From positions 320,001 through 384,000 of the forward strand of contig CAWDSK010000006.1 of assembly GCA_963804995.1 (NCBI GenBank): 64,000 bases of DNA. The letters run 5' to 3'. The position numbers and the translations under genes were made by a program. The notes under the pieces are model-generated. The model searched no databases, was not told the DNA's origin, and worked only from the letters and a program-made list of their open reading frames with translations. Shown piece by piece: positions 1-64,000 of this stretch. The stretch's first letter is position 1. Each line of letters opens with the position of its first letter. Origin of the DNA: an uncultured Acidobacteriota bacterium. GTDB lineage: Bacteria > Acidobacteriota > Terriglobia > UBA7540.

Positions 1-306
1 GTGGGGCTCATAAACCCTTGGATCATTCGGGCGTTGCCAAGATATTCGTTTCTGTGTAGCTGGCCTGTGCCGCATTCCCCGATTCCTCCGGAAAATTGTG
101 TTGACACCCTTGAATCGGGAAGGCGGCGCCTCATTTGTCGGCCAAGCGCACCCTGCGAGTTTCGTAGTGAAGGCAACGATCCCTGACCACACGAACGCAG
201 CCCAGGCGCGCTTCCCCTCCCCAATGCCCATTACCCAGTGGAACCCACTTGGGGATTTTCCAAGCCCACCACAGTCTCCCGCGAGCCAGCGTAAGTAAGG
301 ATTCCT

Positions 307-786
307 ATGCCTGATCCCCCTGCGCGCGTGAAGTTCAATCCGAACGTCAACCCTCTGTTCAATCCCAACATCAATCCGAAGGCAAACGCCTCGCTCAATC
401 CTTTATTTAACCCTTGGATTAACCCACTGCGAAACACTCGCATCAGCCCGAAATCTAATCGTTCCTTGGATCCGCTCATCACAACCTCACTCAATCCCAC
501 AGCCAACTCTTTGCTCGACCCTAAGCAAACTTCAACTTATTCCGGGTTACGTCGTTGGTCACCCGATTCGGAATTAATCGGTTATATCGTGAACACGCAA
601 AATAAGGCGGTGCTCCTGCTGTTTGATCAAAATCTTGAGTGGAAAGCCTTCGCGGTTGACAACCAGCGGCAGGGATTCAATATTTTCGACCTGGCCGGAG
701 AGTGGCAAGGCTATCTTCTGAAAAACGCTGCAGGTGGCCTGAACGAATTCAACCTGGAGGGTGATTGGGTGGCGTTCATCATGTAA
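307..786 (+). CDS. Hypothetical protein: N-terminal 8-residue Asn-Pro repeats plus a small beta-rich C-terminal domain
   Basis: 159 aa ORF with about 8 octamer repeats (FNPNVNPL/FNPNINPK/ANASLNPL/FNPWINPL...), then repeated 'FD..GEW.(G/A)(Y/F)' strands; AAGGA upstream of the ATG. Confidence 0.7.
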   Translation: MPDPPARVKFNPNVNPLFNPNINPKANASLNPLFNPWINPLRNTRISPKSNRSLDPLITTSLNPTANSLLDPKQTSTYSGLRRWSPDSELIGYIVNTQNKAVLLLFDQNLEWKAFAVDNQRQGFNIFDLAGEWQGYLLKNAAGGLNEFNLEGDWVAFIM

Positions 787-823
787 CCACTACTCATTAC
801 GTTGGTACAGTTTGAATTTCTTG

Positions 824-2846
824 CTAGCCTGCCTTTCGCACTTCCACCCGCTACCGGGCTGATTTTGGCAGCTTGCGGTGCACAAGGTCTTTGCCTTCAA
901 TGGGCGCGGGTTGAAGAGTGCTTGTAGGCCCGACCTACCCTCTTTTCTGGGGCGCGAAGGTCTGGCATTCTGGGGCGTGCACCTGAAGATTCATCGACGC
1001 AAAAAGGACGGCAAGGAACATCGTTATTTCAGCATCGTCGAGAGTCGGCGCGTGTCGCGCTCGAAGGTCGTGCATCGGACGGTGCTGTATCTGGGCGAAA
1101 TCAACGACAGCCAACAATCCGCGTGGCGCAAGACGCTGGAGGTTTTTGACGAGGACCGTCGCGTCCTCGCGTCCCTGAGCCTCTTCCCGGAGGACCGCGA
1201 ACTTCCTGCGGATGCTGTGGACGGCGTACAAGTGAAGTTGAGTGAAATGCGCGTTGAGCGGCCGCGCACCTTCGGTGGCTGTTGGTTGGGCTGCGAGCTG
1301 TGGCGCCAGTTGAAGCTGGACGAGTTCTGGCAGGCGAGGTTGCCGGAAGGGCGCGAGGGAGTTCCGTGGGAGAAGGTGCTACGGCTGCTGGTGGTGAACC
1401 GGTTGATCGAGCCGGGCAGCGAATTCCGTGTGCATCGGCACTGGTTCGATCAGACCGCCATGGCCGAGTTGCTGGCAGTGAACTTCGCGGTGGCCGAGAA
1501 GGACCGGCTCTATCGTTGTCTGGATCGAATACTGGCGCACAAGGCGGAGTTGTTCCAGCACCTGCGGCTGCGGTGGCAAGACCTCTTTGCGGCGCGCTTT
1601 GATCTGCTCCTCTACGATCTCACCAGCACCTATGTGGAAGGAGAGGCGGAAGCGATTCCCAAAGCCCGCCACGGTTACAGCCGGGACGGGCGGTTCGACT
1701 GTCGGCAGGTGGTGATCGCCCTGGTGCTGACGCCGGAAGGTTTCCCGCTGGCCTACGAAGTGATGGAGGGGAATACTTCCGACCGGAACAGCTTGCGCGG
1801 TTTTCTGGACAAGATCGAGAGCGTGTACGGCAAGGCACGGCGGGTGTGGATGATGGATCGGGGAGTTCCCAGTGAAGAACTGCTGGCGGAGATGCGCACC
1901 CCGGGGCGGGAGATGTTTTACCTGGTGGGGACGCCACGGGGCAAGATCCGGCAGTACGAAGCGAAGTGGACGGAACTGCCGTGGCGGAAGGTGCGCGAGT
2001 CGGTAGAGGTGAAACTGTTCGCGGAGGAAGGCGAGTTGTATGTGCTGGCGAAGAGCGCAGGCCGCCAGGCGAAAGAGATGGCCATCCGTCGACGCAAGCT
2101 GGCACGGCTGTTGTGGAGGCTGCGGGCCTTGCGGCGCGTGTGTCCGACGCGTGATGCGTTGCTGATGAAGATCGGAGCAGCCAAGAGTGAAGCCGGACGG
2201 GCCTTCGGTTTCGTGAAGATCAGCGTGCCCAAGGCCCAGGAAGAAGTGACTCGCCAGACCTTCCAGTTCCGGCTCGAGCGCAGCAAGTTGGAGGAAGCGG
2301 AGCGGCGCGATGGACATTATCTGTTGCGCACCAATCTGACGGGGGAAAATCCCGAGGTGTTGTGGGACCGCTACATGCAACTGGCGCAGATCGAAGCGGC
2401 CTTTAAGTGTTTGAAGAGTGAGCTGGGAATTCGGCCGATTTATCATCAAATAGAACATCGCGTCGAGGCCCACATCCTCATTGCCTTTCTGGCGTACGGC
2501 TTGTGGGTGACGCTGAAACAGCGTCTGCAGGCCCACGCTCCGGGCCTGACGCCGAAAGCGGTGCTGGAGAAGCTGGCGGGCATGCAGATGCTCGATGTGT
2601 CTTTCCCGACCACGGATGGGCGCCGATTAGTGATGCCCCGCTACACCGAGCCGACACCCGAACAAAAGCTCCTGTTGCACGAACTGCAGCTCGTGCTCCC
2701 CACTCAGCCACCGCCCAGGATCACGGTCCAGCCGGAAATCTTTCCTGCTGGAATGCTGCGTTTGTAGGCCAGACCTTGGCAATGCCTGTACTGAAAAGAA
2801 GCGAGTTAACCCAACTCAACACCCTGAAGTGCGAAAGTTCGGCTAG
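824..2846 (+). mobile_element. IS1634-family insertion sequence, apparently complete
   Basis: Terminal inverted repeats: 824-844 CTAGCCTGCCTTTCGCACTTC versus the reverse complement of 2826-2846, CTAGCCGAACTTTCGCACTTC (18/21). CTAG at both ends is a probable target duplication. Encloses one transposase ORF. Confidence 0.88.
977..2767 (+). CDS. IS1634-family DDE transposase
   Basis: Motifs 'KDGKEHRYFSIVESRR', 'YDLTSTYVEG', 'MDRG', 'IEAAFKCLK...IRPIYHQ...RVEAHI'; start placed at GTG 977 within ORF 878..2767. Confidence 0.92.
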   Translation: MHLKIHRRKKDGKEHRYFSIVESRRVSRSKVVHRTVLYLGEINDSQQSAWRKTLEVFDEDRRVLASLSLFPEDRELPADAVDGVQVKLSEMRVERPRTFGGCWLGCELWRQLKLDEFWQARLPEGREGVPWEKVLRLLVVNRLIEPGSEFRVHRHWFDQTAMAELLAVNFAVAEKDRLYRCLDRILAHKAELFQHLRLRWQDLFAARFDLLLYDLTSTYVEGEAEAIPKARHGYSRDGRFDCRQVVIALVLTPEGFPLAYEVMEGNTSDRNSLRGFLDKIESVYGKARRVWMMDRGVPSEELLAEMRTPGREMFYLVGTPRGKIRQYEAKWTELPWRKVRESVEVKLFAEEGELYVLAKSAGRQAKEMAIRRRKLARLLWRLRALRRVCPTRDALLMKIGAAKSEAGRAFGFVKISVPKAQEEVTRQTFQFRLERSKLEEAERRDGHYLLRTNLTGENPEVLWDRYMQLAQIEAAFKCLKSELGIRPIYHQIEHRVEAHILIAFLAYGLWVTLKQRLQAHAPGLTPKAVLEKLAGMQMLDVSFPTTDGRRLVMPRYTEPTPEQKLLLHELQLVLPTQPPPRITVQPEIFPAGMLRL

Positions 2847-2990
2847 CGGGTCAGCTTCAGGTAAGACTTTTCAGGCTGAATCCTGAACTGGGATTGCAAC
2901 TGTAACGCTAGCGGGGACATGGACCGAATCGAGCTGAAGCGGCGGGGTGTTGCCGAACGCAGACATCACCAAAGCGTGTTTCCGCCCCTT

Positions 2991-4205
2991 GGGGAATCAG
3001 GAGTTTTCGGGTATCCCGATTTCGTATCCCCAAACGGGGTAGGTTATGCATCGCGATGGTTTGTCCGGATCGTAGAGAACCGTCAGAACTCCCCCCGTCG
3101 CGTTGCTTCGGGACACACTCGTGAGATCCGTTTCTACCAGGTTTCCTGCGGCGTCCCGATATTGAAGAGTCCAAATCGTGCCACCCTTATCACCACCTCT
3201 ACATCCGGTGACCACTGCGCAGGCTGGCTTACCCCACCTGAGTAACTTCTGTTGCAACCTCCGCCTGGAGTAACCAACCAAAACGATTAGCCCGGCGACG
3301 CCCCAAAAGATTACGCTTGGCCAAAGCATCCACCCTTGCCAATAGGGAGCATGCAAGTAATTAAGGAACGCGTGAAAAACCACGGGGGGAGAGTTTGGCC
3401 GCCCCCCGTGCAAAAAAACGAACCCAGGTACATATATGAGGTACATCATGATCATAAGCAAGAGAACCATCCGAAGGCTGCGCAACAGGCGAATGCCGAG
3501 GTGCGTCCTCCTGACTGGCCGAGGCGTGGGAAGATTGAGTTCCGGCCGGAGGCTCCATCCCTCCTCCGCCTTGCGCTGCTCAGCTTCACGCTGATGCGCG
3601 ACCTCATCGGGACTGAGTACCCTTATGCTGCCGCGCCGTTTGGCACGACGTACCAGAAGCCAGATGATTAAACCCGGTACACCGATGAATACCACCGCGA
3701 TTAAGAAGTCGAGCTCAATCGTCAGGCTTATGGGCATGGATTTTTCTCCAATCCGCTCGAGTCGAAGCGCACAGCGGCCCCCTCACTTGGCTCCCGGCTT
3801 GGGCGAGGATTCCAGTTATGGCGCATTGTGCCGGGTGTACCTTCGAAGTTGGAATTTTTGCCCCTTCAGGCGGTTCCTAGTGTGTGTCCGCTTGTCTCCC
3901 AGCGAAACCCTCAGTTTTCTGTTTCGCGCATGGATTGTCCCCGTGGCTTCTAAATGCCGTTCCAGGGGTCTTGAAACCACCCTCTCATAGCTCGGCTCCT
4001 CCCGGGCTGCAAGGATGGCTTGTATGCCTGGGAGCGGGTAGTGGATAGCTACGGCAGTGCAGTCATGACCATGGGCTTTTTTCATGCCCGATACCCCAGC
4101 GGCAGCCGCACGTAGTCAATCTGGATGGGGCACGCCGTCACCGTTGCCATGCGCAAAGTGAAATTGTGGTAACCCGACCACTGCCCATTTTCGGGTTGCT
4201 TCACC
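2991..4205. repeat. Copy A of a diverged ~1.2 kb duplication (gene plus ~400 bp upstream leader)
   Basis: Collinear similarity with 7223-8485, e.g. ggggaatcaggagttttcg, cggttcctagtgt, cgaccactgcccattttc. Confidence 0.85.
2997..3737 (-). CDS. Three-TM membrane protein with a C-terminal DUF3592-like OB domain (paralog A)
   Basis: Hydrophobic segments; C-terminal 'LLRWGKPA.AVVT...VLTVLYDPDKPSR' shared with 7229..8035. Confidence 0.7.
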   Translation of the reverse strand: MPISLTIELDFLIAVVFIGVPGLIIWLLVRRAKRRGSIRVLSPDEVAHQREAEQRKAEEGWSLRPELNLPTPRPVRRTHLGIRLLRSLRMVLLLMIMMYLIYVPGFVFLHGGRPNSPPVVFHAFLNYLHAPYWQGWMLWPSVIFWGVAGLIVLVGYSRRRLQQKLLRWGKPACAVVTGCRGGDKGGTIWTLQYRDAAGNLVETDLTSVSRSNATGGVLTVLYDPDKPSRCITYPVWGYEIGIPENS

Positions 4206-4269
4206 CGGCCTTTCAGCACAGGATTCATATGAAGCCATTCCATGTATGCCCTCAACATCAAGGGGAAAA

Positions 4270-5031
4270 CTAAAACAGCCAGCCGAGCTTCGCCAGAAAG
4301 ACTACCAGAATCACACTGGAGACCGCGGCGCCAAGGAACATCTGTCCCAGGGCGCGCCTCCGTAAGGTGGACTCCTCCTCCTTCCCGGTCTTCGAGGTGA
4401 TGATGAATGTCGGCTCGTTTTGCCCCTTGGTGATGAAGTTGCGATCATACTCCTCTTTCGGAGAGGGGTTTTGCGTGCAGGTCCCGACGATGTCATACCA
4501 ATGGCCGGGAAGAATCAGGTACTCTGTGAGCCGGAAATAGCCTAAAGGAAGGCCTCCCGCGCCGAGCATGAGCGGCAGCTCGCCCGGGTGCGGCGCGTGG
4601 ACGCTCCCGATATAGGCCAGTAGGCTTGTGGCCGGTTCGGAGCCTGTGGAAGAGAAGCGTTTGCCTAATTCCCGCTGCGCACTTTGCACCAAGTCGTACT
4701 CGGCGTTGTGGGCGTCCACCGGCGCTTTGCCGGTGTCATCATCCAAATAGAACAGTGGGCCGTCGGCATCCGTGGCGTAGTGTCGCCAGCTTCTGTCATT
4801 CATTGTTTCGATGTCCACCCAGTAGAAATAACAGGGCGTTTTCGAGACCGGCCCGTTCACGAGCTGGTCGCCCGAGGCTTTGCCGTGGATTCGCACCAAG
4901 CCCATGGGGAGGCTACGGATGGGGATGGTGGGAGTGTCTTTGAGGATTTCGATTTTTCGGAAGATTTTGAGTCCCAAGAAAAACGTATAGAGGCCCACGC
5001 AAAAGAAGAAGAAAAGAAGAAGGACTACCAT
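4270..5031 (-). CDS. GIDE-domain-like membrane protein
   Basis: TM helices at both ends; 'DTPT.PIRS..MGLV.IHGKA', 'FYLDDDTG', 'EY.ILPG' pattern typical of bacterial GIDE proteins. Confidence 0.72.
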   Translation of the reverse strand: MVVLLLFFFFCVGLYTFFLGLKIFRKIEILKDTPTIPIRSLPMGLVRIHGKASGDQLVNGPVSKTPCYFYWVDIETMNDRSWRHYATDADGPLFYLDDDTGKAPVDAHNAEYDLVQSAQRELGKRFSSTGSEPATSLLAYIGSVHAPHPGELPLMLGAGGLPLGYFRLTEYLILPGHWYDIVGTCTQNPSPKEEYDRNFITKGQNEPTFIITSKTGKEEESTLRRRALGQMFLGAAVSSVILVVFLAKLGWLF

Positions 5032-5118
5032 TCGCCACCCCTCACGCTACCGAGGTGACGATTGTAACACTCTTCAGGTGGCGAGGCTGGGCCACCCTCA
5101 GGATCTCCCGCCGGGGGG

Positions 5119-7147
5119 TTATCGGGCATCGTCCAAGGTCCAGCGAGGCACTTTCGTGCCGTTGAACCCGAGCATATCTTTACCGGTGAGAAGATAAGTT
5201 GCATAGGCGACTTCGTTACGAGTCGGGACCTGGCCGGTGTTGGCGTTGTGACAGAACATATACTTGAAGGCGTTGCCCAAGTCCCCGCCGCCCCACACTT
5301 CGTTGTAACACTTGGCGACATTGTCGGCTCCAATGCGCCGGTCGTGACTCCAGCGTTCCGCGAACAGCAGCCCCCAGATCTGGCCGGGATTCATCTGGAG
5401 TGCTCCCGCCCAACCGGCCTTGCTGTAATCAACTTCGGTCCGTCCCAGCCGTAGGCGCGAAGATTCTGGATGAGGTCCGAGGTGTCTCTGGCCGGACCGG
5501 AAAAGAGTCCGACGGCGCCATCCAGAACCTTGTCCTCTTTGTAAATCATCGTCCGCGTCTTAGCCACGCGAAACATGTTGTAGTAAGACTCCTCGGTGGA
5601 ATGCGTGGGCCGGGAAAGCGATTCCAGCAGGTACTTGGGGAGAGCGAGGGCCAGGTTGGGCGCGACCTCGTAGTTCCAGCCGAAAAATGCGCGAGCTTGC
5701 AGGGCCTGGGCAAGAGCGGGGCTCTCGGCAGAATCGCAGTCATTCATCAACGCCAGGCTGCGGTGCAAGTTGAGCCCTCGCTTCTGCACCATCCAGTTCC
5801 AAAAATCCGGGGCGACAGCAATATAGCCTCGCACGATCTGAGGGTTGCCGTTGACGTTGACCACGATGAGATGGAGGGTTTGGGATTTCGTGGCTGACCC
5901 CGAAGGCGGAGAATTATAGGTGATCAGATCACTGAGACCGCCGCTCTTCAGTTGATTCAGATAGCCGTCGTACCATGAGCTCAAGACCGTATGGACAAGT
6001 CGGCTGCCCGGAATGGCTGCCGAATGCTCGTAGGTGAGCAAGTCATCGACCGGAACTCCGTGTCCTTCCCAGTCGAAAATTCCGGGATTTTGCAGGCTCG
6101 AGAGTTTGGTGACGATGCCTTGAACAGTGGCTTGCTGGTTCACCAAGGTCGTAATGCTGCTGAAGTTCTCTTTGGAAAGATAATCTTCCTCAGCGCGGAT
6201 ATCGTCAAGGGTGTTGACGTAACCCGTCTGCGCCGCGGGATCCTGATAGCCGTCGGTGGTTGAGCCCGCCGGTGGCATGGTGAAGGGAGCAATAATCAGG
6301 GCCGTCTTGGAGGGAGGATCGCTCGACGGATCGCCCGGGCTTTGGGGATCCAGATGGACGCACGGGTCATTGGTAAGGGTGGCGGTGTGGAGGGCCGGAT
6401 CGGTACCCACAGGATCTACATACCCCAGATAAATCCACTCGTCGGGGCCCTGGCAATACTGAATGCGAATCACCCCTCCCGCTTCGGCGTCGACTTGTTT
6501 GACCTCGTTGGGGTCGCCGCTTTGGCAGGGAGCACTCGCCTCGGCAACCGGAAAGACCGCCGCGTAAAGCTGGGAAGCCCGACCCAGAAGATTCCAGCCG
6601 CCCTTGGCCCCGAAGCCTCTACCTGCACCCGGGACTGGGCATACGCGAGGGCGCGCTTGACGGCTTCCGTCGCCGATATTCCCAGAGCATCATCAGCGCG
6701 GGCGGCTCGATAAACGGCAAAGATACCGCTTTCAAGAGGAAACGAACTCTTCTGCCAATAGGACTGGCCCGGCCCGCTGGAAAGAACTTGGAAAGGCATC
6801 GTGACTTGCTCGTCGGTAAGGCGTAGCGCGAAGCGGGCATCGACTTTAAAATCCGCGGCACCAAAAGTCAGCGACATTTCACCGTTGGCATACGACCACC
6901 GCCCGTGGTAAGCGAGCGCGTGTTTGGCGCTCATCGCGTAAAGATACGCTTCGTCGCCCGGATTGAACCCCAACAAAATTGTCGAAGTCGGATCGGGATG
7001 AGTTCCACTGGAATCACGGACGAATTGATAGGCCACCTGGATCGGTGAAGTTGTGCTGGCCGCGTAGGTTTGCAGAGCGCCGACTAGGCTCGCCAGCAGA
7101 GCCATGAACAAGATTTGCCCGGCGCGCCGTGCCGTCTTACCAGACAT
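5119..7147 (-). pseudogene. Large secreted protein split by frameshifts, with a putative clan-CD (gingipain/caspase-like) peptidase domain
   Basis: Three consecutive overlapping ORFs (6470..7204, 5391..6473, 5119..5394) whose tails become non-protein-like. Signal peptide from ATG 7147. Motifs 'FDWEGHG', 'LMNDC', 'AFFGW'. Confidence 0.55.
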
Positions 7148-7222
7148 GCGCCCTCCGGTTTGATCACCCGTGTCGAACGGGGGTCCTGATTTGTGAGCTT
7201 TCACGCCACCCTCCCATGGTTC

Positions 7223-8485
7223 GGGGAATCAGGAGTTTTCGCGTATCCCGATCTCATATCCAGCAACGGGGTAGGTTGTGAATCGCGATGGCTTGTCCGG
7301 ATCGTAGAGAACCGTCAGAACTTGGTTTTGAGACAATTTGCGGTCCACATACCCTCTTACGAGGTTGCTGGCGTCGTCCTGATATTCGAGCTTGGATCTT
7401 GTACTGCCGGAAGATTTCGGGCCCCCCGGGCTATGCAAAACGTCGGTGACCACTGCGCGGGCTGGCTTACCCCACCGGAGTAACTTCTGTTCCTTCCGCC
7501 GCCGGAAGTGTCCAGGCAAGGCGCTCAACCCGGTGAGCCCCCAAAAGATTACGCTAGGCCAAAGCATCCACCGTTGCCACTGGGGAACTTGCAAGAAAGC
7601 TTGCAACATATCGAGGAACGCATCAAAAATATAAGAGGGGACACTCTGATCCCTCGCCACCGGCGTCACGTGCGTCGAAAGAAACCCGATGGTATAGATA
7701 AAGCTCGCAAGAACTATAAGGAACAAAATGCGCGGAAGGCTCCGCAACAGGCGAGCACCCAGCGGTGCGCCCCTCACGTGCCGAGGCGTGGGAAGACTGA
7801 GTTCCGGGGGGAGGCTCCATTCCTCCGCGGCCTTGCGCACCCGCTCAGCGGCCAACTGCTCTTCGGCCTTGGTGAACTCCACAATGGGCAGACCGGACTT
7901 CAGCCACCGCCGCCTTGCTTGCAACAAACGCCGGAGGGCTAACCCCCCTGCGCCGAGGAATGCCGCCAAGAAAAAGACGACCATCAGGATCACGGATCCA
8001 GGAACGTTCGCCAGTCCGCTCCAGTGAAAGCTCATTGCGCCTCCCACAGCTTGGACACCAACCTGTGCGACAATTCCAGTTATTGCGTATCGTGCTGAGC
8101 GTGCCTTGAAAGTTGGAGTTGTTGACCCTTAACGCGGTTCCTAGTGTATATCCGTTTGTCTCCCGGCGAAACCCTCTGTTCTCTGCTTCGCGCCTGGATT
8201 GTCCCTATGGCTTCCAACCGCCGTCCCGAGGGTCCTGAAAACACGCTACCACAGCTTGGTTTCGGCCGGGCTCTGAAGATGACTTGTATGCCTGGGGGTG
8301 CGGATAGCTAGGAGAATGTGGAGAGCGGGTAGCCACGCAACGCCGTCCTGACCGTGGACTTTCTCATACCCGTTACCGTTGCGGCAACCGCACGTAGCCA
8401 ACCTGAGTTGGGCCACGCCACCGTCGCCTTCTCCCAACCGAAAAGGTTGTCATTCGACCACTGCCCATTTTCCGGCTGCTTGACC
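7223..8485. repeat. Copy B of the diverged ~1.2 kb duplication
   Basis: Collinear with 2991-4205. Confidence 0.85.
7229..8035 (-). CDS. Three-TM membrane protein with a C-terminal DUF3592-like domain (paralog B)
   Basis: Paralog of 2997..3737 (shared 'WSL.PEL.LPTPR', 'WMLWPSVIFWG', 'YEIGI.ENS'); GGAGG before ATG 8035. Confidence 0.7.
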   Translation of the reverse strand: MSFHWSGLANVPGSVILMVVFFLAAFLGAGGLALRRLLQARRRWLKSGLPIVEFTKAEEQLAAERVRKAAEEWSLPPELSLPTPRHVRGAPLGARLLRSLPRILFLIVLASFIYTIGFLSTHVTPVARDQSVPSYIFDAFLDMLQAFLQVPQWQRWMLWPSVIFWGLTGLSALPGHFRRRKEQKLLRWGKPARAVVTDVLHSPGGPKSSGSTRSKLEYQDDASNLVRGYVDRKLSQNQVLTVLYDPDKPSRFTTYPVAGYEIGIRENS

Positions 8486-8640
8486 GATTTGGAACGCCCA
8501 TTTTGGAAATTGGCCAAACTGAACCACCACCCTACCCATTCAGGGCTTGGACGCAGGAAGCAATGAGCGTACAATTTCCCTGGTCATTCAAATCCTAGCG
8601 TGTGAGACAATTTCAAATTGCCGAGGTGAGGAGCCTCCCC

Positions 8641-10203
8641 ATGCCAGACCGTCACTCCTTTGGTGAGATTCATCTCGACGTGACCGCAGGCTGTGAGCGG
8701 GTCGAAGCAAAGCCTGGGTCGGAAACCCCCTTCCGAGTCGCCATTCTAGGAGATTTCAGTGGTCGTGGAAATCGCCAGCTCATCGAAATCGGTGAGGCTC
8801 TGGCGAATCGACGGCCCACGGTGATTGACCGTGACAATTACGATTCCGTTTTGGCGAAGATGGCGCCCCATTTGGAACTCCTCATGGGTGGAAATGATGG
8901 CTATCCCATTACCCTGAAGTTCAGTGATTTGGAGGAGTTTCATCCCGACAGTCTCTTCCGGCAGGTGCAATTGTTTCAGAAGCTGCGTGACACCCGTGAA
9001 AAACTCAGCGACCCGGAGACTTTCGCTGAGACCGCGCGCGAACTCGGCATAAGAGGAACCCCGCCACGGGTAGCTACGCCTGCCCCGGTGGTGCCTCCCA
9101 GGGATTCGAGTGCAGATATACAGCAAGCCGTCTCCGGAAACCTCCTGGACCAAATGCTGGAGGAGACGGAAAAGAAAGCGGACCACCCGCATCCTTCCCG
9201 CGTCCCCGACCCATGGACCGCCCTAGTCCGCAGAATTATTGCTCCGCACATTATCCCCAAGGCTGATCCCCGGCAGGCTGAGGCGCTGGGGTTGCTCGAC
9301 CTGGCGACGAGCGCACAAATGAGTGCCCTTCTTCACCTGCCCGCCTTCCAGGCTATGGAGTCCGCATGGCGCGCCGTCTTCTTCCTGGTTCGTAACCTGG
9401 AAACAAGTTCCCGGCTCAAAGTGCTGTTGATCGATGTGAGCAAGGAGGAACTGGGTCGCGATCTCGCTTCCTCACCGGACCTCAGTTCCACGGGGACTTA
9501 CAGGCTGCTGGTGGAGAAGACGGTAGGGACTCCCGGTGCTGACCCCTGGGCCATTCTGGCTGGGAACTACACCTTCGACTCTGAAGATGTTGAACTGCTC
9601 GGGCGCATGGCGAAGGTGGCCGCAGCGGCGGGCGCTCCGTTTATCGCCGGTGCAAGCCCTGGTCTACTAGGTTGTGATTCTGTTACCGACTTGCCCGATC
9701 GGCGCAAATGGACGAAGCAGCCCGCCCCGGAGACCGTTGCTGCCTGGACAGCGTTGAGGGGTCTGCCGGAAGCACGTTATCTTGGATTGACCTTGCCCCG
9801 CTTTCTGATTCGCTTGCCTTACGGAAAGGAAACTGAATCCACCGAACTTTTTGATTTCGAGGAAATCCCTGATCCCGCCGCCCATGACGATTATCTGTGG
9901 GCCAATCCGGCCTTTGCAGCGGTTTTGCTGCTGGCCCAGACCTTCACTGCGCAGGGGTGGGAACTCCGTCCTGGAACTCTCTCGGATATCTCGGGCCTGC
10001 CTATTCACATTTACACCCTGGAAGGTGAGTCAAGAACCAAGCCGTGTGCGGAAGTTCTGATGACCCAGACGGCGGCCGAGGAGATGCTGGAGAAAGGGTT
10101 CATGCCCTTGGCTTCTTTAAAGGACCAGCCGGTCATTCGCTTGGTCCGCTTCCAAGCACTCGCCGACCCACCCAGTGCGCTCGCGGGACGATGGAGCCTC
10201 TAG
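8641..10203 (+). CDS. T6SS sheath-like fusion: TssB-like N-terminus plus C-terminally truncated TssC-like domain
   Basis: 'PFRVAILGDFSG' and 'FSDLEEFHPD' resemble TssB 'PFVMGVLGDFTG' and 'FKSMEDFEPE'. 'LHLPAFQAMESAWR', 'LPRFLIRLPYG', 'YLWANPAF' resemble TssC. GAGGAG RBS. Confidence 0.85.
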   Translation: MPDRHSFGEIHLDVTAGCERVEAKPGSETPFRVAILGDFSGRGNRQLIEIGEALANRRPTVIDRDNYDSVLAKMAPHLELLMGGNDGYPITLKFSDLEEFHPDSLFRQVQLFQKLRDTREKLSDPETFAETARELGIRGTPPRVATPAPVVPPRDSSADIQQAVSGNLLDQMLEETEKKADHPHPSRVPDPWTALVRRIIAPHIIPKADPRQAEALGLLDLATSAQMSALLHLPAFQAMESAWRAVFFLVRNLETSSRLKVLLIDVSKEELGRDLASSPDLSSTGTYRLLVEKTVGTPGADPWAILAGNYTFDSEDVELLGRMAKVAAAAGAPFIAGASPGLLGCDSVTDLPDRRKWTKQPAPETVAAWTALRGLPEARYLGLTLPRFLIRLPYGKETESTELFDFEEIPDPAAHDDYLWANPAFAAVLLLAQTFTAQGWELRPGTLSDISGLPIHIYTLEGESRTKPCAEVLMTQTAAEEMLEKGFMPLASLKDQPVIRLVRFQALADPPSALAGRWSL

Positions 10204-10283
10204 GGTAGTAGGCAGTTGGCAGCAATTATATTTTGCGAGTCGCGGCGGGAAGGTGGATTAGCGGCGGCGGGTCGCAGGCGCCT

Positions 10284-10411
10284 TGGAGTGCGGTCGCAGC
10301 AGCTACCGCCTTTCGGGATGGCGTGTAAAATCGTCTCTCGATTCCAGGACCACGTCGCAATCCCATCGGGCACGGGTGCGAAGCTTTGGAGTGCGGCAGC
10401 TTGCTGGCGCT
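10284..10411. repeat. REP-like palindromic repeats
   Basis: Two TTGGAGTGCGG-headed hairpin units between convergent genes. Confidence 0.55.
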
Positions 10412-12164
10412 ACCGCCGAAGCTCAAGTTCGATAAGTTTCACGACCTCCTGCCATCCCCCGGCAGTGGTCTGGCGAAACAGCCGTGCAGTTGGATACCAG
10501 GGACTATCCTCGCGTTCCAAAAACCAGCGCCAATCACAACCTTTATTCAGCAAGATCCATACGGGTTTACCCATGGCGCCGGCCAGATGTGCAACGCTAC
10601 TGTCGACGGAAATCACCAAGTTGAGATTGGCGACTATCGCCGCCGTATCGGCAAAATCCTTCAACTCAGCCGCAAGATCGATTAATCGCACGTCCGGCGG
10701 CATCTGCTTCACCTGCTCGCTTCCCGGGCCCAACTGCAATGAGTAAAAGGTTGTACCGGCCACGTTCATCAGAGGCACAAGCTGTTCGAGTGGAATGGAA
10801 CGTAAGCGATCGCGATGGTGGCTGGGGTTACCGCCCCAGGCCAGCCCGATGCGCCGCGTATTCCCCTGGAGCCGCTGTTGCCATGCCTCCACCTGTGTCA
10901 GGTCAGGATAGACATAAGGGACTCTTGCCGGGATCGTATTCAATTCCGTTCCGAAGGCCAAAGGTAGACTGAGCAGAGAGCACTGCCAGGCGAACTCTGG
11001 CAGCGTCTCGCCGCGGCTCATCACGTGCGCCGCACCGTCGGTTCCCGAAAGCAGACGACCTAACTGCGGCTGAACTTCCAGCACGACCTGTCCGCCGCGT
11101 GCTGCGACCAACGGAACATAACGCACGAACTGAAGGGTGTCTCCCAAACCTTGTTCGGCATAAAGGAGGATGCGCTCACCGCCAAGCGGTTCGCCTTTCC
11201 ATCGGCGTTGGACTAACCTTCGGTCATCGCCAACCCCGACCTTCCAGCGGGATTCAAATTCGGCCCAGCCGGCCGACAGATCGCCTTGCAGCAGATGGAT
11301 AATTCCCAGATTGACAGTTGCCTCGGCGGAGTCCGGCCGCAGTGCGCGCAGGCGATGAAAGCAATCTGAAGCTTCGGCCAGCTCGCCCAACCCGTAGAGA
11401 ACGAATCCCAAATCACCATAGGCGGCATGCAGCGTAGGGTCTAGCTTTATAGCATCACGGTATGCCTCCGCCGCGGAGATGAGATCACCTTTGCATTCAA
11501 AAAGGTATCCGAGGCCGGCTATCGTCTTTGCCGAGCGGGGATTGAGTCGGAGGGAGCGCCGGAAGGCTTCAATAGCCGCCCCAAAATTGCCGAGATTAGT
11601 GAGAACAAGAGCAAGGCCGTTGTAGATCTCAAACCTTGCCGGGTCGAGGACCAGGGCGCGCTGGTACAACTCGGCGGCCGATTGGAGGGCGCCACCTTGA
11701 TAGAGAACCCTTGCCAGGTGGCAGTAAGGGGCAGGAGAATCAGGCAGGAGAGTCACGGCACGCTGGTAGGAATTTGCCGCGGCGGCGAGGTCCCCAAGCC
11801 GTTCCTGTGCCTCGCCGAGATGCAGGTGCGCTTGTGAAGACTCGGGGCAAAGCTCCACGACTCGCCGGAAGCAATCAATGGCTGGCTGAATCTTGCCCTC
11901 CGCAAGGTATGCACCGGCACGATTGTTTAGCATACCCGGGTCGGCGGCGAGGGTCGCGCTGAGCGATTGGATTGACTCCTGAGGGGAACCTGCCGCCCCT
12001 CCCAATAAGCGCGACATCTGCCGGGCCTCGGAAGACGTTGGGTCCGCCTTCAGAATCTTGCGGTAGCACGCCGCGGCCAGCTCAATGCGACCCTCGCGAT
12101 GATGCTTCAATCCCTTCTTGAGAAGCTTTTGGATATGGTGCTGAGGGGAGACTGCGCCCGCCAC
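10410..12164 (-). CDS. TPR-repeat protein with a C-terminal GT-B (GT9/heptosyltransferase-like) domain
   Basis: Multiple TPRs followed by 'EQGLGDTLQFVRY', 'IGLAWGGNP', 'VISVDSSVAHLAGAMG', 'DSPWYP'. Confidence 0.88.
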   Translation of the reverse strand: MAGAVSPQHHIQKLLKKGLKHHREGRIELAAACYRKILKADPTSSEARQMSRLLGGAAGSPQESIQSLSATLAADPGMLNNRAGAYLAEGKIQPAIDCFRRVVELCPESSQAHLHLGEAQERLGDLAAAANSYQRAVTLLPDSPAPYCHLARVLYQGGALQSAAELYQRALVLDPARFEIYNGLALVLTNLGNFGAAIEAFRRSLRLNPRSAKTIAGLGYLFECKGDLISAAEAYRDAIKLDPTLHAAYGDLGFVLYGLGELAEASDCFHRLRALRPDSAEATVNLGIIHLLQGDLSAGWAEFESRWKVGVGDDRRLVQRRWKGEPLGGERILLYAEQGLGDTLQFVRYVPLVAARGGQVVLEVQPQLGRLLSGTDGAAHVMSRGETLPEFAWQCSLLSLPLAFGTELNTIPARVPYVYPDLTQVEAWQQRLQGNTRRIGLAWGGNPSHHRDRLRSIPLEQLVPLMNVAGTTFYSLQLGPGSEQVKQMPPDVRLIDLAAELKDFADTAAIVANLNLVISVDSSVAHLAGAMGKPVWILLNKGCDWRWFLEREDSPWYPTARLFRQTTAGGWQEVVKLIELELRR

Positions 12165-12229
12165 GGTATGACCTCGATGGCCTGCTTACGGGTCGGCCGA
12201 CTTCGCCAGGATTTCTGTTTTCAATTCTT

Positions 12230-12275
12230 GACCGACTGACAGCATACTTCCTGACGGCCGCTCAATTCAATCGTG
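12230..12275 (-). promoter_or_regulatory. Sigma70-like promoter, copy 1 (upstream of TPR-GT)
   Basis: Minus strand TTGAAT-N18-TATGCT; 40/46 identical to 12935-12980. Confidence 0.6.
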
Positions 12276-12311
12276 GGGGCAGGTTTTCAGTTTCCGCCCG
12301 CACGCCGCCTA

Positions 12312-12420
12312 TTAGTCCCGTGCCCACTTGGTTCAGTGCTTTACGGAAGCGTTCGAAATCAACACAAGCACCGTGTGAACAGAATACGCCCGGAACCTCA
12401 TAAAACGGGAACGGGACTAA
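12312..12420. mobile_element. MITE (~109 bp)
   Basis: TIRs TTAGTCCCGTGCCC / GGGAACGGGACTAA (13/14), TA-containing ends, no ORF. Confidence 0.6.
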
Positions 12421-12425
12421 CAAAA

Positions 12426-12914
12426 TCAGACCTTCCGTATCCTCTCAATCAACCCACTCGTCGAATACCACTCGGCCAACGGAATCACGACCACCTCCCC
12501 TCCGGCATCTTCGACTTCCGCCCGGCCCACGATGGTCTCAGGCGTCCAGTCCCCGCCCTTGACGAGCACGTTCGGCATGATGGCCTTAATGAGATTGAGT
12601 GGCGTGGGTTCGTCGAAGATGACAACGTAATCGACTGCGGCGAGTCCAGCCAGCATTTCAGCGCGCTCGGCTTCTGGAATGATCGGCCGCTCGGGTCCCT
12701 TGAGCTCGCGCACACTGCGGTCGCTGTTGAGGCCGACAATGAGAGCATCGCCGAGGCTTTTCGCCGTTTCGAGCATGCGCAAGTGGCCGACGTGCAGGAG
12801 GTCGAAGCAGCCGTTGGTGAAGACGATCTGGATGTGTACCATCGGTCGCCGGGAACGGATGGAGCGACAGATGTCGACCGCGGTGGGGAGATCAACAACC
12901 TTGCTGTTCTTCAT
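12426..12914 (-). CDS. hldC: D-glycero-beta-D-manno-heptose 1-phosphate adenylyltransferase (RfaE domain II)
   Basis: '[14 protein letters not shown]', '[13 protein letters not shown]', 'LVKGGDW', 'STS.LIE'. Confidence 0.9.
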
Positions 12915-12934
12915 CAACTTTCTCCGATTGTGTC

Positions 12935-12980
12935 GACCGGCTGATAGCATACTTGCTGGCGGCCTCTGAATTCAATCGTG
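12935..12980 (-). promoter_or_regulatory. Sigma70-like promoter, copy 2 (upstream of hldC)
   Basis: TTGAAT-N18-TATGCT; near-duplicate of 12230-12275. Confidence 0.6.
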
Positions 12981-13357
12981 CGTGCGCGTTTTCAGTTGAG
13001 AACGGTTCTCGGCGCAACGGCCTTTGACCCACTTGGGCACGCAGCCCATGCCATCACTGGCGACCAGGGTCGCGCCGTCCAAGGCGAAAAACCGACAGGC
13101 CGAAACCCTTACAGCGCCGGAACTTTCAGAGCGGCCGCGGACCTCTTGGCACGGGTTATGTTCTGGTACTTCGTGGAGCAGGAGCCGGCGCGAATTCCGT
13201 TTCCACAACTGCCCACGGAAGTCGAGTTGCGCGCCCGGCAACAGTTCGGATTTGTTCCGAAGCCGGACCAGGATGTCCTTGCGGACATTGCCTAGTTCAT
13301 CTGGGTGACTTACTTTGCGGGCCTCCTGGACCTTCACCTTCATGTCCCCCCTATGTT

Positions 13358-13863
13358 GTGTGCGCGAGCGACAAGCCCCTAGCCAGTCCCCTCGCCCGAT
13401 GGCCGGTTCAACAGAGTGACGTCGTGTCGACGTTTCACCACAAGAGCTTGAAACTGGGAAACTCCATCCATCGGGGTCTACTCGCCCTACTCGATGGCTC
13501 ACGCGACCGCACCGCCTTGCGCACCGACCTCATGCAAATCTTCGAAAGTGGAAAGCTCAACTTGTCGATGGAGACGGTAAGCGGGTTAGCGACATGAGCC
13601 TGGTAGGCAAGGCCATTAAGAGAGAAGAACTGGAATCCGTCCTTGCCTCGCGGGTAGTGGAGGCCCTGATGAACCTGGGTCTGGCAAGCCTTGACCCCTC
13701 CGACGGTAGTCGCCTGTTTTGCCTTGTTGTACTTTATCCCGTGGGGTCGCTTTCCTCATTCCCCTGTGTGATGGCCAAGCAACCGTCCGGCAGCTCTGGA
13801 AGAGGTGCAAGGCCCACGATTTCATCCATGCCGAAACCTCTCCCTAGGAATTTGCCAAGCTGA
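13358..13863 (+). pseudogene. Fragments resembling methyltransferase-associated domains
   Basis: 'PLASPLAR...LLALLDGSRDR' resembles the C-terminal winged helix of regulatory-domain methyltransferases; no intact gene. Confidence 0.35.
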
Positions 13864-14242
13864 TCGGCGTCCTGATTTCAGGAGGTTTCCTCGAGGTAGC
13901 CGACTTTGCACTGCCGGATCCGCAGGCCGGGGAGGAACCCCTTGCCGACGCGCATGAGCACCTTCCACATCAAGCTCTGTAGGGATGGCGATGTGCTCAA
14001 CCTGAGGGCGGCCGGAGAAGCTCTTTGCCCACTCTCGGGGTGGGGCTGGGGGAAGAGACCCGATGAAAGAGGATGTTAGGCTGCCAGGCGGGCAAGGGGC
14101 TGGCAACTCAAGGGCTGGTCACAGCAATCGCCGGGCAGGAGAACTTAAGCCAGATATTTCTAAAATAGATATATTAAGAAATAAGATAAACTAACCTAAG
14201 AATTCCGCACTGGGGTGAATATCTCGTTCCCTTTTCATTTCC

Positions 14243-16210
14243 CTAGTGGCCGAAGAATTTCTCCAAGGTTTCAACCTCGCGCTCCGCCATTGCCCGATAC
14301 TTGTTCGCCGCCACAAGGTCCTTGGCATTCAAGGCCTTGTCAAATTTATCCATGTACATTCTCATTCGGGTCTGTGAGGTTGAAATATCCGATCGCAAAT
14401 TGTTGCCTCCGGCCGCCATTTGCTTGCGCAGGCTCTCCACACTTTGGTCTGCGGCCTGGGCACGGGCAGCCAGCTTGTCATGCTGATCGGTCAGTTCCTC
14501 AAGTTCCTGCGTATTGACGGGGTTGGTCTCCGCGGGGGTTTGCGCAACCTGTCCTGCCCCACCCGGCACTGGGGGCGAAACGATATTCCCTCCACCCGCC
14601 GCCAGATTGGAAGGAGTAGCGTGGTTCGTCGGGGCCTTGTTGGTGAGGTGCGCCGTTTTTCCACCCGGGTTGACCGGATTCTCGGTGGAAGGCGCCTTTA
14701 AAGATGGGTTCGCTGAGGCTCCCGATGCGACCGGAGGGGAACTAGCACTACCCGCGCCGAATGCTCCGGTGGCGTGGGTTGCGTCAGGGTTCGGAGAGGT
14801 TGCAACTGTGGAGGGATTCGGTGCGCCCGTCTGCGGCTGCGTGCCGGCGTCGGGGTTCGGAGAGATTGCAACTGTGGGGGGATTCGGTGCGCCCGTCTGC
14901 GGCTGCGTGCCGGCGTCGGGCGTTGGGGTGTTCGGGGCCACGGTAACGGAATTGGGCGTAGCGGGCGTGGCCACCTGGGCAGTTTGGTCTCCGCCGGCTC
15001 GGGTCTTCATGATGCGTGGAACCTGCGTCGCGGCCAGGACAATAATCCCCAAGGCAATTAATGCCCCCAGGGTCATGTAGAGCCCGCGATAACCTTTGGA
15101 GCCGCTGGGCGGGGGGACGCCGTGGGAAGGAACAGGCGGAGGGAGTGTAGTCGCCATGGGATCCGCCGGCTGGGGGGCCATCACCGTAGGCAAATTGCTG
15201 GCGGAGATGTAACTCCCCGGAGCGGAAACCGCTCCGCCCATTGCCACCGGCTGCGCGGGTGCCGGCGGGGCCGGGGTTGTTGGAGTGGCCATCATGCCCG
15301 TCGCGGAGGCATACACGGGGGAGGCGTTAAAGGCCGGGGCGATGCTTCCTAAGGGCGCTCCGGCGGAGGCTTGCACAGGGGTCGATTTAAGCGCCGGGGT
15401 GATGCTTCCTAAGGCTGCGCTGAACGCCTCGGCGGTTTGAAACCGCTTGGCGGGGTCCTTTTCGAGCGAGATCATGATGATGTCATTGAGCGCTTTGGGC
15501 AAGTCGGGCATCATTTCAATCGGCGGCATGGGGGTCTGCTGCAGTTGTGCCACCATGATGTCGAAATCACTCTTGCCCTTGAAGGGCCGCGAACCCGTGA
15601 CCAACTCGTAGAGAGAAACCCCGACTGAGTACAGATCCGAACGGCCATCCAACTCGTTGCCCTGCACCTGCTCGGCCGACATGTAGAAGATCGAACCCAG
15701 GGTGGTGCCGGTCTGGGTCAGCTTCCGGTCGGTTTTGGATTTGGCGATTCCAAAGTCCATGAGTTTGATCACGTTGTCGGGTGTCAGCATCATGTTGGCA
15801 GGCTTGATGTCCCGGTGAATGACGCCGCGTTTATGAGCATAACCCAGCGCCGCCAGGACCTGCGTAATGTAGCTGATGGCATCCTCGAGGGGAACTGCCC
15901 CCGCCTTGGCCCTTTCATCCAGGGTCGTACCATCGACAAACTCCATAACCATGAGGAGCTGATTCTCCAGGCGAAACGCGGTTCGGAGGCCGGCGATATT
16001 GGGATGATTCAAGCTTGCCAGCACCTTGATTTCGCGCATGAATCGGTCCGCGAGTTCAGGGTCATTGGCAAGATCCGGCAACAACACTTTCAAAGCATCG
16101 ATGCGGTCAGAAATCTGGTTCTTGACCTTGTAAACCTTCCCCATTCCGCCTGCGCCCAACAGGCCGATAATCTGATAATCCCCCACCGTGTCGCCAATTT
16201 GAAAGCCCAT
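14243..16210 (-). CDS. Hanks-type Ser/Thr kinase with Pro/Ala linker, TM helix and C-terminal helical domain
   Basis: GAGGMGKVY, ALKVL, HRDIKPAN, DFGIAK, DLYSVG motifs. Confidence 0.95.
   Translation of the reverse strand: MGFQIGDTVGDYQIIGLLGAGGMGKVYKVKNQISDRIDALKVLLPDLANDPELADRFMREIKVLASLNHPNIAGLRTAFRLENQLLMVMEFVDGTTLDERAKAGAVPLEDAISYITQVLAALGYAHKRGVIHRDIKPANMMLTPDNVIKLMDFGIAKSKTDRKLTQTGTTLGSIFYMSAEQVQGNELDGRSDLYSVGVSLYELVTGSRPFKGKSDFDIMVAQLQQTPMPPIEMMPDLPKALNDIIMISLEKDPAKRFQTAEAFSAALGSITPALKSTPVQASAGAPLGSIAPAFNASPVYASATGMMATPTTPAPPAPAQPVAMGGAVSAPGSYISASNLPTVMAPQPADPMATTLPPPVPSHGVPPPSGSKGYRGLYMTLGALIALGIIVLAATQVPRIMKTRAGGDQTAQVATPATPNSVTVAPNTPTPDAGTQPQTGAPNPPTVAISPNPDAGTQPQTGAPNPSTVATSPNPDATHATGAFGAGSASSPPVASGASANPSLKAPSTENPVNPGGKTAHLTNKAPTNHATPSNLAAGGGNIVSPPVPGGAGQVAQTPAETNPVNTQELEELTDQHDKLAARAQAADQSVESLRKQMAAGGNNLRSDISTSQTRMRMYMDKFDKALNAKDLVAANKYRAMAEREVETLEKFFGH
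14781..14920. repeat. 66 bp in-frame tandem repeat (about 2 copies) in the kinase extracytoplasmic linker
   Basis: Encodes 'PDAGTQPQTGAPNP.TVA.SPN' twice. Confidence 0.9.
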
Positions 16211-16238
16211 GGCTCACCTCCCCTTTGGGAAGAACCCG

Positions 16239-17207
16239 TTACTGCTCCGTCTCCGCGGCATCGCCCACCGCCGGAGGCGTTGATCCGGAATACGTGCCCG
16301 TGGAAGAACCCTCATCCGCCTGGGTAATCGTCAAGTCACCCACTTTAGTCAAAACTACCTTCAAAACCTTTCCCGTCGCGGGGTCGTGGATTTCCTTGCC
16401 CTTGCGCGAAATGGCCAAGCGGTCGCCCACCTTGACCCCGGCTTTGGTGCCCACGTTCAAAATCACGGTGTTGCCCTCAACGTCCGCCACCAATCCGGAG
16501 ACCTCCACTTTCACGGTAGGCAGCGCGTCAGCTTTGTCATCAAGTTGTTGGCCCAAGTTGGCGACCGAGGCATTCACCGCTTCGCCCAGGATGCTGTTGG
16601 CAAAATTGCTGCTGCCCATGTCGAGCTGCCCGCCTCCGCCACCGGACCAGCCGCCGCCTCCGCCGCCCATCTTAAAGCCGCCGCGCTTCGATTCTCCGCT
16701 CCCGGTTGCCACCGCCAGAATTTCCGCCGTGTTGATGTCGATTATTTTGGCGGTGACGTTCACGACGGCCTTGGCCTCACTCTTGCCGACTCCGCCGAGG
16801 CCATACCTTCCCAAACCGTAGCCTCCCCCGCCCACTCCCACGTGCTTATCGTCGCGGCCAAACTGGGTGATGGTGCCGGTGATGATGGCACTCACTCCCA
16901 AGATGCGGCCGATCTTGGCCGCCGTCGTGGCGTCAGCGCGGTCGCTGTTCGAAAAATTCTGTTCTTTAAGGACCTTGTCCATCGCGTTGCGGTCGATTAC
17001 TCGATATTTTCCGTCCTGAACAAGTTTCTGCTCCAGCAGAAGCGAGATGCCTTTGCCTACGTCCTGGTCGGTGCCAAAGTAAGCCTGCACCTCTGAACGC
17101 ACTGTGCCGTAATCAAAATCCAAAACTGCCACGCGCTTCTTGTCCTGCGCCCCTGCGCCCGAGGTCACGATCAGCATGACCAGCAAGATCCCCAAAACCT
17201 TTCTCAT
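16239..17207 (-). CDS. CsgG/HfaB-family exported protein with FlgT-like C-terminal domain
   Basis: Signal peptide; 'RVAVLDF', 'VIDR..MDKVLKEQ', 'AAKIGRILGV', 'LNVG...GVKVGDRL'. Confidence 0.85.
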   Translation of the reverse strand: MRKVLGILLVMLIVTSGAGAQDKKRVAVLDFDYGTVRSEVQAYFGTDQDVGKGISLLLEQKLVQDGKYRVIDRNAMDKVLKEQNFSNSDRADATTAAKIGRILGVSAIITGTITQFGRDDKHVGVGGGGYGLGRYGLGGVGKSEAKAVVNVTAKIIDINTAEILAVATGSGESKRGGFKMGGGGGGWSGGGGGQLDMGSSNFANSILGEAVNASVANLGQQLDDKADALPTVKVEVSGLVADVEGNTVILNVGTKAGVKVGDRLAISRKGKEIHDPATGKVLKVVLTKVGDLTITQADEGSSTGTYSGSTPPAVGDAAETEQ

Positions 17208-17484
17208 TGTCCCCTCCGGAAATGAACTTGAACGCCGGAACCGATCGTCAAGCCCGCCCCCTCTTGACGCCGGCGGTCGTTCCTACCTGCTACCCCTCCG
17301 ATGCCTTGAAAATCCACCGCGGGCCGTGGCCCATCCCCTTTTGCCAGCTCAGGATGGCTTTGATCTAAACTTTGTTCGGGCCAGGTTCCCTAAAATCTGT
17401 TTTCTGAATTCTAATCGATGAATTATAACACTTTTTAGACATGAATAAAAGGCGTTTGAACCAGTGGTGTGGTGTCATTTGGAA

Positions 17485-17667
17485 GTGGCACGGGCGTCCG
17501 AATCTGTGAAAAAATACCATTTTCACCGCTGAGACGCTGAGACGCAGAGAAATGACCCTTTGTTTTCAAGCCTCTGCGCCTCCGCGTCTCAGCGGTGAAA
17601 GGTTTGATGGGATTTTTTCACAGCTTCTCCCGCCCGTGAACGGTCACGGCCAAGATGGCCGTGCCAC
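17485..17667. repeat. Nested palindromic elements: a REP-like unit interrupted by a 128 bp MITE that contains an inner hairpin
   Basis: Outer GTGGCACGGGCGTCC...CGCCCGTG...GGCCGTGCCAC. MITE 17500-17627 has TIRs 15/16 and a TCC duplication. Inner hairpin 17521-17600. Confidence 0.8.
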
Positions 17668-18153
17668 GGCGAAAGACACGACTACCGAACCAGTGGCAGC
17701 GGTTTCGGAATTCACGACGAGGAAGGCGTTCGATGGTGGCTTGGGGGGTGTGTTCAGGCCGGGTGGGCCGGGCGGACAGGGCGGGATCTATTGTGAGAGG
17801 CCATTTTTTCGCTGCTGACGGACACGGCCACGACGCGCGGACGGGCGAGGAACCGAAGCGAGGGAAAGCGAGGCAATCAAGGCAGGGGGCTGTTAACTAG
17901 AGTCCAGCAATGCCGGGGGCGGGGGGTACGGACGGCCATCCATGGGGGAGCGCAGATAGTCGGCCAGACCGAGACACTTCGTCATGTACTGGCGCAGGCG
18001 ACAGGGCGTTGCCCACCTCGGTGATGTTCCTGACGGGTTCCGCCGCCACCGGCCGGCGCCTTGGGGTGAACAACGTCCCCGTCGCTCATTAGCCAATTTC
18101 GACTCACGATCAACCTCGAAAAGCTAAGCACGTATGGCGGCCTCGAATACTTC

Positions 18154-18444
18154 CTATCCGATGAGCACGGTAAAACATCCGAGAACGATGGTGCCCCCGT
18201 GGGCAGTTAGATCAAGCATGCGAGCGGCGGGCAGGCTTCCCACCAAAACGGTGAAGGACCCCAGCGCGATAACATCAGGGGGTCCGACGCAGGTCGCCAG
18301 ATCCGTCACCCGAGCTTGCGGCAGGCTTCCCGTCAGAACGGTCGGGCAGCAGGGGGGCAGAATGGGGCCGCCCACGTGCGGCACAATTCCGGTAACCATG
18401 GGGCAAACGTGCAGGTCAGTCACTCGAGCGGCGGGCATTCCCAT
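18154..18444 (-). CDS. PAAR-repeat spike tip protein
   Basis: 'MPAARVTD.H.CP', 'PQAR', 'PAAR' motifs; 96 aa. Confidence 0.95.
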   Translation of the reverse strand: MGMPAARVTDLHVCPMVTGIVPHVGGPILPPCCPTVLTGSLPQARVTDLATCVGPPDVIALGSFTVLVGSLPAARMLDLTAHGGTIVLGCFTVLIG

Positions 18445-18478
18445 AAGGATCCTCCCTATCGACGTTTTCGATCAACCT

Positions 18479-19072
18479 TCACTGCTGGGGGGCTTGCTGC
18501 ATTCGAGCCATCAAAGCCGATGCTTTTTGCATAAACACGCGATACTTTTCCTTGGCCTTTTCGGGTTCACTGACCACGCCCGCGAGGAATACCGCGCCGG
18601 CAACAATTTCGGAGGTGACATGGTCGGGCGGCGGCGCGGGTTGGACGTTAGGCGGCGTCATGCTAGGACCCGCGAAAAACACGGCCATTGCCAGCAAGCC
18701 GGAAGGGGTCTTCGGGTCTTCCTTGTCGGCAATTTCCTTGGCAGCCCAGCGATTCTCCTCATTAGGAGCAGACACCCATCGTTCCGCGGCTACCTGAACA
18801 TTCGGAAGGGGTTTGTCTTTTTGGCTCGCCAGGATATGCCGCACGCAAAGGCAACCCCACCCGATCGCTTCCCGCTTGGGGAGCAAGTGGGCGACCACAC
18901 GGATCGCGTCGCGAAACAGCTCTTTCTCCACCAGGAGACCGAGGAATTCCTTCGTCGCTGTTTGCTCGGTCACGAGAGCCTTGGCTTCATCACTCACCTT
19001 GGCACGCGCACAGAGCTGCTGCAACGGCGATGCCGGTGTTTTCGCTACTCCATCACTGCCCATATTTTGCAT
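18479..19072 (-). CDS. DUF6931/Imm5-like protein of vgrG-PAAR loci
   Basis: 'DAIRVVAHLLPKREAIGWGC', 'WV..PNEENR', 'LAMAVFFAGPS'; starts 3 nt after the vgrG stop. Confidence 0.75.
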   Translation of the reverse strand: MQNMGSDGVAKTPASPLQQLCARAKVSDEAKALVTEQTATKEFLGLLVEKELFRDAIRVVAHLLPKREAIGWGCLCVRHILASQKDKPLPNVQVAAERWVSAPNEENRWAAKEIADKEDPKTPSGLLAMAVFFAGPSMTPPNVQPAPPPDHVTSEIVAGAVFLAGVVSEPEKAKEKYRVFMQKASALMARMQQAPQQ

Positions 19073-19074
19073 CC

Positions 19075-21042
19075 TTAGTTGATCATGACGATTCCGCCCT
19101 GGCACTGGAGCATGGCGCCGGCCGTCACCTTGGTCATAACCTGTCCGTTGATGGTAATCATCATCCCCTGGATGGTCACGCCCATTTGATCAACCTTTAC
19201 GCTGCTTTGCCCCACCGTGAGGGTGATCGATTGCATGGCCTCGGTCGAACTCGCGCCCAAATCCAACTTCGTAGTTTGATTTCCCATGGATATTTTCAGC
19301 GAATCGTTGCCCATGCTGATCTCCACGCTGCGGTTACCCATGTCGATCTTGTGGTCGTCATTGCCTTGCGAAACCTCAACCAGTCGGTTCCCAGTCTTAA
19401 TGGTAACCGATTCGTTACCCTGATCAACGGTCTCGGTCCGATTGTTCTTAACATCGATGGTCTGGTCATGGCCGACGGTCAAGGAATCGTCATTCTCAAC
19501 CTCCCGAGTCATGTCCTTTTCCGCGTGGATAAAGAACATTTCACTTCCCTTTTTGTCTTCGAAGTGGATTTCGTTGAAGTTGTCGGTGCCCCCGCCTTTT
19601 GAGCTGCGGGTTTTCATAACGCTTTGCGTCATGTTATCGGGCAGGGTGTAGGGCGGCATCTGTTCCGCGTTGTAAACCCGCCCGGTAACCAGCGGCTGAT
19701 CGGGATCCCCCTCCAGAAAATCCACCATCACCTCCTGGCCAATGCGCGGTAGGAAGATCACACCCCAATTCTTGCCCGCCCAGAACTGCGACACACGAAT
19801 CCAACAGGAACTATTCTCATCCTTCTTTCCCTGCCGGTCCCAGAAAAACTGCACCTTGATCCGGCCGTATTTATCCGTGTAAATCTCTTCCCCCGAAGGG
19901 CCCACCACCACTGCCGGCTGTGGTCCCATAATGGTGGGATGGGGAGTTGAGCGCAGAGGCCGAAAGGGAACGGAGGCAGGAATACATCGGAAGGAATTGG
20001 AGTAATGTTCTTCCGTGCCGCCCCTCCGAGAACCAAAACCCGTGGTCCGGGCGTGATGCTCAATGTCCGTCAAGAGGTAGGAAGTGTTCATGTCCTCGCG
20101 GTAATGCTCCGTCAACGTGAACTTATAGCCGCTAACCATGCTGCGCGCATCACTTGTCCCATTGATGACCAGATGCACTGCTTCCTCTTCCTGCATCCGG
20201 ATTTTCGTCAAGGGCACCCCTTCGCCTTTATTCAGGTACTTTCCAGGATAATCGTAGGTATCATATTGACTGTTTCCGCCCACGCTGTCGAGAGTGGCGG
20301 AGGTAGCAAGCAGACTACTGCTCGGCGTTTCAAAATTGTAGTCGGTGAGAGTACATTTACCCGTGCGCAACTCCTGCTCGGCGTGCCATCCGTCCACCAC
20401 GTCCTCATCCAGAACCGCATGAGTTTCAAAGTAGAAACGGAATTGGTTCTGGCCCGGGCAATTCGCGTTGGCGCTGGCATCGTCGCCCATCACTAGCGTG
20501 TGTTTGTCCTGCTCATGTTTGAAAAAGTAGAAAATGCCGTACTCTTCCATGAGCCGGGATACAAAATTGAAATCAGTTTCGCGGTATTGGACGCAGTAGT
20601 CCCGCGCTGTGTAGGAACCCTTGGTTGAATCAGTAAAATCATTGAAGCCCAGATTGGTAAATACCTTCTTGATAATATCCGGTATTTTCATTTTCTGAAA
20701 AATGCGGCAATCCGCGGTGCGCGTCAGGAACCAAAGCCAGGGGACCATTTCCGCATGGTAAGAGGTGAAGGTTTCATCCGCGCCCCCCTGGCCAAAGCGG
20801 CTGATAACCCCGCTGAGGTACCGGGGAGTACCGTCCGCTTGGGTCACCGCGATGGTCACATTTTTCCCGATGATTTGGGTGAAATCGATGCTGGGGTCTT
20901 CGGATAGGAGGTCTAATTCGAAGCGAAAGAGCCGCGAAATCCCTTCTGACCCCCTGAACCCTTTCAGGAGGAGTTTATCCTTTCCCAATGGCGTGGTGAG
21001 GGTGAAGAGACTGGTCTCACCGTGTACGAAGCTCGTCCCCAT
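19075..21042 (-). CDS. vgrG: T6SS spike protein VgrG with Gp5-like C-terminal repeats and no effector extension
   Basis: 'YCVQYRETDFNFVSRL', 'DKYGRIKVQFFWDR', 'PRIGQEVMVDFLEGDPDQP'. Confidence 0.97.
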   Translation of the reverse strand: MGTSFVHGETSLFTLTTPLGKDKLLLKGFRGSEGISRLFRFELDLLSEDPSIDFTQIIGKNVTIAVTQADGTPRYLSGVISRFGQGGADETFTSYHAEMVPWLWFLTRTADCRIFQKMKIPDIIKKVFTNLGFNDFTDSTKGSYTARDYCVQYRETDFNFVSRLMEEYGIFYFFKHEQDKHTLVMGDDASANANCPGQNQFRFYFETHAVLDEDVVDGWHAEQELRTGKCTLTDYNFETPSSSLLATSATLDSVGGNSQYDTYDYPGKYLNKGEGVPLTKIRMQEEEAVHLVINGTSDARSMVSGYKFTLTEHYREDMNTSYLLTDIEHHARTTGFGSRRGGTEEHYSNSFRCIPASVPFRPLRSTPHPTIMGPQPAVVVGPSGEEIYTDKYGRIKVQFFWDRQGKKDENSSCWIRVSQFWAGKNWGVIFLPRIGQEVMVDFLEGDPDQPLVTGRVYNAEQMPPYTLPDNMTQSVMKTRSSKGGGTDNFNEIHFEDKKGSEMFFIHAEKDMTREVENDDSLTVGHDQTIDVKNNRTETVDQGNESVTIKTGNRLVEVSQGNDDHKIDMGNRSVEISMGNDSLKISMGNQTTKLDLGASSTEAMQSITLTVGQSSVKVDQMGVTIQGMMITINGQVMTKVTAGAMLQCQGGIVMIN

Positions 21043-21122
21043 GAATTTGCTCCTCCTGGTTGGGTTACGAACGGGTTCTCGCCCGCTACCCCTCATTCAA
21101 TTATTACCCGCTTTTCTTATCC

Positions 21123-22553
21123 TTAATTCACAGCGTCCCGCTTTGATTGGCCCCTGATCGCTTCGATCAGCCCGTCCTTGGCTGCGTCGACGGCCTTTTT
21201 CGCCCACTGTTCCCAGTTGGCCTCGACGTATTTCACCGCCATGTCGATCAACGAGCCATCGGTCAGCTTCTTCAGCGTGAACTCCGTCAGCTTCTTTTCG
21301 GCAGCGTCGGCTTTGACGCCCTGCGGTGACGTCACCGCATCTTTGATCCAATCCGTAGTCGCGCCAGCGATGAGCTCACGGATCTTGCCACTGATGGGGT
21401 TTCCCAAGGCCTTGATGGCGGAAAGCAATCCCAAGTCGAAAAAGAACTTGTCCAGATACGTGAAGCAAGTATTCACGAACCGGCTCAGCGGGCCGGTGGC
21501 CATGGCATTGCCGCGGAAGAGAGTCCAAAAGGGGTTTAACGCCTCCGCGAGCCCCTTCTTGTGGCACTCCGCCCACTTGATTTCCGCCTGGTCCGACATC
21601 TTGGCCAGTTGGGCCGACGATTGCAACCAATGGATCTGATCGACAGTGATGGTATCGCCGGCCACCCCGGGACTCGTCATGAGCTTATTGGACGCCGCCA
21701 TACGAATGGCGTACATGTACAGATGAAAGTATTGGGACGCCATTTCCTTGATGAAACCTGTGAGGTAAGCCCTCACGAGCACCAGGATCTTGGGTCTGAT
21801 ATATTTGAGCGCTCGGCGCAAGACCTCGCGGGCAATATATTTTTCGCTGACCTCGGCCGCGGCCTTGGCCTCCCAGCCTCCCGTGAGCCCCCAGAGGAAG
21901 TCCATGAAGAGGCCGGTGAACTCATGGATGATCACGTTGAGTTCAGCCAATTCGGCCGCCAATTCCTTCCAGATTAAGTCGACGGCAAAGTCCTCCGGGT
22001 AGTCCCATTGACGGGGAAACGGCACGATGGTGCCTCCCGCCACCAAGCAGCGACGGAAGATGACCCCGCCACTCCACTGATCGGTCAAGCTGGGGATGAT
22101 CTTCGTGATGACGAAGAGCACGCGGTATCTATCGTCAGAATCAATATCCAGCACGAAAAACAGCAGGGCCGTGAAGACGTTGGAACCGGGATCGTCGAAA
22201 CCAAGATGGCGGAGTTGGCTGCGGCTGACGCTGCCGTGGTTGAGGGTGTCGCCCTCGCAAAGCCAGGAGGAGTCTTTCTTGGGATCCGCACGCGATACTA
22301 GCCCGGGGGGCGGGTAAACTATTTGTCCATTCCTCCAGACTTCACACATGGGCTGGCCGGAACGTGAATAGACGTAGCGCACACGAATTCTTCCGTCGTT
22401 AGGCGGGGGATGGAACTCGGGCTGCTGCGGAATCGGCTGGGCCGCGCCCGCAGGCCGCACATCCATGTGTCCACGAAGGCCCTGGGCTGGGGGAACTTGC
22501 GAAAATTGTTGCTGCTGGTCTTTCCCTAGAGAGCCCGGAACTTTTCCAGTCAT
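21123..22553 (-). CDS. Hypothetical protein, candidate T6SS cargo effector
   Basis: 476 aa with GGAGG RBS, between tssH and vgrG; no recognised family. Confidence 0.7.
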   Translation of the reverse strand: MTGKVPGSLGKDQQQQFSQVPPAQGLRGHMDVRPAGAAQPIPQQPEFHPPPNDGRIRVRYVYSRSGQPMCEVWRNGQIVYPPPGLVSRADPKKDSSWLCEGDTLNHGSVSRSQLRHLGFDDPGSNVFTALLFFVLDIDSDDRYRVLFVITKIIPSLTDQWSGGVIFRRCLVAGGTIVPFPRQWDYPEDFAVDLIWKELAAELAELNVIIHEFTGLFMDFLWGLTGGWEAKAAAEVSEKYIAREVLRRALKYIRPKILVLVRAYLTGFIKEMASQYFHLYMYAIRMAASNKLMTSPGVAGDTITVDQIHWLQSSAQLAKMSDQAEIKWAECHKKGLAEALNPFWTLFRGNAMATGPLSRFVNTCFTYLDKFFFDLGLLSAIKALGNPISGKIRELIAGATTDWIKDAVTSPQGVKADAAEKKLTEFTLKKLTDGSLIDMAVKYVEANWEQWAKKAVDAAKDGLIEAIRGQSKRDAVN

Positions 22554-22744
22554 GGCGTCCTCCGCCAGGTACGCTTTGGAAATGTGGCATTACAATTAAG
22601 TCCGGCGGGAACTCCGGTCAGGATTGCTCCCGCAACCGGCCCCACGCGAATGCCCCCCGGGCATGGGAACCTTCACAGGGAAGACCCCTCCCCCTCGGCA
22701 TTAAACACCGTGCAGCGTGAACTCCCCGTCCATGCAGGCCGTGC

Positions 22745-25450
22745 TTAGTTGTACACAAACGCCCCATTGGCTCCGATGCCGACGTGGATACTCGCCACCT
22801 TCTCGCCCTCGGCCATTCGCCCCAACAACTGCCGGGAAATATCCGGCAGCAGGGTGTTGGTGAGAATGTTGTCCACGTTCCGGGCTCCGCTCTCAACTTC
22901 CGTGCAGCGGCTGGCGACAACGTCCACCAGGGCCGGCTCATAGGTCAGCCGAATCTGGTGGTTCTCTTCGATGCGTTTCCGAATTCTCCCCAGCTTCAAT
23001 TCGATGATCAACTTGAGGGAATCTTCGCGGATCGGGTAGAAGGGGATGAGCACCATGCGGCCGAGAAAAGCCGGCTTGAAGATCTTATTCAGCTCGGGCC
23101 GCATCGCTTTGATAATGCCTTCCGCCGAGGGCATGGTTTCCTTATCGGCACACAGCTTCATCATCTGATCGGTGCAGGCGTTAGAGGTGAGGATAATGAT
23201 GGTGTTCTTGAAATCAATTTCGCGGCCCTCGCCATCTTCCATCTTACCTTTATCGAATACCTGATAGAAGAGTTCCAGAACATCCGGATGCGCTTTCTCC
23301 ACTTCATCGAGCAAAACCACCGAGTACGGGCGCCTGCGGACGGCTTCCGTCAATACCCCGCCCTCGCCGTAGCCGACATATCCCGGCGGCGAGCCTTTCA
23401 AGGTCGAAACCGTGTGCGGCTCCTGAAATTCCGACATGTTGATGGTGATGAGGTTGTGTTCTCCGCCGTAAAGCAGATCGGAGAGCGCCAGGGCCGTCTC
23501 GGTCTTTCCCACACCGCTGGGGCCTACCAGCATAAAGACCCCGATAGGCTTGTTGGGATCATCGAGGGCGGCGCGGGAGGTCTGCACGCGTTGGGCGATC
23601 ATGTCCAAGGCATGCTCCTGGCCGATGACACGCTTTCCCAGCAGCGAACCGAGCGAAAGCACGGTGGAGATTTCATTTTTCAGCATCTTTCCCACCGGGA
23701 TACCGGTCCACGCAGCAAGCACCTCGCCTACAATCTGGGCGTCAACCGCCACCCGCAACATGGGGGTTTCACCTTGCAAGGCGGCAAGCTCCGCTTCCAC
23801 CTTGGCGAGTTCGGCGCGCAAGGCCTCAGGATTCGCAGCTGGTGCGGGGGCGGCAGCCGCAGCGGGTTGGGGTGCGGCAACCGGCGCTGGCGCCTGAGCC
23901 GGGGCAGCGGCAGGAGCCTTTCCTGTTGCGCCCTCGATTTGGGTTTGGAGGTCCCGGATCTTGGAAACGAGTTCGAATTCCTTGGTCCAGCGCTCGCGCA
24001 GAACCTTTAGACGGGCCTCGACCTCGACCTTTTGCTTGGCGATTTCCGCCAAGCGTTCCGCATGATCGGCTCCGACGGCCGTCTCGCGCTCCAGGATTAC
24101 CCGCTGAACTTCCAGATCATCCAGTTGACGCCCCGCATCCTCGATGAGGGGCGGCGTGGCGCTTTGCCCGAGGGCCAGGCGCGCGCAGGCTGTGTCCAAG
24201 ATGCTGACCGCTTTGTCGGGCAACTGCCTCCCCGCCAGATAGCGATGGGAAAGCCGCACGGCGGCCGTCAGCCCTTCATCCATAATACGAACCTTGTGAT
24301 GCTTCTCCAGGGAAGGAACAATGCCGCGCAACATAACGGAGCATTGCAGTTCGACCGGTTCTTCCACCTTGACAACCTGAAACCGCCGCGCCAAGGCGGG
24401 GTCCTTTTCAAAGTACTTTTTGTATTCGGACCACGTGGTGGCGGCAATCGTGCGCATTTCACCACGCGCCAGGGCGGGCTTCAGCAGGTTGGCAGCATCG
24501 TTCTGCCCGGCTTGGCCACCGGCACCAATCATGGTGTGGGCCTCGTCAATAAACAAAATAATGGGCACGGGAGAAGCTTTGACTTCTTCAATCAGGCCCT
24601 TGAGGCGGTTTTCAAATTCACCCTTGATGCCTGCCCCAGCCTGGAGCAACGCCAGATCGAGAGTGCGAACCACGACGTTGCGGAGGGGGGGCGGCACATC
24701 TCCCTTGGCGACGCGCGCCGCGAAGCCTTCCACCACCGCCGTCTTCCCCACCCCCGCTTCGCCGGTGAGGATGGGGTTGTTTTGCCGGCGGCGCATCAGG
24801 ATATCGATAATCTGGCGGATCTCCACATCTCGTCCCAATACCGGGTCGATTTTTCCGGCCTTGGCGTTCTCGGTGAGATTGACGGTGAATTGATCGAGAT
24901 TGGCGGTCTTACCCGCGCCAGCCGGACGCGGAGCCCCCGGAGCGCCCGCAGGCGCCCCCGCGGGCTCCACCATCTCTTCCTCCGAATGTTCCACGATGGA
25001 GAGAAAATCCTTGCGCAGGACTTCCCCCTCGATTTTCTGGAGTTCCTTGCTTACCTCGCGAACCAGCCGGCTGAGCTCCTCATTCGTCACCAGAGCCACG
25101 ACGGTGAACCCCGTCCGAATCTCTCCGGAACCGAAATCAATGGACCCGATCGTCCAAGCTTCGGTCAGCATCTTGACCAGCGAAGGACTCAAGGTCGGGG
25201 TGCGCGCATTTCCCTTCTTGAGCTTGTCAAGGCTCCGGGTCAGCTCTGCGGTGAGACGCGATTTGTCGACGCCGAAACGATTGACGATCTGGGCAAAGTC
25301 CCCGTCCGGTTGATCCAGGAGCTTGAGCACATAGTGCTCGACTTCAATGTCATAGTTGGTGCGAGTCAGGCACAGGCCGGCAGATGACTCCAAGGTCTTC
25401 CGGGTAGACTCATTGAGTTTTCCGATCAGCGACTTGAGGTTGATGTTCAT
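22745..25450 (-). CDS. tssH: ClpV AAA+ ATPase
   Basis: Two Walker A motifs (GEAGVGKT, GPSGVGKT), 'RRRQNNPIL', 'LKGSPPGYVGYGEGG'. Confidence 0.97.
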   Translation of the reverse strand: MNINLKSLIGKLNESTRKTLESSAGLCLTRTNYDIEVEHYVLKLLDQPDGDFAQIVNRFGVDKSRLTAELTRSLDKLKKGNARTPTLSPSLVKMLTEAWTIGSIDFGSGEIRTGFTVVALVTNEELSRLVREVSKELQKIEGEVLRKDFLSIVEHSEEEMVEPAGAPAGAPGAPRPAGAGKTANLDQFTVNLTENAKAGKIDPVLGRDVEIRQIIDILMRRRQNNPILTGEAGVGKTAVVEGFAARVAKGDVPPPLRNVVVRTLDLALLQAGAGIKGEFENRLKGLIEEVKASPVPIILFIDEAHTMIGAGGQAGQNDAANLLKPALARGEMRTIAATTWSEYKKYFEKDPALARRFQVVKVEEPVELQCSVMLRGIVPSLEKHHKVRIMDEGLTAAVRLSHRYLAGRQLPDKAVSILDTACARLALGQSATPPLIEDAGRQLDDLEVQRVILERETAVGADHAERLAEIAKQKVEVEARLKVLRERWTKEFELVSKIRDLQTQIEGATGKAPAAAPAQAPAPVAAPQPAAAAAPAPAANPEALRAELAKVEAELAALQGETPMLRVAVDAQIVGEVLAAWTGIPVGKMLKNEISTVLSLGSLLGKRVIGQEHALDMIAQRVQTSRAALDDPNKPIGVFMLVGPSGVGKTETALALSDLLYGGEHNLITINMSEFQEPHTVSTLKGSPPGYVGYGEGGVLTEAVRRRPYSVVLLDEVEKAHPDVLELFYQVFDKGKMEDGEGREIDFKNTIIILTSNACTDQMMKLCADKETMPSAEGIIKAMRPELNKIFKPAFLGRMVLIPFYPIREDSLKLIIELKLGRIRKRIEENHQIRLTYEPALVDVVASRCTEVESGARNVDNILTNTLLPDISRQLLGRMAEGEKVASIHVGIGANGAFVYN

Positions 25451-26498
25451 ACGCGTTTCCTTCCCAAAGCTGAAGAATGGTTTCCGAGGCATCCACCTTC
25501 ATGGGCCGGGTGGTGACATAGGTATGCCATCCGAGTTGAGGAGCGTTCTCCCCTTCCGCGCCCAGTTCACAAGGCGGCACATCCCGGTGGTCCAGAATCA
25601 GTTGGATCTCAAAATCAAATTCCCCGTTGGAAAAAAGTCTGGTCAAGGCCCCTAGGGGCGCGAAGGCGGAGCCTTGGGGAAGGAAATCCTGGTACTGTTC
25701 CAAGGATAAGGGCCCGATTTTAATACGGACACGGGCCGTCTGATCCCACACCTCATCCCCCACGACCGCCCCAAATCCCAGTTGCTCAGATTCACCGAGT
25801 CCACCTTGGAGAGCCGTTTGCGTATTTCGGTCAAGCGGATACCAGCCACCGGCGAATTGTTCCACCTCAACGGGGACTTCGAAGTAATCGCCGAGAAGAT
25901 TGCGGAGGGCCGACGCCGAATGTGGCCGTTGGGCCAGAAGCCCGGAGTAATAAAGCAGTGAATCATCGAGCACCGAGAGCCGGTTTTGCAGACCGGGCGT
26001 TCCCATGCCAATCAAATCCATCAAATGGTGGGAAAAAGGGTCCAGGCCCTCGCGCTCATAAGCAACGGAAAACCGGTATTTCTCCCAAGCCAGATAAAAA
26101 AGCGAAATAATGCGATGGTTGAAAATATCAAAAAAATCGACCGCGGAACGATCGCCCGAGCGCGTTCGCTCCGCTAACAAGGACGTGTAGTAGAGGGGCA
26201 AGACACCTTCCGGCCCTGTCAAACCCATGAAGTTAACCTGCATCCGCCCCGGGCCGTCTTGGGGCCATTCGAGAGCTTGCACTTCGCTGGCGGGAAAAGC
26301 CAGAGTGGAATTGGCGAGGAAGCGGACCACTTCGGCGCTGGGAGGATGGAACCCCCCCACCGGTGATTTGCCGGGGAAAAGGCGCTCCAGAAGGCGAACC
26401 GCCTGGAAGAACTCAAAGAGATAGGGTTCCTCCCGGAGTTCTGCTTCCACGGTGGAGACGCTTACATCAGGATCACTTGGCCTGCCCGTGGTGGCCAT
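25410..26498 (-). CDS. tssG: T6SS baseplate subunit TssG
   Basis: 'FEFFQAVRLLE', 'FMGLTGPEGVLP', 'DFFDIFNHR'. Confidence 0.95.
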   Translation of the reverse strand: MATTGRPSDPDVSVSTVEAELREEPYLFEFFQAVRLLERLFPGKSPVGGFHPPSAEVVRFLANSTLAFPASEVQALEWPQDGPGRMQVNFMGLTGPEGVLPLYYTSLLAERTRSGDRSAVDFFDIFNHRIISLFYLAWEKYRFSVAYEREGLDPFSHHLMDLIGMGTPGLQNRLSVLDDSLLYYSGLLAQRPHSASALRNLLGDYFEVPVEVEQFAGGWYPLDRNTQTALQGGLGESEQLGFGAVVGDEVWDQTARVRIKIGPLSLEQYQDFLPQGSAFAPLGALTRLFSNGEFDFEIQLILDHRDVPPCELGAEGENAPQLGWHTYVTTRPMKVDASETILQLWEGNAYEHQPQVADRKTQ

Positions 26499-28300
26499 TC
26501 TTTGAGCACCCCCCTGCGCTGACGAGTCTTGACAACGAGTTGGCTGAAGCTATTGAGCGAAGCGTAGAGGCCGAGGAAATGGTCCAAAACCGCGGCAAAT
26601 AGATAGACGCCGCTCCCCGCATAGTCTTCTTCGTCAAACTCCATTTGCACTTGGGTGCCGCGGGCGAAGGCAATTCCGCTCTCGGAATTGATGCGTGCAA
26701 AGTGACGTTTGCTACTTACCCCCGTGATTCCGGAGATTTGCTTGTCCACATCGGCGGAATCCGAAAAGTTATAGAGACGGAGGACCTCCTGCAAGGCTTC
26801 CTTGCCCTCCTCGACAATGGAGAGGTAGTTGAGCGCAAGATGAGAAATCAATCTCCAAAGAGCATTCCGCCCCATGGGCGGCCGGAGCGTTGGGGTGGGT
26901 TTGCGCAAGGCGACGGCGCCCTTCATCGATCCGATTCCCTCGACCTCGAAGTCGCCGCTTTCGTTCCCAAACGGCAGGCGGGAAGGAATGTCACGATTGG
27001 TGCAGGTGCAATGAGCGGTAATCACCTGTGCGTCCGGCAAGCAAGTATGCATGGAAAGGTCAACGAGAAATAGGGAGACCTCCGATCCCTCGTCCCCCTT
27101 CCGGCTGGAAGGACGCCGCGTGGAGTACCAGAACGTTTGGTTCTTTTCCCTCAGGGTGCGGTGCCGGTAGGAATAGAACGGTTCATAATGGGTAAGCTCA
27201 TGGGTGACCGGGTCAGAACTGACAACATCGTCGATGGAGAAAATCTCTGTGGCCATCCTCCGCCGCGCATCCGGAACCACGGGGTATTCCGACCGCCGCT
27301 GGGTCAACATGATGGGCTCAGCAGTTTGAGGAAACAGATTGATGACCGGCGCAGTCCCCAGAAGAATCGCTTTGGCCGTGACTGCCTCGGCCAATCTTTG
27401 CTGTCGCTGCTCGGCTTCAAATGGGGATATGAGAAAGATGATTTCCGCACGTTCGCCGGGAATCGCTTTCAAGGGTTGTTCCAGGCCGTTAAGTTCAAAA
27501 AAAAAGAATTTCTCCGGAAAGGCGAAATACTCCTGCAACAGCCTGTAGCCCTGGAAAGATCTTCGCGGGTACGGCAACACCGATTCCGATTCGGAAAACC
27601 CCATGGGCCGCAGGGACTTTATGTTGAGCGGGTGAGGGGGCTGCTTGGTATTATCGGGGTCCCGGATGATGATTTGCCGACAATTGTTGGACAGTAATTC
27701 GTACAGCGTATTCACCACATCGCCTTCACCGTTGAGAAAGAACCGCAGGGATGACATTTGGAGCTTGTCGAAATTGACATCAGGAAAGCAGCGGAGTTCC
27801 ACCCGGAGAGCGGCGACCGCGTCAGGAGCGCGCAAGGGGGGATTGAGTTTATCGGGGGTGATCCACCGGGCATCGCCCACTTCAACAGGCCAAAGGGTGA
27901 CATCGTAACATGTGCTAAATTTGCAAGGAACCCCATCCACCGGCCGGGAATACAGGACGGAATCGCGCGGAATTTCGAGACCGGTGGTCAGCTTTCCCTG
28001 CTCCGGGTCAAGGCGAAACTGCGCCACAGTCATGGAGGGGATAGGCCTAAGAAAATGGGGGTAAAGGATGTTGAGCAATCCCTCGGTAATCTGCGGGAAT
28101 TCATCGTCAATTTTCAGATGGACACGAGCGGCGAGAAGAGCAAACCCCTCCAGGAGCCTCTCCACATGCGGGTCTTCACACCGGTTTACGTCCAGTTGCA
28201 GGCGCGCGGCGATCTTGGGATGCTTCTCGGCGAATTCCTTCCCCATCTGGCGGAGAAAGGTAAGCTCATTTTCATAATAATCGAGAACTTTATCGCGCAT
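26462..28300 (-). CDS. tssF: T6SS baseplate subunit TssF
   Basis: 'YYENELTFLR', 'DPHVERLLEGFA', 'YRLLQEYFAFPEKF'. Confidence 0.97.
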   Translation of the reverse strand: MRDKVLDYYENELTFLRQMGKEFAEKHPKIAARLQLDVNRCEDPHVERLLEGFALLAARVHLKIDDEFPQITEGLLNILYPHFLRPIPSMTVAQFRLDPEQGKLTTGLEIPRDSVLYSRPVDGVPCKFSTCYDVTLWPVEVGDARWITPDKLNPPLRAPDAVAALRVELRCFPDVNFDKLQMSSLRFFLNGEGDVVNTLYELLSNNCRQIIIRDPDNTKQPPHPLNIKSLRPMGFSESESVLPYPRRSFQGYRLLQEYFAFPEKFFFFELNGLEQPLKAIPGERAEIIFLISPFEAEQRQQRLAEAVTAKAILLGTAPVINLFPQTAEPIMLTQRRSEYPVVPDARRRMATEIFSIDDVVSSDPVTHELTHYEPFYSYRHRTLREKNQTFWYSTRRPSSRKGDEGSEVSLFLVDLSMHTCLPDAQVITAHCTCTNRDIPSRLPFGNESGDFEVEGIGSMKGAVALRKPTPTLRPPMGRNALWRLISHLALNYLSIVEEGKEALQEVLRLYNFSDSADVDKQISGITGVSSKRHFARINSESGIAFARGTQVQMEFDEEDYAGSGVYLFAAVLDHFLGLYASLNSFSQLVVKTRQRRGVLKEWPPRAGQVILM

Positions 28301-28301
28301 G

Positions 28302-28787
28302 CTAGGTGCTCTTGACCTTGTATTCGCCTTTCGACGGCTCTAACAACGTATCAAAGAAAACCGGTTCCGGGGCTGGGTCCATGCGCAGCAAGCCCTCAAT
28401 ACTGAAGTGGATGCCGCGCACCACGTCAGAGGAAGGTTGGAGAGTCACCTTTACAGCCTGTAGCCTGGGCTCGAAGAAGCTGATCGCGCTCTTAATGGTT
28501 TTCGTCAGATATTCCTGGTCCTTGACCGACTGCAGGTACAGGCTGGTGGTGTCAGGGACGCCGTAATTGTAAACGGAATGCTCCACCTCCCGCAAAGATT
28601 CCGGGGGGTCTTCAATGGTGCTGCGCGTATTAAAGAGCCACTCCAAATCCCGCCGGAGCGCCGCCCGCAATTCCCGCAGTGATTGTGCTCTGGACATGGG
28701 GGGCTCCAGTTTGCGGTCCGGTTCATCATCGATGAGCCGATCCAGCACCGACAATGTTACGGGGCCTTCCTTGTCAAAAGATGGCAT
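28302..28787 (-). CDS. tssE: T6SS baseplate gp25-like subunit TssE
   Basis: 'SVLDRLID', 'RDLEWLFNTR', 'YGVPD', 'FEPRL'. Confidence 0.95.
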   Translation of the reverse strand: MPSFDKEGPVTLSVLDRLIDDEPDRKLEPPMSRAQSLRELRAALRRDLEWLFNTRSTIEDPPESLREVEHSVYNYGVPDTTSLYLQSVKDQEYLTKTIKSAISFFEPRLQAVKVTLQPSSDVVRGIHFSIEGLLRMDPAPEPVFFDTLLEPSKGEYKVKST

Positions 28788-30616
28788 TAGCTTCCGAGAG
28801 AGGTGATGGCCTGAACGGGATCAAGGCGGACAACCTTTTGGAAGAGTCTATGTTTTTCCGCGTCGTCCCCCTGTACTCGCTGGCTGTTCTTCATGATCAT
28901 CATCAGGGCTTTGGCGATCGTTTTGGGGTTTTCCCAGGTCTCCAGGTGATTGGTCTCAATGCTTGACGCTAAGTCTTCAATGATGGGCTGGGCAATCTCC
29001 GTCTTCCCGGCCGCGACGCAAATCTCGGCAAGCTGCAATTTTCGGAAGAACTGGCCCCTGCCGGTAAGCTGCCTTTCGACTTCGCGCATCATGGTGTCGA
29101 TGGCTTTTTCGGTTTGTCCTGCCTTCAAAGCCTCGTTCGCCAAGTCGTAACTGTCCACGAATTTTCGATGCCAACCGGGTGCCGAATTATTTTGCTTGAC
29201 CGGAGCTTCCGCGGCGGGCATGCCGTCCGGCGCGGGTGCGCTCTCCGGGGTAGGACTCGGCGTTTCCGCGACCAGTTCCTGCAACCACGCTCGCGTTTCG
29301 CTATTGGCGGCAGGAGTATCATCGAGCAAGCTGACCTCCAGCGCTTGCGGCACATCACGCACCAGAGTCTTCAATTCACTTCGAATGGCGATGGCAATGC
29401 CGGAATAATCGCCCCCCAATCCAGCGCAGGCATCGACAGTGAATTTCTGGAGATCCAGCCAGCCACGGCTGCACGGGAGGGACATGCAGTTTTCCGCGGC
29501 CTCCAGCAGTTCGGTCCACTTCCCTTCAATGGCCAGTCTCTTGATATGCTGTCGCAGCTCGGTAGGGGGACCTTCCAAAAGGGTCATATCCTGTTTGCTC
29601 AAGGCAGCCCGCAACTCACCCCAGCGCAGACCCCTCATCATCAAGTAAGGCGCGGGGCTGAAGGGATCAAGTTTACGGAGGGCTGCCGCGGCGCCCGCCA
29701 CCGCCGTAATCGCTCCTCGACGCTCCGCCGGTTCCTTGTCGCCAAAAGGGATCACAATGCCCGCGGACGCCGACCCCACCAACCTGGGTGTTTCGCCCGA
29801 ACTCGTCTCGGGGGCTGCCTCGGGCTGCCCCGCCTCAACGGGATCCGGCTCCTTCTCGCGCTTCTTCTGGAGAAATCCATGCACGACAGGCCGGATCTCT
29901 CCTAGCACTGACTCCAGCTTGTTAAGGGAAGGCGCCGCGTCGCCAAATTTCGCGTTGCAGGATTCCTTCAGTGGGGCGAGGATTCCCAGGCAACCGTCAA
30001 GGTCCTTCTCGCCTTTTGCGTAAAAAGCCTTGGGAGTTTCTTCGAAACACTTGTCGAGGGCTTCCAGTGCCACCTTCCCTTGCTCAATAGCTGCGGCGCG
30101 GGCCTGCTTAGCTTCGTCACTTTTCGCGTCGTCCTCGTACCCCAGCTTGCGGGACTCTAACACGTCCGTAAAGCCATACGGTTCCTTTTGCACGAGGGGA
30201 ACGCTCTTCAGGGGAATTTCGAACCGGGTGGCGAGGAACTCCAAAGGGGCAGCCCGCATTTCCACATCGCCATCCTCAATCGCGGGGTAGAGCGTGTCCC
30301 AGAATTTATCCACCAAGCCGTGGCAAAGGTTCAACCCTTCCCGGAGGCCGCTAAAGCCGTTTTGCTTTATCCATGCCTCGGTGAGCCAAACCGCCAGCCA
30401 CAAGTCCTTGCTCTTCTTGGTAAGCGCTTCTGTGGTGAGTTTGATGACCAGTGGATTGTCCGCTACTTTGCGGTCGCTCTCGGTCATCCCAGCGGGTGGA
30501 ACCGCTTCCTCGCGCCGGGCTTCCTTGATTTTGCTGTAGATTTCTTCGTAGCGAAGGTCGGCGCCGCTGGGGTTGGGTCCCTCGATAGGATTTAACAGGT
30601 CGTCAGCAAGCGACAT
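28787..30616 (-). CDS. tssA: T6SS TssA (ImpA N-terminal domain, long form)
   Basis: 'LLNPI....PSGADLRY', 'SKDLWLAVWL', 'FWDTLYP', 'GWLDLQ'. Confidence 0.9.
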   Translation of the reverse strand: MSLADDLLNPIEGPNPSGADLRYEEIYSKIKEARREEAVPPAGMTESDRKVADNPLVIKLTTEALTKKSKDLWLAVWLTEAWIKQNGFSGLREGLNLCHGLVDKFWDTLYPAIEDGDVEMRAAPLEFLATRFEIPLKSVPLVQKEPYGFTDVLESRKLGYEDDAKSDEAKQARAAAIEQGKVALEALDKCFEETPKAFYAKGEKDLDGCLGILAPLKESCNAKFGDAAPSLNKLESVLGEIRPVVHGFLQKKREKEPDPVEAGQPEAAPETSSGETPRLVGSASAGIVIPFGDKEPAERRGAITAVAGAAAALRKLDPFSPAPYLMMRGLRWGELRAALSKQDMTLLEGPPTELRQHIKRLAIEGKWTELLEAAENCMSLPCSRGWLDLQKFTVDACAGLGGDYSGIAIAIRSELKTLVRDVPQALEVSLLDDTPAANSETRAWLQELVAETPSPTPESAPAPDGMPAAEAPVKQNNSAPGWHRKFVDSYDLANEALKAGQTEKAIDTMMREVERQLTGRGQFFRKLQLAEICVAAGKTEIAQPIIEDLASSIETNHLETWENPKTIAKALMMIMKNSQRVQGDDAEKHRLFQKVVRLDPVQAITSLGS

Positions 30617-30622
30617 GGTTTA

Positions 30623-31345
30623 TCAGTCTCCCGTTGGAGCCGGACTGAACTCCACTGAGCGCAATTCGAGGAAAGGAAGCTCTTCATCATCTACCAGCCA
30701 CATCTTCTGGCCGAATGGGATCTCCTCATCGTATCCCTCGCGTTGCTCCCACACGGTGGCCCGTCCGAGCCGCACAGCATCATCGGAGTGTTGCCAAGAG
30801 AAGGGAGCAAGCACCGGGAGTAGTACCTCGCCGAGTTCCGCCCCTTTGAACGAGGGCGTTGTGCGAACCGCCGCGGGCGTCCACAGGAGATCTCTTAGCC
30901 GCTTCGGGGGCTCGATGTGAATCGAGGCCACGTGCTCAAGGGGAAGCCATAGGTAAGCGCCTGCTGCAAAAAGTTCGAGTCGGGTTCCGATCCTGGGATC
31001 GGCGTCCGAAAAAGAGCCGAACGGCTTGCCATTGAACGTGCCCGTAGCAGCCGGCGCAGGCGAGTCCGGGCGCTTCGGATACTCTCCGCGGGTAAAAAGG
31101 TCCTGCCGCTGTCGCTCGGCATAGAGCGCACTGCGATAAAGCAGAACCCCTAGCTCACTCAACGGTCCCTCCTGACCCAGCACCTCGAGTTGCTTGTCCG
31201 CCCGCTCATACTCTCCTGCGAAACATAAGAGCTCGAAGAGGAATGTTCGGCGGCGCGCGTCCGTCGGATTATCTCGGACTTCGGTACTCAGGGCCTTCAG
31301 CGCGTCAGCCAACCGGCCGGCTCGAAACAGCTCTTGTGAGTTCAT
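30623..31345 (-). CDS. tagJ: T6SS accessory TagJ/ImpE/HsiE
   Basis: 'RTFLFELLCFAGEYERADKQL', 'DADPRIG', 'LRDLLW', 'RLGRAT.W', 'GQK'. Confidence 0.92.
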   Translation of the reverse strand: MNSQELFRAGRLADALKALSTEVRDNPTDARRRTFLFELLCFAGEYERADKQLEVLGQEGPLSELGVLLYRSALYAERQRQDLFTRGEYPKRPDSPAPAATGTFNGKPFGSFSDADPRIGTRLELFAAGAYLWLPLEHVASIHIEPPKRLRDLLWTPAAVRTTPSFKGAELGEVLLPVLAPFSWQHSDDAVRLGRATVWEQREGYDEEIPFGQKMWLVDDEELPFLELRSVEFSPAPTGD

Positions 31346-31468
31346 CTCCGGCTCTCCCTTAGGACAAACAAATACTCGCCGCGGGTAAACCCGGACCGTG
31401 AGTCAACCCGTACCGCGCAGTCGCTGTCAATTCAAGCCCAGCAGGCAACAGCAACACACATCGACGTA

Positions 31469-31502
31469 TCTTCACGGCCCACCCGCTGGATGGCCGTGAA
31501 GA
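31469..31502. terminator. Stem-loop downstream of hcp
   Basis: TCTTCACGGCC...GGCCGTGAAGA perfect 11 bp stem; no long U tract. Confidence 0.5.
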
Positions 31503-31541
31503 CACTTCTCTCGATGTCACCACCCGGAACGGCCGGCGGCG

Positions 31542-32027
31542 TTACGTCTGTTGCACCTGCTTGATGTCATAAGTTGCCTGGCCGGCCAGGGTAACCGAGC
31601 CGCTCTTGGTATCCTGAGTGTAATACTGGTACTGGATCTTTTCGTACGCGATGCTGAGGCTCGCGTGAGGGACTCCCGTCGCTCCCCCATCTGTATTGAA
31701 ACTGGTAATAAAACAATTGGTCAGCGTGATGACGAGATAGTTATAGGGCGTACCGCCGCCTCCCGTCTTGCGGCCAGTAAACGTGCACGTAGCGACATGC
31801 GCCCCCGTCACCAGGTCCTTTATGATCGCGAAGCTGCCCTCTTCCAGAGCGAAACTGACCGTCAGGTCCGATAGAGAAGGTTTTCCGGCGGCGAGACCTT
31901 TGCCGCCGAGACTGGCAGGATTCGCCGCACCCCAGCTCCAACTTTCGAGCTCGATGTTGTTGGTCATGCCTTGCGCTTGCGATTCACCCTTGACACCTGT
32001 AATGAGCAGATAGTAATCACTGGGCAT
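31542..32027 (-). CDS. hcp: T6SS tube protein Hcp
   Basis: 'VKGES', 'IELESWSWG', 'Y.VITLTN..ITS', position after tssC. Confidence 0.95.
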   Translation of the reverse strand: MPSDYYLLITGVKGESQAQGMTNNIELESWSWGAANPASLGGKGLAAGKPSLSDLTVSFALEEGSFAIIKDLVTGAHVATCTFTGRKTGGGGTPYNYLVITLTNCFITSFNTDGGATGVPHASLSIAYEKIQYQYYTQDTKSGSVTLAGQATYDIKQVQQT

Positions 32028-32118
32028 TGCTCTTTCCTCCTTCTCGCCGAATTGAATTTACAGGTCGACGGCAAAGGCGCACCCTGCGGAAAATCCCGCT
32101 AGAACTGAAAACCGAAAA

Positions 32119-33609
32119 TCACCTCTTCGCCGGTTCCGGCAAGTCAGCTACCAGCCGGAGAGAAACGCTTAGCTCGTCCAACTGAAAGTGGGGGCGAAGA
32201 TAAGTAATCGCCCGGTAGCAGCCCGGTTTGCCCTTGATCTCCTCAACGTCCACACGCGCCTCCCGCAGGGGGAATTGGGCTTTGGTGGCTTGATCGGCAT
32301 TGTCATCCTGGGTGACGTATTGGCCAATCCAGCGATTCAGGAAGCGCCAACAGTCGTCTCGGGACATGAAGCTGCCGATCTTGTCGCGCATCATGGCCTT
32401 GAGGTAGTGAGCGAAACGGCAAGTGGCCATCATGTACGGTAGTTGCGCCGAAATGCGCGCATTGGCGGTGGCGGCATCGCTGTCGTAGATCTTGGGCTTA
32501 TTGCAGGATTGGATGCTGAAGAATGCCGCCTTATCCGTGCCCTTGCAATGAACCAGCGGCACCAGCCCCTGGTCTGCCAGCTCCTTCTCGCGCCGGTCGG
32601 TGATGGCGATCTCGGTGGGGCACTTGAGCGCCACGTCGCCCTCGTCGGTGTTGAAAGTGTGGGAGGGAAGACCTTCCACCAAGCCGCCGCCCTCAACTCC
32701 CCGGATGGCGGTACACCAAGCATACTGCGAGAACGCTGTTGTCATCCTGGCGCCAAGTGCGTAGGCGGCGTTTCCCCAAAGGTATTTGCTGTGGTCCGTC
32801 CCATCCACGCCTTCTTCAAAGTTGAAGGCATCGACGGGCACGGTATCCCGGCCGTAAGGTAGGCGCATTAGAACCCGGGGGCAAGTGAGGCAGACATACT
32901 TCGCGTCTTCGCTCTGCCGGAATCCCTTCCATTTGGCGAACTCGGTGGTATCGAAGATCCGCCCAATGTCCCGGGGTTGGTCCAACTGCGTGAAGCTTTC
33001 CATGTTCAGGAGCTGCGAAGAAGCCGCGGAGAGGAAGGGGGCATGCGCCGCTCCCGAAATTGCTGCCATCTTTTCCAGAAGCTCAAGGTCTTCCGGATGC
33101 TTGCTGAACTCGTAATCGCCAATTAGCGCGCCATACGGTTGACCGCCGAAAACCCCGAACTCCTCTTCGTAAACTTTCTTGAACGCCGCACTTTGATCGA
33201 ATTCTGGGGCGCGTTGAAGGTCCCGCAGAAGGTCCCTCTTGGAGACATTCAACACCTTGATCTTCAGCATGGCGCTGGTTTCGCTCTGGCTGATCAGGTA
33301 CTTTAGACCTCGCCAACTGGCTTCCAGCTTCTGAAACGTGGGATGGTGCAGAATTTCGTTGAGCTGGATGGAGAGCAAATGGTCAATCTGCGCAATGCGC
33401 GCATTGATCATCGCTTCGGTGTCTTTGGAGACGGTTACCTCCCCCTCCAAGACCTGGGAGATGAACTCTTTCACAAGACTCTTGCCGCGTTCCCGAGTGG
33501 CGGCATCCGTTCCCACCCTCCCGGTCTCGACAATCTGATCGAGAAGAGACTTTTCACCGACCTGCTCGGTGGTCTGTGGTTGTGCGGCCGCTTTTGATTC
33601 CTTAGCCAT
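32119..33609 (-). CDS. tssC: T6SS sheath large subunit TssC
   Basis: 'QLNEILHHPTFQKLEASWRGL', 'KCPTEIAITDRRE', 'LRPHFQL'. Confidence 0.97.
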   Translation of the reverse strand: MAKESKAAAQPQTTEQVGEKSLLDQIVETGRVGTDAATRERGKSLVKEFISQVLEGEVTVSKDTEAMINARIAQIDHLLSIQLNEILHHPTFQKLEASWRGLKYLISQSETSAMLKIKVLNVSKRDLLRDLQRAPEFDQSAAFKKVYEEEFGVFGGQPYGALIGDYEFSKHPEDLELLEKMAAISGAAHAPFLSAASSQLLNMESFTQLDQPRDIGRIFDTTEFAKWKGFRQSEDAKYVCLTCPRVLMRLPYGRDTVPVDAFNFEEGVDGTDHSKYLWGNAAYALGARMTTAFSQYAWCTAIRGVEGGGLVEGLPSHTFNTDEGDVALKCPTEIAITDRREKELADQGLVPLVHCKGTDKAAFFSIQSCNKPKIYDSDAATANARISAQLPYMMATCRFAHYLKAMMRDKIGSFMSRDDCWRFLNRWIGQYVTQDDNADQATKAQFPLREARVDVEEIKGKPGCYRAITYLRPHFQLDELSVSLRLVADLPEPAKR

Positions 33610-34135
33610 TGCCCCCCTCCTTCCCTTCTTCCTTCTTGGGTCCGATTTCCGACCGCAATTTGTTTAACTTTTCGGTATTGGTGACGGCGTCCAGCAGGAC
33701 CTCGTCCAACTTATCATTGGTCTGCAACGCGCCCTTTAAATCATTGAGACGGGTACGGAGATCGAGCAGTTCGCGCAAAGGTTTCACCTGCCGGGCGACC
33801 TTCTCGGGCTCGAAGTCTTCCATACTCTTGAAGTTGAGATCGACCTTCAACTGTCCCACATTTTCGTCATCACTCAGCTTGTTGTCGACGGAAAAGGCCA
33901 CGTGAGGTTTCATGCTTTCGAGCACGCTGTCAAAATTATCCAGCGTTATTTCAACAAACCTTCGTTCCTTCAGTTTGGGTAGTGGATCGACGGGCTGGCC
34001 AGTAAAATCACCTAAAACTCCCATTACGAAAGGGAGTTCTTTCGTTTCAATCGCACCACCCGTCTCCACTTCGTAGGTAACGTGGACACGCGGGGGTCGC
34101 ACCCTTGCAAGCTTCTTCTGGACGCTCTCTGCCAT
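33602..34135 (-). CDS. tssB: T6SS sheath small subunit TssB
   Basis: 'RPPRVHVTYEVE', 'ELPFVMGVLGDF'; AAGGAG RBS before ATG 34135. Confidence 0.96.
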   Translation of the reverse strand: MAESVQKKLARVRPPRVHVTYEVETGGAIETKELPFVMGVLGDFTGQPVDPLPKLKERRFVEITLDNFDSVLESMKPHVAFSVDNKLSDDENVGQLKVDLNFKSMEDFEPEKVARQVKPLRELLDLRTRLNDLKGALQTNDKLDEVLLDAVTNTEKLNKLRSEIGPKKEEGKEGGNG

Positions 34136-34187
34136 GGGGTACTCCTTACCTAAGCGTATTTGATGAGCATTTGATCTATGGTGAGCG

Positions 34188-34217
34188 ATTATTGACAAAT
34201 GCCAATGCATTGTCAAT
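34188..34217 (-). promoter_or_regulatory. Sigma70 promoter of the T6SS operon overlapped by an inverted repeat
   Basis: Minus strand TTGACA(34216-34211)-N17-AATAAT(34193-34188); palindrome ATTGACA-N13-TGTCAAT. Confidence 0.65.
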
Positions 34218-34765
34218 CGAAAAGCGACCAGGACTTTCCTCGGCTTTTTAGCTCCCCGAGCGCCCAAGAAAGGCTCAAATTGCGGCTGAGGAGGCGGTGC
34301 TGCGGGAGGACCGGATATTGTGGGCTGCTAAAGCCTGACCGGCTCGAAAGAATCGCAAGCCAACGCTTGGCCTTCATTCCCGCCTGTCCCGGCATGGCCT
34401 CCAGAAATCCCCTTTCGGGGCGCTCCCAGAATCCACTCGAAACCCCAAAGTCAGGGGGCAGTATCTCCAACGCCTTCCCGATCCCTGGTGGAAGCCATTC
34501 AGGTAAGCCTTGGAAACGGTTTGCTTGCGGCAGGTTCGTGGATATTGCCGGACTCTGCCACAATTTAGGGCAACCCGCCGTACGTTTCGTGCCTACCCAG
34601 ATCCAGGGCAGGGGTGTTTTCTTTTGGCCACTAACCTCTAAATACAACAAAGAGCAATTATGAAGGGCAAAGCCCGCAAGAACCACACGCCACATCAAGC
34701 GACGATTCCCTTTGCGGCCTTACTTCTGTTAGAATCAATGCAACACGACGGTTTCATTAGCGCCC

Positions 34766-36799
34766 ATGAAGATCTGCCCGAATTGCCAGCAAAGCTACTC
34801 CGATGAAATTGAGTTCTGTCCGCACGACGGCGCTCGGCTTGCTACCCAAGCGGCGCAAGCCGAAGTGCAGCTTGCCGCCGGACTCTCCCACCGTTTCAGC
34901 ATTGTCCGCCGCCTGGGTGAGGGGGGAATGGGCACGGTCTTTCTCGCCAAGCAGATCCATGTCGGGAATCGCCCCGTGGCCCTGAAGGTTCTGAACCGTA
35001 AGCTGCTGGATGACCCTGAGTTCCTGGAGCGTTTTCAGAATGAAGCGGGTTCGACGGGGAGCATTCATCACCCCAACGTCGTCACCATCCACGAATCCGG
35101 CCAAGCCGATGACGGCACACCCTACATCGCCATGGAGTTTCTGGATGGCAAATCCTTGCGACAAGTGCTCAAAACGGTGGGGGCTTTAAACGTGACGGGG
35201 TGTGCGGAAATTCTGATGCAGGTGGCGCGGGGGCTGAACGCCGCGCACAAGCTCGGCATCATTCATCGCGACCTCAAGCCTGACAACATCTTTCTGATGC
35301 AGGGCGACGAGGGCGAGTTGATCGTCAAGGTCGTCGATTTCGGCATCGCCAAACTGCGCGAGTCAACCACCCACACGCTGACCGGCATGGTGCTCGGCAC
35401 GCCTGCTTACATGTCAGCCGAACAAGCCGCCGGAATGCCGAGTAACGAACTCAACGCGCGCTCCAACGTCTATTCACTGGGGATTGTAGTTTACGAAATG
35501 CTGAGCGGGCGCGTGCCCTTTTATTCCACCACACCCCTCGGCTACGTGCACAAACACATGCTGGAGGCCCCACCGCCTTTTCGCGCCATCGACCCCGGCC
35601 TACCCGTTGCTCCTCAAATTGAAGCCGTGGTGATGAAGGCACTGAAGAAGGACCGGGAGGAACGCTACCAGTCGGCCTTGGAATTCGCGCGCGACTTCGC
35701 GGCAGCCGCCCAGGCATCGCCCCCACCGGAGGTCAGTCAGCCGCTTCCCACAATGAACAGCATCTCGCCGCCAGCAGCGCAGGAGCCCGCTGTGCCCATG
35801 CCGCTGCCCGGGAGCGCATCGGCCCAAGCCGATATTGCCGTTCAAACTACGCCTCCCGCTCCGCCGGCAAGAATTGTTGAAACTCCAAGTACACGGCCGC
35901 AAGGGAGCGAGCCTGCAACGGCAGCAAGCCGCCCGTCCGCTGTGGCTAAACCGCCGCATCTCCGGGCCGTAAAAGAAAGGCCAAGCCGGGTCAAGTACGT
36001 TGTCTTGGGCGTGGTTCTGCTAGCCGTCATCGCGGGCGGGATTTGGTATTTCTCCCGGCCGACGCCGGGGCCCCCACCCCATGTAACGGGCCGGACGGCG
36101 GACGCAGGTAAATCCCCATCTGCGCCGGAAGGCCCGGGTGCGTATGACCCCATGATATCCATCCCCGTCGCGACCTTCGCGATGGGTCGCGACAATGCCC
36201 GCGACCCGGAAGAGACCCCCGCTCATCCCGTCAGCGTCGCGGCATTTAATATGGATAGGAGACCCGTCACGAACGCGCAGTATGCCGAGTTTGTGAAGAG
36301 CACAAGCCACGCTGCCCCTAGTGGGTGGGTGAATGGAACCCCGCCGGAGGGCCAAGCTGAGTGGCCAGTCACGGGCGTTTCCTGGGACGACGCGAACACT
36401 TACTGCACCTCGAAAGGCTTGCGTCTGCCGACGGAGGCGGAGTGGGAATACGCGGCGCGCGGCATGGACGGCAGGCTTTATCCGTGGGGCAATGATTTCA
36501 GCCCGGCACTAACGAACAGCGTCGAGGCAGCTCTGGGCCATCCGGAGAAGGTGGCCTCCCATCGCGATGCCGCCAGTCCGTTCGGCCTTCTCAACATGTC
36601 AGGGAATGTGTGGGAATGGACAGCGGACGATTACAAGCCTTACCCCGGCCATCAACCGGCATTCCAAATCCCCGCGGATGGCAAAGCCATCCGTGGCGGC
36701 TCTTACCAATCGGACAAGCTGCACGTGACCACGACGACCAGAAACCTCAACCACGCCTCCACGCGGTCCACCTCCATAGGTTTCCGCTGCGCCAAGTAG
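34766..36799 (+). CDS. Ser/Thr kinase with N-terminal Zn-ribbon, TM helix and C-terminal FGE-sulfatase (C-type lectin fold) domain
   Basis: CxxC..CxxD, GEGGMG, HRDLKPDN, DFGIAK; 'RLPTEAEWEYAARG', 'MSGNVWEW', 'RGGS', 'GFRC'. Confidence 0.93.
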   Translation: MKICPNCQQSYSDEIEFCPHDGARLATQAAQAEVQLAAGLSHRFSIVRRLGEGGMGTVFLAKQIHVGNRPVALKVLNRKLLDDPEFLERFQNEAGSTGSIHHPNVVTIHESGQADDGTPYIAMEFLDGKSLRQVLKTVGALNVTGCAEILMQVARGLNAAHKLGIIHRDLKPDNIFLMQGDEGELIVKVVDFGIAKLRESTTHTLTGMVLGTPAYMSAEQAAGMPSNELNARSNVYSLGIVVYEMLSGRVPFYSTTPLGYVHKHMLEAPPPFRAIDPGLPVAPQIEAVVMKALKKDREERYQSALEFARDFAAAAQASPPPEVSQPLPTMNSISPPAAQEPAVPMPLPGSASAQADIAVQTTPPAPPARIVETPSTRPQGSEPATAASRPSAVAKPPHLRAVKERPSRVKYVVLGVVLLAVIAGGIWYFSRPTPGPPPHVTGRTADAGKSPSAPEGPGAYDPMISIPVATFAMGRDNARDPEETPAHPVSVAAFNMDRRPVTNAQYAEFVKSTSHAAPSGWVNGTPPEGQAEWPVTGVSWDDANTYCTSKGLRLPTEAEWEYAARGMDGRLYPWGNDFSPALTNSVEAALGHPEKVASHRDAASPFGLLNMSGNVWEWTADDYKPYPGHQPAFQIPADGKAIRGGSYQSDKLHVTTTTRNLNHASTRSTSIGFRCAK

Positions 36800-36906
36800 T
36801 TATAAAATACGAATGAAGGATGAATTATGAAATGCCAAACTACAGCCGACGTGGTCTTTTCATGATTCAGAATTCATAATTCAGAAAAGCGTCAAGGGAA
36901 AAAGGG

Positions 36907-38466
36907 TCAAGGAGCGAACACTTCCCCGCCACAACGGAACCCGACGCCGAGGAATCTGTCACCTGGGGCGCCCCCGTCGCGGGCGGAAACCCGCACGAAT
37001 TTGGACTTGTGGGCAAAGTTCCCGCCACGAAAAACGCGTTTGGTCCCGCGCGTTGGCCCCGCAGGGTCTTGAGCGGGGTTACTCCGATAGTACTTCTCGT
37101 CATTCTCGGGTCTGTTTCTTCGGTTCCCCCAAGCTAGAACTTGAGCGGGGTTACTCCGATAGTACTTCTCGTCATACCAGTCATTCACCCACTCCAACGC
37201 GTTTCCCAGCACGTCGTATAACCCGAATCCGTTGGCTCGTTTCTCGCCCACCGGGTGCGTCTGGTTTCCGCTGTTGGCATCGTACCAGGCGACTTCGGCG
37301 AGCGGCCCATAGCGTGCCGCAGTGCTTCCCCCTCGCGCCGCATACTCCCACTCCGCTTCCGTGAGCAGTCGCCCTCCCGCCCACGTGCAGTATTCGTGCG
37401 CTTCATTCCAGGTTACCGTCACGATCGCCAGACTGTCATTCGCCCAACCGCGATTGAAAGTGGGCGCCGGCGGCAGCTGCCGCCCGGTGGCTGCTGCGAA
37501 GCGTTTGTAAGCGCCCACCGTAACCTCCGTTTGCCCCAGCCAGAAACCTTTCGTGATGGTCACTTGGTGCGGCGGTTTCTCGTCACCGGCGCATTCGTTG
37601 TCCCCGGGCGAGCAGCCCATTTGAAAGCTGCCCGGCGGAATCCACACGTACTTTAGTCCGTCTTTCGGGTTCTCTCGCACTGTCCCGGGCGGCGGTGGAC
37701 CCGCATCCTCCAGATGTGCCTCGATCCTGGCCCCTTGCCCTGCGGGCACGGAAATGTTCTGCCGATATTCCCTCTTGCCCGACGCCGTTATCCGTAGCTC
37801 GTGCGAGCCCGCAGCCACTTCGGGGATGGCGAATTGTCCCCTCGCGTCCGTTGTGCCCCGGCTGGAATCGTCGAGGAAAACCGCCGCACCAGGCGAGGTC
37901 TGGACCTCTACAGTTCCAGCAAGGCCCGCTAGGGGTGCGTTGACACTGGCCTCTTGCCCAGCCGATACGGTAACCTTCTGCCGATAATCCTTTTTGCCAC
38001 CAGCTGAAATTCGCAATTCATGCGGGCCCGCGGCCACATCGCGGACAGATAGTTGTCCCGCCGCGTCCGTCGTGCCCCGGTTGGAACCGTCAAGGAAGAC
38101 TGCCGCACCGGGCGAAGTCTGGACCACGACAGTTCCTCCAAGGTCTGCAAGCACCGCCGTGATTCTGGTCACTTGCCCCACAACCACCATAACCTTCTGC
38201 TCATGATTCCGTTTTCCGGCAAGCGTAACTCGCAGGGCGTGATCTCCGGGCTTGGGATTTTCAATCACCATGCGGCCTTCCGAATTCGCCTGCCCTTTCA
38301 AAGCATCGTCCAGATAGACTCGCGCATTCGGGGAAGTCTGGATGACGATTTGCGTCGGCTTGTTGGTCTGGGATGTTACTTGAGGGAGAAGTTGGGCGTA
38401 AGCGCACAGGACATTAACCAGCGCCAAAGTCATAGCCAGCAGGGAACAACGGATTCTCGTGCCCAT
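36907..38466 (-). CDS. Exported PEGA-repeat protein with a C-terminal FGE-sulfatase domain
   Basis: Signal peptide; three 'QTSP.A.V.LD' repeats; 'TEAEWEYAARGG', 'NGFGLYD..GN..EW', 'GFRC'. Confidence 0.9.
   Translation of the reverse strand: MGTRIRCSLLAMTLALVNVLCAYAQLLPQVTSQTNKPTQIVIQTSPNARVYLDDALKGQANSEGRMVIENPKPGDHALRVTLAGKRNHEQKVMVVVGQVTRITAVLADLGGTVVVQTSPGAAVFLDGSNRGTTDAAGQLSVRDVAAGPHELRISAGGKKDYRQKVTVSAGQEASVNAPLAGLAGTVEVQTSPGAAVFLDDSSRGTTDARGQFAIPEVAAGSHELRITASGKREYRQNISVPAGQGARIEAHLEDAGPPPPGTVRENPKDGLKYVWIPPGSFQMGCSPGDNECAGDEKPPHQVTITKGFWLGQTEVTVGAYKRFAAATGRQLPPAPTFNRGWANDSLAIVTVTWNEAHEYCTWAGGRLLTEAEWEYAARGGSTAARYGPLAEVAWYDANSGNQTHPVGEKRANGFGLYDVLGNALEWVNDWYDEKYYRSNPAQVLAWGNRRNRPENDEKYYRSNPAQDPAGPTRGTKRVFRGGNFAHKSKFVRVSARDGGAPGDRFLGVGFRCGGEVFAP
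37068..37175. repeat. Exact 36 bp direct repeat flanking a unique 36 bp insert, in frame within the CDS
   Basis: CTTGAGCGGGGTTACTCCGATAGTACTTCTCGTCAT at 37068-37103 and 37140-37175; insert 37104-37139. Confidence 0.95.
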
Positions 38467-38567
38467 CGGACGGGGCCCTCTTTCGGAAGCTCACGTGTGC
38501 GCATCTTACCACATTTCGCCTGCGAATTTGAAAAGCCGTACTCTCCGATAGTGTCTCGGTTTGAGGA

Positions 38568-38617
38568 TGTAGCGTCGAGTTTACCTCGCCAAATGGCGGC
38601 GTAAAGCCGCCTCTACA
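38568..38617. repeat. REP-like palindrome
   Basis: TGTAGCG...double hairpin...CTCTACA, same style as 56122-56173. Confidence 0.5.
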
Positions 38618-38817
38618 GTCCGTTGATTTCCGCCAGCCGTGCCAATGGGCCAGGCCTACGCGCCGTGGTGTTTTTCCAGGGATGCAAAGGCGGGCGTGTT
38701 GGCTGTTGGAACCCACGAAATCATCTGTTGTTGCAGTTCAATGGTTTAGGTAGAGTTCCGTGCTTGCGGTAGGGGCTACATATTGCTAATGAATACAGTG
38801 AGGGAGGTGATGACCAA

Positions 38818-39057
38818 ATGACCTGTCAAGATCCACGTGATGCCATGATGTTGGGAAGGACTATCAAGACTACCGGCATAACAGTGCTAAGGGGCGATCC
38901 ATCGGAGGGCAAAGGTTGCTGGGTATGCGGATGCCGGTGTGGTAGAGAGTTCGTTGCCCATGGATGGAGTGTAAGGCATGGACGTACCCGGAATTGTGGA
39001 AGTGACGAACATAAAGTGCAATCAGAAGAGCATCAAGTTCTCGAATCCGCGATATGA
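38818..39057 (+). CDS. Small Cys-rich protein resembling the N-terminal module of phage HNH/AP2 endonucleases
   Basis: 'W.C.C.CG......SVRHG.TRNCG'; GGAGG RBS. Confidence 0.5.
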   Translation: MTCQDPRDAMMLGRTIKTTGITVLRGDPSEGKGCWVCGCRCGREFVAHGWSVRHGRTRNCGSDEHKVQSEEHQVLESAI

Positions 39058-39416
39058 CAAGAGTGTCCAAGCCTGGCCGTCGGGCCATGGCGGGTTGGTC
39101 GATTCAGCATATTCTTCACTGTAAGGTCCACTTTCCCGAATGCAGCTACATGATGGAAATCGGTTCCACCATGGGGTCTGGTCTGGATTCCTCACTATAA
39201 ATCTATCCCTGCCTGGCAGAAGTGTTTCTTGATGTTCTGTCCTGCCAGCAGTCCTTCCAGTACCAGTCCCGATCAACTCACTCTTCCGCGGTGGGACAGG
39301 TTCCTGAATGGGGGTTTGCAGCCAAGTGGATGACTTCCCTGTACGCCGTCGTCCTCCTCGCCCCCGCCGGGCATGAGACCGAAACTAACACGACGGCAAG
39401 GTCGAGTTAAGCAGGC

Positions 39417-40475
39417 TTAATGAAAGGGCACCATCCGAAAGGTAGTGTTTAGACCATCGAAGTAAGACGCGCAAACCATAGGACTCGGCGCTCGCAAAGC
39501 ATGCAGCAAAAAGCAGTATAAGTGCGTCGCACCAAGGGTCACGAAGTGGCTTCGAAACGCCCGTTCAACGTCTTCCTCACCGCCGCCTTCCATGGCCATC
39601 CCGACAAGCTGCTTCATGGTTTCGCCTTCGAGTTCCTCACAGGTGCGGCAGTCGATAATAATCGCGAGGCTCGAATTCGCAGCCATCTCTTTGAACGCGG
39701 CTAAATCCGGGCCCTCGCGATTCCCCAAAACCGCGCCAACCACCTCGCACCGGCCGCCCGGGGCGAGGGCTTCCGGCAGCCCGGCCATCAATCGGCGCAC
39801 AATCCCCAGGCCGTCGCCTCCACCGTCCGCAAACCGCGGATACCGCACACCCGGCGGCACCGGCATGAACGGAGGATTGCAGGAAATCACGTCGAACCAT
39901 CGCCCCGCCACCGGCCCGAGAAGATCGCCGTTGACCAGTTCCACCTTGTCCGACAGTCCATTCACAGCGGCGTTGATCCAGAACAGCTTCGCGGCCAGCG
40001 GCTCGATCTCGACCGCGGTTACCCGCGCCGCGGTCCGGGCGCATACCAATGCCTGCGTCCCGACACCGGAACATAGGTCCAGCACGCTGCCCTCCACCCC
40101 TACAAGTGTGCGGCTGAGCTCTATCGAATCATTCCCGTAATAGAACCTTGCCAAGGGCGACACCTTTTCGCAGAACAGCCAGAGCCCCAGGTGGTACACC
40201 AGTCGGTACGCAGGCGCGACCCTGTCCCCGACCCGATTCACCAGGCCGAGCGCTTCAGCCGTCGAGAGCAGTTCGTCCGGCACGCACGCTTCGAAGTCGC
40301 GTCTCTCAACGTCCTGGCCTTCGCCGAACAGACGCGCCAGAACCTGGAATCTCTCCGCAATCTGCGAGGGCCCACTCCCCGGATCGCGGATCAACAATCG
40401 ATTCAATCCGGCCTCCGCCAGCAGGTTCTTCCACTGGACTAGCGTGCGCTTTTGTTCGCTTGTGAGCATCCTCAA
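39417..40475 (-). CDS. Class I SAM-dependent methyltransferase (HemK/small-MTase-like)
   Basis: 'VLDLCSGVG', 'AVEIEP', 'GDL', 'FDVISCNPPF', 'DGGGDGL'. Confidence 0.85.
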   Translation of the reverse strand: MRMLTSEQKRTLVQWKNLLAEAGLNRLLIRDPGSGPSQIAERFQVLARLFGEGQDVERRDFEACVPDELLSTAEALGLVNRVGDRVAPAYRLVYHLGLWLFCEKVSPLARFYYGNDSIELSRTLVGVEGSVLDLCSGVGTQALVCARTAARVTAVEIEPLAAKLFWINAAVNGLSDKVELVNGDLLGPVAGRWFDVISCNPPFMPVPPGVRYPRFADGGGDGLGIVRRLMAGLPEALAPGGRCEVVGAVLGNREGPDLAAFKEMAANSSLAIIIDCRTCEELEGETMKQLVGMAMEGGGEEDVERAFRSHFVTLGATHLYCFLLHALRAPSPMVCASYFDGLNTTFRMVPFH

Positions 40476-40739
40476 CTCAGTGCATCTCGGTCATTAACTT
40501 GCGATAACTTAAGTTGTAACGCGACGTTTTCAGAACGTTGGATTGCTTGGAGCTTGCGATTATTCTGCCAAATACGGACGCCGAAACAAGAGTCCCCCAC
40601 CACACCAATCGCGACGATTGCGCCGACGATCTGCGCCCAAATCTCCAGATGTCCGATCAATGTTTCCTGAGCTGCTTTTGTCAGAACACCTTTAGGGACC
40701 GAAGACGGGTCGTTTAAAGTGAACTCTCTCTGCAATTAA

Positions 40740-40860
40740 TCATTTACCCTCCAAATCAACTTTATCGAGCATTTCGTCGATCGTCCACACGTGATCGGTT
40801 ACCCCAACTGCTATCGTAGGAGTGCAGCTACGCCCGCAGGGTGAGGGGCGTACGGGTCAG
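40740..40860 (-). pseudogene. C-terminal remnant of an IS1-like transposase
   Basis: Reverse translation 'TPTIAVGVTDHVWTIDEML' matches the typical 'TPAMAAG.TDHVW..EE' tail. Confidence 0.55.
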
Positions 40861-41171
40861 TTCCGCAGCGGTCACTTATTGCCCACCTTCTTTGCCTCAT
40901 CGTCCTCGTATTGAAGTTTTACCCCTGTCCTCACTTCCAGGATCTTCGGGAGCGTTCGGATGGCCTTCTTGCTCACCATGAAGATGACCGTCTGCGCTTT
41001 GTCGTGGTCGTCCTTGAACGCGAGGGTGACATAGTGCCGGCGCTTCTTGGGGCAAGGCCAGGAGCAAAAACAAAGTCCCTGTCTGACGGACAGACACCAG
41101 CGGTCGCAGCTGAGTCCGAGGAGTTTTGGGCTCAACTGACAAACGCATGTGAGTCGTGGCGTTAAGCCGGG

Positions 41172-41576
41172 CTATGTGGCCGGCGCTGTGGCTTGTGCCT
41201 CGCTGGCTTTGGCCTGGGTCTCTACGGTGTAAACCACAACCACCTTTTTCCCGCCCTTCACGGCCGTGGCATGGATTGAACTCAGATTGGCCCCTTTGGC
41301 TGCAAGCTTCTCCAAGTGCTGCGCCAGCGCACCGGGCTTGTTCGCCAACTTGCGTTGCTCCGCCCCGGTCTCCTGGTATACAAGCTTGGCTTCGTTGAGG
41401 ACCTTCTTTGCTCGCTTGAGGTCTTCGACCAGAAGGTGGACTGTACCGGTTGCCCCTTGGGCCGTTCCTAAAAGCGCCAGGATATTCACCTTCGCACTCC
41501 CCAGTGCTTTCGCGATCGCCGCGACGGCGCCGGGCTGATTCTGAACAGTGATTGTCAACAATTTGGTCTTGGCCAT
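41172..41576 (-). CDS. Tandem ACT-domain protein
   Basis: 'VQNQPGAVA....LG...VNI' and 'NKPGALA....LA..GANL'. Confidence 0.85.
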   Translation of the reverse strand: MAKTKLLTITVQNQPGAVAAIAKALGSAKVNILALLGTAQGATGTVHLLVEDLKRAKKVLNEAKLVYQETGAEQRKLANKPGALAQHLEKLAAKGANLSSIHATAVKGGKKVVVVYTVETQAKASEAQATAPAT

Positions 41577-42193
41577 TTCGTCGCCTCCCCCTGGTTATGC
41601 CGAGAGATTATACGCCTTAGAATTCAACGCGCCACGCTGGACTTGTCCGGGCGGAGCGTAGATGACAACTTGAGCGGCACGCTGAATCGGGGATGACGGC
41701 AAGTGGATCTGGGGGCCAAATTGGGGCTGCGAAATGACGAAACGCGGGTGCTGTCGACTCTTTCTGTCACGAACCAGCCTGCTCCTGGCTCGAAGACTAT
41801 GGCAATTCCCTCGGCACCCTGCCTGAGTATGGTCTCGGCGCGGACCGGCACAACCCCGTCCTTGCGAATGATTGCAGCCAGAGTGCAATTGGCGGGCAAG
41901 GTGAGGTCGCGGACCATTTCCCCTCCCCGCCAGAAAATCCGCACACACTGGTCCCAGGCAGTAACCCCGCGAGCGCTCCCTCCCCACCATCCGCGAGGCC
42001 ACGTACCGGGCCCTTTCCACCACCGGCAACTGACTCTCGACATGAGTTTTCCGGGCAGTCATCGTCGCCGAACATTTCCCAGAAGATCTTCCCTTCGGGA
42101 GAGTTGTGCAGCCACGCCAGTGTTCCGGGAGACGACCTGCTGTCTTGACATTGTCGGGCAACAACGATAATCTGAATATCACAAGGAGGGGCC

Positions 42194-42484
42194 ATGCAAT
42201 CAAGGACCACGCGCACCGAAAAACTCAACCTACGCCTTACCCGCCAAGCCAAACGGACGCTCCAGGCAGCGGCGGCGACTTCCCATCGCTCCGTGAGCGA
42301 ATTCGTGTTAGAGAGCGCGTTAGCGCGCGCGGATGAGACCCTTGCGGACCGTAAGACCTTCAGCCTGAATGACGGGCAGTGGAAAGCCTTCTTAGCTGCC
42401 CTCGATGCGCCCCCCCGTCCTCTGCCTCGCCTGGAGCGTCTCTTAAAAGAGCCGGGATTCTTTGATGCCGGATCCCATCAGTGA
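42194..42484 (+). CDS. DUF1778 RHH antitoxin (TacA/AtaR-like)
   Basis: 'KLNLRL', 'L..AAA....SVSEFVL', 'F...LDAP'. Confidence 0.9.
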   Translation: MQSRTTRTEKLNLRLTRQAKRTLQAAAATSHRSVSEFVLESALARADETLADRKTFSLNDGQWKAFLAALDAPPRPLPRLERLLKEPGFFDAGSHQ

Positions 42485-42983
42485 GCGCGGACCGACGCGT
42501 TGAAAAGCTACGCCCCGAGCACCGAATCGAAGGCTTCGATTGCGGCCGGGAAGAATTAAACCGTTACCTGATGCGCTACGCATGGCAGAACCAGCAGGCA
42601 GGCGCCGCACAAACATACGTTGGACTTGTGGGCGACACGGTCGTTGGATACCATACCCTCGCGGTGGGCCATGTAACCCGGGAGGAAGCGCCCGAGCGTT
42701 TAACTAAGGGCTTGGCGCGCCATCCGGTGCCCATCATGCTCCTGGCGCGCCTGGCAGTAGACCGTCACTGGCAAGGGCAGGGGATCGGTAAGGCACTTTT
42801 GAGGGACGCGATGCAGCGCACGCTACAGGCGGCTGATATGGCCGGCATCCGCGCGTTCGCGGTGCACGCAAAAGACGAGGCCACCAGGAGTTTCTACCAG
42901 AAATTCGATTTCATCCCCTCCCCGACGGACCCGATGCACCTGTTCGTTCTCTTGAAAACGTCCGGCGGATGGTTTCGGGGTAA
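42481..42983 (+). CDS. GNAT acetyltransferase toxin (TacT/AtaT-like) with an apparent frameshift near the C-terminus
   Basis: 'FDCG.EELN.YL', 'LLARLAVD...QGQGIG..LL.DA', 'VHAKD...FY'. Adding one base near 42957 gives the natural end 'LLKDVRRMVSG*' at 42983; as sequenced the ORF runs to 43173. Confidence 0.85.
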
Positions 42984-43489
42984 TAGACCCTCACTTCGGC
43001 GATTAGCTGCTTCCAGGCAGTCCTGCAACCACGCTCATCCAAGATTGCACTCGGAATCTCCGCGCATGTCGGTGGGAGGTCCTTTTTCCCAACTTGATCC
43101 GCTTCAGTTTCTTCAGCATTTTCCGGGGGTGTCCAGTTCCCTGCCCCCATTCTGGCCGGCAAGGCGCGCCTGATACTCCCGCGGCAGCAGATGCACAAGG
43201 TGGTGGATCACCATCAAGATCTCCTCGGGCGTTGACTCCTCCCCCTCCCCGCCAGAAAACCCGCGCACGCCAGTTCCAAGCAATACCCCCGCGAGCGCTC
43301 CGTCCCCACCATTCGCGAGGCCACGTAAAGGGCCCTTGACGGTGCTGATCCCAGAGGGCAATCTCCCGGTTGGAGGAGCGAATCTGTCGCACCCTGCCCG
43401 CTACTGCAATCGCTTGGTTTCAGCAGCGTGGCCGCTGTCGTTTGCATTCCGCGGACCGACTGCTTTGGGCTTGGCTTTCCCGCTTCTGG

Positions 43490-43626
43490 TTCCCTGGGGC
43501 TCGGCATTGCTCATAGTGAAGCCCGACACGGTGATCGCTCGACACCGAAGAGGATTCCGGATTTATTGGACATGGAAGAGTCACCCATCTGCACCCGGGC
43601 GGCCGACAGTTGCTCTGGCGGCTTGA
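43490..43626 (+). pseudogene. Fragment of an integrase-core transposase
   Basis: 'ALLIVKPDTVIARHRRGFRIYW...GRP' matches the N-terminal part of 44178..45209. Confidence 0.6.
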
Positions 43627-44177
43627 AGAATTGTTCTCAGACTGAAGAGGGGTGTTTTCCGACATCGAGTCGACTGAGATCCGCGAAGACTCCGGCCCGG
43701 TGGGACCAGGACTTCCCACAAATTCGCACCGACATCTAATCTGGAGCCCGCGCCCGTTCTGTAACCCGCTCGCCCCCTGACGCCCCCCGGTAAATAAACC
43801 GCTCATTTTGGTCGATTGAGTTTTTGGCAGGAACAGGCAGAAAGCGCAGCTCATCCCAGCTCAGACACCGGCAGCGCCCGGAATCCATTGATGAGTGGAA
43901 AACTGTTCGGCGTGCGAGAGACGATCGCGCCGCTGACCACCCGCGCTTCCCCCACAACTTTGCGGACAAAATCGAGGTTCACCGCGTCACTCTCGGCCAC
44001 TATCTCGCCAAAATCTCATCCGCGCAGGAACTGGCGCGAGTCGCTTTGTGCCTCGGATTGAAAAGAGAACCTGGACTCGGTTAAGAGTTGCTTTGAGGAG
44101 CGCGAAGGTTCTATTTAGACGAGGACCTGGGCAGATGCGACGTTCTTATCTAAGGATGGGCGAAAAGTTGGCCCGGA

Positions 44178-45209
44178 TCAGGCAGCCCGATCGTAACGAT
44201 GATGCAGCCCGCCAAGTCGATCCTGAGATAGGATGCGCCCCGAGGCTTTGGAGCGAATTCTGTGGTCGGGGGTTCCCTTCCTCAACCCAAGGTGCGTGCG
44301 GTCTTCGTGGTAGTAGTGAACGTATTCAGAGAGCATACGTTTCAAATGGCGTTCATTCACCGCAATGACGTGATCCAGTAGATCTTGTCGGCAGCTTTCA
44401 ACCCAACGCTCCCCTACGCCATTCTGCCACGGGCTTTCGAAGGACGTTCGTACCGGGCTCATCTTCAGGGATCGAACGGCCAATGGCACCTCCCGCCCGT
44501 ACTTCGCGTCGCGGTCGAAGATGAGAAACCGAGGAGCCATCTCAAACGGGAACGCTTCTCGCAGCTGCTGGACAACCCACAGGCTAGTCGGGTGCTTGGT
44601 GACGTTGAAGTGCAGGATACGTCGCCGGCCATGGCTGATGACGAAGAAGCCATAGAGCACGCCAAAGGTTAATGTTGGCACGGTGAAGAAATTCATGGCC
44701 GCAATCGCTTCCCTGTGGTTTCGGAGGAAGGCGAGCCAACGTTGGGCTGGCTCGGGATCTCTCGGCGCCCGTTTCATCCAACGCGAGATCGTTCTCTCGC
44801 AAAGATCAAAACCGAGCATAAGAAGCTCGCCGTGGATGCGCGGCGCTCCCCAGGTTGGATTCTCAACAACCATCCGGAAGATCAACTCTCGGACTCCCTT
44901 CGGTGTCGGCTTCCTCCCAACCCGCGTCCTGACTTTCGAGATCAGATTCCAGTACAAGCGAAAACCAGCTCGGTGCCACCGAATTACGGTTTCAGGTGTG
45001 ACAACGATCAGGGCTTGTTCCCATCCTGACCAGTATCGACGAACGGCAACCCAGAACAATTTGTCGAACGGGCTCAGGCACGGGCGTCGACGCCGCCGCT
45101 TCAATACGGCGAGTTGTTGGCGTAACGCAAGATTCTCAAGGAGGAGACTTCGTCGCATGCGAAAGAAGCGAATCAGCGTTCCGACGCACAGGCCGATGAA
45201 TTGAAGCAT
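44178..45209 (-). CDS. Integrase-core (rve) DDE transposase, probably inactive
   Basis: 'LENLALRQQL', 'NPTWGAPRIHGEL', 'DRD', 'PWQNG..ER', 'LGGLHHRY'; first catalytic Asp position reads N (AMNFF). Short IR cores at 44005-44013 and 45280-45288. Confidence 0.85.
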   Translation of the reverse strand: MLQFIGLCVGTLIRFFRMRRSLLLENLALRQQLAVLKRRRRRPCLSPFDKLFWVAVRRYWSGWEQALIVVTPETVIRWHRAGFRLYWNLISKVRTRVGRKPTPKGVRELIFRMVVENPTWGAPRIHGELLMLGFDLCERTISRWMKRAPRDPEPAQRWLAFLRNHREAIAAMNFFTVPTLTFGVLYGFFVISHGRRRILHFNVTKHPTSLWVVQQLREAFPFEMAPRFLIFDRDAKYGREVPLAVRSLKMSPVRTSFESPWQNGVGERWVESCRQDLLDHVIAVNERHLKRMLSEYVHYYHEDRTHLGLRKGTPDHRIRSKASGRILSQDRLGGLHHRYDRAA

Positions 45210-45790
45210 GGCCAGGAGTTATAGCAGAAAGCTGGTGGGACGGCGGCAGTTATGTCATTGATTTCAGAGTCGGCCAGGGTTTTGGCGAACCACAGGGTCT
45301 CCCATTCCGCATCAGGTTACAGCAAACATCACGGGTATGGCTATGATCCTTCTGCCGCGGCGATGCCCAATGTCAAGACCACCATCGCGGAAGCCTGCTA
45401 GGGTTTTTCAAGTTTCTGCCGTTTCGGAACAGTGAATTCTCTCTCATTTCACTTGGTACAAAAAACCCCGGTCACATCAGCCGCAACTGTGCATCGGCGC
45501 CTCAAATTTCCGAAAATGCCGCTTGACAAATCATAAATATTACTGTAGAGGCGTAATACAATATTTCAGTCATTTCTTAGAGGAAGGCTGAGAGACTGTG
45601 ACCTCTACCAGCACGGTTTTTGTTGCGTCAAGGAATTGAGTAGCACGCGGCAGATCCAGCGATAGCCGGGCGCGAGGCAATATGCAGATGCCCTTCAGAC
45701 CGATTCTCGAGCTTGAGGAGCGAGTTCAAACACTACCCCACATTTCCATCCTAGAGGGTTTCACAAAACTCTAAAAGGAAGGAGAATGCA

Positions 45791-47164
45791 ATGTCTGGAA
45801 TTACCCGTCGTGATTTTGTTCAGGCGGCTGTGTGGACCAGCGCTCTGAGCTATTCCCGTATTCTTGGCGCCAATGATCGGATTCGTTTGGGCTACATCGG
45901 CTTGGGCAACCGGGGCGACCAGGTGCACCAAGCCTTCCTGCCCCATAGCGACTGTCAGACCGTGGCGGTTTGCGATCTTCGGGAAGACTACATGGATTTC
46001 GCCGTGAAAATATCACGGACCAACCCGACCAAGTACAAGGATTACAAGAAACTGCTGGAAAGCAAGGATGTGGATGCGGTGGTTATCGCCACGCCGGACC
46101 ACTGGCATGCCCTCATGTTCGTGGATGCCTGCAATGCAGGCAAGGACGTGTACGTGGAGAAACCCCTGAGCCGCACGGTCCGGGAGGGGCGGAAGATGGT
46201 AGAGGTGGCTCAGCGGACCAATCGTGTGTCACAGGTCGGCATTAACTGGCACTCCTTCCAGACATACAAGGATGCGGCGGAATTTGTGCGCGCCGGGGGC
46301 ATTGGCCACGTCACCGTAGCGAAGTGTTGCCATCTCACGAACGAATGGCCCAACGGGCTCGGGAATGTTCCGGACGGCCCGCCGCCCAATGAGTGGGAAT
46401 GGGACCAGTGGCTGGGTCCGGCGCCGAAAGTTCCTTACAACCGCAACCGGATGTATTACAACTTCCGGTGGTTCTACGATTACTCCCCCGGCCAAGTTGC
46501 TAATTTTGGCGTACATGATATCGATACGATCCGCTGGTGCCTCGGGCTGGAGGCCCCGAAATCCGTCGTGGCAATGGGCGGGAAGTTTGCAGGCATCAAG
46601 GACAATCGCGAGGTTCCGGACACATTAACCGTCGCGTGGGAGTACGCCGGTTCCACTATGGTGGTCTTCGAACAGTGCGATGGAAACGACGCGCTGAACC
46701 AGCCGGACACCGGGGAAATGAATACGCTGGAATTGCGGGGCACCAAAGGGACCATGTACCTCCACGATGGCAGTTGGGACGTTGTGCCGCAGAACGTCAG
46801 CGAGCTTTGCCTTGGCTATGACGGAGGCAAGGGATACGGCAATCCAGTCAACCGTGCCGGCGGCAGGCTGCGGTCTGCTGCGGCAAAGCAACTGATCGAG
46901 CCAAGGACTGTCAGGGGAGATTATCATGATGAGGGAACGACCGAACACGCGAGGAATTTCCTGGATTGCATTAAGAGCCGGGCCAAGTGCAACTGTGACA
47001 TCCTGACAGGACACGTAACCACGACCACGACTCTGATCGGCGAAATCGCACACCGAACCAAATGTTACCTGGAATGGGACGCGCGTGCGGAGCGCTTCAC
47101 CAATAACGTCAACGCAAACAAGTTCCTGGAATATCATTACCGCGCGCCGTACAAGCTTGCTTGA
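45791..47164 (+). CDS. Gfo/Idh/MocA oxidoreductase with Tat-like leader
   Basis: 'TRRDFV', 'IGLGNRG', 'IATPDHWH', 'YVEKP'. Confidence 0.93.
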   Translation: MSGITRRDFVQAAVWTSALSYSRILGANDRIRLGYIGLGNRGDQVHQAFLPHSDCQTVAVCDLREDYMDFAVKISRTNPTKYKDYKKLLESKDVDAVVIATPDHWHALMFVDACNAGKDVYVEKPLSRTVREGRKMVEVAQRTNRVSQVGINWHSFQTYKDAAEFVRAGGIGHVTVAKCCHLTNEWPNGLGNVPDGPPPNEWEWDQWLGPAPKVPYNRNRMYYNFRWFYDYSPGQVANFGVHDIDTIRWCLGLEAPKSVVAMGGKFAGIKDNREVPDTLTVAWEYAGSTMVVFEQCDGNDALNQPDTGEMNTLELRGTKGTMYLHDGSWDVVPQNVSELCLGYDGGKGYGNPVNRAGGRLRSAAAKQLIEPRTVRGDYHDEGTTEHARNFLDCIKSRAKCNCDILTGHVTTTTTLIGEIAHRTKCYLEWDARAERFTNNVNANKFLEYHYRAPYKLA

Positions 47165-47819
47165 CGATCCCGTGCCCCGGGCAGCAGGCAGAGTTTTCTT
47201 CAGAAGCTTCCGGTTTTTGGCCGACTGAATTTAGAGTTTCATGACATTTTTCTTTCTCGTCACCCGAATCGCATCTTGTGTACGTGGTGCAATTCTCTGT
47301 ACCGCTTGCATTACACCTTGCCGGTCCACCAAACCTCGGTGGTTGAGTGGTCGGAGAAAGCCGTTTAGGAACGCACCCAGAGCACCCACTTGGTTGAGGC
47401 CGCGTCACATATTTATCCGGCAGATCATGCCCTGAAAAGCCAGGTTTGGAAGGAGCCGTACATTCGCCATGACAGCCGGCAGGTCTACAACAAGGACGGG
47501 AGCAAGGGGCCCAGCGTGGAAAGCCCTGGGAAAAGCGAAAGCGGCCTGCCTCCGTACGACGAATGATGGCACTGAATTAGGTTGAAGTGGAAGCGGAAGC
47601 GGCGAAATCTGTTCTGGTTTAATCAGGACGCCTTCAGCAGAAAGGGCGATGTCGTATTTCCGAAGTTCGGTTGGTTCACGGCCTCCTGCTGAGGTGCCGA
47701 GGCGGCTAACATCGCAAAGAGCTGCGGAGGAACCGCGCGCGCTTCTAGCCCTTCGACCGATTCCGTGCACTTCCAAGAGACGGGGTTCCTTGGTTTTGTT
47801 AGTGGGAGGGAGAGGGAAA

Positions 47820-49277
47820 ATGATGAAAGAATTTGGACGGCGTGGGTTTCTCAGAACTGTGGCGGCAGGTTTGGCATCAGGTCCCACAATTCTTATGTCG
47901 ATTGCACCCAAAGATACCGACATCCGGATCGAATACATCAGTACCGAATACCAGGCATTCAAATATCGTGTGCCCATCAAGTTCGGCGGGCGCGTGACCG
48001 ACCGGGTCACCCTTCTTAACGTGAACTGCGTGGTTAGTTCCGTGGGGGGCAAGACCGCCAAGGGCTTCGGCATGATGCCACTTGCCAATACCTGGGCGTT
48101 TCCTTCACGCAAGTTGCCATTTGACGTCACCCTGAACGCCATGACAACCCTGGCCGAGCGCATCTCAAAGATTTCGGGAAGCTACAAGGAATACGGCCAC
48201 CCCATCGACCTGACCTGGGCGCTTGAGCCCGAATACTTGAAGGCTGCTGATGAGATTTCAAAGGCGCAGAAGCTTATCGAGCCGATTCCCAAGCTTTGCA
48301 CCCTGGTCACCGCCAGCGCGTTTGATGCAGCCCTCCATGACGCCTTTGGCAAGCTGCATGGCCTTAACTGCTATCACACCTACGGGCCGGAATTCATGAC
48401 CCACGACCTTGCCTATTACGTGGGGTCTTTGGATAAAGAGAATTACAAGGGAGAATATCCGAACAAGTACATTCGGCAGGAGCCCAAAGCGCGCATGCCG
48501 CTCTACCATTTGGTTTCAGCCATCGATCCCTTGGTAGACTCCGACATCACGCATCACGTGAACGATGGCCTGCCCGAGACGCTTCCCCAGTGGATCAATT
48601 ACAACGGATTGACCCATTTCAAAATCAAGCTGGACGGCGACAACCTGAAATGGGATTCCGAGCGGGTGCTCAGCGTCGACCGCGTGGCCACTGAAGCCGA
48701 GAAGAAGCGTGGCACCAAGGATTGGGTTTACTCGCTCGACTTCAACGAGCGGTGCCCGAACGTCCAGTACCTGGTGGATTTTCTGCACATGGTGAAAGAA
48801 AAGTCACCGGGAGGATTCGAGCGGATCCAGTACGTCGAACAGCCGACGGCGCGCGACCTTGAAACTCACCGCCAGAACGTAATGTTCGAAGCCGCCAAGC
48901 TCAAGCCGGTGGTGATCGACGAATCGCTGACCGGCGTCGATGCCCTCATGCTGTCGCGCGAGATGGGCTATTCCGGGGCGGCGCTGAAGGCTTGTAAGGG
49001 GCAAAGTGCCATGATGATCATCGCGTCGGTGGCGGAGAGGCACAAGATGTTTCTGTGCGTGCAGGACCTGGCTTGCCCGGGTGCCAGCCTGATCCAATCG
49101 GCCAGTCTCGCGGCGCACGTCCCTGACGTCAGGGCCATTGAAGCCAATTCGCGCCAGTTCGTGCCTGAGGCAAATAAGGGTTGGGAAAAGCGTTTCCCGG
49201 GCGTCTTCATCATCAAGGACGGCACCATGGACACGTCCCACTTGAATGGTCTGGGGATTGGCGCTGTCCAGAGTTAA
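47820..49277 (+). CDS. Enolase-superfamily (mandelate racemase-like) protein with Tat-like leader
   Basis: 'RRGFL', 'FKIKL', 'LDFNE', 'YVEQP', 'IDES', 'ALKACK'. Confidence 0.85.
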   Translation: MMKEFGRRGFLRTVAAGLASGPTILMSIAPKDTDIRIEYISTEYQAFKYRVPIKFGGRVTDRVTLLNVNCVVSSVGGKTAKGFGMMPLANTWAFPSRKLPFDVTLNAMTTLAERISKISGSYKEYGHPIDLTWALEPEYLKAADEISKAQKLIEPIPKLCTLVTASAFDAALHDAFGKLHGLNCYHTYGPEFMTHDLAYYVGSLDKENYKGEYPNKYIRQEPKARMPLYHLVSAIDPLVDSDITHHVNDGLPETLPQWINYNGLTHFKIKLDGDNLKWDSERVLSVDRVATEAEKKRGTKDWVYSLDFNERCPNVQYLVDFLHMVKEKSPGGFERIQYVEQPTARDLETHRQNVMFEAAKLKPVVIDESLTGVDALMLSREMGYSGAALKACKGQSAMMIIASVAERHKMFLCVQDLACPGASLIQSASLAAHVPDVRAIEANSRQFVPEANKGWEKRFPGVFIIKDGTMDTSHLNGLGIGAVQS

Positions 49278-49338
49278 TTTCGCAGGTCCTTTTCCTGAAG
49301 GCAGGGCAGGGGCGATGGCTTTCGGAGGGATTGCAGGT

Positions 49339-49831
49339 ATGGACGCGATGGAAGTGTTGAAGACCCGGCGAGCTGTGCGCGCCTACACGCGCGAACCAGT
49401 GCCTAGGAACGTTATTGAAGATATCATTGATTGCGGACGTATGGCGGCCACCGCGATCAACATTCAGCCTTGGGAATTTGTGGTGGTGACAGACCCCGGG
49501 ATACGGCTCAGGATCGCCAATGCCACCGACTACGGGAAGTTCATCGCGGACGCCCCAGTGTGCGTTGTGGTCCTATGCCGGGACACAAAGTATTACCTCG
49601 AAGACGGAAGTGCCGCAACAGAGAATATCCTGCTTGCTGCTCGGGCGCACGGCCTAGGTTCCTGCTGGGTTGCCGGAGATAAGAAGCCCTATGCGCCGGA
49701 TATCTGCCAGATGATCGGAGCACCGTCGGGCTACAAGCTGATTAGCTTGATTCCGATTGGCTACCCGGCGGAGAGTCCGGAAAAGGCTAAGCGGCCTTTG
49801 TCAGAACGTCTTGCATTGGGAGAAGTACTGA
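49339..49831 (+). CDS. Nitroreductase-family protein with an apparent frameshift near the C-terminus
   Basis: 'TRRAVRAY', 'N.QPWEFVVV', 'ILLAA.AHGLGSCW'. Removing one A near 49805 gives 'DVLHWEKY*'. Confidence 0.85.
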
Positions 49832-50278
49832 ATCCTCCGCGAGCGTTTCGCCAGCAGCGACTTCGAGAGGGCACATTGCTTGGAAATTTATCCGCCGAGG
49901 ACGACCTTTGAAGAAGTAAACGTGTGAGAGGCAACTGCAATCCGAGGCTCCAAATCCCGGCAGAGGGATTGTTGCCCCGTTCAGCTTCTGCGTCGCGCGT
50001 GCCCACTCGTGTTCGCGTCGTCTCCCATCGTAGTTAAGCCACACTGAATGCAAGCGTGTGTGCGCTCTCAAATAGTCGATGTGCCAGTGCGGTCGTGTGG
50101 ACAGCTTTTGATGGTGGGCGATCCGGGCACGCAAGCCCCCTGGTCCCAACGCGCTGCCCAGGTAAACGTAATACCCGCGCTGAAGCTGCATTATTCCTAG
50201 GCGCCCGATCTGGATCCGGGCATTGCTCGCGCAGAAAAGTATCAACGCGTATGTTCCAGGCTTCGACTCAATAACCAT
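49787..50278 (-). CDS. DUF123 / GIY-YIG (Uri) family protein
   Basis: 'GTYAL', 'GYYVYLGSA.GPGG', 'HWHIDYL', 'GFGASDC.C.SH'. Confidence 0.85.
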   Translation of the reverse strand: MVIESKPGTYALILFCASNARIQIGRLGIMQLQRGYYVYLGSALGPGGLRARIAHHQKLSTRPHWHIDYLRAHTRLHSVWLNYDGRRREHEWARATQKLNGATIPLPGFGASDCSCLSHVYFFKGRPRRINFQAMCPLEVAAGETLAEDSVLLPMQDVLTKAA

Positions 50279-50408
50279 TCCGCCGAACTTCCTCTTTTCT
50301 GCGAGAAGATCCTCAATTTCGACTCTAGCTAAGTAAATCGCAAGGAACCTCGATAACCACGTGGCCGACCCTGTTCAAGCCGCCGAAAGCAGACTTGGCC
50401 GCCAGGCT

Positions 50409-50989
50409 TCACTTTATTCGCCATATCGGCTTCGGGAAGCGGAACGGTGGATCTGGTTTCTGGTATCCGTAGTAATGGGAGTGTGGCGGCTCCACCTCGC
50501 CCTTGCGGTCACGGATCGACGTGGGGCTTTCCTTAAGCGGATCAATCCGGTCTGCCTGCTGCTCAGCCCACGCCAAGAAGTTACCAAATGGAGTTCCGAC
50601 CTCGCTGGGTTGTCCGCCTTGCCGGGCGGAATCACGGGCGGCTGAAACGAATGATCGCAACTGCTCAGCACGCAGCCAGCTCGCCGCGGCGCGACGCAGC
50701 GCGCGGACTCGCGACTTTTCGGCCATGATCCTCTGATGGAGCCGGGCACGTTCCTCGGCTCGTCGCTGGGATTCCCGCTGCTCGGCTGCCTGTTTCTCCT
50801 TACTCGTCCTCTCGGCGGCAGCAATTCGAATGAAGCAGGCCATAATGGGTGACTCCGAAAGCCGATAGAGAAATCGTTCCATCGCGTAATACTGCAGCAC
50901 TTCGTTGAAGGGGCGGGAAGTCTGATGAGCCTTGTTCAGAAGCCGTTGGTGAACCGACGCTGAGATATTGGTGCGTGTTCGTTTGGTCA
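50409..50989 (-). pseudogene. Truncated AbiEii-like toxin N-terminus fused to an unrelated C-terminal fragment
   Basis: 'ASVHQRLLN.A....RPFNEVLQYYAMERFLYRLSESP' stops before the 'LKG' nucleotidyltransferase motif and continues into a 'W.RAEQLR.F...WAEQQADRIDPL' segment. Confidence 0.7.
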
Positions 50990-51604
50990 CACCAGCGCCT
51001 CCAGGTAGGGGCGCATCACCCGTGATACTCGGCACAATGCGGCGGCTTCGAGCAAGGTGTCTAGGTTTTTCTTTCTTCTTTCAAGATACAGTTTGAGCGC
51101 CTCGCTTGCAGTGTCCATGCCTATTTTGTTTCGGTACTTGAAGCAGTCGGCGATGGTCTTTTCGGGGCTGTAAACTCGTATTGTCATCCCGTCGATCTTC
51201 CTCGTATCTACGCCGAACTCGAAAACGTCCTTGGTGAACCAAAACGTTCGAATGGGCGGCCTGTCAAGCCGCGGCGCCTCAGCACCGCGCGGGAGGGCCA
51301 CGTAGACCTCGTGCGGAATCTGTGTTGTCAGTTCGTGAAAAGCCAGCGCGGAGATGAGACAGATCACGCCGCGTGGAACCTTCATCGCCACCGTGACAAG
51401 ATCCGGATTGCCAAACGGAGGGAGATCGGACAGCCGGTATAGCCCACGCCCAAGACTTATCAGGCTACCAGAGTTGCGCATCCCGTAAAGGGTCTCGGGG
51501 TGAATGCCAAAGCGCAGAGCGTCTCTGGTCCTAAGCACGCCGCCGTGATGCAGGAAAATATTCCTGGCGCGGGCGGGCCGGTCTCGTTTGGCTTGAGCTT
51601 CCAT
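50987..51604 (-). CDS. Type IV TA antitoxin, AbiEi family
   Basis: 'RGLYRL', 'VICLISALAFHELTTQIP', 'VYSPEKTIADCFKYRNKIG'. Confidence 0.9.
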   Translation of the reverse strand: MEAQAKRDRPARARNIFLHHGGVLRTRDALRFGIHPETLYGMRNSGSLISLGRGLYRLSDLPPFGNPDLVTVAMKVPRGVICLISALAFHELTTQIPHEVYVALPRGAEAPRLDRPPIRTFWFTKDVFEFGVDTRKIDGMTIRVYSPEKTIADCFKYRNKIGMDTASEALKLYLERRKKNLDTLLEAAALCRVSRVMRPYLEALV

Positions 51605-51838
51605 GCCGATAATATTACCAGCAATTGTAGAGATTTGGTGGTTAAATTATCGGATTCTCTAACCCGTGATAGGACCTTTTACAGGCTAAGCCCAACGTCG
51701 TTGGGCTATCGTTGGGCTAGAATTTGAAAACAACTCAAAGAACAAGTTGAGAACAGAATACCCCAGAACAGGGTGGAAAACCGTAGAACAACCTCAACGT
51801 AACTCATTGAGAGGCAAAGACGGGCCATTGATAAATTT

Positions 51839-51885
51839 GGCTCATAACCCAAAGGTCCCGGGTTCAAATCCAGCCCCCGCAACCA
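51839..51885 (+). tRNA. 3' half of tRNA-Met(CAT), initiator-like; probable att site rather than a full gene
   Basis: GGCTCATAACCC anticodon arm, GGTTCAAATCC T-loop, GCAACCA end; no 5' half upstream. Confidence 0.8.
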
Positions 51886-51922
51886 AACGCCTTTATATTT
51901 CTTCCACATGCAGATTCATGAT

Positions 51923-51953
51923 GAGGCCACTCGAAAGCGAGTGGCCTTTTCTT
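51923..51953 (+). terminator. Intrinsic terminator after the tRNA fragment
   Basis: AGGCCACTCG-AAAG-CGAGTGGCCT followed by a T-rich tail. Confidence 0.8.
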
Positions 51954-52276
51954 CTTGTACTTATTGGGGTCGTTAGAAACGAACCTCAATTGTTCAGTTT
52001 GCCAAAGTCCTTGTATTACCATTCGTTGGAATTTTCGAAAGAACCGGGACCTTTGGGAATTGTACAAAGGTCCCGGCCAGGCGCGAACATCCTCCGCAGC
52101 ACGGCGGACCCGGGAAATAACACTTACAACGTCCAGGGGGCATGATTATTGGGTTTCAACAAAACTGGCGAAGAGGTAACTTTTCTGGCAGAGCCCAAAC
52201 CCGGCGACCCACGAGAAGAAAACCAACTCATTAGGCCTGCCCTTCGAGGGGCCCTGGACCACCGGGGTTCGTGGGC

Positions 52277-53486
52277 TTATTCCGGCGGTTCAGCAGTCTG
52301 CGGTTGTGAGACGTTCACGGCGGCTCCCTGCCGGATAGCCTGCCGATCATGTTCCTGTCGTTTCTGGATATCCCGGAAGATCGCCATTTGCTTCTCCGCT
52401 TCTGCTCCCCGCCCCACGCGGCGGTAGGCAAACGACAACTGGTAATGTGCGACAGGCTCATCGGGAGCCACACTCGCAGCCTTCTCAAGTGGTGCGAGGG
52501 CCTCAGCAGGCCGGCCCGCGGCAATGAGGGATTTGCCCAAGCCGATGAGCGCTTGATGAAATCGCGGGGCGATTTTAGAGGCGCGCTCGAAATGCTTGAT
52601 GGCCTCGTCCCATTGTCGAGCCTCGCGCGCCATTTCGCCGAGCTCGTACTCTGCTCCCTCATCCGCCGCGTTAAGTTGCAACTCCTCCTCAAACTCCCGG
52701 CGCGCCGCGTCCTCGGTGGCGGGATCACGCTTACCGGCCAGGAGTAGGCGGCCGATTTGGTAGTGAATCCCAGGAACCTGGGGTTCCTTCGCGAGGATTT
52801 CGCGATACTCGGCAATCGCCTCAGCCGTTTTTCCCTGCATTTCCAGTATTTCCGCCCTCATTTGTCGCGCCTGATAGGAGTCAGGCATACCGACCAGCAA
52901 CTCTTGCGAAGCGCGCGTGGAGAGCTCCGAGAAAATGTGCATGCGCAGATAGAGGACCTCCGGGTCCTTCGCAAAATCGTGTTTGAGCCATTGCAGAAAA
53001 TTGACCGCTTGGTCGGGATCATTGACCGACATGGCGCAACGCGCACCATCCAGCCCTACGACGCGACGCAGGGAGGGATATTCGAGGCGCGGGTAGTCTT
53101 CTTCAAGGAGCGGGAGCGCCCCGGCGCAATCCCCTGCCTCCGACAGGCTGAGCCCCAGGAAATAGTGGGCGAGCGCGAGTGAAGGTTTCAACTTTAACGC
53201 CTTGCGACACGGGGCGATGGCATCCTGCGGAACGTCGTGCGGAGTAATAGGCCATTCCCAAGTCGGCCTGAAACTCGGCCACATCAGGAGCCACCGCCGT
53301 TAGCTTTTCCAGTCGCGGGATGGCGGCTGCGTAGTCGCCCTTGTACAGGTCGTCCGTAGCCAACCTGATGAGCTCGTTTAGCTCCTGAGATTGACCTGGT
53401 TCCTCTCGCGTGAATGCCTGAGGGCACACTAGCAGCGGAGGCAAGAACACCGCGATGAGAATCAATCCAAGACGTGGCCCAGCCAT
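52277..53486 (-). pseudogene. Exported TPR protein, frameshifted
   Basis: ORF 53103..53486 (signal peptide plus first TPR) overlaps ORF 52277..53284 (TPRs) with a frame switch near 53230-53250. Confidence 0.75.
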
Positions 53487-53590
53487 GAATTAACTCCACT
53501 TGCCGGAATCGGGCAAGAATATGCTAGCCGACAGCGCCCCCCTTACAACGAAACCGGGATTGGCGTTGGTGGGGCGCCAACTGCTTGCGA

Positions 53591-55054
53591 CTATTGGGAG
53601 TCGCTAACATGCACCCAAAGATGGGTGATGCCCTTTTGGCCCAAGTGGTTCGCGCGCTCTACACGCACGACGTAATCACCCGGCTTGGAAAAAGTGTGCG
53701 TGATGACAGCGAAGCCATTTGGTGCATGCTCGTCAACGTCACCATCGGACTTGGTCTCAGCCGTCGAGCCGTCACCGAATGACCAGGTCTCTTGTCCTTC
53801 CGTCGTGCCAAAGGCTCGAACCTTAAAGGTGACGGGCTTCCCGGGCCGGATGCCGGTCGTGGGCCAGTACGCCGCCTGGACAGCGGGGGGAACCTGGTCA
53901 GGATGCTTGGGGTCAACCACGTCAACCCCTTCAAAATCGTAAGCAACGCGGCCGCGGTCGTCAGTAACTTTCAAGATCTCACTATATACGCCCGCCTTCG
54001 GGTAGGACCGGTCGACTTTCGCTCCTGAAGCTTTCTCCCCATCGGTGAAGGTCCACTCGTAGCTCACAAGGCGTGACTCTCCCCAGGACCGCGACCCATC
54101 CAGAGTCACCTTCTCACCTTCGAGTATGGCCTGATGAGGCCGCGCCACGGCGATCAGGTGCGGCTTATATTGCCGTTGGTAGGCCTCCCACAGAAACGCA
54201 TACCCCTCCAGCGTCCCCAATTTTCCCGAGGCTTGCGGGCTCAAAATTTCGTAGTGAAGGTGCGACCATCCCCCGCTATCGCCCTCTTTCCCGAGCGTGC
54301 CGATCTTCTGCCCCATGGCCACCCTTCCTCCCAGCTTCACCGATGGGTCAAAGGAGTGCAGGTGTGAGTAGCGATGATACCAGCCGCGCTCATCCAGTAT
54401 ATAAATCGTGCCGCCGACAACCAACTCAAGAGTTGTGTTGTTCTTTTCCTTATCGATTGCGTCATGCCCCATCGCCACAACGAGGCCGGGAGTCGTGGCC
54501 ACAACATCCACCAACCCTTCCGCCCCGCCAATGTCGAGCCCCGCGTGATAGTAGATTTTCTTTGAGCTGATTCTTTCGCCGCCGTCGACGTGAGTTGGCT
54601 CATTCGCCATTTGGGTCCGCGTGGCGAACCAGACTTGCCGGACCGGGTAAACCATCGATCCCGGGGGCATGAATGGCGATCCCGCAGGCCAGATGCGCAG
54701 ACGGGCGTCTTTGTTGGCGAGCGCCCAGTGATCGAAATCGCTATTCTGATAGTAAGCCTTGGTCACCGCGCAATCAGCCTGCACGCCCCCGATACTTACT
54801 GGCAGGCGGTAGTTTCCACAAGAGAGAGTTGCGTGTTCCCCGTTGATTTCAACTTCCGCGCGGGCATCCCAAATCGCGGACCGAACCTTGTTGCGGCTAT
54901 CGGCAATGGCGAGCAACTTTACGGTTGCGGCCTTGCCGTTGGCTAACTGGATGCGCTGCGTTTCGCCTACATTGATATCCACGACGCGGAAGAGCGGCTG
55001 TTGTGCGACCACCAGACTGGCAAAGAGGAGCATGAACGCAAGTGTCTTGTACAC
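53591..55054 (-). CDS. Exported M23-peptidase-like protein with two PKD domains
   Basis: 'HAGLD', 'YSHL', 'HLHYE'; 'YEWTFTDG', 'WSFGDG...HTFSKPG.Y'. Confidence 0.85.
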   Translation of the reverse strand: MYKTLAFMLLFASLVVAQQPLFRVVDINVGETQRIQLANGKAATVKLLAIADSRNKVRSAIWDARAEVEINGEHATLSCGNYRLPVSIGGVQADCAVTKAYYQNSDFDHWALANKDARLRIWPAGSPFMPPGSMVYPVRQVWFATRTQMANEPTHVDGGERISSKKIYYHAGLDIGGAEGLVDVVATTPGLVVAMGHDAIDKEKNNTTLELVVGGTIYILDERGWYHRYSHLHSFDPSVKLGGRVAMGQKIGTLGKEGDSGGWSHLHYEILSPQASGKLGTLEGYAFLWEAYQRQYKPHLIAVARPHQAILEGEKVTLDGSRSWGESRLVSYEWTFTDGEKASGAKVDRSYPKAGVYSEILKVTDDRGRVAYDFEGVDVVDPKHPDQVPPAVQAAYWPTTGIRPGKPVTFKVRAFGTTEGQETWSFGDGSTAETKSDGDVDEHAPNGFAVITHTFSKPGDYVVRVERANHLGQKGITHLWVHVSDSQ

Positions 55055-55179
55055 AGGTTGAACCCCTATTCAGATTTTATGGCCCCGATCATCCGTCAGA
55101 CCATACCCCCACTTCTCGCACCGGTCAAGTTCGGAACGCAGCCTGGGAACATCGCGGATGCAGTCGCAACTATTGAGTG

Positions 55180-55334
55180 CTGCAGAATACAATGACGGAT
55201 AAACCCCCTCACCCGGCGCTGCGCGCCACCCTCTCCCCCAAGGGGGCGAGGGCGTAAACTCAATTTACTTCTCCCCTCGCCCCCTTGGGGGAGAGGGGCG
55301 GGGGTGAGGGGGTCTTTGTCACTCAATTCTGCAG
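55180..55334. repeat. Large palindromic MITE/REP-like element
   Basis: CTGCAGAAT...ATTCTGCAG ends enclosing ACCCCCTCACCC...GGGTGAGGGGGT hairpins. Confidence 0.75.
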
Positions 55335-55350
55335 TAATCAGTAAATGGCC

Positions 55351-55452
55351 TTTCTCCTGACTCCTGACTGCTGGCTCCCGTCTACCGTTTACTGCCTACT
55401 GCCCACTGCCTATTGCCTTCTGCTTACTGCCTTCCGCCTACTGCCTACTGCC
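55351..55452. repeat. Degenerate heptamer tandem repeat (CTGCCTA)n
   Basis: ctgccta ctgccca ctgccta ttgcctt ctgctta ctgcctt ccgccta ctgccta. Confidence 0.85.
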
Positions 55453-55849
55453 CCCCGGGCCCCGTTCCTCAACCCGCCCGGCCTTAGAAAATGCCCACAA
55501 GCAGAAGGGCGCTGACCGTGGTTGTCCGCTCAAAGTCCTGGCGAACCTGCGCGATGTGTCAATCGCTGTTTTGCGAGCGGAGCGGCTGAAATAAGAGGAA
55601 GCGAAACCAGTGCGAAGCTGAGGGCTGAGAGCTGTCAGCCTTTAGCTATCGGCTGTGAGCTGTAAGCTACCGTGGGGCATCGGGCGGGAGAAAAGGCCTA
55701 CGGGCAGGACGGCTCGCCGGCCATTAAGATCGGTGGACTTTCAGCCGCGCCGGCGCAGCGCTTTTCCGCCAGCCGCCATTGATGCTATCTTAAAGGCATT
55801 ACTTGAAAATAAAAGGGGGGGGTGTATACTCCCCGCGACGGGAGTGACG

Positions 55850-57166
55850 ATGTTTTTCAAGACTTCCCTCCGCCAACTCTACCTGGAAGACGAGCGGCCC
55901 TGGCTGGTGGGCTTTAGCGGCGGCAAGGACAGCACCATGCTGGCGTCGCTGATTTTCGACGCCGTCCTGTCCATTCCCACTGAACAGCGAAAGAAGCCCA
56001 TCTCGGTCCTTTGCTCGGACACGCGCGTGCAGATTCCCGCCATTGCCGAAATGATCGAAGGCACGCTGGACCGCATGCGGAAGTGCTCCGAGCAGCACGA
56101 CCTCAATATTGAGGCCAACCATGTAGCGCCGACCTTTAGGTCGGCACGTGCTGACCTAAAGGTCAGCGCTACAACCGAAGAATCCTTTTTGGGTCAACAT
56201 CATCGGCCGGGGCCACCCGCCCCCCAACCGCGTCTTCCGCTGGTGCACGCAGCGCATGAAGATTGATCCGGTAAATGCCTTGGTGAAACAGCGTGTGGGC
56301 CATTGGGGAGAGGCCATCCCGCACCTCGGAGCGCGCCGCGCCGAAAGCTCCACCCGCGCCCAAACCATGGCGGCCCGCCAAACGCGCAACGGATTGCGGC
56401 GTCATCCTGACTTGCCCCGCGTCTGGGTGTCGAATGAATTCCTCTCCGCCGAGGACGTTTGGGCCGACAGAACCCCAACCCCCGAGGCAATCGCCCCCTC
56501 TACAAGCTTTACGCCAGTGCCTCGAACGGTGAGTGCCCCATCCAAATTGACACCAGCACTCCCAGTTGTGGCAACAGCCGCTTCGGCTGCTGGACGTGCA
56601 CGGTGGTTGACCGCGACAAGGCCAGCGAAGGACTGCTGGCCAGCGGCGACGAGCGCATGGAAAAACTGATTGAATTCCGCGAAAAGCTCCTGTTTTTCCG
56701 CGACCCCGCCAATGGCAAGCGCGACACCCGGCGCATGAACGGCAACGAAGGCAACGGCCCCTTGCTGATTACTGCCCGTCGCGAACTGCTGACCCAGTTA
56801 CTAAAGTTGCAGGAAGGGGTTCAATTACAGCTCATCAGTCCCGAGGAACTCCTCCTAATTCAGCAATTGTGGAAAGCCGCCCGCGACCCCGACGACGGGC
56901 GCGGCGTGGCGCGCATCGTCAACCGGCAGAGAGGTGTGATCATGAATGCCGACCTGAGCGAACTCAGCCGTTTGCGCGAAATTGAAAACAAAGTCGCCGC
57001 CGAAAAAGGCATTAACGTCGAAACCCTCCGGCGCATGGTCGCCAAGGTGGAAGAATACAGCGAAAGCCACCGCGCCCACGGCCTCCCCGGTGATTTGCTG
57101 AATATCCTCAAGGACGATCTAGAAAACGAGTCGGTGGTCGCAATGCAACAATCCCGAGTCATGTAG
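55850..57166 (+). pseudogene. dndC: DNA phosphorothioation sulfurtransferase DndC, disrupted
   Basis: 'PWLVGFSGGKDST', 'FWVNIIGRG', 'RWCT.RMKIDP', 'GARRAES', 'GECP...TPSCGNSRFGCWTCTVV' spread across three frames. Confidence 0.85.
56122..56173. repeat. REP-like 52 bp palindrome inserted in dndC
   Basis: TGTAGCGCCGACCTTTAGGTCGGC-ACGT-GCTGACCTAAAGGTCAGCGCTACA (22/24 stem). Confidence 0.85.
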
Positions 57167-57349
57167 GGGCCAATATTATTTGGCCATATACAATGCCAAC
57201 CAGCCGCCCGCAGTCTATTTCTCTTCACTCAGTGATCAACCTACTGATCAAGAGTGTTCAATTGATCGCCTACCAACCGTGGATCAACTTGACAACTAAC
57301 ACGCCTCGATCAACGATCCCAACAGGCGCGGCACTTGGCGCCACCCAGC

Positions 57350-57965
57350 ATGGCAGACACCCTACCCAACGTCCCGGAAGTCGCAAGTGCGTTACCCCCG
57401 CCGGTCTTTCATGACGCGAAGCACCACGTAAAAATTTACCAGGGTGACTGCCTGGAGATTCTGGCCGCCATTCCCCCCGATTGCGTTGACCTGATCTTCG
57501 CCGACCCGCCGTATTTCCTGTCGAATGACGGCATCACCTGCCACGCGGGCAAGATGGTTTCGGTCAACAAGGGGAAGTGGGATAAGTCCCAGGGGGCTGA
57601 CCTCGACCATGAATTCAATCGTGCCTGGCTTGCCGCCTGCCAGCGCGTGCTGAAGCCCCACGGCAGCATCTGGGTTAGCGGCACCAGCCACGTGATTCAC
57701 TCCGTGGGCTTTGCCATGCAGCAACTGGGATTCAAGCTGCTGAACGATATCAGTTGGGTCAAGCCCAACCCGCCGCCCAACCTTTCCTGCCGCTACTTCA
57801 CCCACGCTACGGAGACACTGATCTGGGCGGCCAAAAATAAGAAAAGCAAGCACACGTTCAATTACAAGCTGATGCGGGAAATGGCGGGCGGAAAACAGAT
57901 GAAAAGCGTATGGCAGATTGCCGCGCCCGGTCGCGCCGAGAAACGCTTCGGCAAACACCCTACAC
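57350..57965 (+). pseudogene. Beta-class N6/N4 DNA methyltransferase (DpnA-like), truncated
   Basis: 'IFADPPY', 'WVKPNPPPNLSCRYFTH', 'GKQMKSVW', 'KHPT'; the expected downstream DPF.G.G SAM motif is absent. Confidence 0.8.
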
Positions 57966-58075
57966 GAACAAACCAACGCGATTGCATTCAGGGACGGTCA
58001 GTTGTATGTTATGCGTCGGTCGACCTTTAAAAGCGGAAATATTGGCTGGAGAAACGGGAGGGTAACAGGCCTACC

Positions 58076-59572
58076 ATGGCAGAGCACAAAGTATTACTCG
58101 TTGCTAACGAAGGCATCTTCGTGGGTCTCGCCAAACAGAACATGCTATTTCATCAGTGCATCAGTGAACTGGTAGACAACTCAATCGCTGCGACGCCGCA
58201 AAACCGGAAGTTTCGAATCGAAGTTCTGTTTTCGCCTAGACAGGACTCACCCGAGGTTGTGGATGTATACGTTGCAGACAACTGTGCAGGAATGACTTTG
58301 GAGCATTTAAAGAAAGCACTTCAACTGGGCGAATCTGCGAGTACGGAGAGTCGGCTCAACGAGCATGGATTCGGTCTGAAGAACGCACTGGCAACCCTTT
58401 CGGGAGGTAATGGACCCTGGAAGATATGGACAAAAACCGCTAGTTGCCCACAGGTTTCTTCGGCCGAGGGTCCGTTTAGATCTGAAATGGTAGTTAATGA
58501 CTCAGATGCTTTTCCCACCGATAATTTCCTGCCTCCCGATCTAGGAACATTGATAAAAGTCCCCGTCAAAAGAAGCTTCATTCAATCTGTTCAGGGTAGA
58601 GGTGCACCGACGATAGACCTGAGCCATTTGCGCGACTGGCTAATCGAGCATCTCGGAGTTTTCTACAGAGGTTACCTCGAACAAGATGATAAAACCTATG
58701 ATAACAGCGGAGTCATAGTCGTATCCATTGGCAATAACACTTTACAGGTACCACCAGTTCCCGTGCCGTTGGGAAATGTAAAAACTGATTACATAGACCT
58801 TGAGCTTGGCGGCACCGTGCAGAGGCTCAAATACAGGAGCGGTACACTCGACTTGGTAAAACGCGATGTGCTCGTGCGAGGCAATAAAGCAAAATTTTAC
58901 TATCAGAACAACATCCCGAGCCAAGGAATCGACATACGGCTTGGAAAGAGGGTCATTGCTACTAGGCAGTTCGAAACCATTTGGAAAACGAAAGATGGAC
59001 AAGATCGGCTGGCCCGACATAATAACTACAACGATTTCGCTGGGGAATTGCTTATCCCCGAATTGCCAAGAGGAGTGCTGACAACCGTAAACAACAAGAC
59101 GGATTTCAATTTGGATGACCCTGACTGGGCAAAGATCTTTTCCGAGCTCGGCAAAATACCCCCGCCGAAGCAAGTTAGGGAGATGAGTGAAGCAGAAATC
59201 AAGAAACAGTGGATCAAGATGCTTAGAGCAACAAATCCTGAGGATACGGTAACTGATGAAACATGCGTGTGGCCTACAGGTACTGCGATCGACGTTTACC
59301 GCCGAACGCCACAAGAGAAGATAATTATTTACGAGCTTAAGGTGGGATCAGGAGCACCCTTAAACCTCTACCAATTGAAAATGTATTGGGACGGTCTCGT
59401 AGTTGACAAGAAGGAATACCCGAGCGAGGCGGTTCTAATTGTGGAGGACTTCAGCAATAATTTGGAAGAGATGGCGAACATGATGAATAAACTGTCGCCG
59501 CCTGAGGGGAGTAAGCCCTATAATTTCAAGATTGAGAAATTGAAAGACAAAGGCCTCACCGGGAAAGATTAG
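58076..59572 (+). CDS. GHKL/MORC-type ATPase with a C-terminal PD-(D/E)xK nuclease-like domain
   Basis: 'ELVDNS', 'DNCAGM', 'GFGLKNA'; C-terminal 'IDV...IYELK...QL.MY'. Confidence 0.82.
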   Translation: MAEHKVLLVANEGIFVGLAKQNMLFHQCISELVDNSIAATPQNRKFRIEVLFSPRQDSPEVVDVYVADNCAGMTLEHLKKALQLGESASTESRLNEHGFGLKNALATLSGGNGPWKIWTKTASCPQVSSAEGPFRSEMVVNDSDAFPTDNFLPPDLGTLIKVPVKRSFIQSVQGRGAPTIDLSHLRDWLIEHLGVFYRGYLEQDDKTYDNSGVIVVSIGNNTLQVPPVPVPLGNVKTDYIDLELGGTVQRLKYRSGTLDLVKRDVLVRGNKAKFYYQNNIPSQGIDIRLGKRVIATRQFETIWKTKDGQDRLARHNNYNDFAGELLIPELPRGVLTTVNNKTDFNLDDPDWAKIFSELGKIPPPKQVREMSEAEIKKQWIKMLRATNPEDTVTDETCVWPTGTAIDVYRRTPQEKIIIYELKVGSGAPLNLYQLKMYWDGLVVDKKEYPSEAVLIVEDFSNNLEEMANMMNKLSPPEGSKPYNFKIEKLKDKGLTGKD

Positions 59573-59996
59573 CGGGTTGGATACTGCCAACTCAATCTTG
59601 AACCTGGTCTACACGCCAATCGCCTAGGCAGGTTTCATTACCCGTAAAACAGCAATCGCAATGCGCCTCGGGATGGGACGGGCGGCCAGGTCAGGTGCAG
59701 TCCACCCTCCTCCGTGGTTTTTAATTCATCGCGCATTCAAATGTTTATTTTACTCACGCGAAACGGCGAACGATCGACAGACGAACGCAAATTACGCGTA
59801 TGTCTGCGCTTCCCTCGATGACAAATCCGCAGTCAATTGGGTTTGTACTGACCTTTGCTTGATATACAATGCTGGCTTCTGGCTGTTTGCCCTTACACAG
59901 GATCTTGTTGCATAGGCGTCCTCGGTATACAATATCTAGGGGTCATGTTACGGATGCTTTCTGTCGATAAGATCCTGCGGCAACAAAGCAACCAGG

Positions 59997-60938
59997 ATGC
60001 CCTCGTGGACAACCGACCAGAGGTGTTCATCCCAATGGGTGACTGACTTGAACCAACAATTGCACGACATACAAAACACGCCTCATCAGCCCTACCTATT
60101 CAACTGGAGAGGGGATGACGTAAGGCCAAAACCGTTCCTCAAGTGGGCTGGGGGTAAATCCCACCTTTTACCCCTATTGCAGCGGTGTGTGCCTAAGAAC
60201 TTCGGTCGATATTTTGAACCTTTTTTGGGAGGAGGCGCTCTATTCTTTGGCCTTTGTCCTCCAAATGCCGTATTAAGTGACTCTAACCAGGAGTTGATTC
60301 ACTGTTACAAAATTATCCGGGACCGCCCTGAAGAAGTAATTCAAAGACTTACCAAAATGAAAGTCGGTGAAATCGAGTTTTACAAAATCAGGGCGTTGGA
60401 TGCTGAGTCACTTTCCGACATCGCCCGCGCTGCCAGGTTCATCTATCTTAACAAGACCTGTTTCAATGGTCTTTACAGGGTCAACAAACAGGGCATTTTT
60501 AATACTCCATTTGGCCGAAACAAAATCGCCTCATTCGTGGATCCCGAAAACTTGAGACGGGTCAGCAGGGCACTTCGAGAGGCAAGGCTAGAGTGTGCCG
60601 ACTACGGTGCCGTGCTAGAATCTGCGGCAGCGGGCGATTTTATTTATCTAGATCCCCCATATATGCCGATTGGAAAATATTCAGATTTCAAGCGGTATAC
60701 GAAAGAGCAGTTTCATGAGGCAGACCATGAGGAATTAGCCGAGACCTTCCGTGTTTTGGCGAAGAAAGGCTGCTTCGTTCTTATGAGCAATTCCCATCAT
60801 GAGAAGGTCGCGTCCCTATTCTCGGATTTCAACCAAGTGACTGTATCAGTTCCTCGCTTCGTGAGCTGCAAAGGGAATGGGCGGGGAAAAGTTAACGAAC
60901 TCCTTATTTCCAACTGTTCGTTGCCTGAGATTACATGA
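59997..60938 (+). CDS. Dam-family (D12 class) DNA adenine methyltransferase
   Basis: 'PFLKWAGGK', 'EPFLGGGA', 'FNGLYRVN', 'YLDPPY'; start codon uncertain. Confidence 0.92.
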   Translation: MPSWTTDQRCSSQWVTDLNQQLHDIQNTPHQPYLFNWRGDDVRPKPFLKWAGGKSHLLPLLQRCVPKNFGRYFEPFLGGGALFFGLCPPNAVLSDSNQELIHCYKIIRDRPEEVIQRLTKMKVGEIEFYKIRALDAESLSDIARAARFIYLNKTCFNGLYRVNKQGIFNTPFGRNKIASFVDPENLRRVSRALREARLECADYGAVLESAAAGDFIYLDPPYMPIGKYSDFKRYTKEQFHEADHEELAETFRVLAKKGCFVLMSNSHHEKVASLFSDFNQVTVSVPRFVSCKGNGRGKVNELLISNCSLPEIT

Positions 60939-61948
60939 GCTTTCCGGCCACCAAATACATGGGTAGCAAGCAAGCTATTCTCCCCTTCATCTTGGAACAT
61001 GTCAGGAGACTCGATTTCAAAAAGGCGCTGGACGCATTCTCGGGGTCGGCCTGCGTCGCTTACGGTCTCAAGCAACTCGGGGTTGAGGTGCATGCAAATG
61101 ATTTCCTGCAATTCACCTATCATATAGCCCGAGCCACCATTGAAAATAACGCGACACGTCTTACCGATGCAGACCTCCGTCAGCTCTTGAAGCCGAACAA
61201 AAGTGCGCAAGACTTTATTCATAAAACCTTCGGGTCACTCTATTTTTCTGCGGAAGATGACCGTTTCCTTGACGATCTGTGGGCGAACATCCAGGAATTG
61301 CGAAGTCCGCTGAAAAAGTCGCTCGCACTGGCAGCCGCCTGCCGCGCGGCCATGAAGAAACGACCCCGCGGAATCTTTACGTTCACTGGTAAGAAGGGTT
61401 GGGACGGTCGACAAGACCTTCAGTTAACCATGAGAGACCAGTTCTTGCGCGCGGTGATGCAATTTAACAATGCTGTGTGGTCTAACGGGAAAGCCAACCG
61501 CGCAATGTGCGGGGACGTATTCCATGTGGAGCCGGATCGATACGACTTAGTTTACATCGACACTCCGTACATTAGCCCCTATTCGGATTGTGACTATACG
61601 CGCCGATACCACTTCGTGGAAGGTTATTGTAGTTACTGGCAAGACTGCGAAATCATGGCCAGCACAACTACCAAAAAGATTCGGTCGTATGAAACTTCCT
61701 TCTCGACCAAGGCTGGTGCATATGATGCGTTCCAACGATTGTTCCATCACTTCCGGAAATCGAAATTGGTAGTCTCGTATTCGTCCAATTCCATTCCGAA
61801 TAAAAAAGAGATGATCGAGTTGCTTCAGCACGAGAAGAAAGATATAACCGTTTACGAAGCGGCTCACCGCTACAATCACGGCAATCACCGACACAAAGTC
61901 GGCGATAACAATAACGCGGTCATCGAATATCTGTTCGTTGCGACATGA
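60935..61948 (+). CDS. Second D12-class adenine methyltransferase (FokI-MTase-domain-like)
   Basis: 'YMGSK', 'DAFSGS', 'YIDTPY', 'DYTRRYHFVEG'; ATGA overlap with both neighbours. Confidence 0.88.
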   Translation: MSFPATKYMGSKQAILPFILEHVRRLDFKKALDAFSGSACVAYGLKQLGVEVHANDFLQFTYHIARATIENNATRLTDADLRQLLKPNKSAQDFIHKTFGSLYFSAEDDRFLDDLWANIQELRSPLKKSLALAAACRAAMKKRPRGIFTFTGKKGWDGRQDLQLTMRDQFLRAVMQFNNAVWSNGKANRAMCGDVFHVEPDRYDLVYIDTPYISPYSDCDYTRRYHFVEGYCSYWQDCEIMASTTTKKIRSYETSFSTKAGAYDAFQRLFHHFRKSKLVVSYSSNSIPNKKEMIELLQHEKKDITVYEAAHRYNHGNHRHKVGDNNNAVIEYLFVAT

Positions 61949-63183
61949 AAATCATACTGAATGACCACACCGCGGCGGCGAATTTTTCAACCGCTCTTGG
62001 AGAACTGATCGAGGGCGCTGACACGTTGTCCATGGCAGTCGCCTACCTTCAACGAGGCGGCTGGGACCTGTTGCGGCGGCGCATCGCCGGACTGAGTCTC
62101 GCGAAGATGCGAATGGTTTGCACCGATCAATTAGGTATAACGCAACCCACGGCTGTCAGCCGGGCATTGTCCAGCGGCGTTCAGATTAGGAACTTTACTG
62201 GGAACGTCACCTACCACCCAAAGGTCTATCTGGCCCACGACGCCAAGGGTCGGCCAATACGGTTCCTGGTATCAAGTGCCAATTTGAGCTTTTCGGCCTT
62301 CACTCACAGCGTGGAGGCCGGCATCCTAGGTTCCGACCCGACCGGCCTACGTACCCTTAGCGGATGGTTCGACGACCTGTTTAGGAATCGAAGCTCCCAG
62401 TTCACGCCTGAACGGCTGCTTGAGATGGAAGCGGCGTGGCGTGTCGCGGCAGCCCGGCGAACGCAAGCACGTCTTCGCGTCCGACGTGCGCTGGTGATTC
62501 CGGAGGGCGTGGCCCCTGCCCCACTCGAGCCTGAAGATATTGATGCTTTGGAAGACGTGTTCGCGACAATCCAGCTTCCCATCGGCCTTTTGAACATGGA
62601 CTATGCTGGGAACAACATCCGAAATGTCGGGCGAGCTCGGGAAGTACTGGCCGACTGGAACAGGGTGCGGATCGGGACGGGTGGCGCCTCTGGCAAACAG
62701 CGAAGTGAATTGAAGCTGCTGGGTTTTGCGGAAGGGCGGGACTTGACCCGACTAGGCCGCGCCGCTTCCGCTGCTGGTAGCAGGGAGGAAGTTGCGCGCC
62801 TGTGGTGCATGTGGCTACAGCGGACTCCCGACGGTGAACTGGCAGCGATCAATGAGAGGCTCTTGGTCGCGAAGCGCGTGTTCGCACAGTTCTGGCGGTT
62901 GCAGCCCGAAGTGCGGGATTATTTTCTCGCGAATGCCGAGAGTCCGGCAGATCGCCCGACGGCCCAAACTATCGAACTCCTCTGCAATGCCCGCGACGTT
63001 GTTCAGGAATTGTCTCTCGATGACATCCGAACCCTCACGCCGTTGCTGGAGCAGCCTCAGCGACTGCCACAGTTTGTCAGAGAGGCGATTGCGGACTACC
63101 AGGACAACAAGGGGATGCGTGGTTGGGATTTCCCTGACCGGCGGATTGTTCCTGTCGCGTGGCGGGAAGCTGCAGGTGGGTGA
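61945..63183 (+). CDS. PLD-family (HKD) nuclease with an unknown C-terminal domain; putative restriction endonuclease
   Basis: 'AVAY', 'YHPKVYL', 'SSANLS', 'EAG'; coupled to the methylases. Confidence 0.8.
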   Translation: MKIILNDHTAAANFSTALGELIEGADTLSMAVAYLQRGGWDLLRRRIAGLSLAKMRMVCTDQLGITQPTAVSRALSSGVQIRNFTGNVTYHPKVYLAHDAKGRPIRFLVSSANLSFSAFTHSVEAGILGSDPTGLRTLSGWFDDLFRNRSSQFTPERLLEMEAAWRVAAARRTQARLRVRRALVIPEGVAPAPLEPEDIDALEDVFATIQLPIGLLNMDYAGNNIRNVGRAREVLADWNRVRIGTGGASGKQRSELKLLGFAEGRDLTRLGRAASAAGSREEVARLWCMWLQRTPDGELAAINERLLVAKRVFAQFWRLQPEVRDYFLANAESPADRPTAQTIELLCNARDVVQELSLDDIRTLTPLLEQPQRLPQFVREAIADYQDNKGMRGWDFPDRRIVPVAWREAAGG

Positions 63184-63218
63184 TCGGGCACTTAGGTGAG
63201 ATATTCTATTCGTTAAGA

Positions 63219-63416
63219 TCACCGCTTTCGTGCTTTGGCAATCGCTCTCTCAGCGATTAGCTTGACGCGGTGGCCCGTTTCAGTGTTTGGGTTTCCTACG
63301 GTCAATAAGATGTCCTCAAGTGCTGTAAGCACATCGTCCAGCTCGGATTTAAGTTGTGCGGGAGTTTTCCGTTTGATTGGTTTGTCACTCTGGATTGCTT
63401 TTCCCATCGTTACCAT
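63219..63416 (-). CDS. Small hypothetical protein
   Basis: 65 aa helical ORF with GGAGG RBS. Confidence 0.45.
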   Translation of the reverse strand: MVTMGKAIQSDKPIKRKTPAQLKSELDDVLTALEDILLTVGNPNTETGHRVKLIAERAIAKARKR

Positions 63417-63460
63417 CCTCCGCCTACGAAGCGGGTCATTTTAGGACGTAGCTCTATACG

Positions 63461-63649
63461 TTATTCACACCCCTCGTAAAACCTGAGCCTGGGAAACTCT
63501 GAGAGCATGTCACGCCAAGCTAATCGGTCTGCTTCGGCGTCCGATTTGCCCTCATCCAAGTAGAAGCAGAAGGCGAATGCCCAGCAGTGATCTTCCTGCG
63601 GTGTGAGTATCGCGCGCCGTCTTTCCGTACGCCGAACATTTCCCGCCAC
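63461..63649 (-). CDS. Small hypothetical protein
   Basis: 62 aa ORF with GGAGG upstream. Confidence 0.4.
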   Translation of the reverse strand: MAGNVRRTERRRAILTPQEDHCWAFAFCFYLDEGKSDAEADRLAWRDMLSEFPRLRFYEGCE

Positions 63650-63720
63650 AGCCGCCCTCCTCAGTCAGAATGCATTTCTCAAGATAATCGGCAATATTTT
63701 CAAACACTTTAGTTCGTCTT

Positions 63721-63897
63721 CGGGCGCTCAACAAGAAAGATTTTATCCTTCAAGAAGTTTACGCGTTCGCCGCCCAGCTTCAAGCGCTGCATCCCGACAA
63801 CCGGCACGTGCCGGACAAGATCCGGCAGCAATTACAAGTCTTGCGCGACCTGGGGTTCATCGAATTCCTGGGCGGGGGGCGGTATCGGTGCTTGTAG
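63721..63897 (+). pseudogene. DpnI-like C-terminal winged-helix domain remnant
   Basis: Translates 'F.LQEVYAF..QL..LHPDNRHV.DKIRQQLQVLRDLGFIEFLG.GRY'; no start codon or nuclease domain upstream. Confidence 0.75.
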
Positions 63898-63902
63898 CGC
63901 AG

Positions 63903-64000
63903 GGCCCGCTCTCCGGCCCTGCGGCTCTTCCCCGGGGTATGTCAAGGCCGCGCCGTGAAAAACGCATCGCGGTGGAAAAGCCGCAAGGCCGGAGAGCGGG
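63903..64000. repeat. REP-like inverted repeat
   Basis: CCCGCTCTCCGGCCCTGCGGCT ... AGCCGCAAGGCCGGAGAGCGGG. Confidence 0.7.

What the first reader, a model, noticed from the sequence alone, without database searches (positions are those of the whole stretch)
37068..37175. Repeat-spacer-repeat (36/36/36 bp) inside a coding gene: possible natural off-target CRISPR spacer integration
Seen: 36 bp of native coding sequence (DEKYYRSNPAQ) is perfectly duplicated around a unique 36 bp insert (TCTCGGGTCTGTTTCTTCGGTTCCCCCAAGCTAGAA). The 72 bp addition keeps the frame. Simple slippage gives tandem copies without a foreign insert. Established: Cas1-Cas2 duplicates a repeat-length target while inserting a spacer-length fragment, and can do so at ectopic sites. 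Inference: this may be a single-spacer neo-array, or the footprint of another integrase that makes long duplications, and it has added a loop to a lectin-fold domain. No cas genes are in this window.
Basis: partly seen in the sequence, partly recalled or inferred. Interest (0 to 1): 0.75.

Follow-up and report, generated by a model that had tools for sequence, protein, structure and literature searches.

The report
Spacer-like insert in lectin-fold gene
In this bacterial genome assembly, 36 bases of a gene are exactly duplicated around 36 unrelated bases, adding 24 amino acids that related genes lack; this is likely the scar of a CRISPR spacer-inserting enzyme hitting the wrong place, although the assembly itself has no CRISPR genes and no raw reads were available to confirm it.

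Summary
In detail: an exact 36/36/36 X-Y-X unit at 37068-37175 lies in the FGE-sulfatase domain of ORF 36907-38466(-) and adds 24 residues in frame. The syntenic orthologue and 23 of 23 distinct homologous domains lack it, so it is a derived, likely recent insertion. The insert has no identifiable source. The host assembly (92% complete) has no cas gene, no array and no second such unit. The genus does have matching geometry: 14 of 28 congeners have cas1, a type I-B/III system uses 37-bp repeats with mostly 35-36-bp spacers, and one type II array is 36/35-38. Two congeners carry aged units of the same size (37/36, 38/34) with empty alleles elsewhere. The target resembles the I-B repeat only weakly (P 0.05-0.26). 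Best reading: off-target Cas1-Cas2 integration by a lost, unassembled or visiting adaptation module (about 0.55). Rivals are repair-type duplication with DNA capture (0.2) and a long-read artefact (0.15). Off-target integration is known from laboratory work, and this scan has noted it in many other genomes, usually with stronger evidence. This is a modest new example.

The parts
37068..37103 (-). Copy of the 36-bp target X (3' copy in the gene's reading direction; encodes DEKYYRSNPAQ)
   Evidence: 100% identical to the other copy; homologous to the single copy in the syntenic orthologue
37104..37139 (.). 36-bp insert Y, 53% G+C, unique, no source found; with the junction codons it reads VLAWGNRRNRPEN in the gene frame
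37140..37175 (-). Copy of the 36-bp target X (5' copy in the gene's reading direction)
36907..38466 (-). Host gene, 519 aa: N-terminal hydrophobic stretch, three 219-bp repeats (PEGA / carboxypeptidase-regulatory-like) and a C-terminal FGE-sulfatase (SUMF1/EgtB/PvdO-family) domain that carries the insertion
   Evidence: ORF list, 219-nt repeats, Pfam, PDB relatives incl. FGE and Treponema TvpA
36931..37650 (-). FGE-sulfatase domain (residues 273-512); the insertion lies in the connection between two predicted beta-strands
   Evidence: AlphaFold models of moderate confidence
34766..36799 (+). Context: convergent Ser/Thr kinase-FGE-sulfatase gene, syntenic in congener G017
28787..34267 (-). Context: part of a type VI secretion gene cluster (ImpA/TssA, ImpE, Hcp by Pfam; the two genes upstream look like sheath genes, not scanned), syntenic in G017

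Best explanation
The unit is a 72-bp insertion, a 36-bp duplication of the gene's own sequence around 36 foreign-looking bases, likely made by a CRISPR Cas1-Cas2 integrase acting off-target and likely tolerated because it keeps the reading frame. Shown: geometry, uniqueness, the empty allele in relatives, the open frame. Inferred: a spacer-sized fragment was joined to two staggered nicks 36 bp apart on opposite strands, and gap filling copied the target to both sides. Inferred: the event is recent, because the copies are identical while the orthologue's single copy differs at 5 of 36 positions. Inferred: the enzyme came from an adaptation module that this lineage lost, that sits in the unassembled part, or that visited on a mobile element. 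The closest fits in the genus are the type I-B/III module (37-bp repeat, 35-36-bp spacers, period 72-73) and the odd type II array of G002 (36/35-38). The unit has no leader and no cas genes, so it is predicted to be an inert scar, not an immune locus; the 24 extra residues are predicted to form a flexible loop.
For: Empty allele in the syntenic orthologue G017:C28 (82-87% DNA identity over the region) and in 26 of 26 homologue rows, 23 distinct. Of 99 loops matched in 86 of 120 proteins, only this one shows the duplication, and 76 have the standard length. cas1 is in 14 of 28 congeners. The 37-bp I-B/III repeat is in 5 of 28, with periods mostly 72-73, the period of this unit. G002's type II array has 36-bp repeats with 38, 35 and 36-bp spacers. 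In 2.4 Mb from four cas1-positive congeners, 11 candidates passed the filters; two are 37/36 (G023, 30 of 37 identical) and 38/34 (G017, 35 of 38), with empty alleles in G003 and G000. Diverged copies cannot be read errors. The G023 target starts GTTGAA like the repeat family resident there (6 of 7 positions; background 0.008). Y is not a degraded neighbour: the best of 12 comparisons had p about 0.013, not significant after correction. Off-target sites only 43% identical to the repeat are used accurately in vitro (PMC6698737, passages).
Against: No cas1, cas2, cas3-7, cas9, array or repeat remnant in the assembly (92% complete). Only one such unit in 7.55 Mb. X is 36 bp, one short of the I-B repeat, and starts with C, not G. 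Its likeness to I-B repeats is weak: 4 of 7 at the leader end (P 0.26), whole profile P 0.10, ends only P 0.048, a test chosen after looking. It has no likeness to the 36-bp type II repeat (P 0.99). No protospacer was found. Both congener units lie at gene termini, where other duplications also arise: the host has a perfect 30/20 unit at a gene's 3' end that fits no CRISPR geometry. The G017 target does not resemble the I-B repeat ends (P 0.87), the G023 target does not match the whole I-B profile (P 0.56), and a third candidate (G002, 37/33) proved to be a multicopy repeat pair. An open frame is weak evidence: 76% of random 36-mers are stop-free here.
Confidence: 0.55

Rival explanations
1. 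A real insertion made by DNA repair or replication template switching: a break with staggered ends, or a slipped fork, duplicated 36 bp and captured a short piece of foreign DNA. The CRISPR-like lengths would be coincidence.
For: The host has no CRISPR-Cas. It has a second perfect X-Y-X unit of non-CRISPR size (30/20, C3:1021182). It has 49 reverse-transcriptase matches that could in principle template-switch. Y matches the 36 bp downstream in the gene at 16 of 36 positions in register (p 0.014 uncorrected).
Against: No Ku gene. No local template for Y. No significant terminal inverted repeat or hairpin in X or Y. It gives no reason for period 72-73 recurring in G017 and G023.
Confidence: 0.2
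2. A long-read sequencing or consensus artefact: the unit does not exist in the cell.
For: The protein is a singleton cluster seen on one contig only. No independent holder of the unit was found. An earlier scan note reports nanopore-type consensus errors in this assembly (e1-9812939; not tested by me). Y has no natural source.
Against: It is the only perfect unique unit of this size in 7.55 Mb, so it is not a recurrent error mode. None of the motif words tested lies within 37001-37240. Y is not significantly like the reverse, complement or reverse complement of X, as a fold-back would be. Diverged units of the same size in congeners show that the class is biological.
Confidence: 0.15
3. Footprint of another integrase or a tiny mobile element that makes long target duplications, with Y as the element or its remnant.
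For: The genome is rich in small repeats and mobile units. Earlier scan notes describe an insertion sequence here that duplicates 21-bp hairpins (e1-7823253, not tested by me).
Against: Y is single-copy here and absent from 28 of 28 congeners at up to 3 mismatches. It folds weakly (-1 to -2 kcal/mol), and X is not a hairpin.
Confidence: 0.07
4. A by-product of a diversity-generating retroelement, since FGE/C-type-lectin-fold C-termini are typical DGR targets (recalled; TvpA is among the PDB relatives).
For: Domain type. An expanded paralogue family with variable C-terminal positions.
Against: No template repeat for this gene's 3' end: BLAST hits are paralogues only. The RT matches lie in 392-528-aa frames, mostly multicopy, as expected for group II introns (class inferred, not tested by tree). 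The insertion lies upstream of the variable stretch.
Confidence: 0.03

Closest known systems
Off-target (non-canonical) spacer integration giving 'neo-CRISPR' units in E. coli type I-E (Nivala, Shipman and Church 2018; paper not held, known here only through citing passages in 10.1101/148544, PMC7054753 and PMC6698737)
   Same: A repeat-length stretch of ordinary DNA is duplicated around a spacer-length insert outside any array.
   Different: There Cas1-Cas2 was over-produced in the same cell. Here the assembly has no cas genes, the geometry is 36/36, the target is coding DNA with little repeat likeness, and the product stays in frame.
In vitro non-CRISPR full-site integration by Pyrococcus furiosus Cas1-Cas2 (PMC6698737, passages read)
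   Same: Paired nicks one repeat length apart at sites with only partial repeat likeness (43% for the preferred site) and G or C at the borders; X here starts with C on one strand.
   Different: 30-bp spacing, in vitro and on a plasmid. Here no cognate enzyme is in hand and the likeness to genus repeats is not significant.
Type I-B/III CRISPR-Cas of congeners G023, G016, G009, G013 (Cas7/Cst2, Cas5b-like, Cas4, Cmr4, Csx11 in G023)
   Same: Period 72-73 and 35-36-bp spacers; X shares TTGA near the start, CCGAT in the middle and AT at the end with the repeat.
   Different: The repeat is 37 bp, X is 36 bp; the overall likeness has P 0.10; the system is absent from the host assembly.

Membership tests
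Off-target Cas1-Cas2 integration scar (neo-CRISPR unit) | Exact direct duplication of native target DNA around an insert, with an empty allele in relatives | tested here: met
Off-target Cas1-Cas2 integration scar (neo-CRISPR unit) | Duplication and insert lengths equal the repeat and spacer lengths of a CRISPR system in the lineage | tested here: met
   Period 72 as in I-B/III arrays (37 + 35-36; X one base short) and exact for G002 type II (36 + 35-38)
Off-target Cas1-Cas2 integration scar (neo-CRISPR unit) | cas1 and cas2 in the same genome | tested here: not met
   None in the 92% complete assembly; loss or non-assembly not excluded
Off-target Cas1-Cas2 integration scar (neo-CRISPR unit) | Target resembles the leader-repeat junction or repeat motifs | tested here: inconclusive
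   P 0.26, 0.10 and 0.048 (post hoc) against I-B repeats; none against type II or I-C
Off-target Cas1-Cas2 integration scar (neo-CRISPR unit) | Insert derives from a protospacer flanked by a PAM | tested here: inconclusive
   No source found; best seeded hit 27 of 36 among 46 loci
Off-target Cas1-Cas2 integration scar (neo-CRISPR unit) | Present in the cell (read support) | not testable with these tools
Functional CRISPR array | Leader, repeat shared with a Cas6/effector system, further spacers | tested here: not met
   One spacer, coding-sequence repeat without hairpin, no cas genes
MITE or insertion-sequence remnant | Multicopy element with terminal inverted repeats | tested here: not met
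   Y is single-copy and unstructured
Diversity-generating retroelement target | Template repeat differing at adenines, and a DGR-type reverse transcriptase | tested here: not met
   No template repeat; RT class judged from size and copy number only

The most novel reading that the evidence does not exclude
A CRISPR adaptation module passing through a CRISPR-less acidobacterium wrote a spacer into the middle of a ligand-binding-fold gene, in frame, and the cell kept the 24-residue loop. With the aged 72-73-bp units in congeners, this would make stray spacer integration a recurring natural mutagen in this genus, one that leaves datable records of lost or visiting CRISPR systems and can remodel proteins.
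Probability: 0.3. Interest if true: 0.6.

Novelty: new member of a known kind. Interest (0 to 1): 0.36.

Why it matters
If true, it is a natural example of a reaction known mainly from over-expression and test-tube work, here in frame inside a gene and in a genome that no longer shows CRISPR-Cas. Such scars could date the loss or passage of adaptation modules and show CRISPR integrases acting as a source of protein loop insertions. As a single unit without resident cas genes, protospacer or read support, it is weaker than the multi-scar genomes this scan has already noted.

Tried and rejected
Source of Y: own genome; 29 genus genomes at up to 3 mismatches; phage and plasmid collections, only E about 4-5 partial hits; IMG/VR with two 22-mers, 0 hits each, and three 16-mers; metagenome and genome collections with one 19-mer. 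The 46 seeded loci extend to at most 27 of 36. No match among 421 genus spacers.

Reads: one run listed, share 0.09, no RNA holder listed. Its contigs are other organisms; one skips a net 72 bp at this site but with only 24 letters on the short side, so it is not used as evidence.

Fold-back (X, reverse-complement X, X) and a 72-bp tandem duplication with a mutated half: not significant over 12 comparisons. Y as an alternative allele of X: 13 of 36, p 0.13. My first strict scan missed the index unit through a flank filter; searches recovered it.

G002 as positive control: no unit in 0.84 Mb with the strict scan; its 37/33 candidate in the looser scan is a multicopy repeat pair. None in 0.4 Mb of G018. 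The G023 45/45 candidate was not followed up. A genus tree to find the nearest cas-bearing relative was not built (one search gave no sequences).

Structure models are of moderate confidence (mean pLDDT 63 and 66), so they only place the insertion in a loop. Nivala et al. 2018 was not held. Paper searches (listings only) showed no report of natural in-frame scars in Acidobacteriota and no matching nanopore artefact; the library is partial and no supplements were read.

Full report
Observation. The unit is as described. Two identical 36-nt copies (37068-37103, 37140-37175) enclose a 36-nt insert. It lies on the minus-strand ORF 36907-38466 (519 aa), in a Pfam FGE-sulfatase domain, and adds 24 residues without a stop. 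X occurs twice and Y once in the 7.55-Mb assembly at up to 8 mismatches. Chance expectation for an exact 36-mer pair within 600 nt is about 3e-12. Homologue names point to Terriglobia (Acidobacteriota).

It is a derived insertion. Congener G017 has the same neighbourhood (type VI secretion genes, kinase-FGE gene, this gene) at 82-87% identity and a single copy of X. All 26 homologue rows from fetched loci, 23 distinct, lack the 24 residues. Among 120 proteins scanned, 86 gave 99 matched loops; 76 have the standard length and only this protein shows the duplication. The orthologue's X differs at 5 of 36 positions while the two copies here are identical, so the event is likely recent. The protein is a singleton cluster on one contig.

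The host has no visible CRISPR-Cas. No Cas1 or Cas2 was found by profile. tblastn with nine genus Cas proteins found nothing, and no genus repeat matched at up to 7 mismatches. A period scan showed no array. The assembly is 92% complete in 9 contigs. Scans for perfect and aged units found this one as the only unique unit with X of 35-38 bp at period 60-90 (27 kept; 21 kept of 203). A perfect 30/20 unit at a gene's 3' end (C3:1021182) shows that other X-Y-X forms arise too.

The genus has the right geometry. cas1 is in 14 of 28 congeners. Arrays near those genes fall into four types: 29/32 (I-E-like), 37/33-34 (I-C-like), 36/29-32 (type II, Cas9 in G002), and 37/35-36 with I-B and type III genes; the I-E and I-C labels are from recalled repeat motifs. 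The 37-bp I-B/III repeat occurs in 5 of 28 congeners, in one as a single copy, with periods mostly 72-73. G002's type II array has spacers of 38, 35 and 36.

Congeners carry older units of the same size. I scanned 2.4 Mb from four cas1-positive congeners (G023 0.8 Mb, G002 0.8, G017 0.4, G018 0.4), a small part of each; 11 candidates passed. Four have X of 35 or more. G023 37/36 (30 of 37 identical) has an empty allele in G003, and G017 38/34 (35 of 38) has one in G000. G002 37/33 is a multicopy repeat pair and was rejected; G023 45/45 was not followed up. The G023 target begins GTTGAA after 'ca', like the leader-repeat junction of the I-B/III family (6 of 7 positions, background 0.008). It does not match the whole I-B profile (P 0.56), and the G017 target does not match the repeat ends (P 0.87). 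Both lie at gene termini, which fits survival of harmless insertions but also other duplication routes.

Target and insert of the index unit. X matches the I-B leader-end consensus at 4 of 7 positions (P 0.26), the whole five-repeat profile at P 0.10, and both ends together at P 0.048, a test chosen after seeing the alignment. It does not resemble the type II or I-C repeats. Y is 53% G+C against 61% for the gene and unstructured. It is not significantly like X, its flanks or their reversed or complemented forms (12 comparisons, best p about 0.013). No source was found in the genome, the genus, phage, plasmid, viral, metagenome or genome collections, so no PAM can be read.

Mechanism. An exact target duplication around foreign DNA is the product of integration at staggered nicks followed by gap filling (established for Cas1-Cas2 and transposases; own knowledge). 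P. furiosus Cas1-Cas2 integrates accurately in vitro at non-CRISPR sites one repeat length wide, one of them only 43% identical to the repeat (PMC6698737, passages). Off-target integration in E. coli over-producing Cas1-Cas2 is reported by Nivala et al. 2018, which I saw only through citing passages (10.1101/148544; PMC7054753). I put this route at 0.55, with the enzyme lost, unassembled or visiting. Repair or template switching with capture is at 0.2 (no Ku; 49 RT matches). Another integrase is at 0.07 and a DGR by-product at 0.03.

Effect on the protein. AlphaFold models of this domain and of the G017 orthologue, each on a 51-52-sequence alignment, are of moderate confidence (mean pLDDT 63 and 66). 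Both place X in a short helix and coil between two strands. With the insert, residues 169-200 fall mostly below pLDDT 50, consistent with a flexible loop. One homologue (P0107) has a different 31-residue insertion in the same loop. An open frame is weak evidence of selection, since 76% of random 36-mers are stop-free here. The function of the gene is untested; the family is expanded in the genus.

Verdict. A real feature of the assembly and a derived insertion that works like an off-target spacer integration. Membership is not proven: the resident-cas test fails, and the target and protospacer tests are inconclusive. The scan has noted this class in many other genomes, several with tens of scars and a resident system, and two without cas genes (unchecked notes). 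New member of a known kind; interest 0.36.

Noticed in passing
L173:17605-17714 (G023:C17): Aged X-Y-X unit, 37 bp (30 of 37 identical) around 36 bp, at the 3' end of a conserved gene; the target starts GTTGAA like the resident I-B/III repeat family; empty allele in G003. A better-supported off-target spacer candidate than the index unit.
   Followed up: yes
L207:19078-19187 (G017:C6): Aged X-Y-X unit, 38 bp (35 of 38) around 34 bp, over what looks like a gene start; empty allele in G000 C5 near 681,850.
   Followed up: yes
L040:481-733 (G002:C97): Type II array with the genus's 36-bp repeat but spacers of 38, 35 and 36 bp, whereas the same repeat family has 29-32-bp spacers in G008, G017 and G021; the adjacent cas1 is split in two frames. 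Unexplained.
   Followed up: partly
L263:1501-1580 (G000:C3:1021182-1021261): Perfect 30-bp duplication of a conserved gene's 3' end around 20 bp that partly repeat it; not CRISPR geometry.
   Followed up: partly
window 36907-37060 and paralogues: The FGE-sulfatase domain family is expanded across the genus (28 of 28 congeners match, up to 16 places each), with conserved 3' ends and highly variable C-terminal positions reminiscent of DGR variable regions, yet no template repeat was found in the host.
   Followed up: partly
protein P0107: A homologue with an unrelated 31-residue insertion in the same loop; its DNA was not examined for a target duplication.
   Followed up: no
window 28787-34267 and 34766-36799: Type VI secretion genes next to a Ser/Thr kinase-FGE fusion and the PEGA-FGE gene; the arrangement is conserved in G017.
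   Followed up: partly
L257 (G018:C23:242350 region): A lone I-B/III-type repeat with no array around it.
   Followed up: no
L223:11193 (G023:C4): 45/45 imperfect unit (35 of 45 identical), probably a protein-level repeat.
   Followed up: no
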